Shown here: one piece after another, positions 1 to 64,000 of the stretch | Layout of the letters: every line of letters begins with the position of its first letter | Position numbering within the stretch: the stretch's first letter is position 1 | Source of the DNA: an uncultured bacterium | Lineage (GTDB): Bacteria > Verrucomicrobiota > Kiritimatiellia > RFP12 > UBA1067 | Assembly: GCA_902764415.1 (NCBI GenBank) | Contig: CACWVU010000004.1 | Location: 15,758 to 79,757, forward strand | Direction of reading: 5' to 3' | DNA length: 64,000 bases | Position numbers and translations under genes: made by a program | Notes under the pieces: model-generated | Seen by the model: the letters and a program-made list of their open reading frames with translations, nothing else | Told to the model about the DNA's origin: nothing | Database searches by the model: none

Positions 1-398
1 CTCGAGGAGACAAGCTTCATCCCCGGCGCGGTCTTGATGATCTGCAGGGCGGGACGGAGCATGTCGCCGGTCGAGTGGACCGCGCCGGACACCAGCCCGT
101 CGGCCTCGCCCTCCTTCACCATCATCATCCCGAAGTACATCGGGTCCGCCACCAGCTTCGCCGCGCCCTCCTCGGTGAGCCCCTTCGCCCGCCGAAGCTC
201 GTAAAGCGCCGCGGCATAGCGCCCGCGCCGCTCCGCATCCGCCGCGATCCCCGCCGGAGTCAGCAGCACCGGCTCCGCCAGCCCCTCGGCGCGGATTACC
301 TCCGCCGCCGCGATGGTGCGCTGCTCGTCGCCCTCCGGCAGCACGATCCGCCGCCGGTCCGCCCGCGCCTTGGCTCGGATTGTCTCTGTCAAACCCAT
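1..398 (-). CDS. pta: phosphate acetyltransferase / phosphotransbutyrylase family, N-terminal part; the gene runs off the window at position 1
   Basis: Minus-strand ATG at 396-398 preceded by AGGAGG. Translation MGLTETIRAKA...GAVHSTGDMLRPALQIIKT matches the Pta/Ptb signature. Absent from the ORF track because it is truncated by the window edge. Confidence 0.8.
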   Translation of the reverse strand, partial: MGLTETIRAKARADRRRIVLPEGDEQRTIAAAEVIRAEGLAEPVLLTPAGIAADAERRGRYAAALYELRRAKGLTEEGAAKLVADPMYFGMMMVKEGEADGLVSGAVHSTGDMLRPALQIIKTAPGMKLVSS

Positions 399-418
399 GA
401 TTCCCTCCTTTGCCGTGT

Positions 419-427
419 ATTATAACA
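419..427 (-). promoter_or_regulatory. extended -10 (TGTTATAAT) upstream of pta
   Basis: Minus strand reads TGTTATAATACACGG about 20 nt upstream of the pta ATG. Member of the recurrent TGnTATAATAC(G/A)C family. Confidence 0.4.
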
Positions 428-435
428 TAGATTCA

Positions 436-572
436 GTGACCAGCAGCCAACAACCAGTAACCAGCAACCAGTAACCAGCAACCAACAACCAATAATAAGG
501 ATGGACTGTCCTCTTTACTGACCGCTGAACACTGGCTGCTGGTTGCTGGCTGCTGAATTAGTGGTCAGTGGG
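436..572. repeat. CAGCAG-type inverted-repeat intergenic element, copy 1
   Basis: Left arm (CAGCAGCCAACAACCAG / TAACCAGCAACCAG)n and right arm CTGGCTGCTGGTTGCTGGCTGCTG flank the core 'AATAAGGATGGACTGTCCTC'. Related copies at 7228-7266, 46208-46355 and 48100-48170. Confidence 0.7.
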
Positions 573-576
573 GTGG

Positions 577-2376
577 TCACCATTTCCAGGTCAGCGACGC
601 GTAGGCGGAGATGCCGGCGGCGCGCTGGCCGGGGAAGACCTCGAAGCCCTGGTCGAAGAGGTCGTCCACCCCGAGGCTGGCGGTGACATTCCGGAAAAAC
701 GGCAGCTCCCAGCCCGCCTCCGCGCGCGAGACGTTGCGGACGCGTTCGCCGCGCCGGACCGGATTGCGCTCCCACACCTCCACTCCCTGGCGCCAGGACA
801 GCGAAAGACCGTCCGCGATCTCCCACCGGAGCGTGCCCACGAGCCCGGCGAGCGGATAGTCGAGCGCGTAGCGCGAGGCGTAGCCTTCCACATCGGAGAA
901 CTTCTTCGCGAGTTCTCCCTCCACGCGCAGCGTCACTCCGCCGCCGAGCCGCCACTCCCCTTCGCCCGACGCGCCGAAGATGTCGACTTCGCCCAGGTCG
1001 GTCGCGTACCACGCCGACGACCGCGAGGTCTTGAGCCAGTCGACGAGATGGGAGCTGCGCGCGTAGAATACGCCGACGCGTCCCTCGGCGAAAACGCCCC
1101 CGGCGCCTTCCTGGCTCCGCTCGCGCACGAGATCGAGTGCAACGGTGCGGCGTCCCTTGAGCGGCAGGCCGGAATTGCCGAGCGAGGACGGCGACTCGTA
1201 GTTGAGCTCGGTGTAGCTCGGCGCGCGATACGCTTCGCGGTACGAGAGCTGCGCCTTGGTGCGCTCGGCGAGGCGGTAGGCGATTCCGCCGGCTCCGGAA
1301 AAGCGGCTGTTGTAGTTGCTGAAGAGGTCGGCCGCCGGTCCAAGCGAAAACTCCCAGTCGCCGACGGCGACGCCGGGGATCGCGGCAAGCGACTCCTGGA
1401 CGCGGGAATGGTCGCCGAGCGATCTGGAGCGGATGATCTCGAAGAGCGTGTCGCTGCGCAGGTCGATGAAAAACCGCTCGGCGAAAACGCGCCGCGTCGC
1501 GCCGTGGAGGACGACGGTGTCTGAGGTGTGGCGGTTTTCATAGAACTCGTGGTCGTAGCGGTCGAGCCAGTAGACGTCGTGCTCTCGCTGCCAGGACACC
1601 GTCAGCTCGGCCGGCTGGCCGTCGCCGGCATCGTACTTCCAGGAGCCGAAAAGCATGCCTCCGGCGTCCTCCTCCCAGGCCGGATACTTCTCGTTCGCGC
1701 CATAGGCGCCGCGCACGCCGAAGTCGCGCCAGAACCCGGCGACGACCAGGTCCGCGCGCCAGTTCTCCGCCAGCGCGCCGACGCGTCCGCCAGCCGACAC
1801 CCGCCAGAGGGAATTGTCGTCGTAGCCGTCCACGCGGTCGGCGTGGGCAGAATCTACGAACGCACCCGCCCAGCCGCGCACGGAATCGGAAATCGCAAAA
1901 CCCTCCGCCGCGTCGGCGCGGACGAAGGCGAGCCCGCGCAGACCCGCACCCGCCGTGACTCCGCCGCTGGCGCCTGGCGGCGGCGCGGAGAGCTCGAGCG
2001 CAAGCGCGCCGGCGGTGTGCCCGGCGGTCCGCCGCGCGAGATCGAGCGCCGTCGGCACGTCCACGCCGCCGATCCACGCCGAGGGGATCGGCAGGTCGGC
2101 GTTGAAGTGCTCGGTGTGGGCGTTGCGGAGCGGCGCGCCGGCGAGGACGAGTCCGGACTCGGAGAACGCGCCGGCGTTGACGCTCAGGTCGGCGAGACCT
2201 CCCGCCGGCCCCTGCTCGCGCGCGGCAAACGCCGCGCCCGCCTCGCGCCAGGGCGCATCCGCCGGACTGGCGGCGGCGGCGACCAGCCGCTCGCCCCAGA
2301 CCTCGACCGGCTGGAGCTCCTGAACGGAATTGGTCGCGGCGGAAAGAGCCGCCGCGATTAGAAGCGCGCCTGTCAT
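577..2376 (-). CDS. TonB-dependent outer-membrane receptor
   Basis: Signal peptide and a TonB-box-like ELQPVEVW. Motif YREAYRAPSYTELNYESP. C-terminal aromatic residue (..LTWKW). RBS AAGGAG. Confidence 0.75.
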   Translation of the reverse strand: MTGALLIAAALSAATNSVQELQPVEVWGERLVAAAASPADAPWREAGAAFAAREQGPAGGLADLSVNAGAFSESGLVLAGAPLRNAHTEHFNADLPIPSAWIGGVDVPTALDLARRTAGHTAGALALELSAPPPGASGGVTAGAGLRGLAFVRADAAEGFAISDSVRGWAGAFVDSAHADRVDGYDDNSLWRVSAGGRVGALAENWRADLVVAGFWRDFGVRGAYGANEKYPAWEEDAGGMLFGSWKYDAGDGQPAELTVSWQREHDVYWLDRYDHEFYENRHTSDTVVLHGATRRVFAERFFIDLRSDTLFEIIRSRSLGDHSRVQESLAAIPGVAVGDWEFSLGPAADLFSNYNSRFSGAGGIAYRLAERTKAQLSYREAYRAPSYTELNYESPSSLGNSGLPLKGRRTVALDLVRERSQEGAGGVFAEGRVGVFYARSSHLVDWLKTSRSSAWYATDLGEVDIFGASGEGEWRLGGGVTLRVEGELAKKFSDVEGYASRYALDYPLAGLVGTLRWEIADGLSLSWRQGVEVWERNPVRRGERVRNVSRAEAGWELPFFRNVTASLGVDDLFDQGFEVFPGQRAAGISAYASLTWKW

Positions 2377-2385
2377 TTCTGAATC

Positions 2386-3759
2386 CTACTCCTTGACCTT
2401 GGGCAGCTTCTCGAGGCTGAGCCGGATGTCCTCGTCGGTCGGCTCGCGGTCCTCCATCCGCCCGTCGTTGAACGCCTGGTAGGCGGTGAGGTCGAAGTAC
2501 CCGGTGCCGGTGAGTCCGAAGAGGATCGTCTCCTCGCGCCCCTCGGCCTTGCACTTCAGCGCCTCGTCGATCGCCGCGCGGATGGCGTGGCTGGACTCCG
2601 GCGCCGGCAGGATGCCCTCGACGCGGGCGAACTGCACCGCGGCGGAGAATACGTCGGTCTGCTTCACCGAGACGGCCTCCATGAGCTTCTGGTCATAGAG
2701 CTCCGACAACGTGGAGCTCATGCCGTGGAAGCGGAGCCCGCCGGCGTGGCTCGGCGAGGGGATGTAGTCCGCGCCGATGGTGTACATCTTCGCGAGCGGG
2801 CAGATGCGGCCGGTGTCGCAGTAGTCGTAGGCGTACTTGCCGCGGGTGAACGACGGGCAGCTCGCCGGCTCGACGGCGACAATGCGGCAGTCGCGCTCGC
2901 CGCGCAGCTTCTCGCCCATGAACGGCGCGATGAGCCCGCCAAGGTTGGAGCCGCCGCCGGCGCAGCCGATGATCACGTCCGGATACTCGCCGAGCTTCTC
3001 GAACGCGGCGTGCGCCTCGAGGCCGATGATGGACTGGTGCAGGAGAACCTGGTTGAGCACCGACCCGAGAACGTAGCGGTAGCCGGGGTTCTTCACCGCC
3101 GTCTCCACCGCCTCGGAGATCGCGCAGCCAAGCGAGCCGGTGGTGCCGGGGTGCTCGGCGTTGATGAGCTTGCCGATTTCGGTGGTCATCGACGGCGAAG
3201 GCGTCACTTCGGCGCCGTAGGTGCGCATCACCTCGCGACGGAACGGCTTCTGCTCGTAGGAGCACTTCACCATGAAGACCTTGCAGTCGAGGCCGAAGAA
3301 CGCACAGGCCATCGAAAGCGCCGTGCCCCACTGTCCCGCGCCGGTCTCGGTGGTCACGCCCTTCAGTCCCTGCTCCTTCGCGTAGTACGCCTGGGCGACG
3401 GCCGAGTTGAGCTTGTGCGAGCCGGAGGTGTTGTTGCCCTCGAACTTGTAGTAGATCTTCGCCGGGGTGCCGAGCGCCTTCTCGAGGAAGTACGCGCGGA
3501 CGAGCGGCGAGGGACGGAACATGCGGTAGAAGTCGCGGATTCCAACCGGAATCTCGAACTGGGCGGTGTCGTTGTCCAGCTCCTGGCGGACCAGCTCTTT
3601 GCAGAACACCGGCTCGAGGTCCTCGGCGGTGCAGGGCTTGCCGGTGGCGGGCACGATGAGCGGAGCGGGCTTCTTCTTCATGTCCGCGCGCATGTTGTAC
3701 CAGAACTTCGGCACTTCGTCTTCGCCGAGGTAGGTCTTGTAGGGGATGATTTTACTCAT
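2386..3759 (-). CDS. tryptophan synthase beta-like PLP enzyme (TrpB2-type)
   Basis: Start moved to MSKIIPYKTY (RBS AAAGGAAG). Motifs GSHKLN and GGGSN typical of the TrpB family. The ORF-track N-terminal extension is Arg/Ala-rich GC artefact. Confidence 0.75.
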   Translation of the reverse strand: MSKIIPYKTYLGEDEVPKFWYNMRADMKKKPAPLIVPATGKPCTAEDLEPVFCKELVRQELDNDTAQFEIPVGIRDFYRMFRPSPLVRAYFLEKALGTPAKIYYKFEGNNTSGSHKLNSAVAQAYYAKEQGLKGVTTETGAGQWGTALSMACAFFGLDCKVFMVKCSYEQKPFRREVMRTYGAEVTPSPSMTTEIGKLINAEHPGTTGSLGCAISEAVETAVKNPGYRYVLGSVLNQVLLHQSIIGLEAHAAFEKLGEYPDVIIGCAGGGSNLGGLIAPFMGEKLRGERDCRIVAVEPASCPSFTRGKYAYDYCDTGRICPLAKMYTIGADYIPSPSHAGGLRFHGMSSTLSELYDQKLMEAVSVKQTDVFSAAVQFARVEGILPAPESSHAIRAAIDEALKCKAEGREETILFGLTGTGYFDLTAYQAFNDGRMEDREPTDEDIRLSLEKLPKVKE

Positions 3760-4364
3760 CTTGATGCTTCCTTTCTCATACTTGAAAATCCGTCCGCTCC
3801 TTCGCCGGCGAGAATCCGCCGCGCCTCCGCGAGCGCGCGGCCGCGGTGGGAGATAGCGTTCTTCTCGGCGGCGGAAAGCTCCGCGAAACTCTTCTCGAAG
3901 CCGTCCGGCACGAAGAGCGGGTCGTAGCCGAAGCCCTCCGCGCCGCTCGGCGCGAGGGCGATGCGGCCGAAGACGCGGCCGAAGACGACGTGCTCGCGGC
4001 CGTCTGGCCCGACGAGCGCCACCGCGCAGGTGAAGTTGGCGCGGCGGTCCGCGACGCCTTCGAGGTTCTTGAGGAGAAGCGCGTTGTTCGCGGGCGTGTT
4101 CGTCGGCTCGCCCGCGTAGCGCGCGCTCCTCACCCCCGGCGCGCCGCCGAGCGCGGCGACCTTGAGACCGGAATCGTCCGCCATGCACCACTCGCCGCGG
4201 TGTCGCGACGCGATCGCCCGCACCTTTATGAGTGCATTGCCGGCAAAGTCCGGCGCGTCCTCCACGACGCCAGCGGGGTCGTCGGCGACGATTTCGAACT
4301 TCGGCAGGATCTGGGAAATCTCGCGGAGCTTGTGCTCGTTGTGGGTGGCGACGTAGAGCTTCAT
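3756..4364 (-). CDS. rdgB: non-canonical purine NTP pyrophosphatase (RdgB/HAM1)
   Basis: MKLYVATHNEHKLREI..., GFGYDPLF and AELSAAEKNAISHR motifs. ATGA overlap with the downstream trpB-like gene. Confidence 0.8.
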   Translation of the reverse strand: MKLYVATHNEHKLREISQILPKFEIVADDPAGVVEDAPDFAGNALIKVRAIASRHRGEWCMADDSGLKVAALGGAPGVRSARYAGEPTNTPANNALLLKNLEGVADRRANFTCAVALVGPDGREHVVFGRVFGRIALAPSGAEGFGYDPLFVPDGFEKSFAELSAAEKNAISHRGRALAEARRILAGEGADGFSSMRKEASR

Positions 4365-5251
4365 CTGGTAATCACGAGACCGTTGGCCACGGCGCGCGGC
4401 TTGCCGTCGCTCGGCCGGTTGAGATATTCGCCTTCGACCCAGAGCGCGGTCGAGCCACCGCCGTCGAACTGCCCGGCGTCGGTGCAACCCTCGCGCCTGA
4501 GGATCTCCGCCGCGTGCATGGACGGCATCCCGAGCGACCAGCCGAGCTGCCGCGCATCGGCGACGAGAAACACCACCAAGTTGGTGCCGAGGCCGACGAT
4601 CGAGCGCGGATAGTTCTTCTGCTCGTCCTTCGGATAGCAGACGTGAACCTTGCCGTCGATAACCTTGCCGTTCTGGAGCGGACGGTTCCAGACGCGGATG
4701 GCGTCGACCAGCTCCGCGCCGTCCATGAACGCCCTGAATTCAGCGCCCTTGCCCTTCGACGAGAGCTTGCCGAAACCGAGCGAACCGTCGGCGCGGCGGC
4801 CGACAACCTCGTAGCCAGACGGTCCCCAGCAGCCCATCTCCTCGAGCCTGCCGTCGACGAGGGTGATCCCGAACGGACGCGCCGGCTCGGCCGGCTTGCC
4901 GTCCTTGGCGCCCTTCTCGTAGAGGAAGAAGTCGCCGTTGAGCGCGGCGACCGGCTTGCCGCCGGATTCGCGGGCCGCCTTCTTCGCCAGCGCCTCGGGC
5001 GTGAGGCGCGTGGCCCTGCCCTCCTTCCCCAGCACGAACCTGAGCTTCAGCTTCGGGTCGGCGGCGAGGTCGAATTTCGCCATCCTCACCTCGCACGGAG
5101 TCTCGGGAACGCGCATCGAGACGACGGTGACGCCTGGCGAGACCTGCCGCTCCTCGCGCACGACGGTCGCAAAGTCCAGTCCCGGCGACGTGGGCGCCGC
5201 CAGAGCTGAAAGCGCCTGCGAAAGCGCCGCGACCTGCGCGAGAAGCGACAT
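4361..5251 (-). CDS. phosphodiester glycosidase family protein (DUF2233 / NAGPA-like), secreted
   Basis: Signal peptide MSLLAQVAALSQALSALA and an NGDFF motif. The start is ambiguous, at 5251 or 5278. 4-nt overlap with rdgB. Confidence 0.55.
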   Translation of the reverse strand: MSLLAQVAALSQALSALAAPTSPGLDFATVVREERQVSPGVTVVSMRVPETPCEVRMAKFDLAADPKLKLRFVLGKEGRATRLTPEALAKKAARESGGKPVAALNGDFFLYEKGAKDGKPAEPARPFGITLVDGRLEEMGCWGPSGYEVVGRRADGSLGFGKLSSKGKGAEFRAFMDGAELVDAIRVWNRPLQNGKVIDGKVHVCYPKDEQKNYPRSIVGLGTNLVVFLVADARQLGWSLGMPSMHAAEILRREGCTDAGQFDGGGSTALWVEGEYLNRPSDGKPRAVANGLVITR

Positions 5252-5261
5252 CGCGACGGCC

Positions 5262-7064
5262 CTACCGGTTGGTCGCATAGAGAGGACCGAAGTTCGCGCA
5301 CGCGCGGTAGTCCGCGCCGGTCGGATCGTCGGACGCGCCGAAGAGCCCCCAGCAGTGCGGCTGGAACACCTTGTCCTCGGGCACGTTGTGCATGGCGACC
5401 GGGATGCGGAGCATCGAGGCGAGCGTGATGAGGTCCGCGCCGATGTGGCCGTAGGCGATCGCGCCGTGGTTCGCGGCCCACGCGTTCATCACCGAGTAGA
5501 CGTCCTTGAAGAAGCCCTTGCCGGTGAGCCGCGGCGTGAACCACGTGCACGGCCACTCGGGGTTGGTGCGCTCCATCAGCGTCTTCTGCTGCTTCGGGTC
5601 GAGCGTGACCGACCAGCCCTCGGCGATCTGGAGGACGGGGCCCTGGCCCTTGACGATCGAGATGCGCGTCATCGTCAGCGGCATCCCCTTCGGGGTGAGG
5701 AACGAGCTCGAGAAGCCACCGCCGCGGAAGTACTCGACGCCCGCCGGCACCCACTTCGTCGCCTTCAGCGTCGCGTCGATGTCCTTCTGGGTGACGTCCC
5801 ACCAGTTCTTGAAGACGGCCTTGCCCTTCTCCTTCATCTCGCCCGCCGCGTCAAGGCAGCAGGAGCCGGAGTTGAGGAGGTGGATGATGCCCGCCTTCGC
5901 GTCCTTCGGAAGCCCCTTGCCTGTCGCGCGCTTCACGGCCGCGTCGCTCCAGTACGTGCGGACGTCGGCGAACATCGACGCCTTGTTCGTGAGGAGCCAC
6001 ATGAGGAGCATGCAGATGCCGTTGAGCGAGTCGTTCTCTGTCGCGAGGATCTGCGGCATCTTCTTGCCGTTCCAGTCGAACGAGGTGTTGCACATCACCT
6101 CGGCGACGTCGCCGTTCGGCCAGTGATCTGTCCACTGCCGCTGGCCCTGGAAGCCGCCGGCGATCGCGTTGCGGCCGACCGCCTCCTCGCCGAAGCCCAT
6201 CTCCTTGAGCTTGGGATTGCCGGCCATCATGTCGCGGACGATGATCGCCATCTTGGCGATGAACTCCCAGTCCTTGTCCTTCTCGGCGCGCGACTTCTGG
6301 ATCTTGGCGGGGTTGTAGTCCTTGCCCTCCTTGAGGTTCTTGCGCATCCACGCGATCGCCTTCTTGTACTCCTCCTTGTCGTAGATGCCCTCCTCGATAC
6401 GGCGGAGGATCTCGCACTCGTCCATGTTCTCAGGGGCGATGCCGAGGTAGTCCTGCATGAAGTTGACGTCCACGAACGAGCCCGCGATGCCCATCGCCGA
6501 GGTTCCGATGGAGAGATAGCTCTTGCCCTTCATCATCGCGACGGCGAGACCGGCCTTGGCGAAGCGGAGGATCTTCTCGGCGACATCGGCGGGGATCTTC
6601 GAGGACTCGTCGCGGTTCTGCACCTCGTGGCCGTAGATGCCGTAGGCGGGCATGCCGCGCTGCGCGTAGCCCGCGAGCATGCAGGCGAGGTAGACCGCGC
6701 CGGGGCGCTCGGTGCCGTTGAAGCCCCAGACGGCCTTCGGCATCTGCGGGTCGAGGTCCATCGTCTCGGTGCCGTAGCACCAGCACGGCGTAACCGAGAG
6801 CGAGACGCCCACGTTGTTGTCGCGGAACTTGTTCGCGCACATCGCCGCCTCGAACCTGCCGCCGATCGTGGTGTCGGCGATGACGCACTCCACCTTCGAC
6901 CCGTCGGGGTACCTGAGGTTGTCTGAGATGAGCTTCGCCGCGGCCTTGGCCATGTCCATGGTCTGGACCTCGAGCGATTCCCTGACGCCGCGCCGGCGGC
7001 CGTCGATGATCGGGCGGATGCCGACCTTGGGGAAACCATTGTGGGTGAACACTGTCTGTGCCAT
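5262..7064 (-). CDS. fucI: L-fucose isomerase
   Basis: Nearly full-length colinear similarity to E. coli FucI ([34 protein letters not shown]). Start set at MAQTVF with RBS AAGGAG. Confidence 0.9.
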
Positions 7065-7227
7065 TTTCTTGTCCTCTCCTTGTCTGTTTGTCGCCTGCAG
7101 CGAAACCTTCTGGCGGCGCCGCGACGCCGCGGGGCCGATTGGTGGCAAATAATACCACAACCCGGGCCCCGGAGTCAAGTGCGACTGGTGCCATTTGGGG
7201 CCAACTCATGAATGCGTTGGAAGTGTT

Positions 7228-7266
7228 TCAGCAGCCAGCGGCCAGCGTTCAGCAGCCAGTGCAGTT
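7228..7266. repeat. CAGCAG-type repeat fragment in the divergent fucI / ydbH-like promoter region
   Basis: CAGCAGCCAGCGGCCAGCGTTCAGCAGCCAGTGCAG. Same family as 436-572. Confidence 0.5.
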
Positions 7267-7288
7267 GGCCGTCGACGGCGGCGACTTT

Positions 7289-7297
7289 TGGTATAAT
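7289..7297 (+). promoter_or_regulatory. extended -10 TGGTATAAT, leaderless promoter of the ydbH-like gene
   Basis: TGGTATAAT + ACACGCC (7 nt) + ATG at 7305. The predicted TSS coincides with the start codon. Confidence 0.55.
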
Positions 7298-7304
7298 ACA
7301 CGCC

Positions 7305-8651
7305 ATGAAGGAGAGTCGCAAGTCGTCCGGCGGAGTCTGGCGGCGCCTCGCGAAGGCGCTCGCCGTCGCGGCGCTTGTCCTCGTCGCCCTCGTTGTTCTC
7401 CTCGCCGCGGCGCTTCCCTTCGTCGCGCCGCTCGTCCCGCTGCCGGAGCTCAAGCTCGACCTCGCGCCGCGCCTCCAGGGGAAGGCGGCGGAGCTCTTCC
7501 AGCGCAAGAAGGCGACCGCGAGGATTACGCTCCGGCGGGCGGGGCTCTCGATGATGACCGTGCTCGCCGAGGGCGACGTCCTCGACTGGCGGTACTTCGC
7601 CACCGCGAACGTCCGCTTCGGCTGGCTGGGCGCGAAGGGCGACCTCTACGTCTCGATTCCCGGCACCGACCTCGAGCTCCGCGGCGAATTCGACTACCGC
7701 TCCGCGAAGGACTGGAGCTTCAGCGCCAGGGTCCCGGAGGCCCGGTTCGCCCACGACGACGCGATGCTCGGCGAGGTGCTGCCGCGCCTCGGAATCGCCG
7801 CGGTCTCCAACCTCGTCTGCTCCGGCGTCTTCTCGCTCGAGGCGAACGGCTCGTCGACCCCGCGCCGCCCGGTCCCAAGCTGGTCGGTGCGCGCCGCGGT
7901 CAAGGAGGTGGAGGCGTCCGCGCTCGCTGCGGGCGGGCGGCCGGTCGAGGTCCACGGGCTGCGCGCGCGCTTCGGCGTGGACGGCATCGCCGACCACCGC
8001 GACATCGCGCCCATCAACCCGCGCGCCGACTCGGTCGTCGCCGCCGGCGTCGTCCTCTCCAACGTCTACGCGAGCGTGCGCGCCGAGGAGCGCTCGTACC
8101 TCGTCACCGAGGCCGGGGCGGACGCGTGCGGCGGCAGGCTCCGGCTCTACTCGCTCTTCCTCGACCCGAAGCGGCTCAGCGCCGGCGCGACGGTGTTCGT
8201 GGACGACGTGGACGCCGGGGAGGCGCTCTCGCACCTCTCGTGCTTCCACGGCGACGCCTCCGGGCGGCTCCACGGCAAGCTCCCCTTCTTCCTCAAGGAC
8301 GGGCGCACCCTCCGGCTCCGCGACGCCTACCTCTTCTCGAAGCCGGGCGAGACCGGCAAGGTGCGCGTGGTCGACGCCTCGCCCATCCTCGACAACCTCG
8401 AGCTCGGCGGCGTGCCGAAGGCCCAGCGCGACAACCTCGCGAGGGCACTTGCCGACCTCGACTACAAGGTGCTGAAGGTGGAGCTCCGCCGCGGCGCCGA
8501 CAACGAGGACTCCGCGCTCCAGCTGAAGCTCGAGGGCACGGCGACCGAAGGCTCCGTCACCGTGCCGGTCGTGCTCGACGTCACCTTCCACGGCGACTTC
8601 GACCGGCTCGTGGACACCGGCATGAACCTTACAAGGAGGAAACTGAAATGA
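7305..8651 (+). CDS. YdbH / AsmA-like membrane-anchored protein (short form)
   Basis: N-terminal TM helix followed by a large soluble domain. It is followed by a YnbE/YdbL-like gene, as in the E. coli ydbH-ynbE-ydbL operon. Start at MKESRK directly after the promoter. Confidence 0.5.
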   Translation: MKESRKSSGGVWRRLAKALAVAALVLVALVVLLAAALPFVAPLVPLPELKLDLAPRLQGKAAELFQRKKATARITLRRAGLSMMTVLAEGDVLDWRYFATANVRFGWLGAKGDLYVSIPGTDLELRGEFDYRSAKDWSFSARVPEARFAHDDAMLGEVLPRLGIAAVSNLVCSGVFSLEANGSSTPRRPVPSWSVRAAVKEVEASALAAGGRPVEVHGLRARFGVDGIADHRDIAPINPRADSVVAAGVVLSNVYASVRAEERSYLVTEAGADACGGRLRLYSLFLDPKRLSAGATVFVDDVDAGEALSHLSCFHGDASGRLHGKLPFFLKDGRTLRLRDAYLFSKPGETGKVRVVDASPILDNLELGGVPKAQRDNLARALADLDYKVLKVELRRGADNEDSALQLKLEGTATEGSVTVPVVLDVTFHGDFDRLVDTGMNLTRRKLK

Positions 8652-9088
8652 AGACACCGATCATCGTCGCCGCCGCTGCGCTCGCCGCCTGCGGCTGCAT
8701 CCAGGTCAAGACCGAAAGCGAAATCAAGCCCATCCACATCACGATGGACGTGAACCTCAAGGTGGACAAGGACCTCGACAAGGCGTTCGCCGACGAGGAC
8801 CAGAAGAAGCCGAAGGGCAACTTCAAGGCGGTGAAGGAGATGGTCGACCGGCATGCGGCCGGCATCACCCGCCTCGCGCTGCTCGAGGCGCGCGAAGGCG
8901 CGACCGACGACGACCGGCTCCTGATCGCCGAGGAGAACGCCTCGCGGATGAAACGCTTCAGCGCCGTCGCCAAATCCAACGGCACCTCGCTCGAAACAGT
9001 CCAGAAGCGCTACGCGGCGAAGTCGCGCGAGCGCCTGCCCAACGGCTGCTGGTACGAGACCGACGACGGCCGCTGGACCCGCAAGTAG
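8648..9088 (+). CDS. YnbE-like lipoprotein fused to a YdbL (DUF1318)-like domain
   Basis: Lipobox AACGC. 'PIHITMDVNLKVDKDLD' resembles E. coli YnbE 'PITINMNVKIEHEIHIKVDKDVE'. The C-terminal ...GRWTRK resembles the YdbL C-terminus. RBS AGGAGG. Confidence 0.55.
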   Translation: MKTPIIVAAAALAACGCIQVKTESEIKPIHITMDVNLKVDKDLDKAFADEDQKKPKGNFKAVKEMVDRHAAGITRLALLEAREGATDDDRLLIAEENASRMKRFSAVAKSNGTSLETVQKRYAAKSRERLPNGCWYETDDGRWTRK

Positions 9089-9092
9089 CGGC
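9032..9092. repeat. 61-bp direct repeat, copy 1 (3' end of the ynbE-ydbL gene including its stop); att-like
   Basis: Identical to 10507-10567. Confidence 0.8.
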
Positions 9093-9139
9093 CGAGGCAT
9101 ATACACTTTTGCCTGGCGACATGCAGCACAAACGCTCCT

Positions 9140-10369
9140 TTATGACCAAAGCACAGACATTGGCACTGCCAACATCCCATTACCAAACGAAAGTGTTTCA
9201 CTTCCCGAATATAGGACGATGCCGACAAATCGGCGTCCCTTGGTCAAATGCTCGCGAAACCACTCAAGATGCCGGAAGTCATTCTTTCCGACTCCAGCAC
9301 CGGCTTTGACCTCAACACCTGCAAGATTGCCGTCTGCATCCTCAACAATGAAGTCTATCTCACGTTTGTCAATGTCGCGGTACTGGTAAAGCGAGTATTC
9401 GCCAGATAAATCGATCTGTGCGGCAAGTTCCGTAAATACAAGCGTCTCGACAATCTTGCCAGACTTGTCAGCATCGAGTTCAATGTCCTTCGTGCGCCAA
9501 TTCAGCATAGCCGCCATGAGACCGGTATCGCACATGTACCATTTCGGACGTTTGCCGATACGCGCATAGTCCGACCCTGTCCAGGCCTCCACGCTTTCGC
9601 AAAGATAGTAGCGTTCCAGCACCCCAAGATACTCCCTGTAGGTGGAACGGGAAAGTCCACACGCAGACTGAAGCGCGTTGGAATCGATATACTTCGACGA
9701 CCATGCGGCAACTGCTTTAAGCAAGTCATAGAGCGCACGCTGCCGACGTATGCGCTCATCATCCTTGATGTCTTTGGAGAACAACGACTTGACATAGTCC
9801 TGAAACCATTCGCGTCTATCCTCAGGCGACAACCTAACCACTTCGGGATATCCTCCGCGAAAGGCAAGGTCTAATACTGTTCTCTTGTCGCAGTCAGGAT
9901 ATAGGCTGTCATAGTCGTTCGCAAAGAGCCTGTCAAGAAACGTTGGCTCCACGCCCTGAATCTCGCCCTGCGCAAACGTTCTCATGCGTATGTTCTTTAC
10001 GCGTCCGGCAAGGCTCTCGTCTGTTTCCGGTGCAGAATATATGTCGGACGAACCCGTTATGACATATTGCCCCGGACGACGATTCCTGTCGACTACCAAC
10101 TTGATCTCCGAAAGGAGCTCCGGAGCCTTTTGCACCTCATCTATGACCATCGGCCCGTCACCGTCATAGCGTACAAAACTCTGCGGGTCAAGAAGCGCGG
10201 CCTCTCGAAGCCGCTTGGAATCAAGACTGCGGATTTCCACCTTGCCATCAAAGAACATTTCAAGCAATGTCGATTTGCCGCATTGCCTTGCACCAGATAT
10301 AATGACTACACGACGCGTTTTAAGCGCCTTGCCAAGAACACGAAAATTCCACCTTGTGACATTGTCCAT
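9140..10369 (-). CDS. AAA-family ATPase with a DUF4143 C-terminal domain
   Basis: Walker A GARQCGKSTL. Paralogue of 29394-30725. Lies in the AT-richer DNA between the 61-bp direct repeats. Confidence 0.75.
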   Translation of the reverse strand: MDNVTRWNFRVLGKALKTRRVVIISGARQCGKSTLLEMFFDGKVEIRSLDSKRLREAALLDPQSFVRYDGDGPMVIDEVQKAPELLSEIKLVVDRNRRPGQYVITGSSDIYSAPETDESLAGRVKNIRMRTFAQGEIQGVEPTFLDRLFANDYDSLYPDCDKRTVLDLAFRGGYPEVVRLSPEDRREWFQDYVKSLFSKDIKDDERIRRQRALYDLLKAVAAWSSKYIDSNALQSACGLSRSTYREYLGVLERYYLCESVEAWTGSDYARIGKRPKWYMCDTGLMAAMLNWRTKDIELDADKSGKIVETLVFTELAAQIDLSGEYSLYQYRDIDKREIDFIVEDADGNLAGVEVKAGAGVGKNDFRHLEWFREHLTKGRRFVGIVLYSGSETLSFGNGMLAVPMSVLWS

Positions 10370-10430
10370 GTGATTTCCCTCTCCTTCTCAAGCAATTTGA
10401 AACATAGTATATCACAACCCCGATAATTTG

Positions 10431-10476
10431 TCTATTAGGAATCCGAGGATTTGTCTATTAGGAATCCGAGGATTTG
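10431..10476. repeat. perfect 23-bp tandem duplication (TCTATTAGGAATCCGAGGATTTG x2)
   Basis: Seen directly in the sequence, immediately upstream of direct-repeat copy 2. Confidence 0.85.
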
Positions 10477-10506
10477 ACAGACTCAAGTCGCCGCCGCGGC
10501 GCTCGC

Positions 10507-10567
10507 CGCCTGCCCAACGGCTGCTGGTACGAGACCGACGACGGCCGCTGGACCCGCAAGTAGCGGC
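10507..10567. repeat. 61-bp direct repeat, copy 2 (duplicate of the 3' end of the ynbE-ydbL gene); att-like
   Basis: Identical to 9032-9092. Confidence 0.8.
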
Positions 10568-10640
10568 AGCCGCCGGCCCCGGTTCCAGGACGGCTCCGGC
10601 AGGTGGTCGCAGAAGAAATGATCAGCAGCCGCATTAAACC

Positions 10641-11408
10641 CTATGGTTTTAAATGCTTTTGCTTCATTAGGTCACGCACCGAAGAATATCCTACTGATGA
10701 AACAACCAAGTGATCGATGAGTGGAATGCCAAGGTCTTTGGAGGTCGCCATTAGCTGACGCGTGGTCTCGATGTCGCCTTCGGATGGCGTGTGGTCACCG
10801 TTTGGATGGTTGTGGGCCACCACTATGCAGTGGGCATCCCATTTTATCGCTTCGCGAAAAACATCCCTCGGCATGACATAAGACGAGTTGGCCTGTCCAC
10901 GCGCAACCTTGATGGGCTCACAGATGGGAATTCGTTTGGCCGTCAAAGGCAGAACCCAGAAATTCTCAAGCACATCTCCTTCTTGCGCGATGAACTTGAA
11001 CACTTCGTATGCATCTTCGGCAGTTGCAACACGCATCTTCTTCAAATCGTCCGGTTTCACGCGAAGACGGCGATACCCGAGTTCAAATGCCGCTGCCAGT
11101 TCCAGCGCCTTGACCTTCCCAATGCCCTTGATAGGCGCTTCTGGGTTCTTTTTGTTGTAGTCAGATATCTTTGCGACAAGAGTACGCCAATCGGCGGTTA
11201 CAAGGTCTTGAATGCACCCAAACGCCCGGATGAGCCGTCTTGCGAGTTCCAAGACGTCACAGCCAGGCGCACCTGTCTTGAGCAGTATCGCAAGAACGGC
11301 CTCATCCTTTAGGTCGTGCGGACTCGCCGCACGCTCCATCTGCTCGCGCGGCAGGAGTTCGCTTGAAACTCCGTTCTTCTTGAAATTGCTTTCCCGCTTC
11401 TTGACCAT
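10641..11408 (-). CDS. radC: RadC-like JAB/MPN domain protein
   Basis: HNHPNGDHTPSEGD JAMM motif and an N-terminal helix-hairpin-helix region. Last gene of the island operon. Confidence 0.8.
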   Translation of the reverse strand: MVKKRESNFKKNGVSSELLPREQMERAASPHDLKDEAVLAILLKTGAPGCDVLELARRLIRAFGCIQDLVTADWRTLVAKISDYNKKNPEAPIKGIGKVKALELAAAFELGYRRLRVKPDDLKKMRVATAEDAYEVFKFIAQEGDVLENFWVLPLTAKRIPICEPIKVARGQANSSYVMPRDVFREAIKWDAHCIVVAHNHPNGDHTPSEGDIETTRQLMATSKDLGIPLIDHLVVSSVGYSSVRDLMKQKHLKP

Positions 11409-11409
11409 A

Positions 11410-12138
11410 TTATACCTCCTCCATCGGCATGGCTATAAAATCATTAAGTTCTTTCCGCAAAATCCTCCAGCGCGGCAATCGCCTGTCCATAAGCTCTACA
11501 AACGCTCTGGAGTGGTTCGACACCTCGAAATGCGTCAGCTCATGTACGACCACATACTCAATGCATCTTGCGGGCACTCTTCCAAGCGCGGCGTTGAAAA
11601 CGATCTTGCCGCGTTTCTTAAGACAACTCGCCCACCGAGTCTTCATCTTCCTAATTTCGGTTTCGGGAAGAGCAAGCTTCAACTTCCTGCACCATCCTTT
11701 CATCTTGCCCGCCAGAGACTCACCCAACATCGCCTTCTGCCATGATTCGACGATCCTCTCCTTATGCCCTCGTGAAGCGCCCTCCCGCACGTACAACGAC
11801 AACTTGTTGCCGCCCCACGTCACCTTTTCCGTCGCATAACGATCTTCCACGACAACCAATAGTTTATACCGGCGGCCAAGACAATAAATGCTCTCTCCGC
11901 TCACATACTCCCGACGCGTCTGGCGAGGCTGGGAAAGAACAGTCTTCCGCTGGTCGCGTATCCAGCCAATCTTGGATGCAAGAAAACTTCTCAAATCGCG
12001 GTCGGAAAGATCATCTGGCGCAGAGACATGCACCCTGGCATCCGGCGGATAGATGGCAAGATGCGTGTGCTTGATCTTCTTTCGCTCGACTTCAATCTGT
12101 ATTCCGGCAACTATCATAGCATCACATCCACGGTTCAT
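11410..12138 (-). CDS. YgjP-like metal-dependent hydrolase (DUF45 / M48 family)
   Basis: HELTHFEVSNHS zinc-binding motif. Sits in the classic position downstream of hsdR. Confidence 0.75.
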   Translation of the reverse strand: MNRGCDAMIVAGIQIEVERKKIKHTHLAIYPPDARVHVSAPDDLSDRDLRSFLASKIGWIRDQRKTVLSQPRQTRREYVSGESIYCLGRRYKLLVVVEDRYATEKVTWGGNKLSLYVREGASRGHKERIVESWQKAMLGESLAGKMKGWCRKLKLALPETEIRKMKTRWASCLKKRGKIVFNAALGRVPARCIEYVVVHELTHFEVSNHSRAFVELMDRRLPRWRILRKELNDFIAMPMEEV

Positions 12139-15100
12139 CGCTCATATAGGAATCTGCATCGAACTCACCTTGGTGTTCGACGATCTGATATACGGTAAGG
12201 GGATTGAAGTCCGTGCCCTGAAGCGCATCTTCTATCGCCATCTCGACCTTTCGCCGGCGTATGGCGTTTCTTCGAAAGCCGGGCTTGGCGCTTGCTCCGA
12301 CAGCCTCGAAGACCTTGAGCGCAAGGTCAGCATCGCCGCCCAGGTTGTCGCACAGGCTACGCTTGGCCTCGGTGTCCAGGCGCGGATCTTCAACTGCCGT
12401 GTCGCCTTTCAGTTCCTTGCCCATCTTTGCGATTTCCGCAAGTAGCTTTCTGTATTCAATCTTCTCCTTGCGGTAGTCTTCGAGAAGCCTGTTAATGCGC
12501 TCAGAGAACTTGCGGTACTCGGCAGGGTTGGTCTCTTTCTTTCTGAAGATGTAGCGTCTGACGTTTGCCACAAGCGTTTCCGCGACGCCGCGTTCGCCCC
12601 CGACCTCGGACTCCACGTCGGGATCGACCGACCCTCCATCGTCTTTGTCGATTTTTATCAGATCGAGAAACGAAAGATCCTCGAGGTCGGCGAGTTTCAA
12701 CGCATGCTTGGCCGTGACGAAATTGTCGAGAAGCGATCGCATCTCGGCATCGTAGAGCTTGAGGTCCACGAAATCGCCGGCTCGCTTCATGATCGCCTCG
12801 CGCAGCATGTCGTAGTTGCGCACCTTCTCCTTTAGCGCAGCCGCCTCGGCGGGGGAGTAGCCGGCCTCGTCAGTTTCCTGCGCGATGTCGCTCCAAGCCC
12901 TTACCGCGGCGATGCAGGCCTGGTAGAAGTCTTCCCGCAGCTGCGAATCCCCGGGTCTCTGCGCTTCACCGCCAGGTTCTGCGCCTGGGCGCGTGCCGTT
13001 CTGCGCTTCGTCGCGTGCGATGAAGTAATCGCAATACTCATCGATCCCCTTCGGCGGCAGTACCGGTTCCGAAAGAATATCGCACCGTTCAAGAGCTGCT
13101 TCAAGCGCCTTGCGACCTTCTTCAAGCCGTCCCTTGAGGAGCCCCTCTACATCTTCTTTCTCAAAGTTCTTGAACGCGCCGTTGGTGTAGTCTTTGACTG
13201 CGCCCCTTATGCTCTCAAAGAGATGTTTGTAGTCGATGATGTAGCCATAGCGCTTTTTCTCCCCGTTTAGCCGGTTGACGCGGCAGATGGCCTGGAAAAG
13301 GTTGTGGTCTTCCATCTTCTTGTCGATGTAGAGATAGGTTGCGGGCGGCGCGTCAAAGCCGGTCAGCAGCTTGTCAACCACAATCAGCAGCTTCATCTTC
13401 GCCGGATGCTCGACAAACTCCTTCTTCGCCCATTCTTCGAAATCTTCGGGCGATTTTTCTCCGCGCATAGCAAGGTTCATCCTGTGCTTGTACTCGGCTT
13501 CGGTAAGCTGCTCGCCGGTGAACGCCTCGGCAAGACTTGGCTCGTCGCCACCGTAGCTCGTCACTACGGCGCAATGATCCTTCAGCGGCGAGAGAGCGTC
13601 GCTGAACATCGCCCAAAACCGATATGCCTGATACACCGACTCGCAAACCAGCATCGCATTGCCCCATCCGTCGCGGAGCGCTGGCTTGAGCCCCATGTCC
13701 ATGCAGATGTCGGTGACAATACGCTGTACGCGCTCTTTCGCCGAAAAGAGATTCTGCATCCGCGCCCAGCGCTTCTTCAGCTCTTCCTTCTTGGCGGGAA
13801 GAAGGTTCTTGGTCTTATGTTCGAAAATCGAGTCGAAAGTCACGTCTTCGGCGAGGTTCTGCTCGATGTCGCGCGCCTCATAGCGCAAATCAAGCACGAC
13901 GCCGTCCTCTACCGCCTCATCGAATTTGTAGGTGTGGATGAACGGCCCGAAATTGGCATAGCTCGTAAGCACTCCCTTCTCGCTTTTGAGAAGAGGCGTT
14001 CCCGTAAAGCCGATCAGCATTACATCTGGCCCCATGATCTTCTTCATCGCCAAGTTCATCACCCCGCCTTGCGTGCGGTGGCACTCGTCAACGAAAACGA
14101 AGATATCGCCCTTCGCCTTGAAGCCCAGCGGCAATTTCTCGGCAAGCTCCTTCAAATAAACCGCAGCCGACCTTTCACCCCGCAATCTGCGCTCGCGAGC
14201 ATCAAGCTTCTCCTTGGACCCATTCGCGCCAAATTTGTGAATCAGTGTTGTAATAAGCCGTTCACGCGATTTGTTCAACGTTGCTATCAAGTCGGCGCCA
14301 CTTGTCGCGCGATATGGCTTCTCGCCGGCCTCCTTGAAGCCGTTTGTAATCTGCTTGTCGAGTTCGTCGCGGTCGGTGATTATCACCACCCGCGCATCGG
14401 GGCGATGTTCCTTGATCCACTGCGCAAGCCAAACCATCGTAAGCGACTTGCCGGAGCCCTGCGAATGCCAGATGATGCCCGACTCCTTGCGCATGATGCG
14501 AGGCTTCGCCGCCTCCAGCGCAAAGAACTGTGCAGGTCGCATAACCTTCTTCACACCGCCGTCAAAGACGATGCCGTCGTGTATAAAGGCCAGCAACCGC
14601 TCCTTGTCAAGCATCTGTGCAAACGAGCGGTCAACGAGCGGCTTTATCTCCGCTTTGCTCCACCTCGGCACGGCGCACGGATTGCCACAAGGCTCTTTCC
14701 ACTTCAGCCAGTGTTTCTCAGGGGTGAGCGTCGTCGCATACTTCAGACCCTCAGATTCGTTGCCCGCCATCAGCAGCTGCGCAGCGGCAAAAAACGCCGG
14801 TATCTCCCCCTCTTGCTGATTGCGGTAGTTCTGGCGAATTCCCTCGGCCACGCTCACATTCGCCTTCTTTAGCTCGATCACGCAAAGGGCAATGCCATTC
14901 ACCCAGATCACGACATCAGGCCGGCGATGGCCGTTTGCCGCGACCTGCCGCCTTACAGTCACCTCCTCGGCTATGGAGAAGTTGTTTTCGAGCGGGTGTT
15001 GCCAGTCGATGAAATAAACCTGTTTCATCGGCTTCCCGGGCTCGGTCGCAATCGACATCGGGTATCTGAGGGTCAAATACACTTCTTTGTTTACGTTGTA

Positions 15101-15376
15101 GAGGTCGGCCTGGCCCGGGCATGCCATGCGCTTCGCGAGCTCGGCTATTGCACGGTCGGCACATGCGGGCTCTAGCTTTTGCTTGCAGACAAGGAACTCC
15201 TTCAGCGCCTGGCGGTCAAGGCAAGAATTCTCTCTTTCCGAAAGATCGCCCAGATAATCATAGCCAAGCTTTGTTCGCAATAGTCCAATGATGCGATCTT
15301 GAACCGCTCGTTCGGAGGCAACCACAGCGCCCGCGCCGTGGAACGAAACCTCGCCTTCAACCTTATCGTTTTGCAT
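12122..15376 (-). CDS. hsdR: type I restriction enzyme R subunit
   Basis: HsdR_N-like N-terminus, SF2 helicase motifs (GSGKSLT, FVDECHRTQGG), 1084 aa. Confidence 0.9.
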   Translation of the reverse strand: MQNDKVEGEVSFHGAGAVVASERAVQDRIIGLLRTKLGYDYLGDLSERENSCLDRQALKEFLVCKQKLEPACADRAIAELAKRMACPGQADLYNVNKEVYLTLRYPMSIATEPGKPMKQVYFIDWQHPLENNFSIAEEVTVRRQVAANGHRRPDVVIWVNGIALCVIELKKANVSVAEGIRQNYRNQQEGEIPAFFAAAQLLMAGNESEGLKYATTLTPEKHWLKWKEPCGNPCAVPRWSKAEIKPLVDRSFAQMLDKERLLAFIHDGIVFDGGVKKVMRPAQFFALEAAKPRIMRKESGIIWHSQGSGKSLTMVWLAQWIKEHRPDARVVIITDRDELDKQITNGFKEAGEKPYRATSGADLIATLNKSRERLITTLIHKFGANGSKEKLDARERRLRGERSAAVYLKELAEKLPLGFKAKGDIFVFVDECHRTQGGVMNLAMKKIMGPDVMLIGFTGTPLLKSEKGVLTSYANFGPFIHTYKFDEAVEDGVVLDLRYEARDIEQNLAEDVTFDSIFEHKTKNLLPAKKEELKKRWARMQNLFSAKERVQRIVTDICMDMGLKPALRDGWGNAMLVCESVYQAYRFWAMFSDALSPLKDHCAVVTSYGGDEPSLAEAFTGEQLTEAEYKHRMNLAMRGEKSPEDFEEWAKKEFVEHPAKMKLLIVVDKLLTGFDAPPATYLYIDKKMEDHNLFQAICRVNRLNGEKKRYGYIIDYKHLFESIRGAVKDYTNGAFKNFEKEDVEGLLKGRLEEGRKALEAALERCDILSEPVLPPKGIDEYCDYFIARDEAQNGTRPGAEPGGEAQRPGDSQLREDFYQACIAAVRAWSDIAQETDEAGYSPAEAAALKEKVRNYDMLREAIMKRAGDFVDLKLYDAEMRSLLDNFVTAKHALKLADLEDLSFLDLIKIDKDDGGSVDPDVESEVGGERGVAETLVANVRRYIFRKKETNPAEYRKFSERINRLLEDYRKEKIEYRKLLAEIAKMGKELKGDTAVEDPRLDTEAKRSLCDNLGGDADLALKVFEAVGASAKPGFRRNAIRRRKVEMAIEDALQGTDFNPLTVYQIVEHQGEFDADSYMSDEPWM
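12955..13022. repeat. GC-rich 22-24-bp tandem repeat (GTTCTGCGCYTSGSCGCGTGC x3), in-frame inside hsdR
   Basis: Same repeat family as 16015-16112 and 16276-16322. Encodes ...GAEPGGEAQRPGDSQ... Confidence 0.7.
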
Positions 15377-15389
15377 CTCTTCTCCTCCC

Positions 15390-16700
15390 TTAACTAACTG
15401 CTTGCGCCACCGCCTCGTCGATGCCGCTCAACACTGCTCCTTTGTAATCGATTTCAACCGCGCCATCATCGGCAATCAGCTGGGCAATGCGGTTTAAAAC
15501 CTGCGCCTCGTGGCGCGTCATTGCTTTCTCGCCCGGCACATACGGCCAGCCAATCGGCGCGAGCATCAGCAAATTGCCCGCCGCACACGTTTCAAATAGC
15601 TTGCCGCCCGGCTTGTAGAGCGGCGAAAAGCCCTTGTTCTGCAATGTTATCACGCGGTGCCCCGCCTCGAAGGCGCGGCGGGCGATCTCGCGCTCGCCAT
15701 GGCTGATGCATGGGCTAAGCAACACCGCGCCCTGCGCCGCCGCGCGCATGGCGGCGGTCGCCTTTTCCTCAAATTCAGGTGTTGATTTTTCCACCATCGG
15801 CTTGCCGGCGGAATCGCGGCAAATTTGCCAACCACTCGGCAACCGCCGCCGCTTGTAGGCGAAGAAAGAGCGCGAGCATTGAATCTGGCAAATAATCGGC
15901 CGCGTCAAAAGAAAGTGGTTGCCAATCGCCATAAAATGCCCCTTCGCCGGGCCGCGCCAGGGGGGAATACCGGCTCGCTCGCGAGCCGACGCAGAACCAG
16001 CCTCGCCCCAACCGGGGTTCTGCGCTTGGGCGCGCGTGCTGTCCTGCGCTTCGCCGCGCGCACGGTTCTGCGCTTCGCCGCACGTGGGGTCCTGCGCTTC
16101 GCCGCGCGCGGCGAAGTCAACCTCAATATCGCGTGCCACCTTGAAAAGTTCTAGGCAAGCCCGCTTGATGCCCAAGCGCCGCGGGTTGGCACGAATGTAG
16201 GCAATCATCTTTTCAAGCTGCCCCGCGCGAAATAGTATCAAATCAACATACCCAGGCGCCCATAACCCTACCGCCATGTTCTGCGCTTGGGCGCGTGCGT
16301 GTCCTGCGCTTGGGCGCGTGTTCCAAAGTTCCCCCGCGCGGCTTGTACTTTTCGACTTGAAGCTGCCGATGATATTGCCAAGTTTTTTCTTCTGCTGCTC
16401 CTTCACGAAGATGATGCCATGAAAATGATCGGGCATCAGCTGGCTTTCAATCACTTCAACCCCTGGCCACTGCTGAGGAATCTCGCGCCAGCATTGCTCG
16501 ACAATCAACCCGATCTCGCTTGGCTCAACCCGCCACTCCTCGCCCTCGCCGACAAGCCGCCCCAAAGCCGGCCGCGACCGATCGGCCAGCGTGATCGTGA
16601 TCATGTAAATGCAGCGCGAGGAATAGTCCCAGTTGAAGCACCGCCGTCCCATGTGGTGCTTCACCTCCTGCCTCACTTCGCTCTTATGTTTAGCGGTCAT
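15390..16700 (-). CDS. RayT/IS200-like HUH Y1 transposase domain fused to an unknown C-terminal domain, interrupted by in-frame repeats
   Basis: HuH motif MPDHFHGIIF plus LWAPGYVDLILF...YIRANPRRLG (the RayT 'W..F.DH.I...Y..NP..GL' pattern). Unknown C-terminal domain of about 200 aa. Repeat-encoded RAQAQN/GEAQD stretches. Confidence 0.6.
   Translation of the reverse strand: MTAKHKSEVRQEVKHHMGRRCFNWDYSSRCIYMITITLADRSRPALGRLVGEGEEWRVEPSEIGLIVEQCWREIPQQWPGVEVIESQLMPDHFHGIIFVKEQQKKKLGNIIGSFKSKSTSRAGELWNTRPSAGHARAQAQNMAVGLWAPGYVDLILFRAGQLEKMIAYIRANPRRLGIKRACLELFKVARDIEVDFAARGEAQDPTCGEAQNRARGEAQDSTRAQAQNPGWGEAGSASARERAGIPPWRGPAKGHFMAIGNHFLLTRPIICQIQCSRSFFAYKRRRLPSGWQICRDSAGKPMVEKSTPEFEEKATAAMRAAAQGAVLLSPCISHGEREIARRAFEAGHRVITLQNKGFSPLYKPGGKLFETCAAGNLLMLAPIGWPYVPGEKAMTRHEAQVLNRIAQLIADDGAVEIDYKGAVLSGIDEAVAQAVS
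16015..16112. repeat. GC-rich 24-bp tandem repeat x4 inside the RayT-like gene
   Basis: GGTTCTGCGCTTGGGCGCGCGTGC-type units, in frame. Confidence 0.75.
16276..16322. repeat. GC-rich 24-bp tandem repeat x2 inside the RayT-like gene (between the HuH and Tyr motifs)
   Basis: ATGTTCTGCGCTTGGGCGCGTGCGTGTCCTGCGCTTGGGCGCGTG. Confidence 0.75.
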
Positions 16701-16717
16701 GGATTGCCTCGAAACTT

Positions 16718-19700
16718 TTATGACTGAGTTGTGTTTACCTGAATCTTGCCATCAGCTTTTTCGCTAGTGGAAGACACAATACCTTTCCCTTTTAGAAACT
16801 CGATGAAAGCCCCGACACCTTCCCATTTTGAAATCTGGGGATGACACCCGAGTTCTCCAAGTCTATTATATGGCTCTGACATTCTCCTTAACCGATTGCG
16901 TATTTCATCGGTGTCGCCACCAAGATGCTGGATGATCTTACACTGCAATGTCGCCAAACTTAGCTTCCCAACAACCGCATCGAGTATCGCCTCATCAAAC
17001 TGTGTGTAGTTTCCAACATTGATGTAAGACGCGACACCAATAATTAAATCTTCATTGCCGAGTACAACATCTTTAAGCGTGTTGGCAACCATCGGTATGT
17101 TACGACGCGAAATCTTGTCAGGCGCAAAAAGTTTCTTGACATCATCCCTGTTTGCCATACCGTCAGAATACTCATTGCAAAACTCATTTATAAACATTGC
17201 CGCATAAACAATGTGAGAATCATTGCCTATATCACGAAGAGCCTGATACAGCTCATTTGAATACTTAATACGATTACCTTTCGCAAGATACTCAATTCGC
17301 TTGGGCGTCGCATTTGCTCCTGAATATCTTGATATAACGCCTTTACTCATACCTGACAAGAGGCCATTCATTGCGTCATCTGACAATTGCACTTCTTCTG
17401 CCAATCGCTTTGCCAAATTCTCATCTTCCTCCCACGCTATACCGCGCGAATTCTTCTGAGATAAAACCGAATAACAATCTATGTCATTTACATACTCCCA
17501 GAACAAGGTCTCGTCATCTGTGTTTCTATTCCACACCTCAGCTGCGTTATTCCATGTTGGCACAAGCCACTTGAGTCTTATACAAAGAGCAAGCGCCCTA
17601 TCCGACACGAGCTTCTTTGCGTCATCAATTCTACCTTGTTTTGATTGTTTCTCCACGAAACGAGTTATGTCATCCTCGCCCAAATCATCACGGTTGAAAA
17701 CAAAAGCAATATTCTCAATAGAATCTTCCTGCTGCGACTCCAATTGCAAATACACATTGTCAAGATACGTTTTAAACTCTCTGTCCACATAGTCAACAAG
17801 TTGCTTGATTCCACAACTATTAATCACCGAATAGTTCTTCTTCTCAAAATCGCTCACATCAATCCCTTTGGCGTTCAATATCTCCTTCAGCATATTTGCA
17901 TCAAGTAAATATGCGCATTCAGATATGACAACCTCAATAAATCCAGTCTCTTGCGCCAATTTAAAGTCAAGCACTTCGAACTTCAAGTCAAACTGCCTCA
18001 CAAAAGCTGTCATAGTCTCTACATCGTTAATCCCATTGTCTCGCAGCAACTGCGGCATGGCCGCTGTCTGCTCCACATACTCTTTTACAATGTTAGACGG
18101 AACAACAGCTTTCTCCTGTCGCATTGTCCACGCGACATACAGCCCCAATTGCTTTTCAATAAACTCGCGTGGCCAGCCGTCTCCCGAAACTGAAGTCTCT
18201 ATCAACTCTGCCATGTAGTTCGGAGTTGCCGACATGATGCAGTCAAACAACTTTCTTGCATCGTCTCCCTTTGCCACTTCCGTAAGATATCCATCTACAA
18301 ACTCATAACTTCTCAAATCCTTTTTGGAAATTAGTTGCCAAAATTCCTTTGCCTTCTCACTCTCGGGGCTTGTCAAAAGTTCGCGGCAAATGTCATAGTT
18401 CGGCATAGATGGAGTCGAGAAATAATGCAGCTCAAGACTTTCAATTAGCGCCCTAGGATTTTTGAGTTTGGTTTTCCAATCAGCATCATCGCCTCGCGTA
18501 ACACCAACTTCAAAAAGGTAATCCTGAATAGAATTAACTCCGTCAACCTCATGGAAGATCGAAATGTTGTAATAATACTTTTCGTTGAGATAGCCATTCT
18601 TCAACAAGAGAATCACAAGTTCTGCATCTTGCCGATCTTCGCTGCTTTCCTGAATGATTACCTTAATCTCATCATCTTTCAAGACGCCTTCTACCATTAA
18701 TTCCTGAATCGTTTTATGCTTGATAGTTAGGCGACGTTCCTTTAGGACCTGAATTTCCTGTTTGATCTTTTCAATACGCCCATTTTGATGCGACTCAATT
18801 CGTTTGACGTGTTCATCGTATGTACAGTTAGGGTCTGTCTTCTTTTCGATATCCGCCCATTTTATCGGGCGATTTCCATACGAACCTCCTGAAAATCCAT
18901 TTCTGCGCAACACCTCAAACCAATTATCATAGTAGAGTATCGCCGAGGCAAACCTTTGTTCTCCCTGAATATGCACATAGGCGTTGTGAGGATCAAACTC
19001 TCGCATCAATGTAGCATAATACAACAATTGCAATTGTTGAATGTCCGTCAACTTTTCCCCATTGATGCAATCAATCTCATGTTTCAAATTGCTAATCTTA
19101 TCATCAATATCTTTTGCCAACCTTTCCTGGGCTTCTTTTTTCTTCTCAAGGAACTTCCACATCATACCTCTTTCATCATGCATGAGGGCAAAATCCTTGG
19201 GAAAGAAGTTTTTGAACACAACAAGTCCCAAGAGTTCTTGCTCAGAGGTATAATCGATTACTTGCTCTCTGTAAGTGTAATATTCATTGCAAATGTTCTT
19301 GAGAAGCCGCATATCCGAGATGTACGGCGAAACCACCTTTACAAATCTTACCAATGTCTCATCTGGCTTAGTGTCGCTCCAGTCATTGAGAAACGCCAAC
19401 AACTCCGTGCGTGAATTAGATGCATTTATTCGCGGAATGATCGGAATAACAAAATCAAAGAATTTCACTTTGCTCTTTTCATCTTCAAACAGTTCTTCCC
19501 GAAGCGCATATATAAATCTTATAGGTTTTTTCTTGACACTTATCTGATGGGAATTGTTCAGAAGTAGATTTAGCTCCCGCAACTTCGTGAAGATACATAA
19601 ATCATTAAATCTATCGATGTCCTCAAAAACAACTATAGAACATTTTGAGGCAGAAAAGAAATTAATGATTGTCCTTATGTTACGGTTAAGCATAGAACAT

Positions 19701-20380
19701 GACGGGATATCCGGCATCTCAATTTCCAAGCCAGCAAGCCCAGCGCCACTTACATCAACACGTTTAATGCCTGTATCCTTTAGCCAGTAAACCACTTTAC
19801 GCATAGCCATTAGAGAAACAGCAACAACCTCAAACAATGAAAACCAAAATATAACACATGCGTAATTTGCGACCCAATCATGTATCGCCGGTGTTACATA
19901 CTTCACAAAAACATCTGGTTGCATAATGCCAATGATACCCCCACCTATCAAAAGCACTACGGTAATTATTTTCCAACTCCACCATGCCGCATCCTTATGC
20001 AGGTGAACTATTTGCTGCAAAATACTTAATTCTAATTTGTGCTCAAACTCAGTTTTTTCCTCTTCTGTCTTGCCAATTCTATGTTGCTCAAGGAATAAGG
20101 CCAAAGAAACCCACAGAACATTCTTCTTTCCCTTGAAATAAGTCCTCAAGAATGAACTTTTCCCAGCCCCATACAATCCAGTTACCGCAATATTTTTGAT
20201 AGCATCGTTCTTTGACGACAGCGCAAAATCCATCGCCTCAGAGTACGTCTTGATATCTTCCGCGTTCTCTGTCGGTGTTAGCGATTGGAACGGCGATTCT
20301 ATCGAATGCCAAATATTTGTCGGCAGCATCAATTCCAAGACTTTCATAAGACATTTCTTCATGGCATATCCTCCCGTCAA
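16718..20380 (-). CDS. KAP-family P-loop NTPase (1220 aa) with TM segments inserted in the NTPase domain and a large uncharacterised C-terminal region
   Basis: Walker A GLYGAGKSSFL, inserted hydrophobic helices (WWSWKIITVVLLIGGGIIGIM...), Walker B VVFEDIDRF. 4-nt overlap with the upstream gene. Confidence 0.8.
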   Translation of the reverse strand: MTGGYAMKKCLMKVLELMLPTNIWHSIESPFQSLTPTENAEDIKTYSEAMDFALSSKNDAIKNIAVTGLYGAGKSSFLRTYFKGKKNVLWVSLALFLEQHRIGKTEEEKTEFEHKLELSILQQIVHLHKDAAWWSWKIITVVLLIGGGIIGIMQPDVFVKYVTPAIHDWVANYACVIFWFSLFEVVAVSLMAMRKVVYWLKDTGIKRVDVSGAGLAGLEIEMPDIPSCSMLNRNIRTIINFFSASKCSIVVFEDIDRFNDLCIFTKLRELNLLLNNSHQISVKKKPIRFIYALREELFEDEKSKVKFFDFVIPIIPRINASNSRTELLAFLNDWSDTKPDETLVRFVKVVSPYISDMRLLKNICNEYYTYREQVIDYTSEQELLGLVVFKNFFPKDFALMHDERGMMWKFLEKKKEAQERLAKDIDDKISNLKHEIDCINGEKLTDIQQLQLLYYATLMREFDPHNAYVHIQGEQRFASAILYYDNWFEVLRRNGFSGGSYGNRPIKWADIEKKTDPNCTYDEHVKRIESHQNGRIEKIKQEIQVLKERRLTIKHKTIQELMVEGVLKDDEIKVIIQESSEDRQDAELVILLLKNGYLNEKYYYNISIFHEVDGVNSIQDYLFEVGVTRGDDADWKTKLKNPRALIESLELHYFSTPSMPNYDICRELLTSPESEKAKEFWQLISKKDLRSYEFVDGYLTEVAKGDDARKLFDCIMSATPNYMAELIETSVSGDGWPREFIEKQLGLYVAWTMRQEKAVVPSNIVKEYVEQTAAMPQLLRDNGINDVETMTAFVRQFDLKFEVLDFKLAQETGFIEVVISECAYLLDANMLKEILNAKGIDVSDFEKKNYSVINSCGIKQLVDYVDREFKTYLDNVYLQLESQQEDSIENIAFVFNRDDLGEDDITRFVEKQSKQGRIDDAKKLVSDRALALCIRLKWLVPTWNNAAEVWNRNTDDETLFWEYVNDIDCYSVLSQKNSRGIAWEEDENLAKRLAEEVQLSDDAMNGLLSGMSKGVISRYSGANATPKRIEYLAKGNRIKYSNELYQALRDIGNDSHIVYAAMFINEFCNEYSDGMANRDDVKKLFAPDKISRRNIPMVANTLKDVVLGNEDLIIGVASYINVGNYTQFDEAILDAVVGKLSLATLQCKIIQHLGGDTDEIRNRLRRMSEPYNRLGELGCHPQISKWEGVGAFIEFLKGKGIVSSTSEKADGKIQVNTTQS

Positions 20381-21585
20381 TACTCGCCCATCTCTCGTTT
20401 AATCGGCTGATGTTTGCCATATTCATAATAGCAGGCCAACGTAAGAAGCATTTTAATCTCACTATCAGGCATATCGCGCTGGTCGATCTTGACCCACTTG
20501 CATACAAAATCTTTTGCAATCATATCTATGTCTGGTGTCGCCCAATCACGCTTGTCTGGATTCCCAAGATATTCAAATATTTTTCGCAAAGTATAATTCA
20601 ATTTTCGAGACTCTTCCACCTCTATTTCTGTCAGATGATTTACTATGCTAAAGTATTCAGCGTAGTCAAGCCTCGAGAAAGCCTTGCAAAGCGCGGGTAG
20701 GGAATCAACAATCTCTTGCCTGAACATCTTTACACGCGATTGATTTACTTCAAGCGTACACGGGCATTCCAAGAGATCAATAAGTTGCTGTGTCTCGTAA
20801 ACAGACCAATCATCACATCGCTTGTCAAACTCATCCCGCATAAACTTCAGTTGATCCAATGGTGGTAACTGACTGTCAACTTTGACCATTTTCCAGGCCT
20901 TAGTGCTCTCCTTTATTTTCTTGTTCACTTTATCAAGCACTAAACCGAGGGACTCATACCGTGACTTCAGATAATCTTTTAAAACCGAGAACCGAACACG
21001 TAAAGTCTTCCAATCACGTTCTTTGACAGACGAATATATCATAACACCGACATAATCATCTGGCTCGTATGCGTATCTCTTCAGCGCGCGCTCGACAATG
21101 AAGGGGCAATACTGAACCTCTCCTTCAAGAAGAATGCCTTGTGATCTTGTAACCATACCCGGATGGGCAAATACCAAAGAACGAAAGTATTGAAAAAATG
21201 CATCATCAGTAGGACAACCTTCTTCGGGAATGCTTAACGGCTCGCCCATGCAGACATTTTTGAAGAACTTACAACTATCTGGATGCCCCTTGTCAAAAAT
21301 TGTTGCGCTTAAACCAAACTCCTCGCGCAGGCGCTCTATTGAGTCCTTAACTACGCTTGCAAACATCATGAATGTCATCAACCCTGTCGGGGCATCCATA
21401 CCCTTGGGAGTCTCCTGATGAGTGTTTATCCATGCCGTCGCATGTCGCAACCGATCAAGCACCGCACAAACCTGCGAATGTTTGGCTTTTAACTCCTCGT
21501 CATAGGAAAATACATTTGTGCTATTCAATGTGCCGTACATTGAATCACAAATACGCTCATCGAGTAATGGTTTAAAGGAGTTCAT
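20377..21585 (-). CDS. hypothetical protein (402 aa), translationally coupled to the KAP NTPase
   Basis: Non-GC-artefact amino-acid composition. ATGA overlap with the KAP gene. No motif recognised. Confidence 0.6.
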   Translation of the reverse strand: MNSFKPLLDERICDSMYGTLNSTNVFSYDEELKAKHSQVCAVLDRLRHATAWINTHQETPKGMDAPTGLMTFMMFASVVKDSIERLREEFGLSATIFDKGHPDSCKFFKNVCMGEPLSIPEEGCPTDDAFFQYFRSLVFAHPGMVTRSQGILLEGEVQYCPFIVERALKRYAYEPDDYVGVMIYSSVKERDWKTLRVRFSVLKDYLKSRYESLGLVLDKVNKKIKESTKAWKMVKVDSQLPPLDQLKFMRDEFDKRCDDWSVYETQQLIDLLECPCTLEVNQSRVKMFRQEIVDSLPALCKAFSRLDYAEYFSIVNHLTEIEVEESRKLNYTLRKIFEYLGNPDKRDWATPDIDMIAKDFVCKWVKIDQRDMPDSEIKMLLTLACYYEYGKHQPIKREMGEY

Positions 21586-21615
21586 AGTTAGTCGGTTCCA
21601 TAGCGTAGTTCAAGA

Positions 21616-22623
21616 TTATTCATAACAAGCTGGCCGATGTCCTCGCGCCCAGACCCAGTTATTAGAATGGTCTGCTCCAATGGTGTTTACAATGGTAATA
21701 GTACTAGACTCAATTTGATGCTTTGATAGGAACTTATAGATCGTTTTTACGTCATCCTCCGTAATAACACAACCCCCAATAACACGTATCAGGTCAAAGC
21801 CTGCGCTTGTTAGAGAAAATGTATGCACCCACAGTACGCCTCCGGTTATTCTAAGCCTAGACACACCATCACTTAATCTAATCGTCAACTCTTCTGATCC
21901 TTCAAGTGGATTCATCTTTGCCGCCGACTGAAGGTTACTCATCAAGCCAAGTTCTTGAAATCGTACGATGTCGTCATACGAACCAAATATTGGCCTGTTA
22001 TCATAGCTGACAATCAATTCGCCGCCAATCGCTCCTCTACACAGATTGGCAAAACACATGCAATCGTTCTTTGACAGGTTCTTAACAACATCTAACGTTC
22101 GCATCGAGATTCGATTAGGCTGCACGACCTCTTCTTTCAAGAGCCCTGCCCACCACTGACGAAGTTCATTATCGTCAATCATTTCCGCCTCTCGACGCCA
22201 ACGATTGAAAAAAGTCTGTGATATCGGTTCATCAGAAATTTCTTCGGATGGGACTGTAGATATCTGTCGTATTGCCTCTTCCATGGCTGCCTGTAAGCGA
22301 CGTGCGTCTGACATATGGTTTAGTGTATGCAAAGCATCATAGGCATCCACAACCGTAACAGGTGCAGGGCAATCCAGCAATTGACCTTCTCTGTAAACTT
22401 TTATACCGTTTCTTACGTCAGTACAGTCTTTTTCTGTCTGCGCTTGAATCAACGCTACAGCCCGTTCGTTCTTAGCGATCCATTTGCCAAACAAAGCTTT
22501 TAGCAACTTGCCTAACCCTTTATTGGACGACGACACAACATCGGCTGTCGCCTGAACCAATGGCGTAGCATCAGCACTCACATCTGCATTAACATTTCCT
22601 TGCACTGGAATTGTCGCTCTCAT
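21616..22623 (-). CDS. hypothetical protein (335 aa); possible DUF2806 / Abi-like
   Basis: Segment ...FFNRWRREAEMIDDNELRQWWAGLLKEEVVQPNRISMRTLDVVKNL... resembles the DUF2806 family as I recall it, with low certainty. 3-nt gap after hsdS. Confidence 0.55.
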   Translation of the reverse strand: MRATIPVQGNVNADVSADATPLVQATADVVSSSNKGLGKLLKALFGKWIAKNERAVALIQAQTEKDCTDVRNGIKVYREGQLLDCPAPVTVVDAYDALHTLNHMSDARRLQAAMEEAIRQISTVPSEEISDEPISQTFFNRWRREAEMIDDNELRQWWAGLLKEEVVQPNRISMRTLDVVKNLSKNDCMCFANLCRGAIGGELIVSYDNRPIFGSYDDIVRFQELGLMSNLQSAAKMNPLEGSEELTIRLSDGVSRLRITGGVLWVHTFSLTSAGFDLIRVIGGCVITEDDVKTIYKFLSKHQIESSTITIVNTIGADHSNNWVWARGHRPACYE

Positions 22624-22626
22624 GTC

Positions 22627-23997
22627 TTATTCTCCTTTCAACCTTGTCTTACCCGTCAGCAGTTCCTGCATCATGCCGGATTTGATGCGCTCGTATTTCG
22701 CACAGTCGGCCTCAAGCGCCGCAATCTCCGCATCCATGTCTGATACCACCGCCCCAATCGCCTTCTGCTCGGCAAGAGTGGGGAAAGCAAACGCCAACCC
22801 TTCAATATCCTTTGCATTCAAATTGTTGATTGCCGACCCAGTAAGGATATCATCCAACTGCCGCCGGTAACTCTGTGATTGAAGCAGATATCCCACAAAG
22901 CATGAATCAACACTTTTTACACATCGAAATACAGCCATAAAAGCACCAAAAGTAGCTACCTCCGCTTTATGCCATACTGCCGCCTTACCAACAAGGTTTC
23001 TACTGCCGTTTGCGGCACAAATGAGTATATCCCCTTCAGTCAACTGCTGACAACCTGCTATACACTCATTCATCACATACAAAACATCATGGCAAATGAT
23101 CTGGTTGTCTTGAATATTATTAGCTCTAAGTAGCACTGTGGCGTTTGGCATTAACGTAAGTGATGATTGCTCTGGCCTGAAACTAACACCTCTAATCGAT
23201 TCACCGATCCCTCCCAGCCGCTTCACCTCCCAATCCACGGGAATGGGGCCAAGTTCAGTCTGCTTGAACTCGGCGCGTGCTGCGCCAAACCCCGGCAGGC
23301 GGGTTTTGCCGGTGAGGAGCTGCTGCATTGCACCAGTCTTGATGTTACGCTTTTTCTCGATGAGTTTCCCCAACGCCGAAATCAACTCATCGACATCCGA
23401 CAACGCCCTCGCGATCCTCCGCTGCTCGGCGAGAGGGGGAAGAGGGATTTCACTTCGCGAAAGATCGCCTATACTTATACTTGCTTGGTTAATAGCTATT
23501 TTAGCCAGCTCGCGTGCCTTGCTCCTCATGGGGGATGATGAAAGAGCATAATACAAATAGTTTGCATTGGCACTTTCGTTACACCGCAAGAGCAGAAGAT
23601 TCATCCCATGATATAACAGCTCCTTGCCATCATATAATGCAACATTCCCAATGTATGGCAAACTATTTATGTGGCTAAACAGGATATCACCGTTGCTCAA
23701 CATATAATCAGCGGGCGGCGCATCTTTTACATAACCAACGCGAGAATAATTCACAACGCCTTTTGAGATTGTCTCAATTCGAGAAATCTTATAAGAGCCA
23801 CGATTACACACCGAATAAGTAAATCCATTTTTTATTCGTGTGCAACATTCCCCCAGCCGCTTCACCTCCCAATCCACGGGAATGGGGCCGAGTTCGGTCA
23901 TCTTGAACTCTGCGCTCTCAGCGGTCTCTGCGTGAGGTTTTTCCCCGCCCGTAGCATTAGAACCGAGTTCAGCCTTTCTTGATTTCGGCGGCTTCAT
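22627..23997 (-). CDS. hsdS: type I restriction-modification specificity subunit
   Basis: Two target-recognition domains, each preceded by the conserved repeat ...TELGPIPVDWEVKRLGE... Confidence 0.9.
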   Translation of the reverse strand: MKPPKSRKAELGSNATGGEKPHAETAESAEFKMTELGPIPVDWEVKRLGECCTRIKNGFTYSVCNRGSYKISRIETISKGVVNYSRVGYVKDAPPADYMLSNGDILFSHINSLPYIGNVALYDGKELLYHGMNLLLLRCNESANANYLYYALSSSPMRSKARELAKIAINQASISIGDLSRSEIPLPPLAEQRRIARALSDVDELISALGKLIEKKRNIKTGAMQQLLTGKTRLPGFGAARAEFKQTELGPIPVDWEVKRLGGIGESIRGVSFRPEQSSLTLMPNATVLLRANNIQDNQIICHDVLYVMNECIAGCQQLTEGDILICAANGSRNLVGKAAVWHKAEVATFGAFMAVFRCVKSVDSCFVGYLLQSQSYRRQLDDILTGSAINNLNAKDIEGLAFAFPTLAEQKAIGAVVSDMDAEIAALEADCAKYERIKSGMMQELLTGKTRLKGE

Positions 23998-25076
23998 TCA
24001 CCCTCCTTTCCGCGCTCGCCCTTCTCCTTCTTGATCTCTTCTTCGAGCGCGAGGAGGTAGCGGTCGTAGTCGCTCATGAAGAGCCGGTCTTGCACGATGC
24101 GGTATTTCTCGAACTCGTTTTCAGCATGTTCTTCCGCAATTGCGGCGGTCACATTCTCGACCTGTTCAATCGTAATCGGTCCGTCCCAAATCGCCACAAA
24201 CTTGTCGAGGCGCCTCTCCCACGCCTCCATCGTCATAGGGATATGCCGAAGCGCGGCATTCTCCGCAAATTCCAGGTAGGCATTGACAAGCCTCTCAAGC
24301 ATTCCAAGTTCATCTTCGGTCAAGTAGTTCTTGGCAATGACTACGTCGCTCTTGCGAATCTTTCCATTGGGCGAAGCCGCCCAGCTACTCAGCCCCATGT
24401 GCTCCTTCGCCGCGTCGGCACGCGAAAAGATGATTTGGGCTGCCGTAAGGCCGTTGACAGCTTGGTGCATCTTGTTCTGGACTGTCGCAAAGAATCTCCG
24501 TGTCCGAAGTGCCTTGCTGTCATAGTCGATGGCAGTCGCGTAGATGTCCGTCACCTTCTGATAGAACTTACGCTCGCTCAGGCGTATTTCTCGAATATCT
24601 TCAAGGAGACGTTCAAAATATTGATTTGAAATCGGAGAACCATCCTTCATTCGAGGCTTGTCGAGAACATAGCCACGAATCGTGTACTGTGAAACGATCT
24701 GGTTGGCCCACTTTCTGAACTGCACCGCCCGCTCGTTATCTATCTTGAAGCCAAGAGCGATTATAACTTGCAAGTTGTAGTGGTTTACACGGTAGTTCTT
24801 GCCGTTGTCGGCAACTATTAAAATTTCTTTAATAGTTGACGCCTTATCAAGCTCGGCGTCTTCGTACAATTTCCGCAAATGGTAGGCGATGTTCGGCACC
24901 TCCACGCCATACACCGCCGCGAGCATTTTCTGGCTCATCCAGATATTCTCGTCTTCGTAGCGTATTTCATACCGCTCGTCGACAGCACCGACAGAGGCAA
25001 TGTAAGTAATGAACTGGGCCGCGCTCGACTTCTGAGGCTCCATGTTGTCCCAATTGCTCTTTTTCTTCTTTGCCAT
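23994..25076 (-). CDS. RhuM-family protein (often embedded in type I RM loci)
   Basis: N-terminal ...IWMSQKMLAAVYGVEVPNIAYHLRKLYEDAEL... is typical of RhuM. 4-nt overlap with hsdS. Confidence 0.65.
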   Translation of the reverse strand: MAKKKKSNWDNMEPQKSSAAQFITYIASVGAVDERYEIRYEDENIWMSQKMLAAVYGVEVPNIAYHLRKLYEDAELDKASTIKEILIVADNGKNYRVNHYNLQVIIALGFKIDNERAVQFRKWANQIVSQYTIRGYVLDKPRMKDGSPISNQYFERLLEDIREIRLSERKFYQKVTDIYATAIDYDSKALRTRRFFATVQNKMHQAVNGLTAAQIIFSRADAAKEHMGLSSWAASPNGKIRKSDVVIAKNYLTEDELGMLERLVNAYLEFAENAALRHIPMTMEAWERRLDKFVAIWDGPITIEQVENVTAAIAEEHAENEFEKYRIVQDRLFMSDYDRYLLALEEEIKKEKGERGKEGE

Positions 25077-25087
25077 TGGCTGCCTCC

Positions 25088-27421
25088 TTACGGTTTAGCG
25101 ACCTTCGCCACTATCCCCATCTCTACGAGGTGCGCCATTACCTTTCCGCGCAGGGCGGCGACATCGGCCTCGAGCGATGCGAGCGGCCTGTCGTAGCGTT
25201 CAGCGAGTGCCTTTACCTCTGCGGCGATTTGCGAGAGCGTGCGGTCAAGCTCTGCGTCGAAACGGCGGTGTAGTTCCTCTGCCCACTTGTGATGAACGAC
25301 GAGAGTCTTTACATCATCTCCTGTAAGTTCCTCGTAGATGCTCTCGATCTCCCATGCAAAGCGCCTGTCGTCCTCGCGCAGATCTTTCTTGAATAACGCT
25401 ATGCTTTTCTTTAGCTTTTCGACCTCTTCGGGCATTTCATCATCTTCGCCAAGCCCTTCGGTCAATTCGGCGAATTGCGATTCAAGGCCTTCAAGCTCTT
25501 CGACGCGCTCCAAATAGCTCTCGTATGTTTTTGCGCACCGCCCTTTTGCCACGACTTCAGGCGGCAAAAGGTCGCACTGAAGGTCGCGCCAGCCATACGA
25601 TTTCTTCTTGGGTTTTACGAGCCTGGCCTGCCAGCCATCGCGGCAGATAAGATAGCAATCATCTTGCATAGTCTCCGCCCAGTAGTTCATCAGATGTTCG
25701 TATAGGGCGTAGGGGGATGCCAGAGATTGGCTCGCACGCGAGCCAGCGCAGGACAACGCGGGCTGGCGCAAAAGTTCTTCGCCCCATTCTGCGATAATTT
25801 TCTTTGGCTCGGCACCGCGCTTGAGGCCAAGCGCCTTGCGCGTAAAATCGCCAAGCCACCGCGCACAGGCGTTCTCAAACGCATCTATCTGCCCGGCCAT
25901 TTCATCACCCTCTCGCAATTCGCCAACAATCTCTTCCTTGGGCAACGCGAGCTTTACAAAGCCCTTGCGAAGCGGCTTAAAGAGACACGCTGGGTATTTC
26001 GCCGCCTCGTCGACCGGGATACCACCCTTTAGATGGGATGTAAGATTCTGCCGAACTTCCTTGTCGGATGGTGCGACATAGCGCGGTATGTTGAGGTTGT
26101 AGTCGTTTGCCTCAATGTCGGCATACTTCACGAACTGCGCGTAGTGTGGCACGTTCTCGCCGGCGTTCCAGACGTCGACAATGCGCCTTACGTCGCTTTC
26201 GCGCAAGCGGTTCTTCGCGCCATCTTTGGCAAAACCATCTTTGGCATCGATCATAAAGACACCCTTCGATGCCGTCGCGCCTGCTTTATCGAGCACTATG
26301 ATGCAGGCGGGGATGCCCGTGCCGAAGAAAAGGTTTGGTGGCAACCCGATGATGCCCTTTATCCAATGGTGGCGCACGATGTACTTGCGTATCTCCGCCT
26401 CGGCGTTGCCACGGAACAAAACGCCATGCGGCAGAATGACGGCGGCGCGTCCGCTCGGTTTCATCGACTTCAGGATGTGCAGCAAGAAGGCATAGTCGCC
26501 GCACTTCGGCGGTGGCATGGGCGCGACCCCCTCGCCATGCCCCCAGCGCCCGAAGCGATCCTCTTCGCTCGCGCCCTTGAGCCAGCTCTTGACGGAGAAC
26601 GGAGGATTGGCAACGACATAGTCGAACGTGCAAAGCTCGCGGTCGTTGCGCTTGTGCAGGGGATCGGTCAACGTGTCGCCGTGCCTGAGGTCTGGATCGT
26701 CCACGCCATGTACGACCATCGACATGCGCGCCATGCCGATTGTGGCCACGTCCTTTTCCTGGCCTTGTATGGCGACACCCCCTTTCGCCTCCGCCGCCGC
26801 GCGAAGAAGAAGCGACCCGGACCCGCAAGTCGGATCGTAGATCGAAATCATCCTGCGCTTGTCGTCGCCGATGCCGATCACCTTCGCCATTACGCGGCTA
26901 ACTTCGGCGGGGGTGTAGAACTGCCCCTTCGACTTGCCCGACTGCGTGGCGAAGTTTTTCATCAGGTACTCGTATGCGTCGCCGATCAGGTCGTCGTCGG
27001 CAGCGCGGTTGTTAGAGAAGTCGAGGTCTTCGTCCTGGAACACGCCGATGAGTCCGCTCACCGTGTCGACGAGGTCCTTGCCCTTGCCAAGCTTCGTCTC
27101 GTCCGCGAAGTCGGCGTTGTTGACAACGCCTTCAAGGTCGTTCGCGGAGGCGATCTTGGCGAGGATCACATTCACCTTCTCGCCAATGTCCTTGCTGCCC
27201 TTGAGCTGGACAAGGTCGTCAAAGCTGCAGCCCTTCGGTAGTTCTATCAAGAGCGACTTGTCGCCCGATTTCTTCTTGTCGCTCAGGTACTTGATGAACA
27301 GCACCACCAGCACATAGTCCTTGTACTGGCTCGCGTCCATTCCGCCGCGCAGTTCGTCGCATGCTTCCCAGAGCTTTGAATATAGCTGTGATTTCTTAAT
27401 TGCCATCGCTGATACCTCCAC
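25088..27421 (-). CDS. hsdM: type I RM N6-adenine DNA methyltransferase subunit with a long coiled-coil C-terminal extension
   Basis: HsdM_N-like N-terminus, SAM motif, VVANPPFSVKSW (NPPF). 777 aa. Confidence 0.9.
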   Translation of the reverse strand: MEVSAMAIKKSQLYSKLWEACDELRGGMDASQYKDYVLVVLFIKYLSDKKKSGDKSLLIELPKGCSFDDLVQLKGSKDIGEKVNVILAKIASANDLEGVVNNADFADETKLGKGKDLVDTVSGLIGVFQDEDLDFSNNRAADDDLIGDAYEYLMKNFATQSGKSKGQFYTPAEVSRVMAKVIGIGDDKRRMISIYDPTCGSGSLLLRAAAEAKGGVAIQGQEKDVATIGMARMSMVVHGVDDPDLRHGDTLTDPLHKRNDRELCTFDYVVANPPFSVKSWLKGASEEDRFGRWGHGEGVAPMPPPKCGDYAFLLHILKSMKPSGRAAVILPHGVLFRGNAEAEIRKYIVRHHWIKGIIGLPPNLFFGTGIPACIIVLDKAGATASKGVFMIDAKDGFAKDGAKNRLRESDVRRIVDVWNAGENVPHYAQFVKYADIEANDYNLNIPRYVAPSDKEVRQNLTSHLKGGIPVDEAAKYPACLFKPLRKGFVKLALPKEEIVGELREGDEMAGQIDAFENACARWLGDFTRKALGLKRGAEPKKIIAEWGEELLRQPALSCAGSRASQSLASPYALYEHLMNYWAETMQDDCYLICRDGWQARLVKPKKKSYGWRDLQCDLLPPEVVAKGRCAKTYESYLERVEELEGLESQFAELTEGLGEDDEMPEEVEKLKKSIALFKKDLREDDRRFAWEIESIYEELTGDDVKTLVVHHKWAEELHRRFDAELDRTLSQIAAEVKALAERYDRPLASLEADVAALRGKVMAHLVEMGIVAKVAKP

Positions 27422-29144
27422 CGCTTACAGTTTGGGTAAACTGTATTGATACTTCCATGAGATTTCTCTTAAGCTCCCGCTTCAACCTCTTGATTCTCTC
27501 AAGACGCTCACGTACCGCCGATGCCACCTCTCTCGCCTTGTCACTTGCGGCCATTGGAACCGGAAGCTGCAACAGCTTCTTCACGGAAAGCGTCTGCTGA
27601 AGTCCGCTGCTTAGGCGCTTCAGCCACTTCGCACCCTCGGCATCTTCAAAATAGCCCTTAAGAAAATAGGGATCAACACCGATTGGGCGACAGACGAACA
27701 AGTTGCCATCTACGACGTAGATCTTGTTCGGTTCGTCAACCACGGCGCATTTGAATGGTGCGCCAGAACGGGAAATCACCAAATCACCCACCTTAGCCAC
27801 AAAACTTTCGCACCCGTCTGGAATCGCCGAAAGCTTCGACACCTCGTCTTCTATTACGCCGTCGGTTATGCTCTTCGGCGTCAAGTAACATATACCTGGG
27901 CTAGAGTCAGGCGGCAGAAGCAGCCTATCTAACGCTTCCTTCGGCATGACAACGCCACGACGGATCTCCTGAACCAACTCGCCAAGCGGACGCTGTCGCT
28001 CTGACTGCGAAGGTTCGGCAAGATAAACCGCAGGGTCTAGTTCGCCGTCGCGTTTGAGAATCTGGTCCTTGCTCCTCGTCACTATATCCCCGAAATTAGC
28101 AAGGTTTGCGAGATCCTTGACTATTCTCGAGATATTGAAGTTAATCCCGGATACATCGTATTGATCAGAACCGGCCACATCAAAAAGCTTCGTAGAATAG
28201 CACCCCTTCCTAAACGTCACGATAGCTATCGCAATAGACGTGCCTGGATAGACGCCTTCTGGAAACGCCACAACGCCTTCAATCATTCCACGAGCCACGA
28301 AATAGCGTCTGTACGATGCACTTTGAGCACTGCTCAATGCGGCACGTGGCATGATGACTACAGCCCGACCGCCCTCTTTCAATGCAGAAACCGCCTGTGC
28401 AGCAAAAAACCATTCAGAGGAAACAAGCGAAATCTGCGGGAAATCTGGAAATGCTTCTACGAGCGACTGCCTAACACTATTGAAATTAAGTTCACGAACA
28501 TTCAAACCAAACGGCGCATCACAATGTACCTTGTCGAATTTCGCTCGCCTTAAGAGCTTGGGATCGAAGCAGTCGGCCACATGAACCTTCCCATGCGTTC
28601 CGCGAATGAGCGCAATCAGGCCTGCATAACGAGCAATATTTTTATCAAATTCTACGCCAACAATCTCAAATGACTTGTTGTCATTCAGGGCATGGCCATA
28701 TTGCATCCACGCCATATTGACAAAAAAACCAGCGCCAGCACAAAGATCAAGACAAGCATCTCCCGGATGGATGTCAAGTAAAGCAAGCGATAGCGCATCT
28801 AACCTAACCGAATAGTTGACCTTGATATGTATTCGCTTCACATAGTATGTCTCAAAAAGGTCAACCGCATCATCCTCGGAAACCCTCCCGGCCAATTCGT
28901 AGTATTCATTCCAATGTGCGCCAATCGCAGAAACGATAGAATCCAGACAAGGCTTTGGAACATTGCAACTTGAAAGAAAACCGTCCAGGTCAGCGATGTC
29001 AGCTGACATTCCAATATGTCTAGCCCAAAGGCACAAAACCGTTAAGCCACACACCTCGTTGAACAGAGTATCCAATGCATACTTCCGCTCAATGCGATGT
29101 ATGATTTCTCCAATAATCAATATATCTTCTCTCCTGTTTTTCAT
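27396..29144 (-). CDS. second N6-adenine methyltransferase fused to a single HsdS-like target-recognition domain
   Basis: Motif I LDLCAGAGFF, motif IV-like CDAPFG, C-terminal TRD plus the conserved HsdS helix (KKLLQLPVPMAASDKAREVASAVRERLERIKRLK). The ATG at 29142-29144 is preferred over the track's TTG. 26-nt overlap with hsdM. Confidence 0.65.
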   Translation of the reverse strand: MKNRREDILIIGEIIHRIERKYALDTLFNEVCGLTVLCLWARHIGMSADIADLDGFLSSCNVPKPCLDSIVSAIGAHWNEYYELAGRVSEDDAVDLFETYYVKRIHIKVNYSVRLDALSLALLDIHPGDACLDLCAGAGFFVNMAWMQYGHALNDNKSFEIVGVEFDKNIARYAGLIALIRGTHGKVHVADCFDPKLLRRAKFDKVHCDAPFGLNVRELNFNSVRQSLVEAFPDFPQISLVSSEWFFAAQAVSALKEGGRAVVIMPRAALSSAQSASYRRYFVARGMIEGVVAFPEGVYPGTSIAIAIVTFRKGCYSTKLFDVAGSDQYDVSGINFNISRIVKDLANLANFGDIVTRSKDQILKRDGELDPAVYLAEPSQSERQRPLGELVQEIRRGVVMPKEALDRLLLPPDSSPGICYLTPKSITDGVIEDEVSKLSAIPDGCESFVAKVGDLVISRSGAPFKCAVVDEPNKIYVVDGNLFVCRPIGVDPYFLKGYFEDAEGAKWLKRLSSGLQQTLSVKKLLQLPVPMAASDKAREVASAVRERLERIKRLKRELKRNLMEVSIQFTQTVSGGGISDGN

Positions 29145-29160
29145 AATTAATTTTGCGCGT

Positions 29161-29169
29161 ATTATAGCA
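29161..29169 (-). promoter_or_regulatory. extended -10 TGCTATAATACGCG, candidate promoter of the 11-gene island operon
   Basis: About 16 nt upstream of the ATG of the MTase-TRD gene. No SD. Confidence 0.45.
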
Positions 29170-29393
29170 TATTGGCCGCACTGTGTCAAATCGGTATCTT
29201 AATACCAAATACAATGGTAGTAAAATCCTTTGCTTGCCCGTCTCAAACATACTCAATATGATATGGATTAGGTGGCCCATCAGTAACACGCGAAAGTCGG
29301 TCCAAGACCCGTGCCCTTCCGTGGAAAGGGCATGCCTAAGCCTCTATACAATACTGCCGCGAGACGGCAAAATATCACGCAAAAAATGGCGGA

Positions 29394-30725
29394 TTAGTTC
29401 TTCATGCCGATGGCGTAGAATGGCAGTGTGGTGAGTTCGCAGCGACCATTGTCGCCTGCGCGCACGGTCTGCCTGCTGAAACGTCCGGCGTCAAACCTGA
29501 TGGCCTGGTCAAGGTGTTTGTCGGCCGTCATCTGCCACAGCGACCTGAGCGAGCCCGCCGCACCGGCCTTGACCTCTATCGGCATGACGACGGAACCGTC
29601 CTCGACAACATAGTCGACCTCGGCATTGCTCTTCGCGCATTCGCGCAGCCAATAGTTCAGGCGCGGCTCTTCAAAATCGCCGCGCCGGAAAAACAGGTGC
29701 TGACCGACAAACTGCTCGGCTATGCTGCCCTCGTTGACCAGCGCAATGTCGTCCATGTCCGACAAACGCGTCCAGGTCAAGCCGTTCGCATAGTTCATCA
29801 GCCCGACATCGATGAACAGCAGCTTCCTCACCGACGGCCGCTCCTCGGCGCCGAGCGGAATACCGTTCGAGTCCGAATGCACCACCGGGCAGGCGATTCT
29901 GGCCTTTATGAACAGGTCGATTACCGACGCCACCTTGGCAGCCTTGCTTTCACGCGAATAGTTGACGAACTTGACCTTCTCTCCGACGCGGGCCGGTATG
30001 GCGCGGAACACGCTCTGCATAAGAGCAAGGTCGGCTCCGTAGGCATATTTTGCGAAATCATCTATGTATGTGTTCACTATCCTGCGGTGCACCGCCGAGA
30101 CCTCCGCGAAGTTCTGCGTGTCAAGCCACGTCTGAGTAGCCTCGGGCATGCCCCCGACAAGCATATAGCGGCGCACAAGATCCATCAGCTTCTCGTGGAC
30201 TGCATCCGAGACGCCGGCGACTACATTCTCCATTGAGATGGATTTGAACAGATATTCATCTGCGGCGGCGACAAACTCGCCGAAGGTAATCGGCCCCAGG
30301 AACATATACTCCACCCTTCCAACGGGCATAGAGAAGTTGTGCCGGGCAAGGGCGAACTCAAGAAGAGATCCTGCCGCAACGATTGGCAGGTTGGGCATTT
30401 CCTCGTAGAAATACCTCAAGGCGTCAATCGCCTCCGGAATCGCCTGAATCTCGTCAAGGAACAAGATGCCCCCGGGTGCCGTCACATCCGATGAAATCCT
30501 GTCGGATATTTCCTGGCAAATCCGCTTGGGATCAAGCGATCGAAATGCCGGTATCAAATCAAGATTCCGGTAGAGATTAATTTCACGAAGCGCGAGACCC
30601 TCGGCCAAGGCGAAATCACGTACAAGCGTTGACTTTCCAACTTGCCGAGCTCCTCGAATAACAAGAGGATGGCGATTGTGGCCTGAAAACCACTTCTTCA
30701 TGCTATTTATCGCATCTCTTTTCAT
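29394..30725 (-). CDS. AAA-family ATPase with a DUF4143 domain (paralogue of 9140-10369)
   Basis: Walker A GARQVGKSTL. At the right edge of the AT-richer island. Confidence 0.75.
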   Translation of the reverse strand: MKRDAINSMKKWFSGHNRHPLVIRGARQVGKSTLVRDFALAEGLALREINLYRNLDLIPAFRSLDPKRICQEISDRISSDVTAPGGILFLDEIQAIPEAIDALRYFYEEMPNLPIVAAGSLLEFALARHNFSMPVGRVEYMFLGPITFGEFVAAADEYLFKSISMENVVAGVSDAVHEKLMDLVRRYMLVGGMPEATQTWLDTQNFAEVSAVHRRIVNTYIDDFAKYAYGADLALMQSVFRAIPARVGEKVKFVNYSRESKAAKVASVIDLFIKARIACPVVHSDSNGIPLGAEERPSVRKLLFIDVGLMNYANGLTWTRLSDMDDIALVNEGSIAEQFVGQHLFFRRGDFEEPRLNYWLRECAKSNAEVDYVVEDGSVVMPIEVKAGAAGSLRSLWQMTADKHLDQAIRFDAGRFSRQTVRAGDNGRCELTTLPFYAIGMKN

Positions 30726-30900
30726 ATTTATCCCCTGTTTATATATTCATCATGGACAAAATAACCCCGTATTTTGTCTAGTGAGCTGACATTTTGTCGG
30801 GTATTTTATCATAATACCCAAACAAATGCAACCGCCATTTGATTGTTTAGCGGAGTTTCGTTCGGTAGTTTGACGCGATTCCGTTCGGCGGTTCGGCGGA

Positions 30901-31734
30901 TCAGTTCTTCATGTGGACGTCGACCTGCGGGAAGGGCTGGGAGATGCCGCCGGCGACGAAGGCGTTGTTGACCGCCTCCACCGCGCCGTTGTAGACCGCC
31001 CAGTAGTCGTCGCTGCGGCACCACGCGCGCGCGCCGATCTTGATCGAGCTGTCGTCCAGCGCCGAGACCATCGACACCGGCGCGGGATCGGCGAGCGCCC
31101 CCGGGACCTTGGAGACGGTTTCCAGCACCAGCGCGCGCGCCGCGGCGAGGTCGGTGCCGTAGGCGACGCTGAAGAGGAGATCGACACGCCGCATCCCGAG
31201 CGCGGTGTAGTTGACGATCGGCGAGCCCCAGGCCGACTTGTTCGGGATGGTGACGCGGCGGTTGTCGACGGTAGCGAGCGTGACCGCCATCATGTCCAGC
31301 GCCTTCACCGTGCCCTCGAAGCCGGCGACGGTCACGAAGTCACCGACCTTGAACGGCTTGTTGAGCGCGAGCATGATGCCCGCGGCGAGCGAGCCGAGCG
31401 ACTCCTGGAAGGCGAATCCGATGATGAGGCCGGTGGCGCCGAGACCGGCGACGAGCGGCCCCACCTCGACTCCGAGACGGCCGAGCACCACCACGAAGAG
31501 GAACGCCCAGCAGGTCTTCACCGCCACCGAGACGACGAACTTGACCAGCATCTCGTTCTCGCCCTTCACCCGCTGCTCCAGCGTCCGCCGGATAAACGCC
31601 GAAATGCACTTGATGACGAACGCGCCGACCAGCAGGATCAATGCCGCGCTCAGAATCCTCGCACCCAGCACCAGTCCCTGGGTCTGGAGCCACTCCACCA
31701 CCGGACGAACCGCGTCCGCCGCCTGTTCCTTCAT
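30901..31734 (-). CDS. mscS: mechanosensitive channel, MscS family
   Basis: TM helices plus ..GLIIGFAFQESLGSLAAGIMLALNKPFKVGDFV... MscS signature. RBS AAGGAAGG. Confidence 0.85.
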   Translation of the reverse strand: MKEQAADAVRPVVEWLQTQGLVLGARILSAALILLVGAFVIKCISAFIRRTLEQRVKGENEMLVKFVVSVAVKTCWAFLFVVVLGRLGVEVGPLVAGLGATGLIIGFAFQESLGSLAAGIMLALNKPFKVGDFVTVAGFEGTVKALDMMAVTLATVDNRRVTIPNKSAWGSPIVNYTALGMRRVDLLFSVAYGTDLAAARALVLETVSKVPGALADPAPVSMVSALDDSSIKIGARAWCRSDDYWAVYNGAVEAVNNAFVAGGISQPFPQVDVHMKN

Positions 31735-31781
31735 TTCTGCCTTCCTTTCGTTTTAGTTCTTCAGGAATTTTATTTACGCGT

Positions 31782-31790
31782 ATTATACCA
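31782..31790 (-). promoter_or_regulatory. extended -10 TGGTATAATACGCG upstream of mscS
   Basis: About 45-nt leader to the mscS ATG. Heptamers CACGAAT/CACGAAC lie immediately upstream. Confidence 0.5.
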
Positions 31791-31818
31791 TATCTGCGGT
31801 TCGTGATTCGTGATTATA

Positions 31819-32052
31819 AACTCCGATCCGTAGGGCTCTCGCTACCGCTCCGCAGAATGGTCGATGCTTCGCATTTGACATTCGTCTTACACGGCCATAC
31901 TGACCTTATTTTATATCTGCGGCTTCGCCGCAGGGGGCTCATGGGGTCTGGGGCGGAGCCCCAATTAAAAAACAAAGTCATGATATCATCAGTATTGGGG
32001 TTGGCAGATGCGAAGCTGCGGAGCGGTAGCGGGAGCCCCAACCATCGGAGTT
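31819..32052. repeat. structured repeat element with about 45-bp terminal inverted repeats, copy A (MITE-like or structured RNA)
   Basis: Ends AACTCCGATCCGTAGGGCTCTCGCTACCGCTCCGCAG ... CTGCGGAGCGGTAGCGGGAGCCCCAACCATCGGAGTT. Core TTTTATATCTGCGGCTTCGCCGCAGGGGG. Hairpin TGGGGCGGAGCCCCA. Second copy at 51958-52227. Confidence 0.75.
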
Positions 32053-32062
32053 CCAACTATCC

Positions 32063-33460
32063 CTACGCGATGACGCGGTCGTTGCGGCCGGGGATGCCGA
32101 GCTTGTCGCGGTACTTCGCGACCGTCCGCCGCGCCACCGGATAGCCCGCGGCCTTGAGCTCGGCGACGATCTTCTCGTCCGACAGCGGGTTGGACTTGTC
32201 CTCGCCGTCCACGATCTCCCTGAGCTTGCCCAGCACCGCCTCCTGCGAGACGGTCTCGCCGGCGGCGGTCTTCACTCCGGTCGAGAAGAACCGCCGCAGC
32301 TCGATGGTGCCGAACGGCGTCTCGGCGTACTTGTCGCGCACCGTGCGCGAGACGGTGGTGCCGTGCACCCCGACCGCCGCGGCGACCTCGAGCTCGGTGA
32401 GCGGCTTCAGCGCGCCGAAGCCGCGCTCGAAGAAGTCCTGCTGGCGGTCGAACACCGCCTGCGCGATATCCCTCACCGTCTGGCGCCGCTTCTCGATCGC
32501 CTCGCGGAACGCACGCGCGGCCGCGATGCGCTCGCGCACGTACGCCTTGGTCTCGGCGGTCTGGCTCTTGTCCTTCAGCAGGTCCTCGAACGACTTCGAG
32601 AAGCGGATCTCCGGGAGCGACCGCTCGTCGGTCTCGGCGATCCAGCGGCCGTCGAGCTTGCGCGCATGGATCTCCGGGTTGACGAACTCGACGCGCTCGC
32701 GCTCGCTGGGGAACTGGCGCCCGGGACGGCCGTCGAGCGAACGGAGCGCGACCATGGCGGCGGCGAAGCGCTCCTTGGAAAAGCCGTGCGCCTTGCAGAT
32801 CGCGTCGGTCCGCCCGGCCTCGATGTCGGCGAGGTGGCCGGAGACGATTTTGCGGACGTCCTCGCGGACGGCAGGGTCGGCGATCGACTCGAGCTGGGAG
32901 AGGAGGCACTCCTCCACCGTGCGCGAGCCGCAGCCGGGCGGGTCGAGGTCGCGGATCTTCGCAAGCACGGCAATGACCTCGTCCTCGCTCTTGCCGAACG
33001 CCATCGCCACGTCGGCAAGCGAGCCTTTGTAGTACCCCTTCTCGTCCAGGTCGCCGATCAGCACCTCGGCCATCGGGAAGTCGGCTGCGTCGATGTCGGA
33101 AAGCGGCAGCTGCTCGACGAGGTGGCCCTGCAGCGTCTCCTCCTTGACCAGGTTGTCGAAGAACGCCTGGCGGCGCTCGGCCGCCTCCTCGTCGTGCCCG
33201 ACGGTGGGCTCGTAGCCGTCCTCGGGGAAGTCCGGCTCGTCCTGCTCCCGCTCGCGGTCGAGCTTGGCCTCCACCTCGGAAAGCGGCGTCTCGAGCGGAT
33301 GATCCATGTCCTCGATCGCCGGGTTGGCGCTCATTTCCGCGGCGATTTCGGCGCGCAGCTCCGGAAGCGACATCGCCAGCAGCTTCAGCCCCTGCATCTG
33401 GCGGCCGGAGATCGCGAGCTTCTGCTGCTGCGCGGCGGTTATGGACATCGACTGGTTCAT
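32063..33460 (-). CDS. rpoN: RNA polymerase sigma-54 factor
   Basis: RpoN box ARRTVAKYRDKLGIP. Start moved to MNQSMSIT (33458-33460), ATGA overlap with the upstream gene. The ORF-track extension is GC artefact. Confidence 0.9.
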   Translation of the reverse strand: MNQSMSITAAQQQKLAISGRQMQGLKLLAMSLPELRAEIAAEMSANPAIEDMDHPLETPLSEVEAKLDREREQDEPDFPEDGYEPTVGHDEEAAERRQAFFDNLVKEETLQGHLVEQLPLSDIDAADFPMAEVLIGDLDEKGYYKGSLADVAMAFGKSEDEVIAVLAKIRDLDPPGCGSRTVEECLLSQLESIADPAVREDVRKIVSGHLADIEAGRTDAICKAHGFSKERFAAAMVALRSLDGRPGRQFPSERERVEFVNPEIHARKLDGRWIAETDERSLPEIRFSKSFEDLLKDKSQTAETKAYVRERIAAARAFREAIEKRRQTVRDIAQAVFDRQQDFFERGFGALKPLTELEVAAAVGVHGTTVSRTVRDKYAETPFGTIELRRFFSTGVKTAAGETVSQEAVLGKLREIVDGEDKSNPLSDEKIVAELKAAGYPVARRTVAKYRDKLGIPGRNDRVIA

Positions 33461-34359
33461 CTCTCGGGCGGCTCCAGGATCCAGCGCTTGTTGTACCAGT
33501 ACCAGTCGCCGGGGCGCTTGCGCACCTCGCGGTCGATGAGCGACATCGCCTCGCGCGTGATCCGCTCCGCCTCGGCGCGCGGGTCGGCGGCGGAGGGGTC
33601 GGGGCGAAGGGTGGCGATGTGGTTGAAGACGTGGCGCCCGCCGTCGCGGACCATCTGCGCCACCACCACCGGCGAACCGCAGCGGACGGCGAACATCGCG
33701 CCGGCGCGGCTGACGTTGGCCTTGCCGCCGAAGAAGTCCGCCTCGACGTCGCGCTTGCGCACCCTGAGGTCGGGCAGGATCGCGAACACGCGCCCCGCCT
33801 CGAGCCCGGCGCGGATCTTCGCGAGCGTGTCGCGGCAGTCGCGGTCCAGCACCTCCACCGCGCCGTACTGGCGGTTCATCCACGCGTCGATCTTCGGGTT
33901 GCGCTGGCGCGCGGCGATGGCGAAGAGCCTGAGCCCGTAGACCGCCATCGACCACGCCGCCATGTACCAGTTGCCGGAGTGGGGCACCATCACCACCACG
34001 CCGTGCCCTTCGTCGGCGTAGGCCTGGAGGCGCTCCTTGTACTTGAGCCCGTCCAGCACGTGGCGGTCCATCCACCTGCGGCCGAGCTTCGGCGCGCGCA
34101 TCATCTCGACCGCGTTGAGGAGCATGTTCTGGAGGGAGCGGACGGCGACGCGGCGCACCTCGCGCGCGGACATCTCCGGAAACACCGAGCGGATGCGCCC
34201 TTCGGTACGGCGGCGCTTGAAGGCGAAGACGCGAACAAGCATCCAGCCGACGGCGCGGGCGAGCGCCGCGGCGCAGCAGTAGGGAAGCGCGTTCACGAGC
34301 CCGCACGCGAGGCGCAGCCCGGCGTACTCGGCGTTTACCGCAGCTCTTCCCTTGGCCAT
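33457..34359 (-). CDS. lipid A biosynthesis lauroyl/myristoyl acyltransferase family (LpxL/HtrB-like)
   Basis: N-terminal TM segment, HSGNW motif, PF03279-like. Confidence 0.7.
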   Translation of the reverse strand: MAKGRAAVNAEYAGLRLACGLVNALPYCCAAALARAVGWMLVRVFAFKRRRTEGRIRSVFPEMSAREVRRVAVRSLQNMLLNAVEMMRAPKLGRRWMDRHVLDGLKYKERLQAYADEGHGVVVMVPHSGNWYMAAWSMAVYGLRLFAIAARQRNPKIDAWMNRQYGAVEVLDRDCRDTLAKIRAGLEAGRVFAILPDLRVRKRDVEADFFGGKANVSRAGAMFAVRCGSPVVVAQMVRDGGRHVFNHIATLRPDPSAADPRAEAERITREAMSLIDREVRKRPGDWYWYNKRWILEPPER

Positions 34360-34364
34360 CGCGC

Positions 34365-34844
34365 CTACTGCGCCTCGGCGAGGTTGCGCCGGGCGTCCTC
34401 GATCGCGCGGCAGACGGCGCGCGAGGTGATGGTGGCGGCGGTGATCGCTTCGATGTCGCCGCCGTCCTTCTTCACCTTGAGCGAGGTCGCGTCCTTCCCC
34501 GAGAACTGCCCGGCGAACTCTGGCGTCTTCAGCTTCATCCCAAGGCCGGGCGTCTCCGACGCCTGCAGCACCTTGTAGGAGATGACGGTCTTCTTGTCCT
34601 TTTTGAAGCCGACCATCAGCACGATGTCGCCGCCGTAGCCGTCCTTGCAGCGGCCCTCCGCGGTGAAGCCGTCCTCGCCGCAGAGGACGGCCGCCTTCGC
34701 CGCCTCGCGGGCCTTCGCGGCCGTGGCCTTGATCGGCTCGGCGGTGATGCCGTTCACGTACGCAAGCACCGCGGCGCAGACGCCGCTGATGAGCGTGAGG
34801 CTGACGACGAGACTAAGTATCTTCTTCATATCACTTCGCTCCAA
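34365..34844 (-). CDS. rnfG: Rnf electron-transport complex subunit G (FMN-binding)
   Basis: TM anchor and the TGATITS FMN_bind motif. Confidence 0.8.
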   Translation of the reverse strand: MERSDMKKILSLVVSLTLISGVCAAVLAYVNGITAEPIKATAAKAREAAKAAVLCGEDGFTAEGRCKDGYGGDIVLMVGFKKDKKTVISYKVLQASETPGLGMKLKTPEFAGQFSGKDATSLKVKKDGGDIEAITAATITSRAVCRAIEDARRNLAEAQ

Positions 34845-35832
34845 AAGGCTTGGGCTGGGTCCAGCGGTTGATGAGGGGGCAGACCGCGTTCATGATCAGG
34901 ATCGCGAACGAGCAGCCCTCGGGATAGGAGCCGAACTGGCGGATGAGCATGCAGACGAGTCCGCAGCCGCAGCCGAAGATCAGCTTGCCCTTCGCGGTGA
35001 TCGGGCTCGTGACGTAGTCCGTCGCCATGAAGCACGCGCCGATCATCACGCCGCCGGTGAGGACCTGCATCGTCGCCGGCGCACCGCCCGCGATCAGCGA
35101 ATAGACGAACACCGTCGCGATGAAGGCGACCGGGATGTGCCAGGTGATGACCTTGCGGAAGAGGAGGTACGCCGCGCCGACCGCGATTGCAATCGCCGAC
35201 ACCTCGCCGATGCAGCCGGGGATGTTGCCGATCGCCATGTCCCAGAGGCCGGGCACGCCCTTGCAGGCGGCGTTGCAGAGCCCGTGCGGCGTCGCCGACG
35301 ACATCGCCTCGGCGCCGAACCAGGTCTTCATCACGGCGAGCGGCGTCGCGGTCGTCATCGCCTCGGGCGTCTTCCACCAGAACGGCTTGAGCCAGGTGGT
35401 CATCGGTCCGGTGAAGCTGATGAGCATGAACGCGCGCGCGGCGAGCGCGGGGTTGAAAGGGTTCATGCCTAGTCCGCCGAACACCTGCTTGGCGACGCCG
35501 ATCGCGAACACCGAGCCGACGACCGCCATCCAGAGCGGCAGCCCCGCCGGCAGGTTGAGCGCGAGGAGGAGTCCAGTCACGACGGCCGAGAGGTCGCCGA
35601 TGGTGTTCTCGCGCTTCATCGCGAGCCGGCACAGCGCCTCCGTGACGATGCAGGTCGAGACGCAGGTCGCGATCGTCCAGACCGCCGGCATCCCGAAGAA
35701 CCAGATGCCCGCGGCTGTCGTCGGCAGCAGCGCGATGATCACGTCGAGCATGATGCGCGACACGCTCGCACGCCCGTGCGCGTGCGGCGACGAGCTCAGT
35801 ATGTAGTGTTCCGCTGTTTCCTTCGGTTTCAT
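34831..35832 (-). CDS. rnfD: Rnf complex subunit D
   Basis: Polytopic membrane protein, RnfD/NqrB family pattern. Confidence 0.85.
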   Translation of the reverse strand: MKPKETAEHYILSSSPHAHGRASVSRIMLDVIIALLPTTAAGIWFFGMPAVWTIATCVSTCIVTEALCRLAMKRENTIGDLSAVVTGLLLALNLPAGLPLWMAVVGSVFAIGVAKQVFGGLGMNPFNPALAARAFMLISFTGPMTTWLKPFWWKTPEAMTTATPLAVMKTWFGAEAMSSATPHGLCNAACKGVPGLWDMAIGNIPGCIGEVSAIAIAVGAAYLLFRKVITWHIPVAFIATVFVYSLIAGGAPATMQVLTGGVMIGACFMATDYVTSPITAKGKLIFGCGCGLVCMLIRQFGSYPEGCSFAILIMNAVCPLINRWTQPKPFGAK

Positions 35833-37223
35833 TTAGCCTCCTTTGCGGCCGCGGCGGCGGCCTTGGCCTTCTCTGCGGCGACGCGCGCGCGGATGGACGC
35901 CTTGGCGCGGCGGCAGCTCTGGGTGATGGTGCGGTAGGCCGGGCAGCCGAAGCTGCACGCGCCGCATTCGATGCAGTCCATCACGTGCGCGTCCTCCGCC
36001 GCCTTGACGTCGTTGGCGTCCACGACCCGCGAGATGAGCGCGGGGTTGAGGTTCATCGGGCAGGCGCGGACGCACCGACCGCAGCCGATGCACGCGCCCG
36101 ACGCGTACTGGAAGACGCGCTTCTTCGAGAGGAGCAGCAGCCCCGAGGTCGTCTTGGTGGTGCCGATCTCCAGCGTCGAGACGGCGAAGCCCATCATCGT
36201 GCCGCCGGAGATCACCTTGGCCGGCGGCTCCTTCTCGCCGCCGCAGAACGCGACCAGGTCGGAGTACTTGGTGCCGCTCGGCGCCAGCACGTTCTTCGGC
36301 TCCGCCACGGCGTCGCCCGAGACCGTCGTCACGCGCTCGAGGAGCGGCTCGCCCTTCTCCACCGCGTCGGCTATCGCCGCGACGGTGCCGACGTTCTCGA
36401 CCACGCAGCCGACGTCGATCGGCAGCGCCGGCGGCTCTGGGACTACGCGCCCGACCGTCGCGTAGATCTGGTGCTTTTCGCTTCCCTGTGGATAGAGGAC
36501 GGGGAGAACCACGATCTCGACGTTGCCCTCGATGTCCGCAAACGCCTTCTCCATCGCCGCGATCGCCTCCGGCTTGTTCGCCTCGATGGCAATCCTCACC
36601 GCCGGGCCGCCGAGGATCTTGCGCATGATCTCCACGCCGACGCAGATGCGGTCGGCGCGCTCAAGCATGACGCGGAAGTCCGCGGTCAGGTACGGCTCGC
36701 ACTCCGCGCCGTTCAGGACCAGGTACTCGCAGCGCTTGTTCGGCGGCGGATTGAGCTTGACGGCGGTCGGGAAGCCGGCGCCGCCCATGCCGCAGATGCC
36801 AGCCTCCTCGACGCGCTTCAGCAATTCCTCCCTCGAGGCCGTCTTCCAGTCGAGCGGCGCAAGAACGGGCGAAACGCCCGGAACCGCGCCCTCCGGCGCC
36901 TCTGCCGTCGTGTCCAGAATCACCGCGTCGGCCTTGGCGCCGGTCGGTCCCGGACGCTTCTCCACCGCCTTGACGAGGCCGTCCGCCGGCGCACGCACGA
37001 GGACGGAGATGAAGCCGTTCTTCTCGCCGATGAGCTGGCCGCGCGTCACGAAGTCCCCGGCCTTGACGATGCACTTCGCCGGCGCGCCGAGGTGCTGGCT
37101 CATCGAGACGACCAGCTCCGCCGGCACCGGCATCCGCTCGATCGCCTTGCCGCGCGCGAGTTCCTTGTTGTAGTCGGGGTGAACCCCGCCCTTGAACTTA
37201 AACGGACTTTTGACCGTCTTCAT
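35829..37223 (-). CDS. rnfC: Rnf complex subunit C
   Basis: Two 4Fe-4S motifs (CIGCGRCVRACP, CIECGACSFGCP) and GxGGAGFP. RBS AAGGAGAAG. Confidence 0.9.
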   Translation of the reverse strand: MKTVKSPFKFKGGVHPDYNKELARGKAIERMPVPAELVVSMSQHLGAPAKCIVKAGDFVTRGQLIGEKNGFISVLVRAPADGLVKAVEKRPGPTGAKADAVILDTTAEAPEGAVPGVSPVLAPLDWKTASREELLKRVEEAGICGMGGAGFPTAVKLNPPPNKRCEYLVLNGAECEPYLTADFRVMLERADRICVGVEIMRKILGGPAVRIAIEANKPEAIAAMEKAFADIEGNVEIVVLPVLYPQGSEKHQIYATVGRVVPEPPALPIDVGCVVENVGTVAAIADAVEKGEPLLERVTTVSGDAVAEPKNVLAPSGTKYSDLVAFCGGEKEPPAKVISGGTMMGFAVSTLEIGTTKTTSGLLLLSKKRVFQYASGACIGCGRCVRACPMNLNPALISRVVDANDVKAAEDAHVMDCIECGACSFGCPAYRTITQSCRRAKASIRARVAAEKAKAAAAAAKEAK

Positions 37224-38476
37224 CTTGTCTTCTCCTTCCCGAGGCCGATCTTCTTGCAGACGTTGTCATGGATGCGATATCCGTCTGGCAGCGACTGCCC
37301 TTGGCCATTATGCGCATTGCAATAGACGAGCCCGTGGGGCGCCTCCTCGAAGACATTGCCCGAAACGTCAATGTCAACCGAATCGGTCTCCATGGCGTAG
37401 ACGAGGAGCGGCGTCGCCGCCTTCCGGCACGGACGGGCCGTCTCGCCCCAACCGCCGCCAACTCGCAGGGTGCGGTTTCCCGTAAAGGAACAGTTCGCGA
37501 AACCCACGCCCTTCGGAGCCTTCCGGCACCAGACCTCAAACGCCTGGCTGCAGTCCGTCATCGTGCAATCGCGGCACAGGACGTTCCGCCAGCCCTTCTT
37601 CGGATAGCCCTGCATCGTAAAGGCCACGTCGTAGACGCCGCGGAAGGAACAGCGCTCGATGATGACGTTCTCGGCGTCGCCGCCCAGTTCGACGCCGTTG
37701 CCGAAGCGAACGCGGAATCCCCGTTCCTTCTCGTACCCCGGCAGCTCCGATCCGCCGATGTTCTCGAGATCGCAGTCCGCGATGCGGACGTCGCGAACCG
37801 AATGGCCCCAGCCGGCATGCATGCCGTGCGCACCCGTCGCGCGGACCGCGATGTTGCTGATGACGGTGAACGAGCCGAACTGGACGCAGTATACGCGCAG
37901 CGCCACGCGGATGTCCTTCGCCAGCTTCGCCGGATTCTCGTCCGCATGCACGTACAGCCAGCCATCCGTGCCACAGAAATCCCACGGCGAGACGAGATCA
38001 GCGCGGCAATACCGACGCCACGGCTTCAGCGCGCCATCCACCAGCAGGAAGCCTGGATTGCAGTCCATCGAGACGAGGCCATCGTAATTCGAAGGGTTGG
38101 AAAGGTCGATCCGCCAGAAGCAGTGCGACAGATCCTCCCAGGCGGACGGATCGCTCCGCAGGTTCTTCGTCGCGGAAATGACGGGCTTCGGCCCCTCTCC
38201 CCAGCTCGTCACCACAGTCGGACGCCGCGCATCCAGTCCCGCTGCCGGACGCAGCTGTCCGTAGAAGACGTCCCCGCTCTTCAGACACAATGTCGCGCCC
38301 CCCGGCAGCTCCGCGGAGGCCTTCGCCAAGGTGCGCCACGCCGTTGCCGGCGTCCGCCCGTCCGCCGCGTCGTCGCCGGCGTTCGCCAAGTAGCGCGTCT
38401 CGACCGCGACCCCGCGCGCACCTGCGCACGCAAGAGTCGTCGCCAAGGCCAGCGCCACTCGTGTCAAACCACTCAT
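37220..38476 (-). CDS. secreted right-handed parallel beta-helix (pectin-lyase-fold) protein inserted inside the rnf operon
   Basis: Signal peptide MSGLTRVALALATTLACAGA. Repeated N..C/N.I beta-helix rungs. 2-nt gap after the rnfB stop and ATGA overlap with the rnfC start. Confidence 0.65.
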   Translation of the reverse strand: MSGLTRVALALATTLACAGARGVAVETRYLANAGDDAADGRTPATAWRTLAKASAELPGGATLCLKSGDVFYGQLRPAAGLDARRPTVVTSWGEGPKPVISATKNLRSDPSAWEDLSHCFWRIDLSNPSNYDGLVSMDCNPGFLLVDGALKPWRRYCRADLVSPWDFCGTDGWLYVHADENPAKLAKDIRVALRVYCVQFGSFTVISNIAVRATGAHGMHAGWGHSVRDVRIADCDLENIGGSELPGYEKERGFRVRFGNGVELGGDAENVIIERCSFRGVYDVAFTMQGYPKKGWRNVLCRDCTMTDCSQAFEVWCRKAPKGVGFANCSFTGNRTLRVGGGWGETARPCRKAATPLLVYAMETDSVDIDVSGNVFEEAPHGLVYCNAHNGQGQSLPDGYRIHDNVCKKIGLGKEKTR

Positions 38477-38478
38477 TC

Positions 38479-39288
38479 TCAGTGTCCGGTTTCGAAGTGG
38501 GGGTCGACCGACATGCACTTGGCCGGGCATTTGGCGACTATCTGCTCGTCGTCCGGCGGGTTCGCGTAGTTGACCTTGGCGAGGAAGCCCTGGAACTCGA
38601 AGTGCCCGGCCTCCTTGCCGCCGGAGTTCTTCTCGCAGAGGTGGCAGCCCATGCAGCCGACGCCGCAGACCTTGCGCACCGCCGGGCCCTTGTCGGGATT
38701 GTTGCAGAGGACGTGGATCGTCGCCGACGCGGGGACGAGCTCGATGATGTGCTTCGGGCACGCGGTCACGCACTTGCCGCAGCCGATGCAGAGGCGCTTG
38801 TCCACCTTGGCGAGGCCGTCGTGGATCGAGATCGCGCCCTTGGGACACACGTTCGCGCACGCGCCGTAGCCGAGGCAGCCGTAGGTGCAGCCCTTGTCGC
38901 CGCCCGCCGTCATCGCGGCGACGCCGCAGTCGCAGATGCCGTTGTAGTCGCCGACGCGGATCGCCTCCGAACGCGTGCCGCAGCACTTGACGAGCGCGAC
39001 GCGACGTTCGGTCGCCGTCGCCTCCACGCCGAGGATCTTCGCGATCTCCTTCGCGCAGGCGTCGCCGCCGGCCGCGCAGGCGCCGTTGGGCGCTGTCCCC
39101 GCGACGAGAGCGCGCGCGTAGCCGTCGCAGCCGGGGAAGCCGCAGCCGCCGCAGTTCGCGCCGGGGAGCGCGGCGGTCACCATGCCGATGCGCGGGTCCT
39201 CCTTGACGCTGAGGTAACGGTCCGCCACGGCGAGCGCGACGGCCGCGACCAGCCCCACTCCGGCGATGACTGCAATTGCGATGGTCAT
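38479..39288 (-). CDS. rnfB: Rnf complex subunit B
   Basis: N-terminal TM, cysteine clusters, two ferredoxin CxxCxxCxxxCP motifs. Confidence 0.9.
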   Translation of the reverse strand: MTIAIAVIAGVGLVAAVALAVADRYLSVKEDPRIGMVTAALPGANCGGCGFPGCDGYARALVAGTAPNGACAAGGDACAKEIAKILGVEATATERRVALVKCCGTRSEAIRVGDYNGICDCGVAAMTAGGDKGCTYGCLGYGACANVCPKGAISIHDGLAKVDKRLCIGCGKCVTACPKHIIELVPASATIHVLCNNPDKGPAVRKVCGVGCMGCHLCEKNSGGKEAGHFEFQGFLAKVNYANPPDDEQIVAKCPAKCMSVDPHFETGH

Positions 39289-39313
39289 ATGGCTGTTTGT
39301 CCTTTTCGAGGTG

Positions 39314-39337
39314 TCTAGGATCCTAGGTTTCTAGGAG
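39314..39337. promoter_or_regulatory. CTAG-rich palindromic motif TCTAGGATCCTAGGTTTCTAGGAG in the rnfB-rnfA intergenic region
   Basis: Shares about 22 bp with 48046-48076. CTAG is otherwise nearly absent from the window. Confidence 0.4.
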
Positions 39338-39346
39338 ACTGGGATT

Positions 39347-39934
39347 TTAGTAGGGGAGCTTCACGAGGCCAGAGAAGCCCATGAACGCGAGGCTCAGGAG
39401 ACCGCCGGTGACGAGCGCGATCGCCATGCCGCGGAAGCACCGCGGCGGATCGGCGTAGGCGAGCTTCTCGCGGATGCCGGAGAAGATGACGAGCGCGAAG
39501 CCGAAGCCGACGGCGGCGGAGAAGGAGAAGAAGACCGACTCGAAGAAGCCTGTCCCCTGCTTGCAGTTGATCTCCGCCGCGCCGAGGACGGCGCAGTTGG
39601 TGGTGATGAGCGGCAGGAAGATGCCGAGCGCCGCGTGGAGCGGCGGCAGGAAGCGCTTCATCGCAATGTCGATGAACTGCACCAGCGAGGCGATCACCAG
39701 GATGAACGCGAGGGTGTGGATGTAGCCGAGGCCGAACGGCTGCAGCAGCCAGTGGTCGATCGCCCAGGCAACAGCCGAGGCCGCCGTCATCACGAACACC
39801 ACCGCGCCCGACATGCCCAGCGCGGTCTCGGTCTTCTTCGAGACCCCGAGGAAGGGGCAGCACCCAAGAAACCGGCTGAGGACGAAGTTGTTCACCAGCA
39901 CGGCGCCAACGAGAATCATCAGATAGTAGCTCAT
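39347..39934 (-). CDS. rnfA: Rnf complex subunit A
   Basis: Strong colinear similarity to E. coli RsxA (LVNNFVL..FLG.CPF.GVSKK..TA.GM..., ITTNCAVLG). Confidence 0.9.
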
Positions 39935-39941
39935 GGGCGGT

Positions 39942-39950
39942 ATTATACCA
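39942..39950 (-). promoter_or_regulatory. extended -10 TGGTATAAT, leaderless rnf operon promoter
   Basis: TGGTATAAT + ACCGCCC (7 nt) + ATG of rnfA. Confidence 0.55.
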
Positions 39951-39976
39951 AAATTTCGCGGCGGCGGCGGAAGAAT

Positions 39977-42379
39977 TCAGGACTTCAGCGTACGGCGGGA
40001 GGCGACGGCGGAGAGCGGATCCTCGGGCCAGTTGTGCTTGGGGTAGCGGCCGCGCATGTCCTTGCGGACGAGTTGGTAGGCGCCGGTCCAGAAGCCGGCG
40101 AGGTCCTTGGTGACCTGAATCGGACGCATCGCCGGGCTCAAGAGCGTCATCACCACCGGCACCCTTCCGTCCGCCACCCGCGGCGTCGCCATCAGCCCGA
40201 AGCACTCCTGCAGCTTCACCGAGGCCGTCGGCTCGTCGCCCTCGTAGTCAATCGCCACCTTCGAGCCGCTCGGCACCTCCATCCGCGCCGGTGCGAGGCG
40301 GTCGATCTCCCGTCGCGAGCGTCCGGCCGCGGCGAGGACCGACTCCACCACCGCGGCGAGGTCGAGCCGCTCGAGGTCCTGCCACTTCGTCATTCCGCCG
40401 ACAAACCCGGGCAGCGCGGCGAGGATCGCCGCGTCGGTGATTTCCGGCCAGCCGTTATCCGCGGGCATCGTCCGCGCGAGGAAGTTCGCGCGGGCGCGGA
40501 GCGCGCGGCTCTCGCGTGTCCACGCCGGCAGGTTGCCGACGCCCTTCTGCCGCACGCCCTCGACCAGCGCGGCGGCGACCTTTTCCGGATCGGCGTCCGC
40601 CACCTGGCGCTCGCCGAGCGTGACCGCGCCGAGGCGGCGCTGGACCACACACCGCACCCTTTCCGCGCGGCGGTCCCATTCGCAGCACGGCGCCTCGACG
40701 ATCGAGTCCGCGAACAGCTCCTCGACCTCGGTTTCGGAAATCGGGCAGGCGAGAAACACCTTGGCGTCGCCGGGACGGTCGTCAAGCTCGCAGCAGACGA
40801 GGAACGGCTCGCGGGCGAGCGGGTCGCCGTCGTCGAGGAAAGCGCCGCGGCCGGAGACCATCCTGAAGCCGCCGTTGCCGCGGCCGCGCGCGACGCGGTC
40901 GGGATAGGCGAAGGCGAGCATCGCGCCCTCGGAAAGCGTCCGTCCGGAGGCGCCACGGCCGCGGCAGGCCGAGGCGAAGCGCCGCGCCAGCTCAAGGACG
41001 CGACGAGAATAGGGAAGCTTCGGCGTCTCGCGCACTTCGTCCATCACCCGGCGGATGTCGGTCTCGCGCGTGCGCGCGCCTTCCTCGACGATCGCCGCGA
41101 GGACGCAGGCTGTGTCGTCCCCGCCGCACTCGACCGCCATCGACGCGAGGCGCGGGTGCATGGCGAGGCGCGCCATCCGCTCGCCCTTGGCGGTGAGGCG
41201 TCCGTCCGCGCCGACGGCGCCGAGCTGCCTCAAAAGCGCCATCGCAGAGTCCCACGCCGCCGCGGGCGGAGGCGTCATCCAGGGGAGGTCTTCGCGGCGC
41301 AGCGCACCCCAGGAAACCGAGGACATGACGAGCGGCGCGAGGTCGGCGTCGAGGATCTCCGGCATCGCCTTCTCGGGATGCGACGGGTTCTCCGCCTCAG
41401 TCCAGAGCCGGTAGCAGACGCCGGCGCGGACGCGGCCGGCGCGCCCGCGGCGCTGTTCGGCGCGGTCGCGGGTGACGCTCAGGGTGACGAGGCCGGTCAT
41501 GCCGGTGCCGGGCGAGAAGCGGGGTACGCGCATAAGCCCGGAGTCGACCACCGCCGTCACGCCCTCGAGCGTGAGCGAGGTCTCGGCGATGGAAGTCGAG
41601 AGCACCACCTTGCGCGGACCGCCGCGCGCGAAGACGCGGTCCTGCTCCTCCTTCGGCAGCGAGCCGTGGAGCGGCAGCACCGCGGCGGACGGCGCGACGG
41701 CGCGGACGGATTCCATGGCGCGGCGGATCTCGCCTTCGCCGGGCAGGAAGCAGAGGACGTCGCCGTCGGTCTCCGCGAGCGCACGGCCGACCGCGGCGGC
41801 CACCGACACCGCGCCGAGGTAGCGCACGTCGACCGGATACATCCGCCCCTCGGCGCGCACCATCGCCGCGTCGCCGAGATGGGCGGCGACGGACTCCGCG
41901 TCGAGCGTGGCGGACATGACGAGGATTCTGAGGTCCGGCCTGAGCGCGCGGCGCACCTCGAGCGCGAGCGCGAAGGCGAGGTCGCAGGCGAGCGACCGTT
42001 CGTGGAACTCGTCGAAGATGACGAGCCCGGTGTCGGAAAGCTCCGGGTCAGAGAGGATGCGCTGCGCGAGCAGGCCCTCGGTCACGATCTCCAGCCGGGT
42101 GCGCGCGGAGACCTTGCGCTCGAGCCGCACCTGGTAGCCGACGGTCTCGCCCAGCTCCTCGCCGCGGCGGCGGGCGATGTAGGCGGCGCAGCCGCGCGCG
42201 GCGAGGCGCCGCGGCTCGAGCATGACGATCTTGCGGCCGGCGAGCCAGGGCGCGTCGAGGAGGGCCGGCGCGACGCAGGTCGTCTTGCCGCTACCGGGGG
42301 GAGCAGTGAGGACGACGCAGCGGTTCGCCGCCAGGGCCGCGGCGATCTCGCCGATCTTCTCTTCGACGGGAAACGCCAT
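39977..42379 (-). CDS. hrpB: ATP-dependent RNA helicase HrpB
   Basis: DEAH-box SF2 helicase, LTAPPGSGKTT, 800 aa, HrpB-like C-terminus. Confidence 0.85.
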   Translation of the reverse strand: MAFPVEEKIGEIAAALAANRCVVLTAPPGSGKTTCVAPALLDAPWLAGRKIVMLEPRRLAARGCAAYIARRRGEELGETVGYQVRLERKVSARTRLEIVTEGLLAQRILSDPELSDTGLVIFDEFHERSLACDLAFALALEVRRALRPDLRILVMSATLDAESVAAHLGDAAMVRAEGRMYPVDVRYLGAVSVAAAVGRALAETDGDVLCFLPGEGEIRRAMESVRAVAPSAAVLPLHGSLPKEEQDRVFARGGPRKVVLSTSIAETSLTLEGVTAVVDSGLMRVPRFSPGTGMTGLVTLSVTRDRAEQRRGRAGRVRAGVCYRLWTEAENPSHPEKAMPEILDADLAPLVMSSVSWGALRREDLPWMTPPPAAAWDSAMALLRQLGAVGADGRLTAKGERMARLAMHPRLASMAVECGGDDTACVLAAIVEEGARTRETDIRRVMDEVRETPKLPYSRRVLELARRFASACRGRGASGRTLSEGAMLAFAYPDRVARGRGNGGFRMVSGRGAFLDDGDPLAREPFLVCCELDDRPGDAKVFLACPISETEVEELFADSIVEAPCCEWDRRAERVRCVVQRRLGAVTLGERQVADADPEKVAAALVEGVRQKGVGNLPAWTRESRALRARANFLARTMPADNGWPEITDAAILAALPGFVGGMTKWQDLERLDLAAVVESVLAAAGRSRREIDRLAPARMEVPSGSKVAIDYEGDEPTASVKLQECFGLMATPRVADGRVPVVMTLLSPAMRPIQVTKDLAGFWTGAYQLVRKDMRGRYPKHNWPEDPLSAVASRRTLKS

Positions 42380-42394
42380 CGCCGCGCGGCAGGA

Positions 42395-43765
42395 TCAGAA
42401 CTTGAACATGATCTGCCAGCGGAGGAACCACGCCGGCCGGGAGGTCTCGTAGTAGTCGCCGGGGTTGAAGAACTCGGCGTAGAGGTGGCCGAAGATCTCC
42501 AGCCGCTCGCCCTTGTCGCGGTCGGCGAGCAGGATCGGGAACTCGTACCGAAGCACGCTCAGAAGGCCCTTGAACATGCCGTCGCCGCCGCCGAGGCCGT
42601 CCTGCGCCGCGGCGAAGACGGGTCCGGTGTAGGCGAGGAAGTTGTGGCCGCGCGAGATGTCCAGTCCGGCGGCGAGCTTGAGGTGGTACATGTTGCTCCA
42701 CCAGCCGACGGCGTAGTGGGTGCCGTAGAGGAAGATCTCGGAGTCGTTGGCGCCGCGGTACCACATCGGGTCCCAGGCGGTGCAGCCGGCGGGCGCGGAC
42801 TTGACCTCGTCGTCGCCGCTCATGAACATGAGGCCGAGCGAGCCGAAGGGGCGGATCCCCTCGCGCGCGCTCTTCCACTTCACCGCCGCGTAGCCGAAGC
42901 CGCCGCAGAGGGTGTGGCCGTCGCCGTCGCGCCCGCACTGGCCCATCGCCTCGAGCTGGAGCGACCATTCCTCGTCGAGGCGCGGATCGATCCTGGCGCC
43001 GAGGAGCGCGCGGCGGGTCCAGGGGTACCTCACGTCGTCCACCCAGAACGTGGTGGACCCCTTCTCCATCGCGAAGATCTGGTAGGGGAGGTTGTCCGAG
43101 AGCTTCGAGCTCCAGATCGCGCCGTAGCCCCACTCGTCGCGATCGCCGCCGCGGCCGAGTCCGGTGAGGTGGGTGTGGCGGCTGCGGTCGGTGCCCCAGC
43201 GGACGTCGCAGTCGTCGGTGTTGTAAAGCGCGAATAGATCGAGCTTGGAGTCCTCGGTGAAATGGAAAGTAAACGCGGCCATGTCGGCGTAGCACGTGCG
43301 CGAGCCGTCGCCGGGCGTGCCGTCCACGAAGATGTGGTCGAGCCCGCAGTAGTTGTAGAGGTTTTGGCGGCCGATTCTGAGATCGAGGAAGCCGTCGAAC
43401 ACGCCCTTGCCCTCGATGAAGAGGTTGTCGAGGATGAGTTCGCACGGGAAGGTGGTGGTGTCGACCTTCGGCTCGGGATTCCAGCGGAACTCGTCCGTGA
43501 GCTTCGTGAATATGCGCCACTCGCCCATCGTCTCTGAAGACGCCTTGAGCTCGAACCAGACGTCGGGACGGAACCTCAACTGGTTGCGGAAAGGTCCGCT
43601 CTTGGCGGTGCTCAGCCAGCCGCCGCCGGGCAGGCCGGGGACGTTCTTCATCAGCTCCTGGCGGATCCTCAGGTCGGCCCCGAGGTCGAATTCGAATTCG
43701 CCGCGCGCGGTCGCGGCAAGCGCCGCGGCAAGCGCCGCGACGGCGAGGGCGGATTGCGTTTTCAT
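42395..43765 (-). CDS. outer-membrane beta-barrel protein (porin / alginate-export-like)
   Basis: Signal peptide MKTQSALAVAALAAALAATA. Alternating amphipathic strands. C-terminal ...IMFKF. The real gene is buried in a 1256-aa artefactual ORF. Confidence 0.55.
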   Translation of the reverse strand: MKTQSALAVAALAAALAATARGEFEFDLGADLRIRQELMKNVPGLPGGGWLSTAKSGPFRNQLRFRPDVWFELKASSETMGEWRIFTKLTDEFRWNPEPKVDTTTFPCELILDNLFIEGKGVFDGFLDLRIGRQNLYNYCGLDHIFVDGTPGDGSRTCYADMAAFTFHFTEDSKLDLFALYNTDDCDVRWGTDRSRHTHLTGLGRGGDRDEWGYGAIWSSKLSDNLPYQIFAMEKGSTTFWVDDVRYPWTRRALLGARIDPRLDEEWSLQLEAMGQCGRDGDGHTLCGGFGYAAVKWKSAREGIRPFGSLGLMFMSGDDEVKSAPAGCTAWDPMWYRGANDSEIFLYGTHYAVGWWSNMYHLKLAAGLDISRGHNFLAYTGPVFAAAQDGLGGGDGMFKGLLSVLRYEFPILLADRDKGERLEIFGHLYAEFFNPGDYYETSRPAWFLRWQIMFKF

Positions 43766-45063
43766 TTTACGGGGTCGAGGCGCACGGCGCCTCCCATGTA
43801 GGGCCGGAGCGCCTCGGGGATGGTCACCGAGCCGTCGGCGTTGAGGTGCTGCTCGAGGAGCGCCACGAGGAGGCGCGGCAGCGCCACGCCCGAGCCGTTG
43901 AGGGTGTGGACGAGCTTGGTCTTGCCGTCCGAGTCCTTGAAACGGCAGTTGAGGCGGCGCGCCTGGTAGTCGGTGAAGCACGAGCAGCTGGAGACCTCCA
44001 GCCACTGCTGCTCGCCCGGCGCCCAGAGCTCGAGGTCGTAGCACTTCGCCGCCGAGAAGCCCATGTCGCCCGAGGAAAGCATGATGACGCGGAACGCGAG
44101 GCCGAGGCCCGTAAGCACCTCCTCCGCCTCCTTGACCAGCGTCTCGAGCTGCTGGAAGGAGCTGGACGGGTGGACGAAGTTCACCATCTCGACCTTGTCG
44201 AACTGGTGGACGCGCAGCATGCCGCGGGTCATCTTGCCGGCGGACCCGGCCTCGCGACGGAAGCACGGCGTGTAGGCGGTTAGCTTGACGGGGCTCTCGG
44301 GCGTGATCTTCGGCAGGCTCACTCCGTCGAAGATGTCGTCGCGGTAGTAGTTGGTGACCGGCACCTCGGCGGTCGGGATGAGCCAGAAGTCGTCGATCTG
44401 GCAGTGGTAGAGGTCCTCCGCGAACTTCGGGAGCTGGCCGGTGCCGGTCATCGACTCGGAGTTGACGACGAACGGCGGCAGCATCTCGGTGTAGCCCTGC
44501 TTCTGGCAGTGGAGGTCGAGCATGTACTGGATGAGCGCGCGCTGGAGCTTCGCGCCCTGGCCGAGGATGATCGGGAAGCCGGTGCCGGTGAGCTTGACGC
44601 CGCGCGGGAAGTCGAAGATGCCGAGCTTCTCGCCGATCTCGATGTGGGTGGGGATCTTGAAGTCCGGGTCCTTCCACTCGCCGACCATGCGGACGACCTT
44701 GTTGGTGGAGCTGTCGGGTCCGGTGGGAATCTCCTCCGCCGGGATGTTGGGGATCATCAGCAGCGTCTCGCGGAGGTCGACGTCGACCTGCGCGAGCTCG
44801 CGGTCGATCTCGGCGATGCGGTCGCCGACCTTGCGCATCTCCTCCTTCGCCGCGGCGATGTCGCCGCCCTCCTTGGCGACCTTGCCGATCTCCTTCGAGG
44901 CGGCGTTGCGCTTCGCCTTCAGGGTCTCGGTCTCGGCGATGAGCTCGCGGCGCTTCGCGTCGAGGTCGCGCGCCTTCGCGAGCCTTTCCTTCTCCACCCC
45001 GCGGCGCGCGAGCGCGGCGGCGGTGGCGTCGAAGTCGTCCCTCAGTTTCTTGATGTCGATCAT
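43762..45063 (-). CDS. serS: seryl-tRNA synthetase
   Basis: N-terminal coiled-coil plus class II core motifs, 433 aa. Confidence 0.95.
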   Translation of the reverse strand: MIDIKKLRDDFDATAAALARRGVEKERLAKARDLDAKRRELIAETETLKAKRNAASKEIGKVAKEGGDIAAAKEEMRKVGDRIAEIDRELAQVDVDLRETLLMIPNIPAEEIPTGPDSSTNKVVRMVGEWKDPDFKIPTHIEIGEKLGIFDFPRGVKLTGTGFPIILGQGAKLQRALIQYMLDLHCQKQGYTEMLPPFVVNSESMTGTGQLPKFAEDLYHCQIDDFWLIPTAEVPVTNYYRDDIFDGVSLPKITPESPVKLTAYTPCFRREAGSAGKMTRGMLRVHQFDKVEMVNFVHPSSSFQQLETLVKEAEEVLTGLGLAFRVIMLSSGDMGFSAAKCYDLELWAPGEQQWLEVSSCSCFTDYQARRLNCRFKDSDGKTKLVHTLNGSGVALPRLLVALLEQHLNADGSVTIPEALRPYMGGAVRLDPVK

Positions 45064-45111
45064 TTCGGGTGTTCCTTTCCGGAGAGATTGGTGGGGATCG
45101 GTGCCGCGGCC

Positions 45112-46131
45112 TCAGCCGAGCTGGCGCAGGAACCGCAGGTCGTTTTCGTAGAGCCAGCGGATGTCGGGGATGCCGTACTTGATCATCGCGATTCGCTCGA
45201 CGCCAAAGCCGAAGGCGTAGCCGGAGTACTTCTCCGGATCGTAGCCGACATGCTTGAAGACGCGCGGGTCGACCATTCCCGCGCCGGCGACCTCGATCCA
45301 GCCGGACTGCTTGCACACGCCGCAGCCCTTGCCCTTGCAGACGTGGCAGGAGAAGTCGACCTCGACCGAGGGCTCGGTGAACGGGAAGAAGTGGGGTCGG
45401 AAGCGCACGGTGACGCCGTCGCCCATCATCTCGCGGGCGAAGTAGGCGAGCACGGACTTGAGATCCGCGAGCGAGACCGGCTTCGTCGCCGTCTCGTCCA
45501 CGTACAGCCCCTCGATCTGGTGGAAGTTCGCCGAATGGGTGGCGTCGGTAGTGTCGCGGCGGAAGGTGCGCCCGGGGCAGATCACCCTGACCGGCGGCTT
45601 GTTCGCGAGCATCGTGCGGATCTGCACCGGCGAGGTCTGGGTGCGCAGCAGGCAGTCGTCGTTGAACCAGAAGGTGTCGGTGCGGTCCTGCGACGGGTGG
45701 TGCGGCGGCGTGTTGAGCGCGGTGAAGTTGTTGAAGCGGTTCTCGAGCTCGGGGCCGTCGGCGACGGTGAAGCCGAGGTGGCCGAAGATGCGCGCGGTCT
45801 CCTCGATCACGCGGGTGAGCGGGTGCTTGACGCCGAGGGCGCGCCAGCGCCCGGGCTGGGAGAGGTCGCCGTCGAACGCCTTGGCGCCGGACGCGCCGGC
45901 GCCCTTGGCGGCGAGCGCGGACTCGACCTCGGCGCGCCAGGCCTGCACGGCCTTGCCGAAGGCGGGGCGCTCCTCCTTGGGGACGTCCTTCATCGCCTTG
46001 ATGAGCGCGGGGATGGAGCCGTTGCGCCCGACGTACTTCACGCGCAGCGCCTCGACCGCCGCGGCGTCCGCCGCCGCCGCGATCTCCGCGAGGCTGCCGG
46101 CCTTGGCCGACTCTAGTTCCGAGAGTGTCAT
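45112..46131 (-). CDS. pheS: phenylalanyl-tRNA synthetase alpha subunit
   Basis: FRRDTTDATHSANFHQIEGL, GFGVERIAM. Start moved to MTLSELESAK. No pheT adjacent. Confidence 0.9.
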   Translation of the reverse strand: MTLSELESAKAGSLAEIAAAADAAAVEALRVKYVGRNGSIPALIKAMKDVPKEERPAFGKAVQAWRAEVESALAAKGAGASGAKAFDGDLSQPGRWRALGVKHPLTRVIEETARIFGHLGFTVADGPELENRFNNFTALNTPPHHPSQDRTDTFWFNDDCLLRTQTSPVQIRTMLANKPPVRVICPGRTFRRDTTDATHSANFHQIEGLYVDETATKPVSLADLKSVLAYFAREMMGDGVTVRFRPHFFPFTEPSVEVDFSCHVCKGKGCGVCKQSGWIEVAGAGMVDPRVFKHVGYDPEKYSGYAFGFGVERIAMIKYGIPDIRWLYENDLRFLRQLG

Positions 46132-46174
46132 GTGTTTCTGTCCTTGGGCACCCTGCTGGGTGCAATAGGTGTGT

Positions 46175-46183
46175 ATTATAGCA
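46175..46183 (-). promoter_or_regulatory. extended -10 TGCTATAATACACACC upstream of pheS
   Basis: About 38-nt leader. Confidence 0.4.
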
Positions 46184-46207
46184 TATTCGGGGGGAGCGTG
46201 GTTAGTA

Positions 46208-46355
46208 TTCAGCAGCCAGCAGCCAGTATTCAGCAACCAGTAATAAGGATGAATCGTCCTCATCCCACTGGAAGCTGATCACTGGCTGCTGGTTGCTGGC
46301 TGCTGGCTGCTACATTAGTGTTCAACAGCCAACAACCAGTATTCAGCAACCAGTG
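46208..46355. repeat. CAGCAG-type inverted-repeat element, copy 3
   Basis: CAGCAGCCAGCAGCCAG...core TAATAAGGATGAATCGTCCTCAT...CACTGGCTGCTGGTTGCTGGCTGCTGGCTGCT...CAACAGCCAACAACCAG. Confidence 0.7.
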
Positions 46356-46357
46356 AT

Positions 46358-47893
46358 TTAGAAGAACAGGTCGCGTTCGCCGCGGCAGGTGGCCTCGTAC
46401 TGCTTCATCACCGCCGGGTAGAACTTCGGCACCCACTCCTTGATGCCGGCGAGCTCCTTTTCGATCAGCGCGTCGCCAAGGCGGCGCGTCTCGTCGGACG
46501 CGAAGTCGTCCAGCCATTCCCGGAAGGTCAGCACCGCGTTGATCTTGCAGAACTTCCCCTCCCGCCCGGTCTTCAGCGCGTCCATGATGCAGCCGCCCGT
46601 CCGTCCGCAGCGGTAGCCGGCGGTGCAGAACGAGGTGATGATGCCGCGCGAGGCGAGGTAGCGCACCATCTCGTCGAGCGAGCGGTTGTCGCCGAGCATG
46701 AACTGCTGGCGGTCCTTGTCCTGCTGCGCCTCGTTCGCGAAGTCGCTGTAGCCCTTGATCGCGATGTTGGAGGAGCAGTCGAGCTGGGTCATGCCGCAGC
46801 CGAGGACGCGGTTGCGCGACTCCGGGCTCTCGCGCGCGGTGATGATGATGCCGGTGTAGGGGACGGAGAGGCGCGCGATGACGACGATGCGCGCGAAGGT
46901 CTCGTCGTCGATCAGCCACGGCGACTCCTCCGGCACCTTCGTGCCGCTCGCCGGCTCGAGGCGCGGGAACGAGAGGGTGTGCGGGCCGATGTTGAACCAG
47001 CGCTCGAGGTCGCGTGCGTGCATCACCGTCGCGAGGAGCTCGAACCGCCAGTCGCAGAGGCCGTAGAGGACGCCGAAGCCGACGTCGTCCACGCCCGCCT
47101 CGAGGCAGCGGTGGAAGCAGGTGACGCGCCAGTCGTAGTCGCCCTTCACGCTCCACTTCGGGTGCATCGACTCGTAGAGCCGCCGGTTGTACGTCTCCTG
47201 AAACACCTGGAAAGTGCCGATGCCCACCGACCGCAGCACCTTGAGGTCGGCCACGGGCAGCGGCGCTGCGTTCACGTTGACGCGCCGGATGCCCACCGGC
47301 GCGCCTGTCTTCGGCGCCCTGACCTGGTGGCGGTAGCAGGTCTCGATCGTCTCGGCGATGTACTCGGTGGAGGTGGTCGGGTGCTCGCCGTAGACGGCGA
47401 TGAGCCGCTTGTGGCCGATGCGCCCGGCGAGGACGTCGATCTCCTCCTTGAGCTCGTCCATCGTGAGGACGCGGCGCTTCTGCTCGCCGTTGCCCTCGCG
47501 GAAGCCGCAGTAGCGGCAGCCATTGACGCAGAGGTTGGACATGTAGAGCGGAGCGAAGACGACGATGCGGTTGTCGTAGACCTTGTGCTTGATGCGGTCC
47601 GCCGCCGCGCGCATCTCCTCGAAGAGCGCGGGGTCGGCCGACGCCGCCATCAGCGCGGCCGTCTCCTCGGGCTGAAGCGTCTCGCAGGACGCCTCCGCCT
47701 TGGCGATGATCTCCCTGACGCGCGCCGGGTCCGCCGGCTTCGCCGCGATCTCGTCGATGCAGCGCGAAATCCGAGCCTCGTCGATGAAATGCCGTCCGCC
47801 GGGGAGGTAGCGCTCCACCTCCCCGCGCACGACGAAGTTCCTGCGGTAGTCGTCCGCGTCCTTGAATTTTCTTATGCCTGAACAGTCTGCCAT
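46358..47893 (-). CDS. radical SAM enzyme of the ThiH/HydG family (likely the [FeFe]-hydrogenase maturase HydG)
   Basis: YDNRIVVFAPLYMSNLCVNGCRYCGF N-terminal cluster motif. A C-terminal extension with CTAGYRC..GRTG..C resembles the HydG auxiliary-cluster region. 511 aa. Confidence 0.7.
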   Translation of the reverse strand: MADCSGIRKFKDADDYRRNFVVRGEVERYLPGGRHFIDEARISRCIDEIAAKPADPARVREIIAKAEASCETLQPEETAALMAASADPALFEEMRAAADRIKHKVYDNRIVVFAPLYMSNLCVNGCRYCGFREGNGEQKRRVLTMDELKEEIDVLAGRIGHKRLIAVYGEHPTTSTEYIAETIETCYRHQVRAPKTGAPVGIRRVNVNAAPLPVADLKVLRSVGIGTFQVFQETYNRRLYESMHPKWSVKGDYDWRVTCFHRCLEAGVDDVGFGVLYGLCDWRFELLATVMHARDLERWFNIGPHTLSFPRLEPASGTKVPEESPWLIDDETFARIVVIARLSVPYTGIIITARESPESRNRVLGCGMTQLDCSSNIAIKGYSDFANEAQQDKDRQQFMLGDNRSLDEMVRYLASRGIITSFCTAGYRCGRTGGCIMDALKTGREGKFCKINAVLTFREWLDDFASDETRRLGDALIEKELAGIKEWVPKFYPAVMKQYEATCRGERDLFF

Positions 47894-47907
47894 GGTGATG
47901 GGTGCGT

Positions 47908-47916
47908 ATTATACCA
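47908..47916 (-). promoter_or_regulatory. extended -10 TGGTATAATACGCACC, near-leaderless promoter of the radical SAM gene
   Basis: 14 nt between the -10 and the ATG. The heptamer array lies immediately upstream. Confidence 0.5.
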
Positions 47917-47924
47917 CTTTTTGG

Positions 47925-48046
47925 GGTTCGTGGTTCGTGGTTCGTGGCTCGTGGTTCGTGGCTCGTGGTTCGTGGCTCGTGGTTCGTGGCTCGTGGGGCG
48001 GGGCTCGTGGTTCGTGGCTCGTGGGGCGGGGCTCGTGGGGCGGGGC
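47925..48046. repeat. tandem heptamer array (GTTCGTG / GCTCGTG alternating, about 15 units, degenerating into GGGGCGGGGCTCGTG)
   Basis: Seen directly in the sequence. Occupies the -35 and upstream region of the promoter. Confidence 0.85.
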
Positions 48047-48076
48047 TAGGATTCTAGGCTTCTAGATTTCTAGGAC
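48046..48076. promoter_or_regulatory. CTAG-rich motif CTAGGATTCTAGGCTTCTAGATTTCTAGGAC (second copy)
   Basis: Related to 39314-39337. Confidence 0.4.
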
Positions 48077-48099
48077 AGGTAGGACGGGAGGGTTGAAAG

Positions 48100-48170
48100 C
48101 AACCAACAACCAGCGGCCAGGGATGTTGCTGGCTGCTGGGTACTGGCTGCTGGTTGCTGGTTACTGCTAC
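48100..48170. repeat. CAGCAG-type inverted-repeat element, copy 4 (short)
   Basis: AACCAACAACCAGCGGCCAG...TGCTGGCTGCTGGGTACTGGCTGCTGGTTGCTGG. Confidence 0.6.
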
Positions 48171-48174
48171 AACT

Positions 48175-48657
48175 CTACTGCAGCAGCACCTCGCGCTGCT
48201 CGTAGTGGCCGGGCTGCCAGACGCGGATCACGGTGCCGTTCGCCTGGACCTGGTCGACGTACCGCCCCTCGACCCAGACGTTCTGCACCGTCGCCGCGGG
48301 CGCGGTGACCACCGGGGTGGTGACCACCGTCGGCGTGGTGACCACCGTCGGAGTCGTGACCACCGTCGGAGTCGTCACGTAGGTGACAGGCCTGATCGAG
48401 TTGTAGACAAGCCCGCCAACAACCCCGCCGACGAAGCCCGGCCAGAAATGACGCCCGCCACGGCCCCAGCCGCTGTGGTAGTGGTGCGGCCCGTGGTGGA
48501 AGCCGTGGTGCATCACCGGACGCGGACCGTGGTGGAAACCGCCAGGACGAGGCCCGCCCCGGAAGCCGCCATGCCCACCGTGGAAGCCGTGGGGACCTGC
48601 AAACGCGCCGATTGCGAGGACGGCAGTGCCAACCGCAACTATGAGTTTCTTGTTCAT
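48175..48657 (-). CDS. secreted His/Gly/Pro-rich protein with TTPTVV repeats
   Basis: Signal peptide MNKKLIVAVGTAVLAIGAFA, RBS AAAGGAG. (GFHHGP)-type His-rich stretches. 18-nt DNA tandem repeats encode VVTTPT x4. Confidence 0.55.
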   Translation of the reverse strand: MNKKLIVAVGTAVLAIGAFAGPHGFHGGHGGFRGGPRPGGFHHGPRPVMHHGFHHGPHHYHSGWGRGGRHFWPGFVGGVVGGLVYNSIRPVTYVTTPTVVTTPTVVTTPTVVTTPVVTAPAATVQNVWVEGRYVDQVQANGTVIRVWQPGHYEQREVLLQ

Positions 48658-48747
48658 TTCTGTTCTCCTTTCTTAAGTTACCGGCAAGGTCTATTCGCCC
48701 TGCAACAGTGGGTAAGGCGGGACTGTCCACAGAATCTGACAAAAAAA

Positions 48748-48825
<78 letters not shown>

Positions 48826-48839
48826 TTGGTTTGACGCGT

Positions 48840-48848
48840 ATTATACCA
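48840..48848 (-). promoter_or_regulatory. extended -10 TGGTATAATACGCG, tRNA-Pro promoter
   Basis: 14 nt upstream of the mature tRNA 5' end. Confidence 0.5.
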
Positions 48849-48876
48849 AAAATGGCGCGCCGCCGCTTTGACGCCC

Positions 48877-50211
48877 TCAGCCCAGCACCAGGCCGCGGCG
48901 GACGAGGTCGGCGGCGTCGAGTGCGTAGGCGGGGTCGATCTCGAGCGGCATCGACGCCGGCGCCTTCACCCCGGCGGCGGCGAGCATCTTCGCCCACTTC
49001 GCACGCAGGTCGGCGCGGCAGGTCGCCGGCGAGTCGTTGCCCTCGGCGTTCTTCACCGGCGAGAACTCGTCCTTCTGGTCGAAGGCGAGGAACGCCGCAC
49101 GGCGCGCGTTGGGTAGGATGTCGAAGATGAACTTCTCGAACTTGTAGCCGTTGGGCTCGGTGGGCTTCACCACCTTGCCGCCGACCACGCAGGGGATCTT
49201 CTTGAACGCCAGGTGGAGCGGCATCGACTTCGCCGCCTCGCGCGCCAGGAACGCGCGGTCGAAGACGTGGATCGCCGGCGAGCCGTAGAGGTAGTAGAGC
49301 TTGCCGCCCTTCTTGCGCAGGCACTGCTCCTTGGTCATCTCGGTGTACTCGACCATGCGGTAGCGTCCGCCGACGAGCATCGGCATGCCAACCTTCTCGA
49401 ACGGGTCGCGCTTGGCGCAGAGCTTGAGCGAGTACTCGCTCCGCTCGAGCACGTGGTAGCCGACGAACGCCGGGTCGGCGATCTCGACAAGCGGGTTGTC
49501 GACCTGGAAGAAGAACACCGACTTGATGCCGCGGCGCTTCATGTCGTCGAGCGCGCCGGAGCGCTTCAGCGCGGCGAGGAGCCCGCCGTGGCCGTCCGGG
49601 CTCATGAAGACGTGGCCGGGCGCGTCGAGGATGATCTTGCCGTCCTTGGTCATCCCCGGCCACATGCCCTGGGTGAAGAAGAAGACGTCCTTGGGGTCGA
49701 GGCCGAAGTAGCCGTTCGTGCGGAAGCACTCCACCGTCGCCGCGTTGTTGGCCTCGCTCGTCATCACGTAGAACGGGATCGGCCGGCCGTAGCGGCGCGA
49801 GCGCGCGAGGATCTTGCGCGCGTGGAAGTGGAAGAGCGGCGCGCCGGTGACGGGGCCGATCGAGTAGCAGCCCTTGGGGCCGTCGTAGCCGAGGCGCGAG
49901 CCCTGGCCGCCGGCGACGAGCAGCGCCGCGACGCGCCCGGCCTTGAGCTCCCGCTCGCCCGCCGCGACCGCGCGCGCAAGCGCCGCGCCCTTCAGCTCGG
50001 CCACCTTCGGGGCGAGCCCGCGCGAGGTGTCGACCGCCGCCGCGACGCCGCCCTTGAGCGCGGCCGCGCAGGCCTTGACGCTCTTCGGGTCGATCGCCGC
50101 GACCTGGGCGAGCAGCGCGGAGCGCTCCGCCTTCGAAAGGCCCTTCCAGTATTCGAGCACATGCTCCTGGCCGCATGCCGCGAGCCGCTTCTTAGCCTCC
50201 GCGAGGTTCAT
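48877..50211 (-). CDS. UDP-sugar / UDP-GlcNAc pyrophosphorylase (UDPGP family, UAP-like)
   Basis: LVAGGQGSRLG, and DNPLVEIADPAFVGY-like segments. Start moved to MNLAEAKK with RBS AGGAGG. Confidence 0.75.
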   Translation of the reverse strand: MNLAEAKKRLAACGQEHVLEYWKGLSKAERSALLAQVAAIDPKSVKACAAALKGGVAAAVDTSRGLAPKVAELKGAALARAVAAGERELKAGRVAALLVAGGQGSRLGYDGPKGCYSIGPVTGAPLFHFHARKILARSRRYGRPIPFYVMTSEANNAATVECFRTNGYFGLDPKDVFFFTQGMWPGMTKDGKIILDAPGHVFMSPDGHGGLLAALKRSGALDDMKRRGIKSVFFFQVDNPLVEIADPAFVGYHVLERSEYSLKLCAKRDPFEKVGMPMLVGGRYRMVEYTEMTKEQCLRKKGGKLYYLYGSPAIHVFDRAFLAREAAKSMPLHLAFKKIPCVVGGKVVKPTEPNGYKFEKFIFDILPNARRAAFLAFDQKDEFSPVKNAEGNDSPATCRADLRAKWAKMLAAAGVKAPASMPLEIDPAYALDAADLVRRGLVLG

Positions 50212-50237
50212 CTCCGTTTCCTCCTTCTTGTTTTCGT

Positions 50238-50489
50238 TCAGTACATCTTCTCGTATTCGCCGCGGCCGACGCGCTTGAGCGAGTGGAAGCCGGCGCGCTT
50301 GGCGCGGTAGTTGAGGTCGGTCTGCGAACGGCCGAGCCCCGGCGCCTGGATCACCCTGAAGACCGGCGCGCCGCAGTCCGGGCAGCTCTCCAGCTTCGCG
50401 TCGTGGATCGACTGCGAAACCTCGAAGCCGCCGCGGCAGCGTCCGCACGCGCGCTTGGCGTCCCTTGCCTCGTAGACGTAGATCGGCAT
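50238..50489 (-). CDS. FmdB-family zinc-ribbon putative regulatory protein
   Basis: Starts MPIYVYE, with CxxC...CPDCG pairs. Confidence 0.7.
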   Translation of the reverse strand: MPIYVYEARDAKRACGRCRGGFEVSQSIHDAKLESCPDCGAPVFRVIQAPGLGRSQTDLNYRAKRAGFHSLKRVGRGEYEKMY

Positions 50490-50502
50490 CGCGCGCGCCC
50501 GG

Positions 50503-51861
50503 CTACCGCCGGTCCTTGAGCGGGACGTAGGTGCGGGGACGGAAGATCGGCTTGTAGGCCGGACGGATGATCGGCCCCGCGTTCACCAGCTCCTCCATCC
50601 GGTGCGCGCACCACGAGACGCAGCGGGCGACCGCGAAAAGCGGCGTGTAGAGGTCCTTCGGGATGCCGAGCATGTCATAGACGAAGCCGGAGTAGAGGTC
50701 GACGTTGGCGCACACGTCCTCGGCGCGCGGATGGCGCTTGCGCACGATCGCCGGACCCAGCTCCTCGATCGCCTCGAAGAGCTTCATCTCGTCCGTCCGC
50801 CGCTTCTCCCTCGCCAGCGCCTCGGCCTTCGCCTTGAGCATCTGCGCGCGCGGGTCGGACACTGTGTAGACCGCGTGGCCGAGGCCGTAGATGAGGCCCG
50901 AGCCGTCCCCGGCCTTGCGGTCGGCGATGCGCTCGAGGTACTTCGCCACCGCGTCGCCGTTGCGCCAGTCCTTCACGTTGGACTTGATCTCGTCCATCTG
51001 CCGCATGACCCGGAGGTTGGCGCCGCCGTGCCGCGAGCCCTTCAAGGACAGGATCGACGCCGCGACCGACGAGTAGAGGTCGGAGTGGGCGGAGGTGACG
51101 ACATGGGTGGTGAAGGACGAGTTGTTGCCGCCGCCGTGCTCGGCGTGCAGGATCAGCGCCAGGTCCAGCGTCTCCGCCTCGAGCCTGGTGTAGCGCCCGT
51201 CCTCGCGCGTGAGCATGAGGACGTTCTCGGCCGTGGACTTGTCCGGGGCCGGATTGCGGATCATCAGCGAGCCGCCGTCGTGGTAGTGGGCCTTGGCCTG
51301 GTAGGCGTAGGCCGCGATGGTCGGCATCGCGCCGATGAGGTCTATCGACTGCGCGAGGCACGTCTCGAGCGAAAGGTCGTCGGGCGAGGCGCTGGAGTCG
51401 TAGGCGTAGGCGAAGAGCACCGCGCGGGCGAGCGCGTTCATGAGGTCCTTCGGCGGATGCTTCATGATCGCGTTCTCCTTGAAGCCGTCGGAGAGCTTGC
51501 GGTGGGCGCCGATGCGGTTCTTCCAATCGACGAGCTCGCGCGGCGTCGGCAGTTCGCCGAAGAGCAGCAGGTAGGCCGTCTCCTCGTAGCCGAAACGGTG
51601 CTCGCGGCGGTCGGCCTGCACGATGTCGCGCACGTTGATGCCGCGGTAGTACAGCTCGCCCGGCACCGCGCGGCGCTCGCCTTCGTCCATCACGTAGCCG
51701 TGCACGTTGCCGATGGTGGTAAGCCCCACCAGCACGCCGATGCCGTTGTCGTCGCGCAAACCCCGCTTGACCCCGTACTTGCGGTAGAGGGACGGGTCGA
51801 TGTAGTCAACCGCCCGTACCTTCTCCGCCTGGGCCCTCAACCATTTCTTATTATCCGCCAT
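50503..51861 (-). CDS. gltA: citrate synthase
   Basis: HAEHGGGN, GLGHAVY, and the DPR segment. Start moved to MADNKKW. Confidence 0.85.
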   Translation of the reverse strand: MADNKKWLRAQAEKVRAVDYIDPSLYRKYGVKRGLRDDNGIGVLVGLTTIGNVHGYVMDEGERRAVPGELYYRGINVRDIVQADRREHRFGYEETAYLLLFGELPTPRELVDWKNRIGAHRKLSDGFKENAIMKHPPKDLMNALARAVLFAYAYDSSASPDDLSLETCLAQSIDLIGAMPTIAAYAYQAKAHYHDGGSLMIRNPAPDKSTAENVLMLTREDGRYTRLEAETLDLALILHAEHGGGNNSSFTTHVVTSAHSDLYSSVAASILSLKGSRHGGANLRVMRQMDEIKSNVKDWRNGDAVAKYLERIADRKAGDGSGLIYGLGHAVYTVSDPRAQMLKAKAEALAREKRRTDEMKLFEAIEELGPAIVRKRHPRAEDVCANVDLYSGFVYDMLGIPKDLYTPLFAVARCVSWCAHRMEELVNAGPIIRPAYKPIFRPRTYVPLKDRR

Positions 51862-51870
51862 AACTGGTGA

Positions 51871-51879
51871 ATTATACCA
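51871..51879 (-). promoter_or_regulatory. extended -10 TGGTATAAT, near-leaderless gltA promoter
   Basis: TGGTATAAT + TCACCAGTT (9 nt) + ATG. Confidence 0.5.
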
Positions 51880-51957
51880 AAAACCGTGGCCGTGGCGCAA
51901 ATCGGGTGTGGGGTTCTCGCGGCTGATTTTTCTCACACAGAGACACAGAGGTTTTTT

Positions 51958-52227
51958 AACTCCGATCTGTGGGGCTCTCGCTACCGCTCCGCAGAATAGG
52001 CTATGCTTCGCATTTGATATTCGTCAATACACAGCCACTTTTGCCATGTTTTATATCTGCGGCTTCGCCGCAGGGGATATAGTTCGGGGGTCTGGGGGTA
52101 GCGCCCCCAGATAAAAAACTATGTGCCCTTTGTGCTCTCTGCGTTATAGACAAATGACATGGTACTGGATTGGGGTTGCGAGATGCGAAGCGGCGGAACG
52201 GTAGTGAGAGCCCCAACCATCGGAGTT
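51958..52227. repeat. structured repeat element, copy B
   Basis: Same termini and core as 31819-32052. The hairpin is replaced by CTGGGGGTAGCGCCCCCAG, a compensatory change. Confidence 0.75.
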
Positions 52228-52237
52228 TCATACAAAA

Positions 52238-53263
52238 TCAGGGCAAAACATCCTCCAGCACGTGGAAGGTGGAGCCGGCGCGCATCGGGGCGACCGACGG
52301 GCCGAAGTCCTTCATGTGCGGCGCGGCGAGGTGGGCCTTCAGCTCCGGGAGCGAGCGCCACTTCTCGAGCATCCAGAAGGTGCGATCTCCGAAGCGCTGG
52401 GGCTTGTCCCAGTCGGTCTCGGCGTCGCCGAGGAGCCGGTACTCGCAGCAGCCAGGCTCGGCGCGGACCGCCGCCATCACGGCCTTGGTCTTCGCCAGGT
52501 ACGCTGCGCGGCCGGCGTCCTGCTTGAGGTCAAAGCGGCAGAGCACCCAGACCGGCTTCCAGCTCTCCCAACCGAGCGCCGCGACGCGGTCCTCCGCCAT
52601 GCCGAGCGCGCGCAGGACTCCGCGGGCCATCAGGCGGTTGCCGGCCGGGTTCATGTGCACGTTGTCGCGCGTGAGCCTCACGGACGGATCGGCGGCGTGG
52701 GCCTTCCACATGTCGGCGTTGAGGTCGGCGACTGGATAGCCGCGGCGCTTCGCCTCGGCGCGGAGCCACTCGTTGTACGGCGCGAGGGTAACGTTGTGCT
52801 TGGACTTGTCCATCTCGCGCTCCTCGAACATCGTAGCGGTCAGCACGACCACCTGGCAGTTCGACGCCGCGCACTTGTCGAATATCGCCGAGATGTTCTT
52901 CTGGTAGTCCTCGAGCGAAACGCCGCGGTTGTTGTCCTGGTGCCAGACATCGTTGACGCCGCAGGAAAGCGTCATCACCTTCGGCTTCTTCACGAGCACG
53001 TCGCGGTCGAGCCGCGCGAGCATGTCGTTGGACTTGTGGCCGCTCACGCCGGCCTTGACGGGCTTAACGTACACGCCCTCGACGGCGAGCGAGCGCAGGA
53101 CGAGGTTGACGTATCCGTCGGGGTTTTCCTGACCCTGCTGGGTGATCGAGTCGCCGAGGAACGCCAGCGTGTCGCCGCTCTTGACGAGCAGCCCGTCCTC
53201 CGCAGCCGCCGCGAACGCAACCGCAACCGCCGCAACCGCAACCATAAGTTTCTTCATGTTCAT
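52238..53263 (-). CDS. secreted SGNH/GDSL hydrolase fused to a C-terminal ABM (antibiotic-biosynthesis-monooxygenase-like) domain
   Basis: Signal peptide, FLGDSIT block I, and a C-terminal segment of roughly 100 aa matching the ABM fold pattern. Confidence 0.65.
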   Translation of the reverse strand: MNMKKLMVAVAAVAVAFAAAAEDGLLVKSGDTLAFLGDSITQQGQENPDGYVNLVLRSLAVEGVYVKPVKAGVSGHKSNDMLARLDRDVLVKKPKVMTLSCGVNDVWHQDNNRGVSLEDYQKNISAIFDKCAASNCQVVVLTATMFEEREMDKSKHNVTLAPYNEWLRAEAKRRGYPVADLNADMWKAHAADPSVRLTRDNVHMNPAGNRLMARGVLRALGMAEDRVAALGWESWKPVWVLCRFDLKQDAGRAAYLAKTKAVMAAVRAEPGCCEYRLLGDAETDWDKPQRFGDRTFWMLEKWRSLPELKAHLAAPHMKDFGPSVAPMRAGSTFHVLEDVLP

Positions 53264-53284
53264 TTTCCTTTCGCTTTGGCGTAT

Positions 53285-53293
53285 ATTATACCA
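53285..53293 (-). promoter_or_regulatory. extended -10 TGGTATAATATACGCC upstream of the SGNH gene
   Basis: Heptamers CACGAAC/CACGATT lie directly upstream. RBS AAAGGAAA. Confidence 0.45.
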
Positions 53294-53296
53294 GAA

Positions 53297-53323
53297 TCGT
53301 GGTTCGTGGCTCGCGGCTCGCGG
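53297..53323. repeat. short heptamer array (GTGGTTCGTGGCTCGCGGCTCGCGG)
   Basis: Same family as 47925-48046. Confidence 0.6.
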
Positions 53324-53326
53324 GAG

Positions 53327-55480
53327 CTAACGCTGCCGCGGGCACTCCCTGCAGGGCCAGGACTTCGGCGGCTCGTAGCCGGGGCGGCCGACGGGGCGGC
53401 TGGTCTCCAGGACGCGGTAGAAGCCGTTCATGCGGATGTCCGTGAGCCCCTTCCTGAGACCCGCGCCGTCCACCGGATACAGCCGCACGAGCTGCGTCGC
53501 GAGCGGCGGGACGTCGCAGGAGTATTCCGCGGCGAAAGTGCCGAGGTCGCGCTGGCGCCAGAGGTCGCGCACGCGCCACTTGCCCTCCAGCCCGAGCGAC
53601 GCGAAGTCGGCGGTGACCGTGGTCGCCTTGCGCACCGTGTTGACGAGCGCGAGCGCGAAGGAGCCGTCGCTCATCGGCTTCGCCCAGATCTCGGCGCGAG
53701 GACCGGACGCGACGACCTCGGCCTGGGCGCCGAGCTCGTCCTGGTTGGTCTCGATGACCTCGTCGTTGGTCAGCAGGGAGAGCGTGAAGTCGTCGAGCTT
53801 AGTCAGGTCGCAGCCGATCAGGAGCGGCGAGCAGAGCATGCACCAGAGCGAGATGTGGGTGTACTGCATGTTCTGGGTGAGGCGCGTCGGGCGGCGGAAC
53901 TTCCATGGGCCGCCGATGACGCCGACGACGAGCATGTCGGAATCGTTCCAGGCGCCGGGGCGCGCGAAGAGCCAGCGGTGACGCTGACCGTCGACCATCC
54001 TGCGCACCTTGTACCAGGAGTCGTTGATGTCGTCGGTGGTGCGCCAGCTGTTGGCGCCGGCGATCGCCGCCGCGCCGGCGAGGAGAGGCGTGTGCGAACC
54101 GGCGCCGTAGGGGTTGATCGAGAAGACGATGTCCCGGTCCTGGGCCTTCAGCGCCTCGGCCATGACCAGGAACGGCATGACGTGGCCGGTGGTGCCCTCG
54201 CCAACGAGGTGCTTCGCGTAGCTGCAGCCGTCGTACTTGAGGTAGTCGTAGCCCCACTTCGCGTAGGTCTCGGCGTCCTTCCACTCGTGGCCCCACGACC
54301 CCTCGCAGCCGCCGCAGGTCTTCGCCGCGGGCGAGGAGTAGAGTCCGGCCAGCAGGCCCTTGGAGTGGATGTAGTCGGCGAGCGCCTTCATGTCCGGGAA
54401 CTTGACGTTCGGCACGACCGTGCCGTCGGCGGCGCGCAGCGGCCCCTTGAGCGTCGGTTCGTCGGTGGAGTCGACGCTGTTCTGCCAGTAGTCGTCGAGG
54501 TTGACGTAGCTCCAGCCGTGGTCGGCGAGGCCGGTAGCGATCATCGCGTCTGCGGCGGCGCGCATGTCGGCGTCGGTCACGAAGGAGCCGAAGACGTTCC
54601 AGCTGTTCCAGCCCATCGGCGGCGTGAGCGCGAGCCGGTCGCCGACGACGAGCCGGAGCGTCGACGCGGCCTTGCCCGCGGCGTTTTCGGCCGTGAAGGA
54701 GATCCGGTACTCGCCGGGCGCGGCGACGTTGCCGGAGAGGAGACCAGTCGCCGCGTCGAACGCCGCGCCGGCCGGCAGGTTCGCCGCGGCGAACCGCATC
54801 GGGCGCGCGCCGGTGACCGGAAGCCGCCAGAGGATCGGATGGCCGGGGCGGACGCCGAACACGCGCGCGCCGTTGATGCGCGGCGCCTCGCCCGGCGGCG
54901 GCGTCAGGATGCCGAGCTGGCCTTCGAGACCCGACCACGCCTCGACCGCGGCGCCGTCCTCGAGCGTGAAGCGCGCATCGCCCCAGACCGAGATGTCCCA
55001 GCTCTGCGAGCCGAGTTCGTCGATTTCGAGCCGCACGAGCTTCGCCCCCGTGAGATCGGCCTTCAGCGCGAAAGCCGGCGTCGCGGACACCATCTCCGGC
55101 GACTCGGCGACGACCTTGCCGTCCGCCACGACGCGGAAGCGCACCTTGGCGTCGTCATGCATCTTCCAGAGCGCCGCGTGCTCGGCGACCCAGGCGTCGA
55201 CGCCCACCACGGCCTCGAAGGACTTGGCGCCGCCGTTGGGAAACTCGTAGACCGAGGCCGAGGGCGCATGGGAGCCGACGCCGCGGCTGAACGTGCGCGC
55301 GCCGATCCTGAGCGGGGCCGGCTCCTCGGGCGTGCTCTGATAGCTTTCGCGCGCCTTTGGCACCGGAAGCGAGCCGACGTCCATTCCGTCCAGCGGCAGA
55401 TCGTCGACCCAGACGACGCGGTCGGCGGCCGCGGCGCCAGCCGCAAGGCACAGCGCCAGGGTTACGGAGGAGTATCTCAT
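53327..55480 (-). CDS. GH27 alpha-galactosidase with an N-terminal NPCBM-like carbohydrate-binding domain, secreted
   Basis: Signal peptide MRYSSVTLALCLAAGAAA. LTPPMGWNSWN and LKYDGC GH27 motifs. Start moved to 55478-55480 (ATGA overlap with pyrD). Confidence 0.75.
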   Translation of the reverse strand: MRYSSVTLALCLAAGAAAADRVVWVDDLPLDGMDVGSLPVPKARESYQSTPEEPAPLRIGARTFSRGVGSHAPSASVYEFPNGGAKSFEAVVGVDAWVAEHAALWKMHDDAKVRFRVVADGKVVAESPEMVSATPAFALKADLTGAKLVRLEIDELGSQSWDISVWGDARFTLEDGAAVEAWSGLEGQLGILTPPPGEAPRINGARVFGVRPGHPILWRLPVTGARPMRFAAANLPAGAAFDAATGLLSGNVAAPGEYRISFTAENAAGKAASTLRLVVGDRLALTPPMGWNSWNVFGSFVTDADMRAAADAMIATGLADHGWSYVNLDDYWQNSVDSTDEPTLKGPLRAADGTVVPNVKFPDMKALADYIHSKGLLAGLYSSPAAKTCGGCEGSWGHEWKDAETYAKWGYDYLKYDGCSYAKHLVGEGTTGHVMPFLVMAEALKAQDRDIVFSINPYGAGSHTPLLAGAAAIAGANSWRTTDDINDSWYKVRRMVDGQRHRWLFARPGAWNDSDMLVVGVIGGPWKFRRPTRLTQNMQYTHISLWCMLCSPLLIGCDLTKLDDFTLSLLTNDEVIETNQDELGAQAEVVASGPRAEIWAKPMSDGSFALALVNTVRKATTVTADFASLGLEGKWRVRDLWRQRDLGTFAAEYSCDVPPLATQLVRLYPVDGAGLRKGLTDIRMNGFYRVLETSRPVGRPGYEPPKSWPCRECPRQR

Positions 55481-56400
55481 AATTGCAGTCCTTCGGCGGT
55501 GAGCGCGGCGACGGAGGCGAAGCCGTGGCGCGCGCAGTAGTCGGCGATGCCGTCGTGGACCGCCGCTACAACGCCGGGGTCGGAGAAAAGCGCGGTGCCG
55601 ACGGCGACGGCGTTTGCGCCGGCGAGCAGGAATTCGACCGCGTCCTTCGCCTCGTAGACGCCACCCATCGCGAGAATCGGCAACTTCGTCGCCGCACGCG
55701 CGTCGTGCACCACCTTGACCGCCACCGGATGCACCGCGCGGCCGGAGAGCCCGCCAGAGCCGTTGGCGATGACTGGACGCCGCCGCTCGACGTCGATCAC
55801 CATCGCCGGAATCGTGTTGATGAGCGAAAGCGCGTCCGCGCCCGCGTCTTCGCACGCGCGCACGTAGGGGACGATCGACGGCACGTTCGGCGCGAGCTTC
55901 ACGAAAAGCGGCAGCTTCGTCGCCGCGCGCACGGCCGAGACCACCTCGAAGAGCACCTTGGGGTCCTGTCCGAAGGTGTGGCCGCCCTCCTTCACGTTGG
56001 GGCAGGAGACGTTCATCTCGATCGCCGCCACCGCGTCGCCGATCCGCCGCGCGACCTCGGCGTAGCCTTCCACCGACCCGCCCCAGATGTTGGCGATCAC
56101 CGGCGGCGCGTCCGGCACCGTCGCGCGATAGCGCGGCAGCGTGATCTCGAGGAAATGGTCCACCCCGGTTCCCTGCAGCCCGATCGCGTTCACCAGCCCG
56201 CCCGGGACTTCGCAATGGCGCGGCATCGGGTTGCCGGGCCACGGCTCGACGCGGATTCCCTTCGCCGTCACCGCGCCGAGCTTGGGGTAGTCGACCGCGC
56301 CGAAGTATTCGAAGCCGTAGCCGAAGGTACCGCTCGCCGTGGCGACGGGCGTGCGCATCTTAAGCCCGCCCAGGTCGACGCGCATATCCACCGCCGCCAT
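55477..56400 (-). CDS. pyrD: dihydroorotate dehydrogenase (class 1 catalytic subunit)
   Basis: TIM-barrel DHOD pattern (MNVSCPN, GGLSG, conserved Lys/Asn). Confidence 0.8.
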   Translation of the reverse strand: MAAVDMRVDLGGLKMRTPVATASGTFGYGFEYFGAVDYPKLGAVTAKGIRVEPWPGNPMPRHCEVPGGLVNAIGLQGTGVDHFLEITLPRYRATVPDAPPVIANIWGGSVEGYAEVARRIGDAVAAIEMNVSCPNVKEGGHTFGQDPKVLFEVVSAVRAATKLPLFVKLAPNVPSIVPYVRACEDAGADALSLINTIPAMVIDVERRRPVIANGSGGLSGRAVHPVAVKVVHDARAATKLPILAMGGVYEAKDAVEFLLAGANAVAVGTALFSDPGVVAAVHDGIADYCARHGFASVAALTAEGLQL

Positions 56401-56401
56401 G

Positions 56402-56905
56402 TCAGGAATCCCCCTTCGCTTCGTCCGCCGGCGGGAAAAGCTCCGCCGCCGCCTCGCGCACGCCGAGATGATGCCAGGCGTCGAGGACGACCGAGCCGCC
56501 GTCCGCCAGCTTCAACTTAAGGATGCCCTTCGCCTCCCAGCGCGAGCGGTCGAGCTGCGCGACATCGGCGGGCGAGTGCCTACGGCCAGCGACGGAAAAG
56601 CCGGCTTCGTCCCAGGCGAAGTCGAGCCGCGAGGAGAGGAACAGCCTCAGCCCCACCACGCCGGCGGCGACGAGGAGGACGAGCGCAAGCCCGAGCTGGG
56701 CGTTCGTCTTCTGGTGCTTGAACGCCTCGAGGTCGGCGCCGGCCGGCGGCTCCGCCTGCTCGATCGAGCGGTAGAGCTCGTCCGGCGCCATGCGCGGATA
56801 GCGCACCGCGCCGTCGTAGCCGAACCAGCAGCCGAGCGCGGCCATGACCACCGCGGCGAAAAGGTGGCGGCGCAGGTAGTCGGGGTTGAGGCGGAGGCGC
56901 TTCAC
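56402..56905 (-). CDS. small membrane protein, GTG start overlapping the gspE stop (GTGA)
   Basis: VKRLRLNPDYLRRHLFAAVVMAALGCWFGY... with two TM helices. The start is uncertain. Confidence 0.4.
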   Translation of the reverse strand: MKRLRLNPDYLRRHLFAAVVMAALGCWFGYDGAVRYPRMAPDELYRSIEQAEPPAGADLEAFKHQKTNAQLGLALVLLVAAGVVGLRLFLSSRLDFAWDEAGFSVAGRRHSPADVAQLDRSRWEAKGILKLKLADGGSVVLDAWHHLGVREAAAELFPPADEAKGDS

Positions 56906-58593
56906 TGCTCCTCCGTCACGCGCAGAATCTCCTTGACGCTCGTCACCCCGGCGAACACCTTGGCCCAGCCGTCTTCGCGCAGCGTCTTCATGCCCTTCGA
57001 GAGCGAGAGGTTGCGGATCTGGGTGGCGTTCTCGCGGCGGACGATCGCGCCCTCGATGTCCTCGTCCACCTCCAGCACCTCGAAGAGCGCGCGGCGGCCC
57101 TTGTAGCCAGTGCGGGTGCAGGCGTCGCAGCCGTCCGGCTCGAACACGGTGTTCTGCGGCGGCGGCGTGTCGAGGTTGTAGTACTTCATGTCGAGCGGAA
57201 CCTCGCGGCGGCACTTCGGGCAGAGGCGGCGGCAGAGGCGCTGGCCCATCACGCCCGCGACGGCGGAGGCGATGAGGAACGGCTCGACGCCCATGTCGAT
57301 GAGGCGCGGGAACGCGCCGGCGGCGTCGTTGGTGTGCAGGGTCGAGAACACCATGTGGCCGGTGAGCGAGGCGTTGATGGCGATCTCGGCCGTCTCGCGG
57401 TCGCGGATTTCGCCGACCATGATGATGTCCGGGTCCTGGCGCAGGAACGCGCGGAGCGCGCGCGCGAAGGTCATGCCGATCTCGGACTGCATCTGCACCT
57501 GGTTGATGCCGGCCATGTGGTACTCGATCGGGTCCTCGGCGGTCATGATGCGGACGTCGATCTTGTTGACTTCCGAGAGGAAGGAGTAGAGCGAGGTCGA
57601 CTTGCCGGAGCCGGTCGGGCCGGTCACGAGGAAGATGCCGTTCGGGCGGTGGATGATCTTGTTCACCACCTCGTAGTCGCGCTCGTTGAAGCCGAGGTCG
57701 TCCATCTTCACGAACGAGCCGGACTTCGCGAGGAGTCGGAGCGAGATCGACTCGCCGTAGGCAGCCGGCATCGTGGAGACGCGGATGTCGATGTCCTGCC
57801 CGGCGATGCGGATGCCGATGCGGCCGTCCATCGGCAGGCGCTTCTCGGCGATGTCGAGGTTGGCCATCACCTTGATGCGCGAGATGATCGCGTTCTTGAG
57901 GCGGTTGAGCTGCGGGGGGACGTCCACCTTGTGGAGCATGCCGTCGATGCGGTAGCGGATCCTGAGCTCCGTCTCCTGCGGCTCGATGTGGATGTCGGTC
58001 GCTCCCTGGCGGTCGGCCTCGGCGATGATCTGGTTCACGAAACGGACGATCGACGCCTCCTCGCCCATCTCGTTGACGTCGATCTTCGTCATCGTGCCGA
58101 TGTCGTCGCCGACCTCGTAGCGGCCGTCCTCGAGCATCTTCTCGATCGCCTCGGCGCCGACGCCGTAGAACTTCTTGACGGCCTTCTCGACCTCCTCCTT
58201 CGGCGCGAGCGCCACCTTCACCGCCACCCCGGCCGCGAGCCGCGCGCCATCCGCCGCCGCGGTGTCGAACGGGTCGGAGGCGACGATGGTGAGCGCGTTG
58301 CCGTCGAGCCGGAACGGCAGCACGGTGAACTGGTTCACCGCCGCGGCGGTCAGTTTCTGCAACGCCTCGGGGGACGGGTTCTGGCGCGAGAGGTCGACGG
58401 TCTCGAGGCCGAGCGCGCGCCCGACGGCGGCGAGGAACTCCGCCTCCTTCACGCCGCCGAACTTGACCGCCGCCTCGGCGAGCCCCATGCCAGGGTTCGC
58501 GGCGCGCTGCGAGACGATGCGCTCGATGGCCTCGTCGGAGTAGACGCCCGTCGACTTCAGGATCAGCGTGGCCAGTGAGGAGCTTTCGGACAT
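56902..58593 (-). CDS. gspE: type II secretion / type IV pilus assembly ATPase (GspE/PilB family)
   Basis: GSPII_E_N-like N-domain, Walker A GPTGSGKST, the tetracysteine CRRLCPKC...CDAC. Confidence 0.85.
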   Translation of the reverse strand: MSESSSLATLILKSTGVYSDEAIERIVSQRAANPGMGLAEAAVKFGGVKEAEFLAAVGRALGLETVDLSRQNPSPEALQKLTAAAVNQFTVLPFRLDGNALTIVASDPFDTAAADGARLAAGVAVKVALAPKEEVEKAVKKFYGVGAEAIEKMLEDGRYEVGDDIGTMTKIDVNEMGEEASIVRFVNQIIAEADRQGATDIHIEPQETELRIRYRIDGMLHKVDVPPQLNRLKNAIISRIKVMANLDIAEKRLPMDGRIGIRIAGQDIDIRVSTMPAAYGESISLRLLAKSGSFVKMDDLGFNERDYEVVNKIIHRPNGIFLVTGPTGSGKSTSLYSFLSEVNKIDVRIMTAEDPIEYHMAGINQVQMQSEIGMTFARALRAFLRQDPDIIMVGEIRDRETAEIAINASLTGHMVFSTLHTNDAAGAFPRLIDMGVEPFLIASAVAGVMGQRLCRRLCPKCRREVPLDMKYYNLDTPPPQNTVFEPDGCDACTRTGYKGRRALFEVLEVDEDIEGAIVRRENATQIRNLSLSKGMKTLREDGWAKVFAGVTSVKEILRVTEEQ

Positions 58594-58618
58594 TGCGGTG
58601 GGATTCCTTGTGCGGTGG

Positions 58619-59728
58619 TCAGACTACGGGACGGATGTACTTCGACTTGAGCGCCCGCCAGAGAACGACGCAGAACGCCGACAGCGGAATCGCCAGCAGC
58701 ATCCCGAGGAGCGGACCGAGGAGCGTCGACCAGAGGAAGAACGAAAAGATCACCCCGGCGTAGCCGAGCCCGGTACGGCCGCCCTGGATCTTCGGAGTGA
58801 TGAAGTAGCCGTCGAGCAGCTGCCCCGCAAGCCACACCGCGAGCACCGCCACCAGCCGCAGCGAGGAGCCGCCCGCGCCGAAGTAGGCGAGCGGCAGCGC
58901 GACCGGCAGGCAGACGAGCGAGCCGAGGAACGGCACCAGGTTGATCGTGCCGAGCGCGAAGCCGACGAGGAATCCGTATGGGAGGCCGACGAGCGTGAAG
59001 CCGACGCCGTAGAGCACGCCTTCCACGAGGCAGATCACCGCCTGGCGCTGGAAGAAGGAGACCAGGATGCCGGTGAACGCGTCGAACTGCTCCGCCACGA
59101 ACGCGCGCGTCTCGGGCTTGAGGAACGCGAGCTCCTCCACGATCTCGCTGCCGCGGCGCTCGCGCGTGGTGAGGAAGAAGACGAAGAAGATCACCGTCAC
59201 CAGCGCGGAGATGAGTCCGCCGAGGAGCTTCAGCGCGCCGGTGCCGGCCTTGAGCGCCGTCGCGCCGTATTGGGTGTAGAAGTCGCCGAGGCTCTCGTAG
59301 GGGACGCCCATCTGCACCAGCAGCGAGTGGAGGCGCGGGAAGGTCTCGCGGAACCACGCCGTCACCTGCGCGGCGAGGTGAGGCCCCTGGGAGATGAGGT
59401 TGGAGAGCTGGTCCACCACCACCGCGCCGGCGTACCACACCGCGAAGCCGACCGGCACGAAGATCGTGGCGCACATGACGACGAGCGCCAGCGTCGGGTT
59501 GTGCACAAGCCGCCGCCACCAGTGGTAGTAGGGGCGGAAGAAGAGCGCGAGGAAGAACCCCAGGAGCACCGGCACCAGCGCCGGCGAGGCAAACGCGAGC
59601 GCCCGGAGCAGGAACCAAGCCACGAACGCGGCGAACGTCAGCAGCGCCACCGTCGCCAGCACCGCAAGCCCGTTCGCGCCAGACCGGCGCGGACGATCCT
59701 GCCCGCCAACACTCTTTTCTTCCACCAT
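58619..59728 (-). CDS. AI-2E family transporter (PerM/UPF0118)
   Basis: 8 TM helices in the typical AI-2E pattern. Appears leaderless: TGGTATAATACGCCCAC + ATG. Confidence 0.75.
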   Translation of the reverse strand: MVEEKSVGGQDRPRRSGANGLAVLATVALLTFAAFVAWFLLRALAFASPALVPVLLGFFLALFFRPYYHWWRRLVHNPTLALVVMCATIFVPVGFAVWYAGAVVVDQLSNLISQGPHLAAQVTAWFRETFPRLHSLLVQMGVPYESLGDFYTQYGATALKAGTGALKLLGGLISALVTVIFFVFFLTTRERRGSEIVEELAFLKPETRAFVAEQFDAFTGILVSFFQRQAVICLVEGVLYGVGFTLVGLPYGFLVGFALGTINLVPFLGSLVCLPVALPLAYFGAGGSSLRLVAVLAVWLAGQLLDGYFITPKIQGGRTGLGYAGVIFSFFLWSTLLGPLLGMLLAIPLSAFCVVLWRALKSKYIRPVV

Positions 59729-59751
59729 GTGGGCGTATTATACCATAAATA

Positions 59752-60390
59752 TCACCAGAACTCCCAGTGGTCGGCGAAAACGACGAGGAGGCCGAGGGCG
59801 AGGTTGGTGACGGCGTGGGCGACGATCGCGGCGAAAAGACCGAACCGCCGCGCGACGAGTCCGTAGACGACGCCGGCCACCGCGCCCACCGCCCAGCGAT
59901 CGCCATGCTCGACGGCGAAGAGCGCCACCATCCACCAGAATCCGGCGAAATCCACCAGCCACCGGCGGAAGAAAAGCTCCTCCGCGGCGGAAATGACGAA
60001 CGCACTCGCCGCCAGCTTCGCAAGCGTCAGCGCCCAGCCGCAGACCTCGGGCGAATACGGCGAATCCGCCGCGGAAAGCGGCGCGGCGGCGGGGACGCCG
60101 GGGAACGAGCCGAGCCAGAGCTCGGGCGCGATCCAGACGACGAAGACGAGAAGGCCGGCGAGAACGGAGAGGGCGTGATTCGTGGTTCGTGGTTCGTGGT
60201 TCGTGGTTCGTGGTTCGTGACTCGTGGTTCGTGGTTCGCGGTTCGTGGGGAGAAATGCGATGAGCAACGCGGCGGTAACGGCGCCGCGGACGGCATACGC
60301 CCAGGCGGTCGCGGGCAGCGTGACCATCAGCGCCATCCAGGCCGCGTAGGGGGCGACGAGGGCCACGCTTCTCTTCGCTCCGTCCGTCAT
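59752..60390 (-). CDS. CPBP (CAAX) family intramembrane metalloprotease
   Basis: AAEELFFRRWL (the EExxxR motif) and FxxxH. Contains an in-frame heptamer array encoding (HEPRTTN)3. Confidence 0.75.
   Translation of the reverse strand: MTDGAKRSVALVAPYAAWMALMVTLPATAWAYAVRGAVTAALLIAFLPTNREPRTTSHEPRTTNHEPRTTNHALSVLAGLLVFVVWIAPELWLGSFPGVPAAAPLSAADSPYSPEVCGWALTLAKLAASAFVISAAEELFFRRWLVDFAGFWWMVALFAVEHGDRWAVGAVAGVVYGLVARRFGLFAAIVAHAVTNLALGLLVVFADHWEFW
60170..60235. repeat. heptamer array (GTTCGTG x about 9) in-frame inside the CPBP protease gene
   Basis: 63 nt = 9 heptamers = 21 codons. Gain or loss of one unit would shift the frame. Confidence 0.8.
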
Positions 60391-60400
60391 CGGCGCCGTC

Positions 60401-61441
60401 CTACTTCGCCTTGAGCGAGCGCTTGAGGATCGCCAGCAGCCGGCGACGGTCGTCGACCGAGAGCGCGGCGATCCGCGGCTCCCACTCGGACTCGAACTCG
60501 CCCTTCTCCTCGGCGAAGGAGAGGAAGTGCGCCTTGAGCACCTTGCGGGCGGCGTCGAGGTGGCGGCGGACCTCGGGGTTGAGCTCGTCCATCACCAGCG
60601 CGTTCTCGGCGTGGAGCGCGGGGAATCGCGGCGAGACGAGGTAGGCGGTGAAGCTCGCGCCGACGCCGGTGCGGACGCCGGCGGGCAGCTCGTGGAGCTG
60701 GAAGCCGTCGGGTCCGGCGAGGATGAGCTTGCCGGACCCGGCGAACTTGCGCTTCCACTCGATCACCTCGAGCTTGGCCTCCTGCCCGCCCTCGACGGTG
60801 AGCTTGTAGTCGGTGGCGCGCTTCTGGACGATCACCGGGGTGACCGGCAGTCCGTTGAAGTAGATGCGCACGTGCGGGTAGCTCTTGAGGTAGAGCGCGA
60901 AACGCGCGGCAAGGCTGCGCACCGCCTCGCCCGCGTCAAGCAGCGAGTCGCAGACGGCGCGGACGCCGGTGATGTACACCTCGGTGCCGGTCGCGGGACC
61001 GATCTCCGCGGCGTCGAGGTCGAAGACGCCGGGACGGTCCGCCTCGCCGACGATGCGGTAGGACATCAGCTCCTTGCCGACGCGCATCGTGGTGCGCCAC
61101 TCGGCGTGGAGGCCGAGCGCGAACGCGCGGAAGCGCCCGCGCCCGTGCCGCCCGTGGAGGCGTCGTCCCGCCGCCGGCGTGTTGCCGCCCTCGCGCTTCC
61201 AGCTGCCGCCGAGGTTGCCGAAGGTGGAGTCGGCCTTGAGGACGTCGATGCCGGTGCCGTCGTCGACTACCCTCACCGCCTCCACTCCACCGAGCGGGTT
61301 GGTGAGGACATCGACCTTGACCTCGTTCGCGTCTGCGTCGAGCGCGTTCCAGACGAGCTCCTCGACCGCCGAGAGCGGCGTGCCCTTGAAGAGCGACTCG
61401 ATGTGGTCGGCCTGGGCCTGGACGTATATCTGCTTGCTCAT
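60401..61441 (-). CDS. GHKL-superfamily (histidine-kinase / HSP90-like) ATPase, standalone
   Basis: N-box SAVEELVWNALDADA and G1 box VDDGTGI. No kinase dimerisation or other domains recognised. Confidence 0.55.
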   Translation of the reverse strand: MSKQIYVQAQADHIESLFKGTPLSAVEELVWNALDADANEVKVDVLTNPLGGVEAVRVVDDGTGIDVLKADSTFGNLGGSWKREGGNTPAAGRRLHGRHGRGRFRAFALGLHAEWRTTMRVGKELMSYRIVGEADRPGVFDLDAAEIGPATGTEVYITGVRAVCDSLLDAGEAVRSLAARFALYLKSYPHVRIYFNGLPVTPVIVQKRATDYKLTVEGGQEAKLEVIEWKRKFAGSGKLILAGPDGFQLHELPAGVRTGVGASFTAYLVSPRFPALHAENALVMDELNPEVRRHLDAARKVLKAHFLSFAEEKGEFESEWEPRIAALSVDDRRRLLAILKRSLKAK

Positions 61442-61490
61442 GTTCTGGTTTCGCTCCTCGTGGCCTGGCGGCGCGGCCGAACTGCCGCGC

Positions 61491-61703
61491 CTACGCCTCC
61501 ATCGGCTCGACCGCGCCGGACTTGGTCACTTTCTCGATCCGCAGGCGGATCGCCTCGAGGCTTTTCTGGCATTCGGCGACGAGCTTCCTGCCGTCCTCGA
61601 ACGCGGCGATCATCTCGTCCAGCCCCATCTCGCCGGACTCCATCCTGGAGACCAGCGCCTCAAGCTTCTTGAGACTGTCCTCGAACTTCACTTCCGCCGC
61701 CAT
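61491..61703 (-). CDS. xseB: exodeoxyribonuclease VII small subunit
   Basis: FEDSLKKLEALVSRMESGEMGLDEMIAAFEDGRKLVAECQKSLE follows the XseB consensus. No xseA nearby. Confidence 0.8.
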   Translation of the reverse strand: MAAEVKFEDSLKKLEALVSRMESGEMGLDEMIAAFEDGRKLVAECQKSLEAIRLRIEKVTKSGAVEPMEA

Positions 61704-61704
61704 G

Positions 61705-63384
61705 TCACTTCGCGTTGCGCATGCACATGGTGACGGTCTGCACGGTGTTCGGCTCGATGACGATGTCGATCGCGCGGGCGTCTGGCTTCATGCCCTCGTA
61801 CTTCTCCATCGCCACGCCGTCATAGCCCCACTGCGTGTCCTCCCAGGAGAGCTGGCGCCAGGGCTTGGCGTCGCCCGGCACCTCGCGGCAGTCGAGGAAC
61901 TGCTCGGGGCAGCTCACGGTGCGGTAGGTGGGCGCCGCGAGCAGCTTGCCGGCGACGGTGACGCGGACGGTCTCCGGCGTCTGCTTGGTGTTGACCATCA
62001 TGAGGCAGAGCTCGCCGAGGTTGTCGCTCGTCGCCGCCACCCACTCGACCTCGCCGTCGACCTTGGGGGCCTTCCTGCGTCCGTCGACGCCGCCCTCCTT
62101 GAGCGCGCGGCGGCGGGCGTAAACCTGGTCCATCACCCGCGAGGAGGTGTAGAACGTGTCCTCGACGTCGGTCGCCTTCGAGGTGCCGTGGTGGAAGAGG
62201 AGCGGATGCTCCTTGATGCCCTCGGTGAGAATGCGGTAGACGGCGCCCATGCCGCCGATGTCGAGGCGCGGACGGTTGTACGGCGAGCGCATGTCGCGGT
62301 ATTCACCGCCGGCGTCGCGCCACTGGATCGCCCAGTTCTTGCCGGTGGACTGGTAGATGCCGCCGGAGATCGCCAGGATCTGGTGGTGGTTGTAGCCGTC
62401 CACCTCGGGCTGCATGATCATCGAGAGCGCGTAGTGGCCCATCACCAGCGACTCGCGGAACATGCGCTGGCAACGGTTGTCCTCGTCGGAGCGCGGACGG
62501 ATCTCGGTTAGCCAGTACTGCTTGCCCTTGAGCTCCGGGAACGCCTCGCAGAACGCGCGGAAGCGCTTGATGCCGTAATAAGAGCAGCTGTAGGGCGACT
62601 CCGCGCCATAGGCGTGCCAGATCACGTGGGTGATGTGCTTGAGCGCGCCGAGCTCGGACATCTTCGTCACGAACTGCGCCGAGTAGCGGTTGAAGTCGGC
62701 CGCGGCGAAGTAGGTGTTGCGCTCGATCTTGCCCTCGCTGAGCATGCGGTTGCGGACCTGGGTGATGTCGGGGTTGAGCTCGAAGAGCTCGGCGACGTTG
62801 ATGCCGAGCTTGATGCCGGGCCAGATCTTGACGAGCTTCTCCACGACCTCGGCCCAGTGCGGGGCGAGTTTCGGGTAACTGGGGCTGTAGTAGGTCTCGT
62901 TGCCGAGCTCGAAGCCGGCGACGACGTCCTTGTAGTCGTTGTCGACGATCCACTGGACGAACTCGTAGATGCCGGGCTTCTGCTTGTCGCCCCAGCACTC
63001 GAGGGTGAAGACGACCTTGATGCCGTTCGCCTTCCAGAACCTGAACGCGGCGTCGGGGTTGGAGAGCGGCTTGCCCTCCTTGTCCTTCTTGTTGCGCTCC
63101 TCGAACCAGGCGTTGGCGCTCCACATGCGCTGGAACCAGGCGCCGGCGTCCTTCATCGCCTGCGCGGTCTCGAGCCCGTGGTCCTGGAACCAGTAGGTGT
63201 CGGGGTCGGCCGGCAGTCCGTAGCCATAGAAGCGGCAGCCGGCGTAGCCGATGATCGGTCCGCAGGTCGATTTCCTTACGTCCTTGACCGGCTTCCCCGA
63301 GAGGTCGAGGTCGATCTTGAAGTCCGCCATGGACGGCCCGGCGCAGGCCAGGACCAGCACGGCGGCGATAGTCTTTGCGTTCAT
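61705..63384 (-). CDS. secreted glycoside hydrolase (TIM-barrel, GH5/GH30-like NE catalytic motif)
   Basis: Signal peptide MNAKTIAAVLVLACAGPSMA, GFELGNETYY. RBS AAAAGGAGAA. Confidence 0.55.
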   Translation of the reverse strand: MNAKTIAAVLVLACAGPSMADFKIDLDLSGKPVKDVRKSTCGPIIGYAGCRFYGYGLPADPDTYWFQDHGLETAQAMKDAGAWFQRMWSANAWFEERNKKDKEGKPLSNPDAAFRFWKANGIKVVFTLECWGDKQKPGIYEFVQWIVDNDYKDVVAGFELGNETYYSPSYPKLAPHWAEVVEKLVKIWPGIKLGINVAELFELNPDITQVRNRMLSEGKIERNTYFAAADFNRYSAQFVTKMSELGALKHITHVIWHAYGAESPYSCSYYGIKRFRAFCEAFPELKGKQYWLTEIRPRSDEDNRCQRMFRESLVMGHYALSMIMQPEVDGYNHHQILAISGGIYQSTGKNWAIQWRDAGGEYRDMRSPYNRPRLDIGGMGAVYRILTEGIKEHPLLFHHGTSKATDVEDTFYTSSRVMDQVYARRRALKEGGVDGRRKAPKVDGEVEWVAATSDNLGELCLMMVNTKQTPETVRVTVAGKLLAAPTYRTVSCPEQFLDCREVPGDAKPWRQLSWEDTQWGYDGVAMEKYEGMKPDARAIDIVIEPNTVQTVTMCMRNAK

Positions 63385-63613
63385 TTGTTCTCCTTTTTTG
63401 TTTTTGAAAAATGTCGTAATGAGTATAGTATAGCAAATCCCGGTTCTGCGCGCAACGGCGGCGCAAGTGGTTTTCTTTTAGCCGCAACCGCCTTCGCCAA
63501 GGCTGCGGTGGTCAAGAAGAACGCAAAGGTCGCAAAGTGCACCCCTGCTAGTGCATCCGCTTCGCGGACAGCCTACGGCTGGGGGATATGCGCAAACTGT
63601 CGCGGGATCCTCT

Positions 63614-63802
63614 CTAATCCCCTGGCCTCACATAGTAGCCGCCGTTTTTGGGAGCGCCTCGATATTCAATCTCGCCGGATTCTTTCAACGACTTGATATA
63701 TCGCGAAACCGTGGGGATGCTTTTGCCAATGTGAGTTGCGATTTCATTCGTCCGAACACCAGGGCGCTTGGCTATGGTTTCAAGAACGGCTTTCGCAACC
63801 AT
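63614..63802 (-). CDS. small winged-helix DNA-binding protein
   Basis: VRTNEIATHIGKSIPTVSRYIKSLKESGEIE helix-turn-helix. Start at MVAKAV, preferred over the upstream in-frame M that runs through the iterons. Confidence 0.45.
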   Translation of the reverse strand: MVAKAVLETIAKRPGVRTNEIATHIGKSIPTVSRYIKSLKESGEIEYRGAPKNGGYYVRPGD

Positions 63803-63805
63803 GCA

Positions 63806-63850
63806 GTTTACTCTATCATTTACTCTATCATCCCCTTTGTCATTTACTCT
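63806..63850. repeat. three direct 13-bp repeats (TTTACTCTATCAT/C) immediately upstream of the wHTH gene; candidate operator iterons
   Basis: Seen directly in the sequence. Confidence 0.7.
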
Positions 63851-63860
63851 ATCACCGTCA

Positions 63861-64000
63861 ATGGCTAAGGAAGTCGTATGCCTTCGCGTGGCCTGTCGCT
63901 TCATATACATCCTTGAGCGGCTTGCCGCCGATGGCAAGGCCATCCTCTATTACGACCTTGGTCTCGCTCTCTGTGAGCGAATTGCCTTCAAGCGCATTGC
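63861..64000 (-). CDS. C-terminal end of a minus-strand gene running off the window (unknown; weak resemblance to a Fic-family segment)
   Basis: Open frame ...NALEGNSLTESETKVVIEDGLAIGGKPLKDVYEATGHAKAYDFLSH*. Confidence 0.3.

Follow-up and report, generated by a model that had tools for sequence, protein, structure and literature searches.

The window analysed here, a 64-kb stretch of DNA from an uncultured rumen Kiritimatiellae bacterium, contains a bona fide gene cluster for Rnf (ferredoxin:NAD+ oxidoreductase). Gene calls based on Pfam and NCBIfam bore out the gene order given in an earlier note on this DNA, namely rnfA, rnfB, a 418-aa signal-peptide beta-helix gene (hereafter X), rnfC, rnfD, and rnfG, all on the minus strand. 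The features of the locus are as follows:

39942..39950, minus strand: extended -10 element TGGTATAAT, read directly, ending 7 nt ahead of the rnfA ATG
39347..39934, minus strand: rnfA, 195 aa, membrane subunit of the Rnf-Nqr family (PF02508, E=7.5e-59)
38479..39288, minus strand: rnfB, 269 aa, iron-sulfur subunit with PF04060 and Fer4 domains (TIGR01944 above cutoff)
37220..38476, minus strand: X, 418 aa, right-handed beta-helix with a Sec signal peptide (both predicted), a CAZyme-like passenger at the rnfB/rnfC junction
35829..37223, minus strand: rnfC, 464 aa, NADH/FMN-binding subunit with two 4Fe-4S motifs (TIGR01945, 487.8 bits)
34831..35832, minus strand: rnfD, 333 aa (PF03116, E=5.9e-119; TIGR01946, 341 bits, above cutoff)
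34365..34829, minus strand: rnfG, 154 aa, short form of the periplasmic FMN subunit (PF04205; TIGR01947, 108.5 bits, cutoff 102)
33457..34359, minus strand: lpxL-like (lipid A acyltransferase-like) gene (PF03279), 5 nt past rnfG
32063..33460, minus strand: rpoN (sigma-54), from Sigma54 domains in the gene calls of locus L001, mapped back onto the window

All five Rnf subunits (RnfA, RnfB, RnfC, RnfD, and RnfG) scored above the curated NCBIfam cutoffs (TIGR01943, TIGR01944, TIGR01945, TIGR01946, and TIGR01947). RnfA reached 256.5 bits against TIGR01943 (cutoff 229) and the RnfE models remained far under their own cutoffs on this protein. RnfC presented the Pfam domains RnfC_N, Complex1_51K, SLBB, and Fer4. 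Alignment with RsxA, RsxD, and RsxG of E. coli indicated that the cofactor residues were kept: RnfA is 62% identical to RsxA and conserves both cysteines of the 2Fe-2S cluster, the ATPL flavinylation motif of RnfD aligns with RsxD, and TAATITS in RnfG aligns with the E. coli sequence TGATITP, these two motifs holding the flavinylated threonines. RnfC retains two CxxCxxCxxxCP motifs, CIGCGRCVRACP and CIECGACSFGCP. For rnfG, the mechanical ORF begins with TTG at 34844 (159 aa) and gene callers place the start at the ATG at 34829 (154 aa). The dN/dS of all rnf genes ranged from 0.03 to 0.36, which indicates purifying selection. The ferredoxin:NAD+ oxidoreductase identity of the complex and its ion-translocating activity are predicted from the genes alone. 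Genes for a Na+-oxaloacetate decarboxylase are located nearby, which is at most a hint that the cell exploits a sodium gradient.

The genes are tightly packed, and the junctions around X described in the earlier note were confirmed from the letters. The rnfB stop (TGA, 38481-38479) is separated by 2 nt from the ATG of X at 38476, and the stop of X (TGA, 37222-37220) overlaps the rnfC start (ATG, 37223-37221) as ATGA. Where the loci of relatives extend beyond rnfG, it is the lpxL-like gene that comes next in most of them. The rpoN gene and the end of lpxL share 4 nt, and an rnf-lpxL transcription unit may extend as far as rpoN and end there. As to the leaderless promoter that had been proposed, the extended -10 element lies immediately ahead of rnfA, no Shine-Dalgarno sequence was found upstream of the rnfA ATG when the letters were read directly, and a TGnTATAAT-like element is found 6-12 nt ahead of the rnfA ATG in most relatives. 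It is plausible from the position of the -10 that the rnfA mRNA is leaderless or near-leaderless. A promoter consensus scan did not flag the element at 39942..39950 because it has no -35 match.

The exact X protein was found on 23 contigs. The arrangement of the window was recovered in nine of the ten places listed, with 99.1-100% DNA identity. The tenth place, L010, is a chimera. It matches the window at 9671-11769 only, its hybrid RnfB switches at CPKHIIEL, a stretch common to both parents, and its upstream part derives from an rseC-rnfBCDGEA operon of Bacteroidales type, which is present in full on a 136-kb scaffold. The tetranucleotide profile of this scaffold correlates with that of the window at r=0.905, compared with 0.94-0.99 for segments of the same genome, and is no nearer to the window than those of other genera. 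We therefore rejected L010, in which rseC-rnfB is followed by an identical X, as a second rnf locus of the window organism. A contig that joins a Bacteroidales-type rseC-rnfB inside rnfB to rnfB-X-rnfC might raise the concern that the rnfB-X-rnfC arrangement is itself an artefact of assembly or gene calling. Against this, the nine concordant places, the conservation of rnfB-X-rnfC in related species, and the intact reading frames under purifying selection render the probability of an artefact negligible.

The earlier note stated that no RnfE-like protein is encoded in the window. Using the window RnfA and E. coli RsxE as phmmer queries, we detected no second Rnf-Nqr paralogue among the six-frame ORFs of the 64-kb window. 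No RnfE-type ORF lay within about 10 kb past either window end, so that the search covered about 84 kb, or a few percent of any one genome. The two queries also found no rnfE among the six-frame ORFs of 80 RnfD-anchored loci and five rnfAB loci. The cluster order rnfA-B-C-D-G-lpxL is found in about 80 related loci, none of which has rnfE. X was also said to sit where rnfE might be expected, a suggestion that fails on gene order: in the order A-B-C-D-G-E, rnfE comes after rnfG and not between rnfB and rnfC. In many relatives rnfB directly abuts rnfC and rnfE is still missing. Since rnfE is missing from the cluster across the clade, including in these relatives, X displaced nothing. We found no paper that uses the term rnfABCDG and no published description of how the rnf genes are ordered in Kiritimatiellae.

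RnfA pairs with RnfE in an inverted heterodimer that holds an intramembrane 2Fe-2S cluster between its two subunits, and in all solved Rnf/Nqr complexes this cluster lies between RnfA and RnfE or between NqrE and NqrD (PMC12174285). It is conceivable that this clade of Kiritimatiellae truly lacks RnfE and relies on another membrane core (RnfA alone or with a borrowed partner) or on a non-classical Rnf chemistry. The absence of an RnfE-type ORF from the window, its flanks, and the 85 related loci, in all about 90 loci of the clade, is in line with such a loss, and the five rnf genes are conserved all the same. However, an RnfA that is 62% identical to RsxA and presents nine K+R in odd loops against two elsewhere cannot insert both ways round and so make up the inverted pair by itself, and every solved complex seats the 2Fe-2S cluster between paired subunits. 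Moreover, the rnf genes of this clade are demonstrably dispersed, several genomes having rnfAB at a site apart from rnfCDG, and an unlinked rnfE would therefore be unremarkable, the more so as the search reached just a few percent of any one genome. We consider a genuine loss of RnfE improbable. The strong K+R bias predicts that the topology of RnfA is fixed and, given the purifying selection on the rnf genes, rnfE is most probably encoded elsewhere, at an unlinked site.

The N-terminus of X carries a signal-peptide-like segment, MSGLTRVALALATTLACA, read by eye. X had no match in NCBIfam and matched only Beta_helix in Pfam, weakly (21.7 bits, under the 25.9 cutoff); the same two libraries did not place it in the RnfH, RnfX, RseC, ApbE, or NqrM families. 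Fold prediction, which the earlier note had recommended, yielded a right-handed beta-helix (AlphaFold2, mean pLDDT 90.2, pTM 0.89). All 50 Foldseek matches of this model in the PDB (E <= 0.001) were beta-helix glycosidases, polysaccharide lyases, or phage tailspike/depolymerase proteins. These include XylC (3vst, GH120), GH136 lacto-N-biosidases, BT_1002 (5mqp, GH141), GH110, a rhamnogalacturonan lyase, polygalacturonases, and capsule depolymerases. The E-values went down to 7.5e-12 and the Foldseek probability was 1.0, with TM-scores across the matches of only 0.3-0.46. The X family profile matched GH136 chains with E=2e-11 over residues 15-98 only, and some X homologues are fusions with a polysaccharide deacetylase or an SGNH esterase domain. 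The earlier note had raised the cysteines of X as a possible sign of cofactor binding, which we rejected, since these invariant residues take up one and the same position in successive coils (ADC, ERC, RDC, ANC) and form no Fe-S type or other redox-cofactor motif. The family also presents invariant D, E, Q, N, and R positions. With a dN/dS of 0.09-0.36, X is by this measure a working protein, and it is predicted to be a Sec-exported beta-helix protein of the polysaccharide-cleaving kind. X belongs to no curated glycosidase family, which runs counter to the CAZyme view, and its catalytic role is putative.

Members of the X family are also found in Clostridia, Bacteroidota, and Actinomycetota. 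X lies inside the rnf cluster in three of 80 species-representative loci, and in a fourth (L040) rnfC/rnfD are about 8 kb off. The rnfB/rnfC position of X is shared by the window species, L011/L012/L099, L092, L015, and L183. In at least four lineages, the X proteins encoded at this position are only 47-82% identical to the window X, and the frames overlap or are tightly spaced. Homologues that are 60-70% identical adjoin GH10, GH28 and an acetyl-xylan esterase, or GH39 and GDSL esterases; the association with polysaccharide genes is seen for X paralogues in L093, L014, and L184, and the window copy lies inside rnf instead. The GC3 of X is 0.81, compared with 0.92-0.95 in all eight neighbouring genes. 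Comparison of the rnf loci of relatives revealed that the nearest ones by RnfC+RnfD (87-91% identity) are without X, whereas more distant ones (83%) have it. In the X tree, rnf-embedded and CAZyme-cluster copies interleave, and three non-rnf copies form the sister group of the clade of the window and P0005 (100% bootstrap). We also considered that X was inserted once, long ago, and then inherited vertically, which is unsupported by the X tree and by the RnfC+RnfD tree. Between the window and L092, the dS of X (0.36) is lower than that of rnfB (0.56) and rnfC (0.79), which hints that X might have been exchanged between lineages.

The junction that X occupies is itself variable. In relatives, the rnfB/rnfC junction is either empty or contains SIMPL/DUF541, a HipA-like and HTH protein, a XamI-type endonuclease with a C5 methylase, or an IVS protein, and in some relatives it parts rnfAB from rnfCDG entirely. 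The rnfC/rnfD junction likewise presents varied cargo across relatives. In L105, the insert-free junction reads rnfB-TGAcaATG-rnfC, and the corresponding sequence of the window reads rnfB-TGAgaATG-X. Together with the atypical GC3, the relatives without X, and the interleaved X tree, the variable junction marks X, judging by these sequence comparisons, as an insertion between rnfB and rnfC. The earlier proposal of an insertion that displaced rnfE is thus retained for the insertion and abandoned for the displacement.

The other proposal of the earlier note was that X is a novel periplasmic accessory subunit, and one could extend it to a lineage-specific assembly factor of the Rnf complex. The position of X is conserved in the window species and the loci named above, its ATGA or longer overlap with rnfC is retained, it is under purifying selection, and its signal peptide would direct it to the RnfG side of the membrane. 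However, the fold of X matches carbohydrate-active enzymes only, it has no redox-cofactor motif, it falls outside known Rnf/Nqr accessory families, its 60-70% identical homologues belong to CAZyme clusters that have no rnf gene close by, its GC3 is atypical of the operon, the nearest relatives do without it, and the same junction elsewhere contains toxin-like, restriction-modification, and other unrelated genes. An accessory role appears very improbable, and we conclude that X is an ordinary passenger (cargo) and not an Rnf subunit. Two observations run counter to the passenger view: X has persisted in at least four lineages, beyond the need of a neutral passenger, and it is exported to the side of the membrane where RnfG lies.

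Our preferred explanation, to which we assign a probability of about 0.75, combines a clade-wide cluster without rnfE, X as CAZyme-like cargo at the rnfB/rnfC junction, and an unlinked rnfE. X would have landed as cargo at this junction, which varies across the clade. Its start now takes the place that the rnfC start has in an insert-free relative (TGA-N2-ATG). The frame of its C-terminal tail extends across the sequence used as ribosome-binding site by rnfC and ends in the ATGA overlap. X would probably be co-transcribed and co-translated with the rnf genes and would act on plant polysaccharide in the periplasm or at the cell surface, with no role in electron transfer. The RnfE that RnfA requires as its partner of inverted topology would most probably be supplied from an unlinked gene.

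For Rnf biology, these results describe a clade-wide gene-order variant, rnfABCDG without a linked rnfE, sometimes split into rnfAB and rnfCDG and with an apparently leaderless start. A single contiguous operon is therefore an unreliable criterion for automated calls of a complete Rnf in Kiritimatiellae MAGs. For genome evolution, they suggest that two junctions in a tightly packed respiratory operon are landing sites for CAZyme-like, toxin-like, and restriction-modification cargo, and that one cargo gene, X, was fitted into the translational coupling of rnf. If genomes of this clade did prove to be without rnfE, rumen Kiritimatiellae would possess an Rnf-type complex whose membrane core is unlike that of every solved Rnf/Nqr complex, and the accepted architecture of this core would need revisiting.

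The window locus shares the A-B-C-D-G order with the proteobacterial rnfABCDGE and E. coli rsxABCDGE operons, in addition to the RsxA identity, the RnfA cysteines, and the RnfD and RnfG flavinylation motifs described above. Unlike in rsxABCDGE, rnfG is followed by a lipid A acyltransferase-like gene and rpoN rather than rnfE, RnfG is shorter (154 aa compared with 206 aa in E. coli), unrelated genes lie between the rnf genes, some relatives are split into rnfAB and rnfCDG, and the promoter directly abuts the rnfA start codon.

With beta-helix CAZymes (3vst; 5gqc, 6kqs, and 7v6m; 5mqp; GH110; rhamnogalacturonan lyase; GH28), X shares the fold class and secretion, in its case by a predicted signal peptide. 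It also shares N-terminal sequence similarity with the GH136 lacto-N-biosidases (5gqc, 6kqs, 7v6m), and its paralogues lie among GH10, GH28, GH39, and esterase genes. X is shorter than these enzymes (about 400 aa compared with about 600 aa), its TM-scores being just 0.3-0.46. Unlike the named enzymes it lies outside every curated glycosidase family, with putative activity only, and unlike the CAZyme-cluster copies the window copy is located inside a respiratory operon.

Finally, the rnf junctions resemble integration hotspots between core genes, with fixed flanks (rnfB/rnfC and rnfC/rnfD) and lineage-specific cargo such as a restriction-modification pair, HipA-like toxin-type genes, AlbA_2/DUF3990, and RhuM-like genes. 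A non-systematic look noticed no integrase, repeats, or attachment site at rnf, in which these junctions differ from such hotspots. On a weaker reading, the rnfB/rnfC junction may be an operon-internal integration hotspot at which cargo, including X, would gain translational coupling to a respiratory complex. Unlike the usual integration hotspots, the one in rnf lies inside a tightly packed operon that encodes one enzyme complex.

The gene calls place six closely spaced genes (-4 to +58 nt) on the minus strand at 34365-39950 and agree with the earlier note on their order, rnfA-rnfB-X-rnfC-rnfD-rnfG, where X encodes a 418-aa secreted beta-helix protein. The junctions it described were also recovered: X starts 2 nt after the rnfB stop, and an ATGA is shared between the stop codon of X and the start codon of rnfC.

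Features of the rnf cluster, in window coordinates
39950-39942, minus strand: extended -10 element TGGTATAAT, read directly, ending 7 nt before the rnfA ATG
39347-39934, minus strand: rnfA (Pfam and NCBIfam)
38479-39288, minus strand: rnfB (Pfam and NCBIfam)
37220-38476, minus strand: X, 418-aa ORF
35829-37223, minus strand: rnfC (Pfam and NCBIfam)
34831-35832, minus strand: rnfD (Pfam and NCBIfam)
34365-34829, minus strand: rnfG (Pfam and NCBIfam)
33457-34359: lipid A acyltransferase-like gene (lpxL), downstream of rnfG
32063-33460: rpoN, downstream of the lipid A acyltransferase-like gene

All five rnf products were assigned above the curated cutoffs of Pfam and NCBIfam. The 195-aa membrane protein scored 256 bits against TIGR01943 (RnfA) and 98 bits against the RnfE model (cutoff 213), and by these scores it is RnfA, not RnfE. 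The lipid A acyltransferase-like gene lies 5 nt after rnfG and is followed by rpoN with a 4-nt overlap; given this tight spacing, transcription may extend past the reported region. Twenty-three contigs carry the exact X protein, and the arrangement of the window was present in nine of the ten places listed (99.1-100% DNA identity), which excludes an artefact. These contigs come from rumen and gut metagenomes, with MAGs labeled Kiritimatiellae or Verrucomicrobia. A candidate second rnf locus (contig L010, ERZ1048286 scaffold_1685) was rejected as a chimera of a Bacteroidales-type operon and a window-type rnf cluster: at 9168-9998, the first 182 aa of an RnfB of Bacteroidales type, with rseC upstream, are joined at the stretch coding for CPKHIIEL to this Kiritimatiellae rnfB-X-rnfC. 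The hybrid RnfB belongs to a protein cluster of three members, so assembly produced this join on more than one occasion, and the intact donor operon, rseC-rnfBCDGEA, is found in L186.

The earlier proposal of a leaderless promoter is plausible: the extended -10 stops 7 nt short of the rnfA ATG, with no intervening Shine-Dalgarno. A simple consensus promoter scan did not flag this element because it has no -35 match. Most relatives carry a TGnTATAAT-like element 6-12 nt ahead of the rnfA start codon, in ten of them read without a Shine-Dalgarno; two others (L137 and L141) differ, with TTGACA-17-TATAAT upstream of rnfA and a leader of ~35 nt. On these observations, a leaderless or near-leaderless rnf mRNA is a reasonable inference, and these Kiritimatiellae may share leaderless translation of rnfA as a conserved trait.

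As previously noted, the window encodes no RnfE-like protein: six-frame ORFs searched with the window RnfA and E. coli RsxE (the RnfE counterpart) yielded no second Rnf-Nqr paralogue. The RsxE query matched the window rnfA at E=5.5e-17, indicating that the search was sensitive enough. Such a paralogue was likewise not found within the ~10 kb beyond either window end. When metagenomes were scanned with RnfD, 80 loci (63-99% identity) were recovered, with the order rnfA-rnfB-rnfC-rnfD-rnfG-lpxL where flanks were present, and an RnfE-type ORF in none of the 80. In other Kiritimatiellae, rnfA-rnfB stands alone (RnfA 90% identical), followed by housekeeping or sugar-utilisation genes, and several RnfD-anchored loci extend at least 5-8 kb upstream of rnfC with rnfAB not there; these loci demonstrate that the group has its rnf genes scattered. 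The absence of rnfE from the cluster is clade-wide and unrelated to X. These negative searches would also fit a clade without rnfE altogether, but we consider this improbable. The window RnfA shares 62% identity with E. coli RsxA, retains both cluster cysteines, and has a K+R bias (nine in odd loops vs two elsewhere) that implies a fixed topology. Moreover, every solved Rnf/Nqr complex pairs RnfA with an inverted RnfE around a 2Fe-2S cluster (PMC12174285), and all rnf genes are under purifying selection (dN/dS 0.03-0.36, window vs three relatives). Since these observations argue for a partner somewhere, we infer that rnfE is encoded elsewhere in the genome. Shortly past the right-hand window end, L181 (3999-7638) and L182 (1735-3243) encode a Na+-translocating oxaloacetate decarboxylase (OAD gamma, alpha, beta), which fits a sodium-gradient-using cell, as expected with a Na+-Rnf.

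The rnfB/rnfC and rnfC/rnfD junctions act as cargo sites in relatives, as read in twelve loci. At rnfB/rnfC, some relatives are empty (spacer of 2-43 nt); others carry a SIMPL/DUF541 gene, a HipA-like+HTH gene (alone, with an IVS protein, or with a XamI-type endonuclease and a C5 methylase), or a 685-aa unknown protein with X. In some, rnfAB is wholly separated from rnfCDG. Cargo at rnfC/rnfD includes RhuM-like and Sel1 genes, AlbA_2/HATPase_c_4 with DUF3990, an IVS (23S-IVS) protein, and a second beta-helix-like gene, and locus L015 has an SDF symporter between rnfA and rnfB. No integrase was seen at these cargo sites.

Several observations support the part of the earlier suggestion that regarded X as an insertion; the part that had it displacing rnfE fails, because rnfE is missing from the cluster clade-wide. 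The GC3 of X is 0.81 vs 0.92-0.95 in eight neighbouring genes. In a RnfC+RnfD tree, the nearest relatives of the window (87-91% identity) are without X, their rnfB/rnfC junction being empty, SIMPL-bearing or split, and X is present in L092 and L015, which are 83% identical to the window. In the X tree, rnf-embedded and CAZyme-cluster copies are interleaved: the window and L092 copies are sister to three non-rnf copies (100% bootstrap), and the L015 and L183 copies, also rnf-embedded, diverge outside this group. In the comparison of the window with L092, dS is lower for X (0.36) than for rnfB (0.56) and rnfC (0.79), a hint that X may have been exchanged between lineages. The rnfB-TGAcaATG-rnfC junction of relative L105 matches rnfB-TGAgaATG-X in the window, and the C-terminal tail of X (GLGKEKTR), not present in non-rnf homologues, is encoded by a purine-rich stretch that doubles as ribosome-binding site for rnfC. 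X thus resembles cargo fitted into the translational coupling of the operon.

Fold prediction bore out the beta-helix: after a signal-peptide-like N-terminal segment, X is modeled as a right-handed beta-helix (mean pLDDT 90, pTM 0.89). All 50 Foldseek PDB matches at E <= 0.001 were beta-helix glycosidases, polysaccharide lyases or phage tailspike/depolymerase proteins, including XylC, GH136 lacto-N-biosidases, BT_1002, GH110, a capsule lyase, a rhamnogalacturonan lyase and polygalacturonases; the X-family profile matched GH136 chains at E=2e-11 over the N-terminal 80 residues only. The family has more than 550 matching stretches in species-representative genomes of Kiritimatiellae, Clostridia, Bacteroidota and Actinomycetota. 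Among the best 80 loci, only three place X within an rnf cluster, and one more has rnfC and rnfD ~8 kb away. Fusions to polysaccharide deacetylase or SGNH esterase domains occur in some homologues, and homologues sharing 60-70% identity with X are found among polysaccharide-degradation genes: beside a GH10 gene, together with GH28 and an acetyl-xylan esterase, or together with GDSL esterases and GH39. The dN/dS of X (0.09-0.36) indicates that it encodes a working protein. That this protein is a periplasmic accessory subunit of Rnf, as was also proposed, would agree with its persistence at the rnfB/rnfC position in several lineages, but we regard it as highly unlikely given the carbohydrate-enzyme and tailspike fold matches, the nearest RnfC+RnfD relatives without X, and the lack of any match to Rnf/Nqr accessory families in Pfam and NCBIfam. 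The cysteines, which the earlier note wanted checked for cofactor binding, form no Fe-S type motif; three are invariant and a fourth is conserved in 16 of 18 sequences, and they occupy the same position in successive coils (ADC, ERC, RDC, ANC), suggesting a structural ladder.

Other features surround the cluster. A dispersed intergenic repeat of ~125 nt occurs on the minus strand at 31819-31936 and 51958-52076 (86-87% identical), both copies opening with the perfect hairpin CTGCGGC-GAA-GCCGCAG; it recurs close by on the outer side of each window end and in a sister species (L179 ~17506, L182 ~16994, L011 406 and 16811). Neither tRNA nor Rfam searches gave a match, and shuffled sequence folded with nearly comparable stability (z=-1.5), so no clear excess was seen. 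The region ~9100-30700 (GC down to 41% vs 67% in flanks) is probably a horizontally acquired defence island, with AAA_14/DUF4143 ATPase genes at its edges (9140-10369 and 29394-30701) and type I restriction-modification genes (HsdR, two N6_Mtase/HsdM), RadC and a YgjP-like gene inside.

The window RnfG (34365-34829) is unusually short at 154 aa. Relative to E. coli RnfG (206 aa), it is without ~50 residues towards the N-terminus of the periplasmic domain, and the FMN-attachment motif is retained. Taken as a whole, the rnf locus represents a known system, Rnf, in a variant gene order and with a passenger gene; it would be important only if rnfE were truly absent from these genomes.

Follow-up and report, generated by a model that had tools for sequence, protein, structure and literature searches.

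Length-variable CCACGAR heptamer arrays at the hydG promoter and in a CPBP gene of a rumen Kiritimatiellae bacterium, probable slippage-driven microsatellites

For this analysis, we examined a stretch of 64,000 nucleotides (hereafter, the window) from the contig CACWVU010000004.1 of an uncultured Kiritimatiellae bacterium, which carries four arrays of the heptamer CCACGAR. These arrays are probably slippage-driven heptameric long simple sequence repeats (SSRs) of the STRR-like class, to which the cyanobacterial STRR, the Xanthomonas GGGAATC, and the Beggiatoa TAACTGA repeats belong, and they are best read as a further case of this known, poorly understood class of bacterial heptamer microsatellites. 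In bacteria, heptameric SSRs are over-represented between genes; their length and sequence differ among close relatives, and they sometimes occur as inverted stem-loop pairs. They are ascribed to polymerase slippage, without a demonstrated function (PMC4692102; PMC4679880). All four characteristics of STRR-like repeats were found here, namely head-to-tail 7-nt units, a preference for non-coding DNA, several families along with inverted stem-loops, and variation from relative to relative.

We infer that slippage is the mechanism and that the arrays are nearly neutral. In the rumen Kiritimatiellae lineage, slipped-strand mispairing or unequal recombination would create the arrays and drive their turnover, and the arrays would persist where selection tolerates them, that is, where little harm is done. 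Intergenic arrays would occupy promoter-distal DNA between the hairpin of the upstream gene and an extended -10 promoter without a detectable -35 element, and coding arrays would survive only as frame-keeping inserts in permissive loops. At hydG, the copy number would drift by blocks of 14 and 28 nt with the promoter core untouched. In the CPBP gene, slippage would occur as well, and only 21-nt steps would pass purifying selection. Because the hydG promoter core is untouched and the CPBP gene keeps only 21-nt steps, the arrays would be hypermutable without being dedicated switches, and any influence of theirs on the expression of hydG would be modest and secondary.

Anatomy of the arrays and of their spacers

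Since nearly all genes of the window lie on the minus strand, the heptamer unit in the coding sense is CCACGAA/CCACGAG; all features given below are minus-strand features. The original prediction had described four arrays of one heptamer family, and all four are present, with the unit (CCACGAA/CCACGAG)n in the coding sense. Three arrays sit upstream of a TGGTATAAT box, and the fourth lies in frame within a loop of a CPBP/CAAX-protease gene.

The main array (47925 to 48046) was characterized by TRF, unit count, pattern scan, and RNA folding. On the coding strand, it comprises 17.4 units, in which CCACGAA and CCACGAG alternate, together with three GCCCCGC units, and it ends 10 nt before the motif TGGTATAATAC; the array of about 15 units that had been proposed upstream of the hydG -10 is thus confirmed. 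TRF resolved it as period 7 with 14.3 copies (47925 to 48024) and as period 14 with 8.1 copies and a 90% match (47925 to 48038). The 14-mer GTTCGTGGTTCGTG, with at most two mismatches, occurs 24 times in the window versus 0.53 expected, and none of 100 shuffles reached 24. The downstream gene, hydG (46358 to 47893), encodes the [FeFe]-hydrogenase H-cluster radical-SAM maturase of 511 aa. It was first called only HydG-like; the Pfam matches to Radical_SAM and BATS and a TIGR03955 score of 413.5 bits against a cut-off of 312 identify it as a bona fide HydG.

The hydG spacer (47894 to 48174; 281 bp in the window) is filled with repeats. Read in the coding sense, it begins at the stop codon of a 160-aa ORF and continues through a CAGCAAC-type hairpin, the CTAGAANN octamers, the CCACGAR array, CCCCAAAAAG, the TGGTATAAT box, and 14 nt to the ATG. 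The 160-aa ORF (48175 to 48657) had no match in the family search, and the spacer is its 3' flank. The hairpin just 3' of its stop, detected by folding (48080 to 48166), is formed by inverted CAGCAAC/CAGCCAG heptamer arrays; it is long (-42.4 kcal/mol, z = -6.35) and lacks a U-tract. The octamer block (48046 to 48075, by TRF) separates the hairpin from the heptamer array with about 3.8 copies and was invariant in six of six near-identical contigs.

A putative extended -10 promoter of hydG, TGGTATAATAC (47906 to 47916), was assigned by motif count, position, and conservation, and lies 14 nt from the ATG. The strikingly conserved extended -10 motif tttTGGTATAATACgc occurs 19 times in the window versus 2.2 expected, and it is placed shortly upstream of about 12 gene starts and of one tRNA-Pro, which was the sole RNA family match in an Rfam scan of the whole window. 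A consensus scan of positions 47800 to 48250 returned neither a -35/-10 promoter nor an intrinsic terminator, so that hydG is without a detectable -35. The main array lies wholly upstream of the TGGTATAAT box and not between the promoter and the start codon; because the arrays are located upstream of the -10, they would not be part of the mRNA of the gene that follows. Between array and -10 there are 10 nt at hydG, 3 nt at the SGNH hydrolase gene, and 9 nt at mscS; as these distances differ, the arrays have no fixed register with the -10.

The two short arrays were followed by unit count and across contigs. The first (53297 to 53323) consists of two CCGCGAG units, one CCACGAA, and a terminal CCACGA (3.9 units), immediately before the TGGTATAAT box of the SGNH/GDSL-ABM gene. 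The second (31798 to 31815) has 2.6 AATCACG units upstream of the mscS TGGTATAAT box and directly follows a MITE-like element. With TRF scores of 32 to 34 against a threshold of 30, both are marginal alone; the unit and the position next to the TGGTATAAT box are shared. Each was identical in 10 of 10 contigs. The short arrays that the original prediction placed at mscS and SGNH are therefore present by their TGGTATAAT boxes, whereas their scores are marginal and their lengths do not vary. For the SGNH gene, the recorded start is the second ATG, and the protein read from the first ATG has no exact database match.

Other repeat families share the window. A second heptamer family, CAGCAGC/CAGCCAG/CAACCAG, forms inverted arrays between hydG and pheS, upstream of TGCTATAAT (46195 to 46340); upon folding, they yielded a hairpin of -83.2 kcal/mol (z = -10.3), which was invariant in 10 of 10 contigs. 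The same family, found by TRF and folding, forms a hairpin upstream of TGTTATAAT (430 to 570) of -70.4 kcal/mol (z = -7.4), and the z-scores of the inverted heptamer-family hairpins of the window range from -6 to -10. The inverted CAGCAGC/CAACCAG arrays and the CTAGAANN octamers were not mentioned in the original prediction and fill the same spacers. Nine of the 11 period-7 arrays reported by TRF are intergenic, though intergenic DNA makes up a few percent of the window. TRF detected no heptamer array in the low-GC island at about 9 to 31 kb, which carries a Type I restriction-modification (R-M) system, a YobI-like ATPase, and RadC.

Length variation of the two long arrays

For the comparison of strains, contigs from independent rumen metagenome assemblies of one population were retrieved by exact-protein look-up, with the 160-aa ORF as an anchor for the hydG spacer; these contigs are consensus sequences. 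The comparison of array lengths across strains that had been suggested earlier showed both long arrays to be polymorphic between assemblies, with hydG spacers of 225 to 281 bp and CPBP arrays of 8, 11, or 14 units. With flanks otherwise identical, the hydG spacer alleles were 281 bp (four contigs, a count that takes in the window itself and the edge-truncated L007), 253 bp (five contigs), 239 bp, 225 bp, and 265 bp. Most changes affect complete blocks of 14 or 28 nt and fall in the middle of the array or in its distal part, and the three proximal units and the segment CCCCAAAAAG-TGGTATAAT are constant among near-identical strains. With the length changes confined to internal or distal positions and no -35 in the scan, the -35/-10 geometry would be unaltered at hydG. 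The proposal that slippage in the promoter arrays changes this geometry is consequently not sustained at hydG, where a -35 was not detected and the proximal segment is invariant.

These length differences might be short-read assembly artefacts, in which repeats collapsed and the arrays are really stable. Contigs do break in or near the arrays, and Illumina assemblies treat long heptamer tracts badly (PMC12721329). However, the 253-bp allele was found in three assembly sets (STEW19 scaffolds, ERZ91xxxx scaffolds, and k141 contigs), and an allele-specific SNP (cacgGgcc) is common to L004 and L009, which come from two pipelines. Because alleles recur across samples and pipelines, with a linked SNP in two of the pipelines, repeat collapse is an unlikely source of the variation. 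The longest perfectly periodic run, of about 60 nt, is shorter than the reads and below k = 141, the arrays vary in unit order as well as in unit number, and the CPBP alleles preserve the reading frame, which an artefact would ignore. We consider this explanation highly improbable.

In more diverged strains, the hydG spacer measures 304, 327, or 434 bp and is built of other units. Two of these strains (L260 and L261) have an altered unit order and a tract of 5 or 6 C, and across the diverged strains the poly-C tract between the array and the promoter has 4, 5, or 6 C. Another strain (L255) carries a MITE insertion and an octamer array, (AACCACCT)3.5, exactly at the site of the window's heptamers. 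In three diverged strains, AAAAAG-TGGTATAAT is thus immediately preceded by a repeat of some kind, which has a different unit in one strain, and this persistence could reflect selection for a repeat at that place, beyond tolerance. In one further contig (L257), the array is present, the promoter AAAAAGTGGTATAATACG is missing, and hydG is possibly truncated; the promoter loss hints that the loss of hydG is tolerated.

The fourth array belongs to a gene for a CPBP/CAAX-protease-related membrane protein of 212 aa (59752 to 60390), which matched the Pfam Rce1-like family and scored 78.3 bits with TIGR03008, just under the cut-off of 81.05. An extent of 60170 to 60235 with nine units had been given for this array; TRF corrects it to 60174 to 60248, that is, 75 nt and 10.7 units. 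Its translation, PTNREPRTTSHEPRTTNHEPRTTNH, places repeats of the type E[PS]RTT[NS]H in frame in a loop of the protein. Among strains, the DNA anchors on both sides are 82, 103, or 124 nt apart, corresponding to 8, 11, and 14 units in exact steps of 21 nt (three units, 7 aa). The near-identical protein alleles (198, 205, 212, 219, and 220 aa) are distinguished by complete E[PS]RTT[NS]H blocks of 7 aa each, and homologues with about 62% identity have a short loop without the insert.

No out-of-frame CPBP allele occurred among about 20 alleles, all from consensus assemblies, which are blind to minority variants. Ten CPBP contigs were also retrieved independently of the CPBP sequence, via the neighboring AI-2E transporter; nine had an identical array, and the tenth, which is diverged, had another low-complexity insert, in frame. 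Neither these 10 contigs nor the closest database homologues contained a frameshifted allele. A 143-aa product (P0024) was considered as an OFF allele and rejected, as its contig begins inside the repeat region. Judged from the alleles, slippage does take place and all of its outcomes preserve the frame, a pattern that marks a functional gene under purifying selection and not an on/off switch. It had been argued that any slippage switches the CPBP gene off or on; a change of three units (21 nt) keeps the frame, and it is the sole change observed.

The same alleles bear on whether the arrays are contingency loci, in which the hydG array would tune transcription as a rheostat and a gain or loss of one or two units would switch the CPBP protease in subpopulations. 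As expected of such loci, the two long arrays are hypermutable compared with the flanking DNA, whereas the two short arrays are not hypermutable tracts. Two contigs end within the hydG array and one in the CPBP repeat, which fits within-sample heterogeneity and is no proof of it. The variable poly-C tract between array and promoter, the contig that lacks the -10, and the existence of heptamer SSR rheostats at the H. influenzae hmw genes (PMC12721329, PMC8262952) also point in this direction. Against it, length changes would toggle neither the frame of the CPBP gene nor, judging from the sequence, a -35/-10 spacing at hydG, since the alleles differ by 21-nt steps only and there is no -35 to re-space next to the invariant core and proximal units. 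The closest orthologous hydG promoters are without an array, and the hydG array lies outside the 5' UTR and pairs with nothing, in contrast to the hmw repeats. The array neighbors, namely the HydG maturase, MscS, the SGNH hydrolase, and CPBP, are housekeeping genes, none with a surface, host-interaction, or R-M function; neither hydG nor, in relatives, PolA is a typical contingency gene, and the R-M island is without SSRs. Taken together, a switch or rheostat role is unlikely. From the original prediction of phase-variable loci, we retain that the two long arrays are mutational hot spots, but not the switch role, given that no OFF allele was seen and the promoter core is fixed.

Occurrence in relatives and other taxa

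Orthologous hydG loci with 80 to 92% HydG identity were collected from JGI and ENA rumen metagenomes. The TGGTATAAT box is mostly kept in these 60-odd loci, and none of them has a CCACGAR array at the hydG promoter. In the closest two (L169 and L170, with 92% HydG identity), the promoter and the leader, TGGTATAATtcacacttatcaccATG, are shared with the window, and no repeat is present.

A cross-phylum scan of species-representative genomes for arrays of at least three units returned CCACGAR arrays in at least 118 genome stretches from many phyla. Two ruminant Kiritimatiellae MAGs, RGIG4394 and RGIG2765, are among the matches, and the annotation of a close CPBP homologue is likewise Kiritimatiellae. 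In RGIG4394, the repeat occurs in frame in DNA polymerase I (PolA; 5'-3' and 3'-5' exonuclease domains) and also in frame in an SBP-permease fusion protein (ABC permease). Among the matches listed, 78 of the 108 evaluable arrays across phyla are without a spanning ORF. The notion that mosaic heptamer blocks are found everywhere proved too strong, as a second perfect heptamer run of at least three units lies within 80 nt at 15 of 130 arrays, again among the matches listed.

None of the six frames of the unit CCACGAA contains a stop codon, and every frame yields the same cyclic heptapeptide, PRTTNHE; therefore, loop inserts are possible if their net number of nucleotides is divisible by 3. Stop-freedom in six frames was discarded as a special property of CCACGAA, since 50% of all heptamers share it.

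The composition of the main array raises another explanation, in which the (CCACGAR)n RNA in the 3' flank of the upstream ORF acts as a rut site or insulator, loading Rho and halting read-through before the hydG promoter. Rho would be needed because the preceding hairpin has no U-tract, and an intrinsic terminator was not predicted. The sense strand of the array contains 51% C, 20% G, and no T, with a C/G ratio of 2.5 across 122 nt, and the sense RNA is essentially unstructured (-3.2 kcal/mol, z = +1.9), with 197 of 200 shuffles more folded. In sequence terms, these 122 nt may qualify as a rut site, for which about 80 nt or more of C-rich, G-poor, unstructured RNA 3' of a gene is expected. A structured RNA formed by the CCACGAR array was rejected, as both strands fold less than their shuffles (z = +1.9 and +1.6).

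The C-rich strand is the sense strand in four of four window arrays, as the rut explanation would have it, and also in the two coding arrays of relatives; this bias, a point against the microsatellite reading, is confounded with the replication strand, because almost all window genes are co-oriented. On the other hand, the hydG loci of close relatives have no array, and a diverged strain (L255) has a different octamer instead. The repeat also occurs inside ORFs, where termination would be harmful, its orientation is apparently opposite in one locus (L129, judged by eye), and the short arrays are far too short for a rut site. A Rho-loading role is thus rather improbable.

The arrays might also be binding sites for a regulator or nucleoid protein that reads heptad direct repeats, with the copy number setting occupancy. 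Three promoters share the unit directly upstream of the -10, an array at that position persists in diverged strains, and three units amount to 21 bp, which would correspond to two helical turns. However, the array lies 3, 9, or 10 nt from the -10 with no fixed register, and the unit drifts freely among CCACGAA, CCACGAG, GCCCCGC, and, in L255, AACCACCT. Orthologous promoters are without the array, the same sequence is tolerated within ORFs, other spacers hold unrelated heptamers, and known heptad operators do not have such a contiguous 7-bp period. This explanation appears very unlikely.

Finally, CCACGAR could be one of a class of cross-phylum heptamer blocks that are actively generated or positively maintained and serve as tunable modules, which we regard as improbable. 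Conceivable routes would be replisome slippage in a 7-nt register that cells exploit, or a dedicated enzyme, and conceivable roles would be C-rich, unstructured rut sites or insulators in 3' flanks, which would shield the promoter that follows, and evolvable loop inserts in proteins. If such modules existed, array length would set hydrogenase-maturase expression across rumen strains.

Implications and comparison with known systems

If the arrays are indeed slippage-driven microsatellites, they provide, in a wild gut bacterium that is uncultured, a natural and hypermutable heptamer microsatellite on which the filtering effect of selection can be seen: within the gene, only three-unit steps survive, and on the promoter side, only the distal part changes. 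They would also call for caution, in that not every SSR with a unit length indivisible by 3 is a phase-variation switch. The arrays would be usable as a strain-typing marker for rumen Kiritimatiellae and would add a data point on why heptamers are over-represented among bacterial SSRs. For rumen hydrogen metabolism, they would be of interest only if array length tunes hydG expression or transcription termination.

At classical intragenic SSR loci (Neisseria, Haemophilus, Campylobacter; units of 1 to 5 nt), ON and OFF alleles are both common, and the genes are surface or R-M genes. The CPBP array resembles them in that its unit is not a multiple of 3 and single-unit slippage would shift the frame. 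Unlike these loci, it has in-frame three-unit alleles only, the carrier in a relative is PolA, and the R-M island is empty of arrays. The heptads of SARP operators in actinomycete promoters have an 11-bp spacing (7 + 4) and a fixed distance to the -10. As in SARP operators, heptamer direct repeats here overlap or replace the -35 region near the -10; a SARP-like heptad operator was nevertheless rejected, because the present units adjoin one another with a 7-bp period and end at varying distances from the -10 (3, 9, or 10 nt).

The cyanobacterial STRR of Calothrix and Nostoc (GGGGAYT and others) and the Xanthomonas GGGAATC repeats share with the CCACGAR arrays the tandem 7-nt units and the strongly intergenic location, the several heptamer families per genome with some inverted stem-loop pairs, and the large variation in length and sequence among close relatives, without attachment to a particular gene class (PMC4692102). 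For those heptamers, polymerase slippage was proposed as the origin (PMC4692102). The differences are that CCACGAR is not based on G-tracts, only the distal GGGGCGGGG units (plus strand) being G-quadruplex-capable, that the host is a rumen Kiritimatiellae bacterium, and that CCACGAR also forms in-frame protein-loop inserts.

The TAACTGA repeats of marine Beggiatoaceae, cyanobacteria, and Bacteroidetes are likewise one heptamer at many intergenic sites in scattered lineages, preceding genes of every functional class, among them essential genes, and occasionally lying in ORFs (PMC4679880). They are placed a few nucleotides from the start codon and presumably belong to the 5' UTR; a role in translation was proposed for them (PMC4679880). 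In contrast to TAACTGA, which contains stop codons, CCACGAA can be read through in every frame, and its arrays stand upstream of the -10.

The ATCTTTC repeats of H. influenzae hmw1A and hmw2A are also heptamer SSRs in a control region, with a copy number that varies among strains and short-read contigs that break there (PMC12721329, PMC8262952). Located 3' of their promoter, within the 5' UTR, the hmw repeats pair with a G-rich arm into a hairpin that RNase III processes; the unit is conserved, ranges from 11 to 63 copies, and controls an adhesin (PMC12721329, PMC8262952). By comparison, the hydG array is located upstream of the -10, its RNA is unstructured, its unit drifts, the gene encodes a maturase, and close relatives are without the array. 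When the features of an hmw-type rheostat were tested, the repeat was not found between the promoter and the ATG, and its RNA did not pair into a long hairpin (z = +1.87). The hmw SSR is the closest functional precedent for the hydG array, from which it differs in every testable anatomical feature.

Promoter motif and the hydG upstream region

The extended -10 promoter motif tttTGGTATAATACgc is highly conserved across the window and has no recognisable -35. Copies lie on the minus strand at 427, 29169, 31790, 39950, 46183, 47916, 48848, 51879, 53293, and 59745, and on the plus strand at 7289. One copy is the predicted promoter of a tRNA-Pro. Within the window, the start codon is often just 6-15 nt from the motif; thus, judged by this spacing, the mRNAs transcribed from tttTGGTATAATACgc promoters would be leaderless or would carry very short leaders.

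The spacer upstream of the hydrogenase maturase gene hydG differs among strains. In L257, a hydG-locus contig (ERZ919333 scaffold_10254), the hydG promoter AAAAAGTGGTATAATACG was removed by an 18-nt deletion, although the heptamer array was kept. The hydG gene call on this contig is listed with 309 aa, versus 511. The L257 hydG may be a pseudogene in that strain, or else the contig may contain an assembly error. Depending on the strain, a tract of 4, 5, or 6 C separates the last heptamer unit from AAAAAG-TGGTATAAT (diverged strains L260 and L261 versus window 47921-47924). This polymorphism is a small homopolymer change located nearer the promoter than the heptamer changes.

On the plus strand, the distal GGGGCGGGG units of the hydG array (window 48024-48046) provide four G4 tracts separated by loops of 1, 5, and 1 nt, an arrangement that matches the canonical G-quadruplex motif. 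This strand is the complement of the mRNA sense strand, and the motif lies approximately 110 nt upstream of the -10 of hydG. The motif was found in the near-identical hydG alleles, and L260 is down to two G-tracts.

Repeat modules and a MITE-like element in spacers

The loops of both big hairpins formed by the CAGCAGC-type heptamers share a conserved module, AATAAGGATGnnnnGTCCTnnT (window 480-520 and 46235-46270), which is also present in the hydG-upstream hairpin of L260 and L261. The module itself folds into a small stem-loop, and it contains an SD-like AAGGA followed by an ATG. It may represent a mobile or functional unit, for example, a terminator or a small ORF. Additionally, CTAG-centred octamer repeats (CTAGAANN / CCTAGRAN) occupy two separate spacers, at window 48046-48075 and 39304-39335; those at 48046-48075 showed no variation among the 6 contigs compared.

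A MITE-like element of approximately 245 nt is bounded by terminal inverted repeats (AAACTCCGATGGTTGGGG and CCCCACAGATCGGAGTTT at opposite ends). Two minus-strand copies are found in the window, at 31815-32062 and 51937-52237, and the diverged strain L255 carries a further copy (1270-1560) as an insertion that separates the hairpin from the hydG promoter. The 3' half is nearly identical among the three aligned copies.

The low-GC restriction-modification island

The island at window ~9000-31000 has a GC content of 39-58%, versus ~68% for the host, and no heptamer arrays were found within it. It encodes a Type I restriction-modification system (HsdR, HsdS, and HsdM), a second N6_Mtase, a YobI-like P-loop NTPase (1220 aa), RadC, and AAA_14/DUF4143, and it includes a weak IS200-like match. 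The boundary beside mscS is strain-variable, as the locus position at which the post-mscS gene begins is either 2534 or 2750. ORFs of the island, namely hsdR and a 436-aa ORF that weakly matches Y1 transposase, contain tandem repeats of 22-24 nt (GGTCCTGCGCTTCGCCGCGCGTGC-like; window 16016-16109, 16277-16320, and 12976-13018). At the island edge, the spacer preceding the AAA_14/DUF4143 gene contains a perfect direct repeat of 23 nt (ATTTGTCTATTAGGAATCCGAGG, 2.2 copies; window 10426-10476).

In-frame heptamer inserts in proteins of relatives

In the DNA polymerase I gene of the Kiritimatiellae MAG RGIG4394 (L047, minus-strand coordinates 3220-3654), three in-frame inserts derive from heptamers: ATNHEPRITNHETRN, RTSDFGLRTSNSELRTSN, and EPRTPNHEPRTTSLEPRTTSHEPRTT. 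They are located between and within the exonuclease domains, and RTSDFGLRTSNSELRTSN comes from a GGACTTC array. In L128, a second Kiritimatiellae stretch, an SBP-permease fusion protein has a similar insert after TM1.
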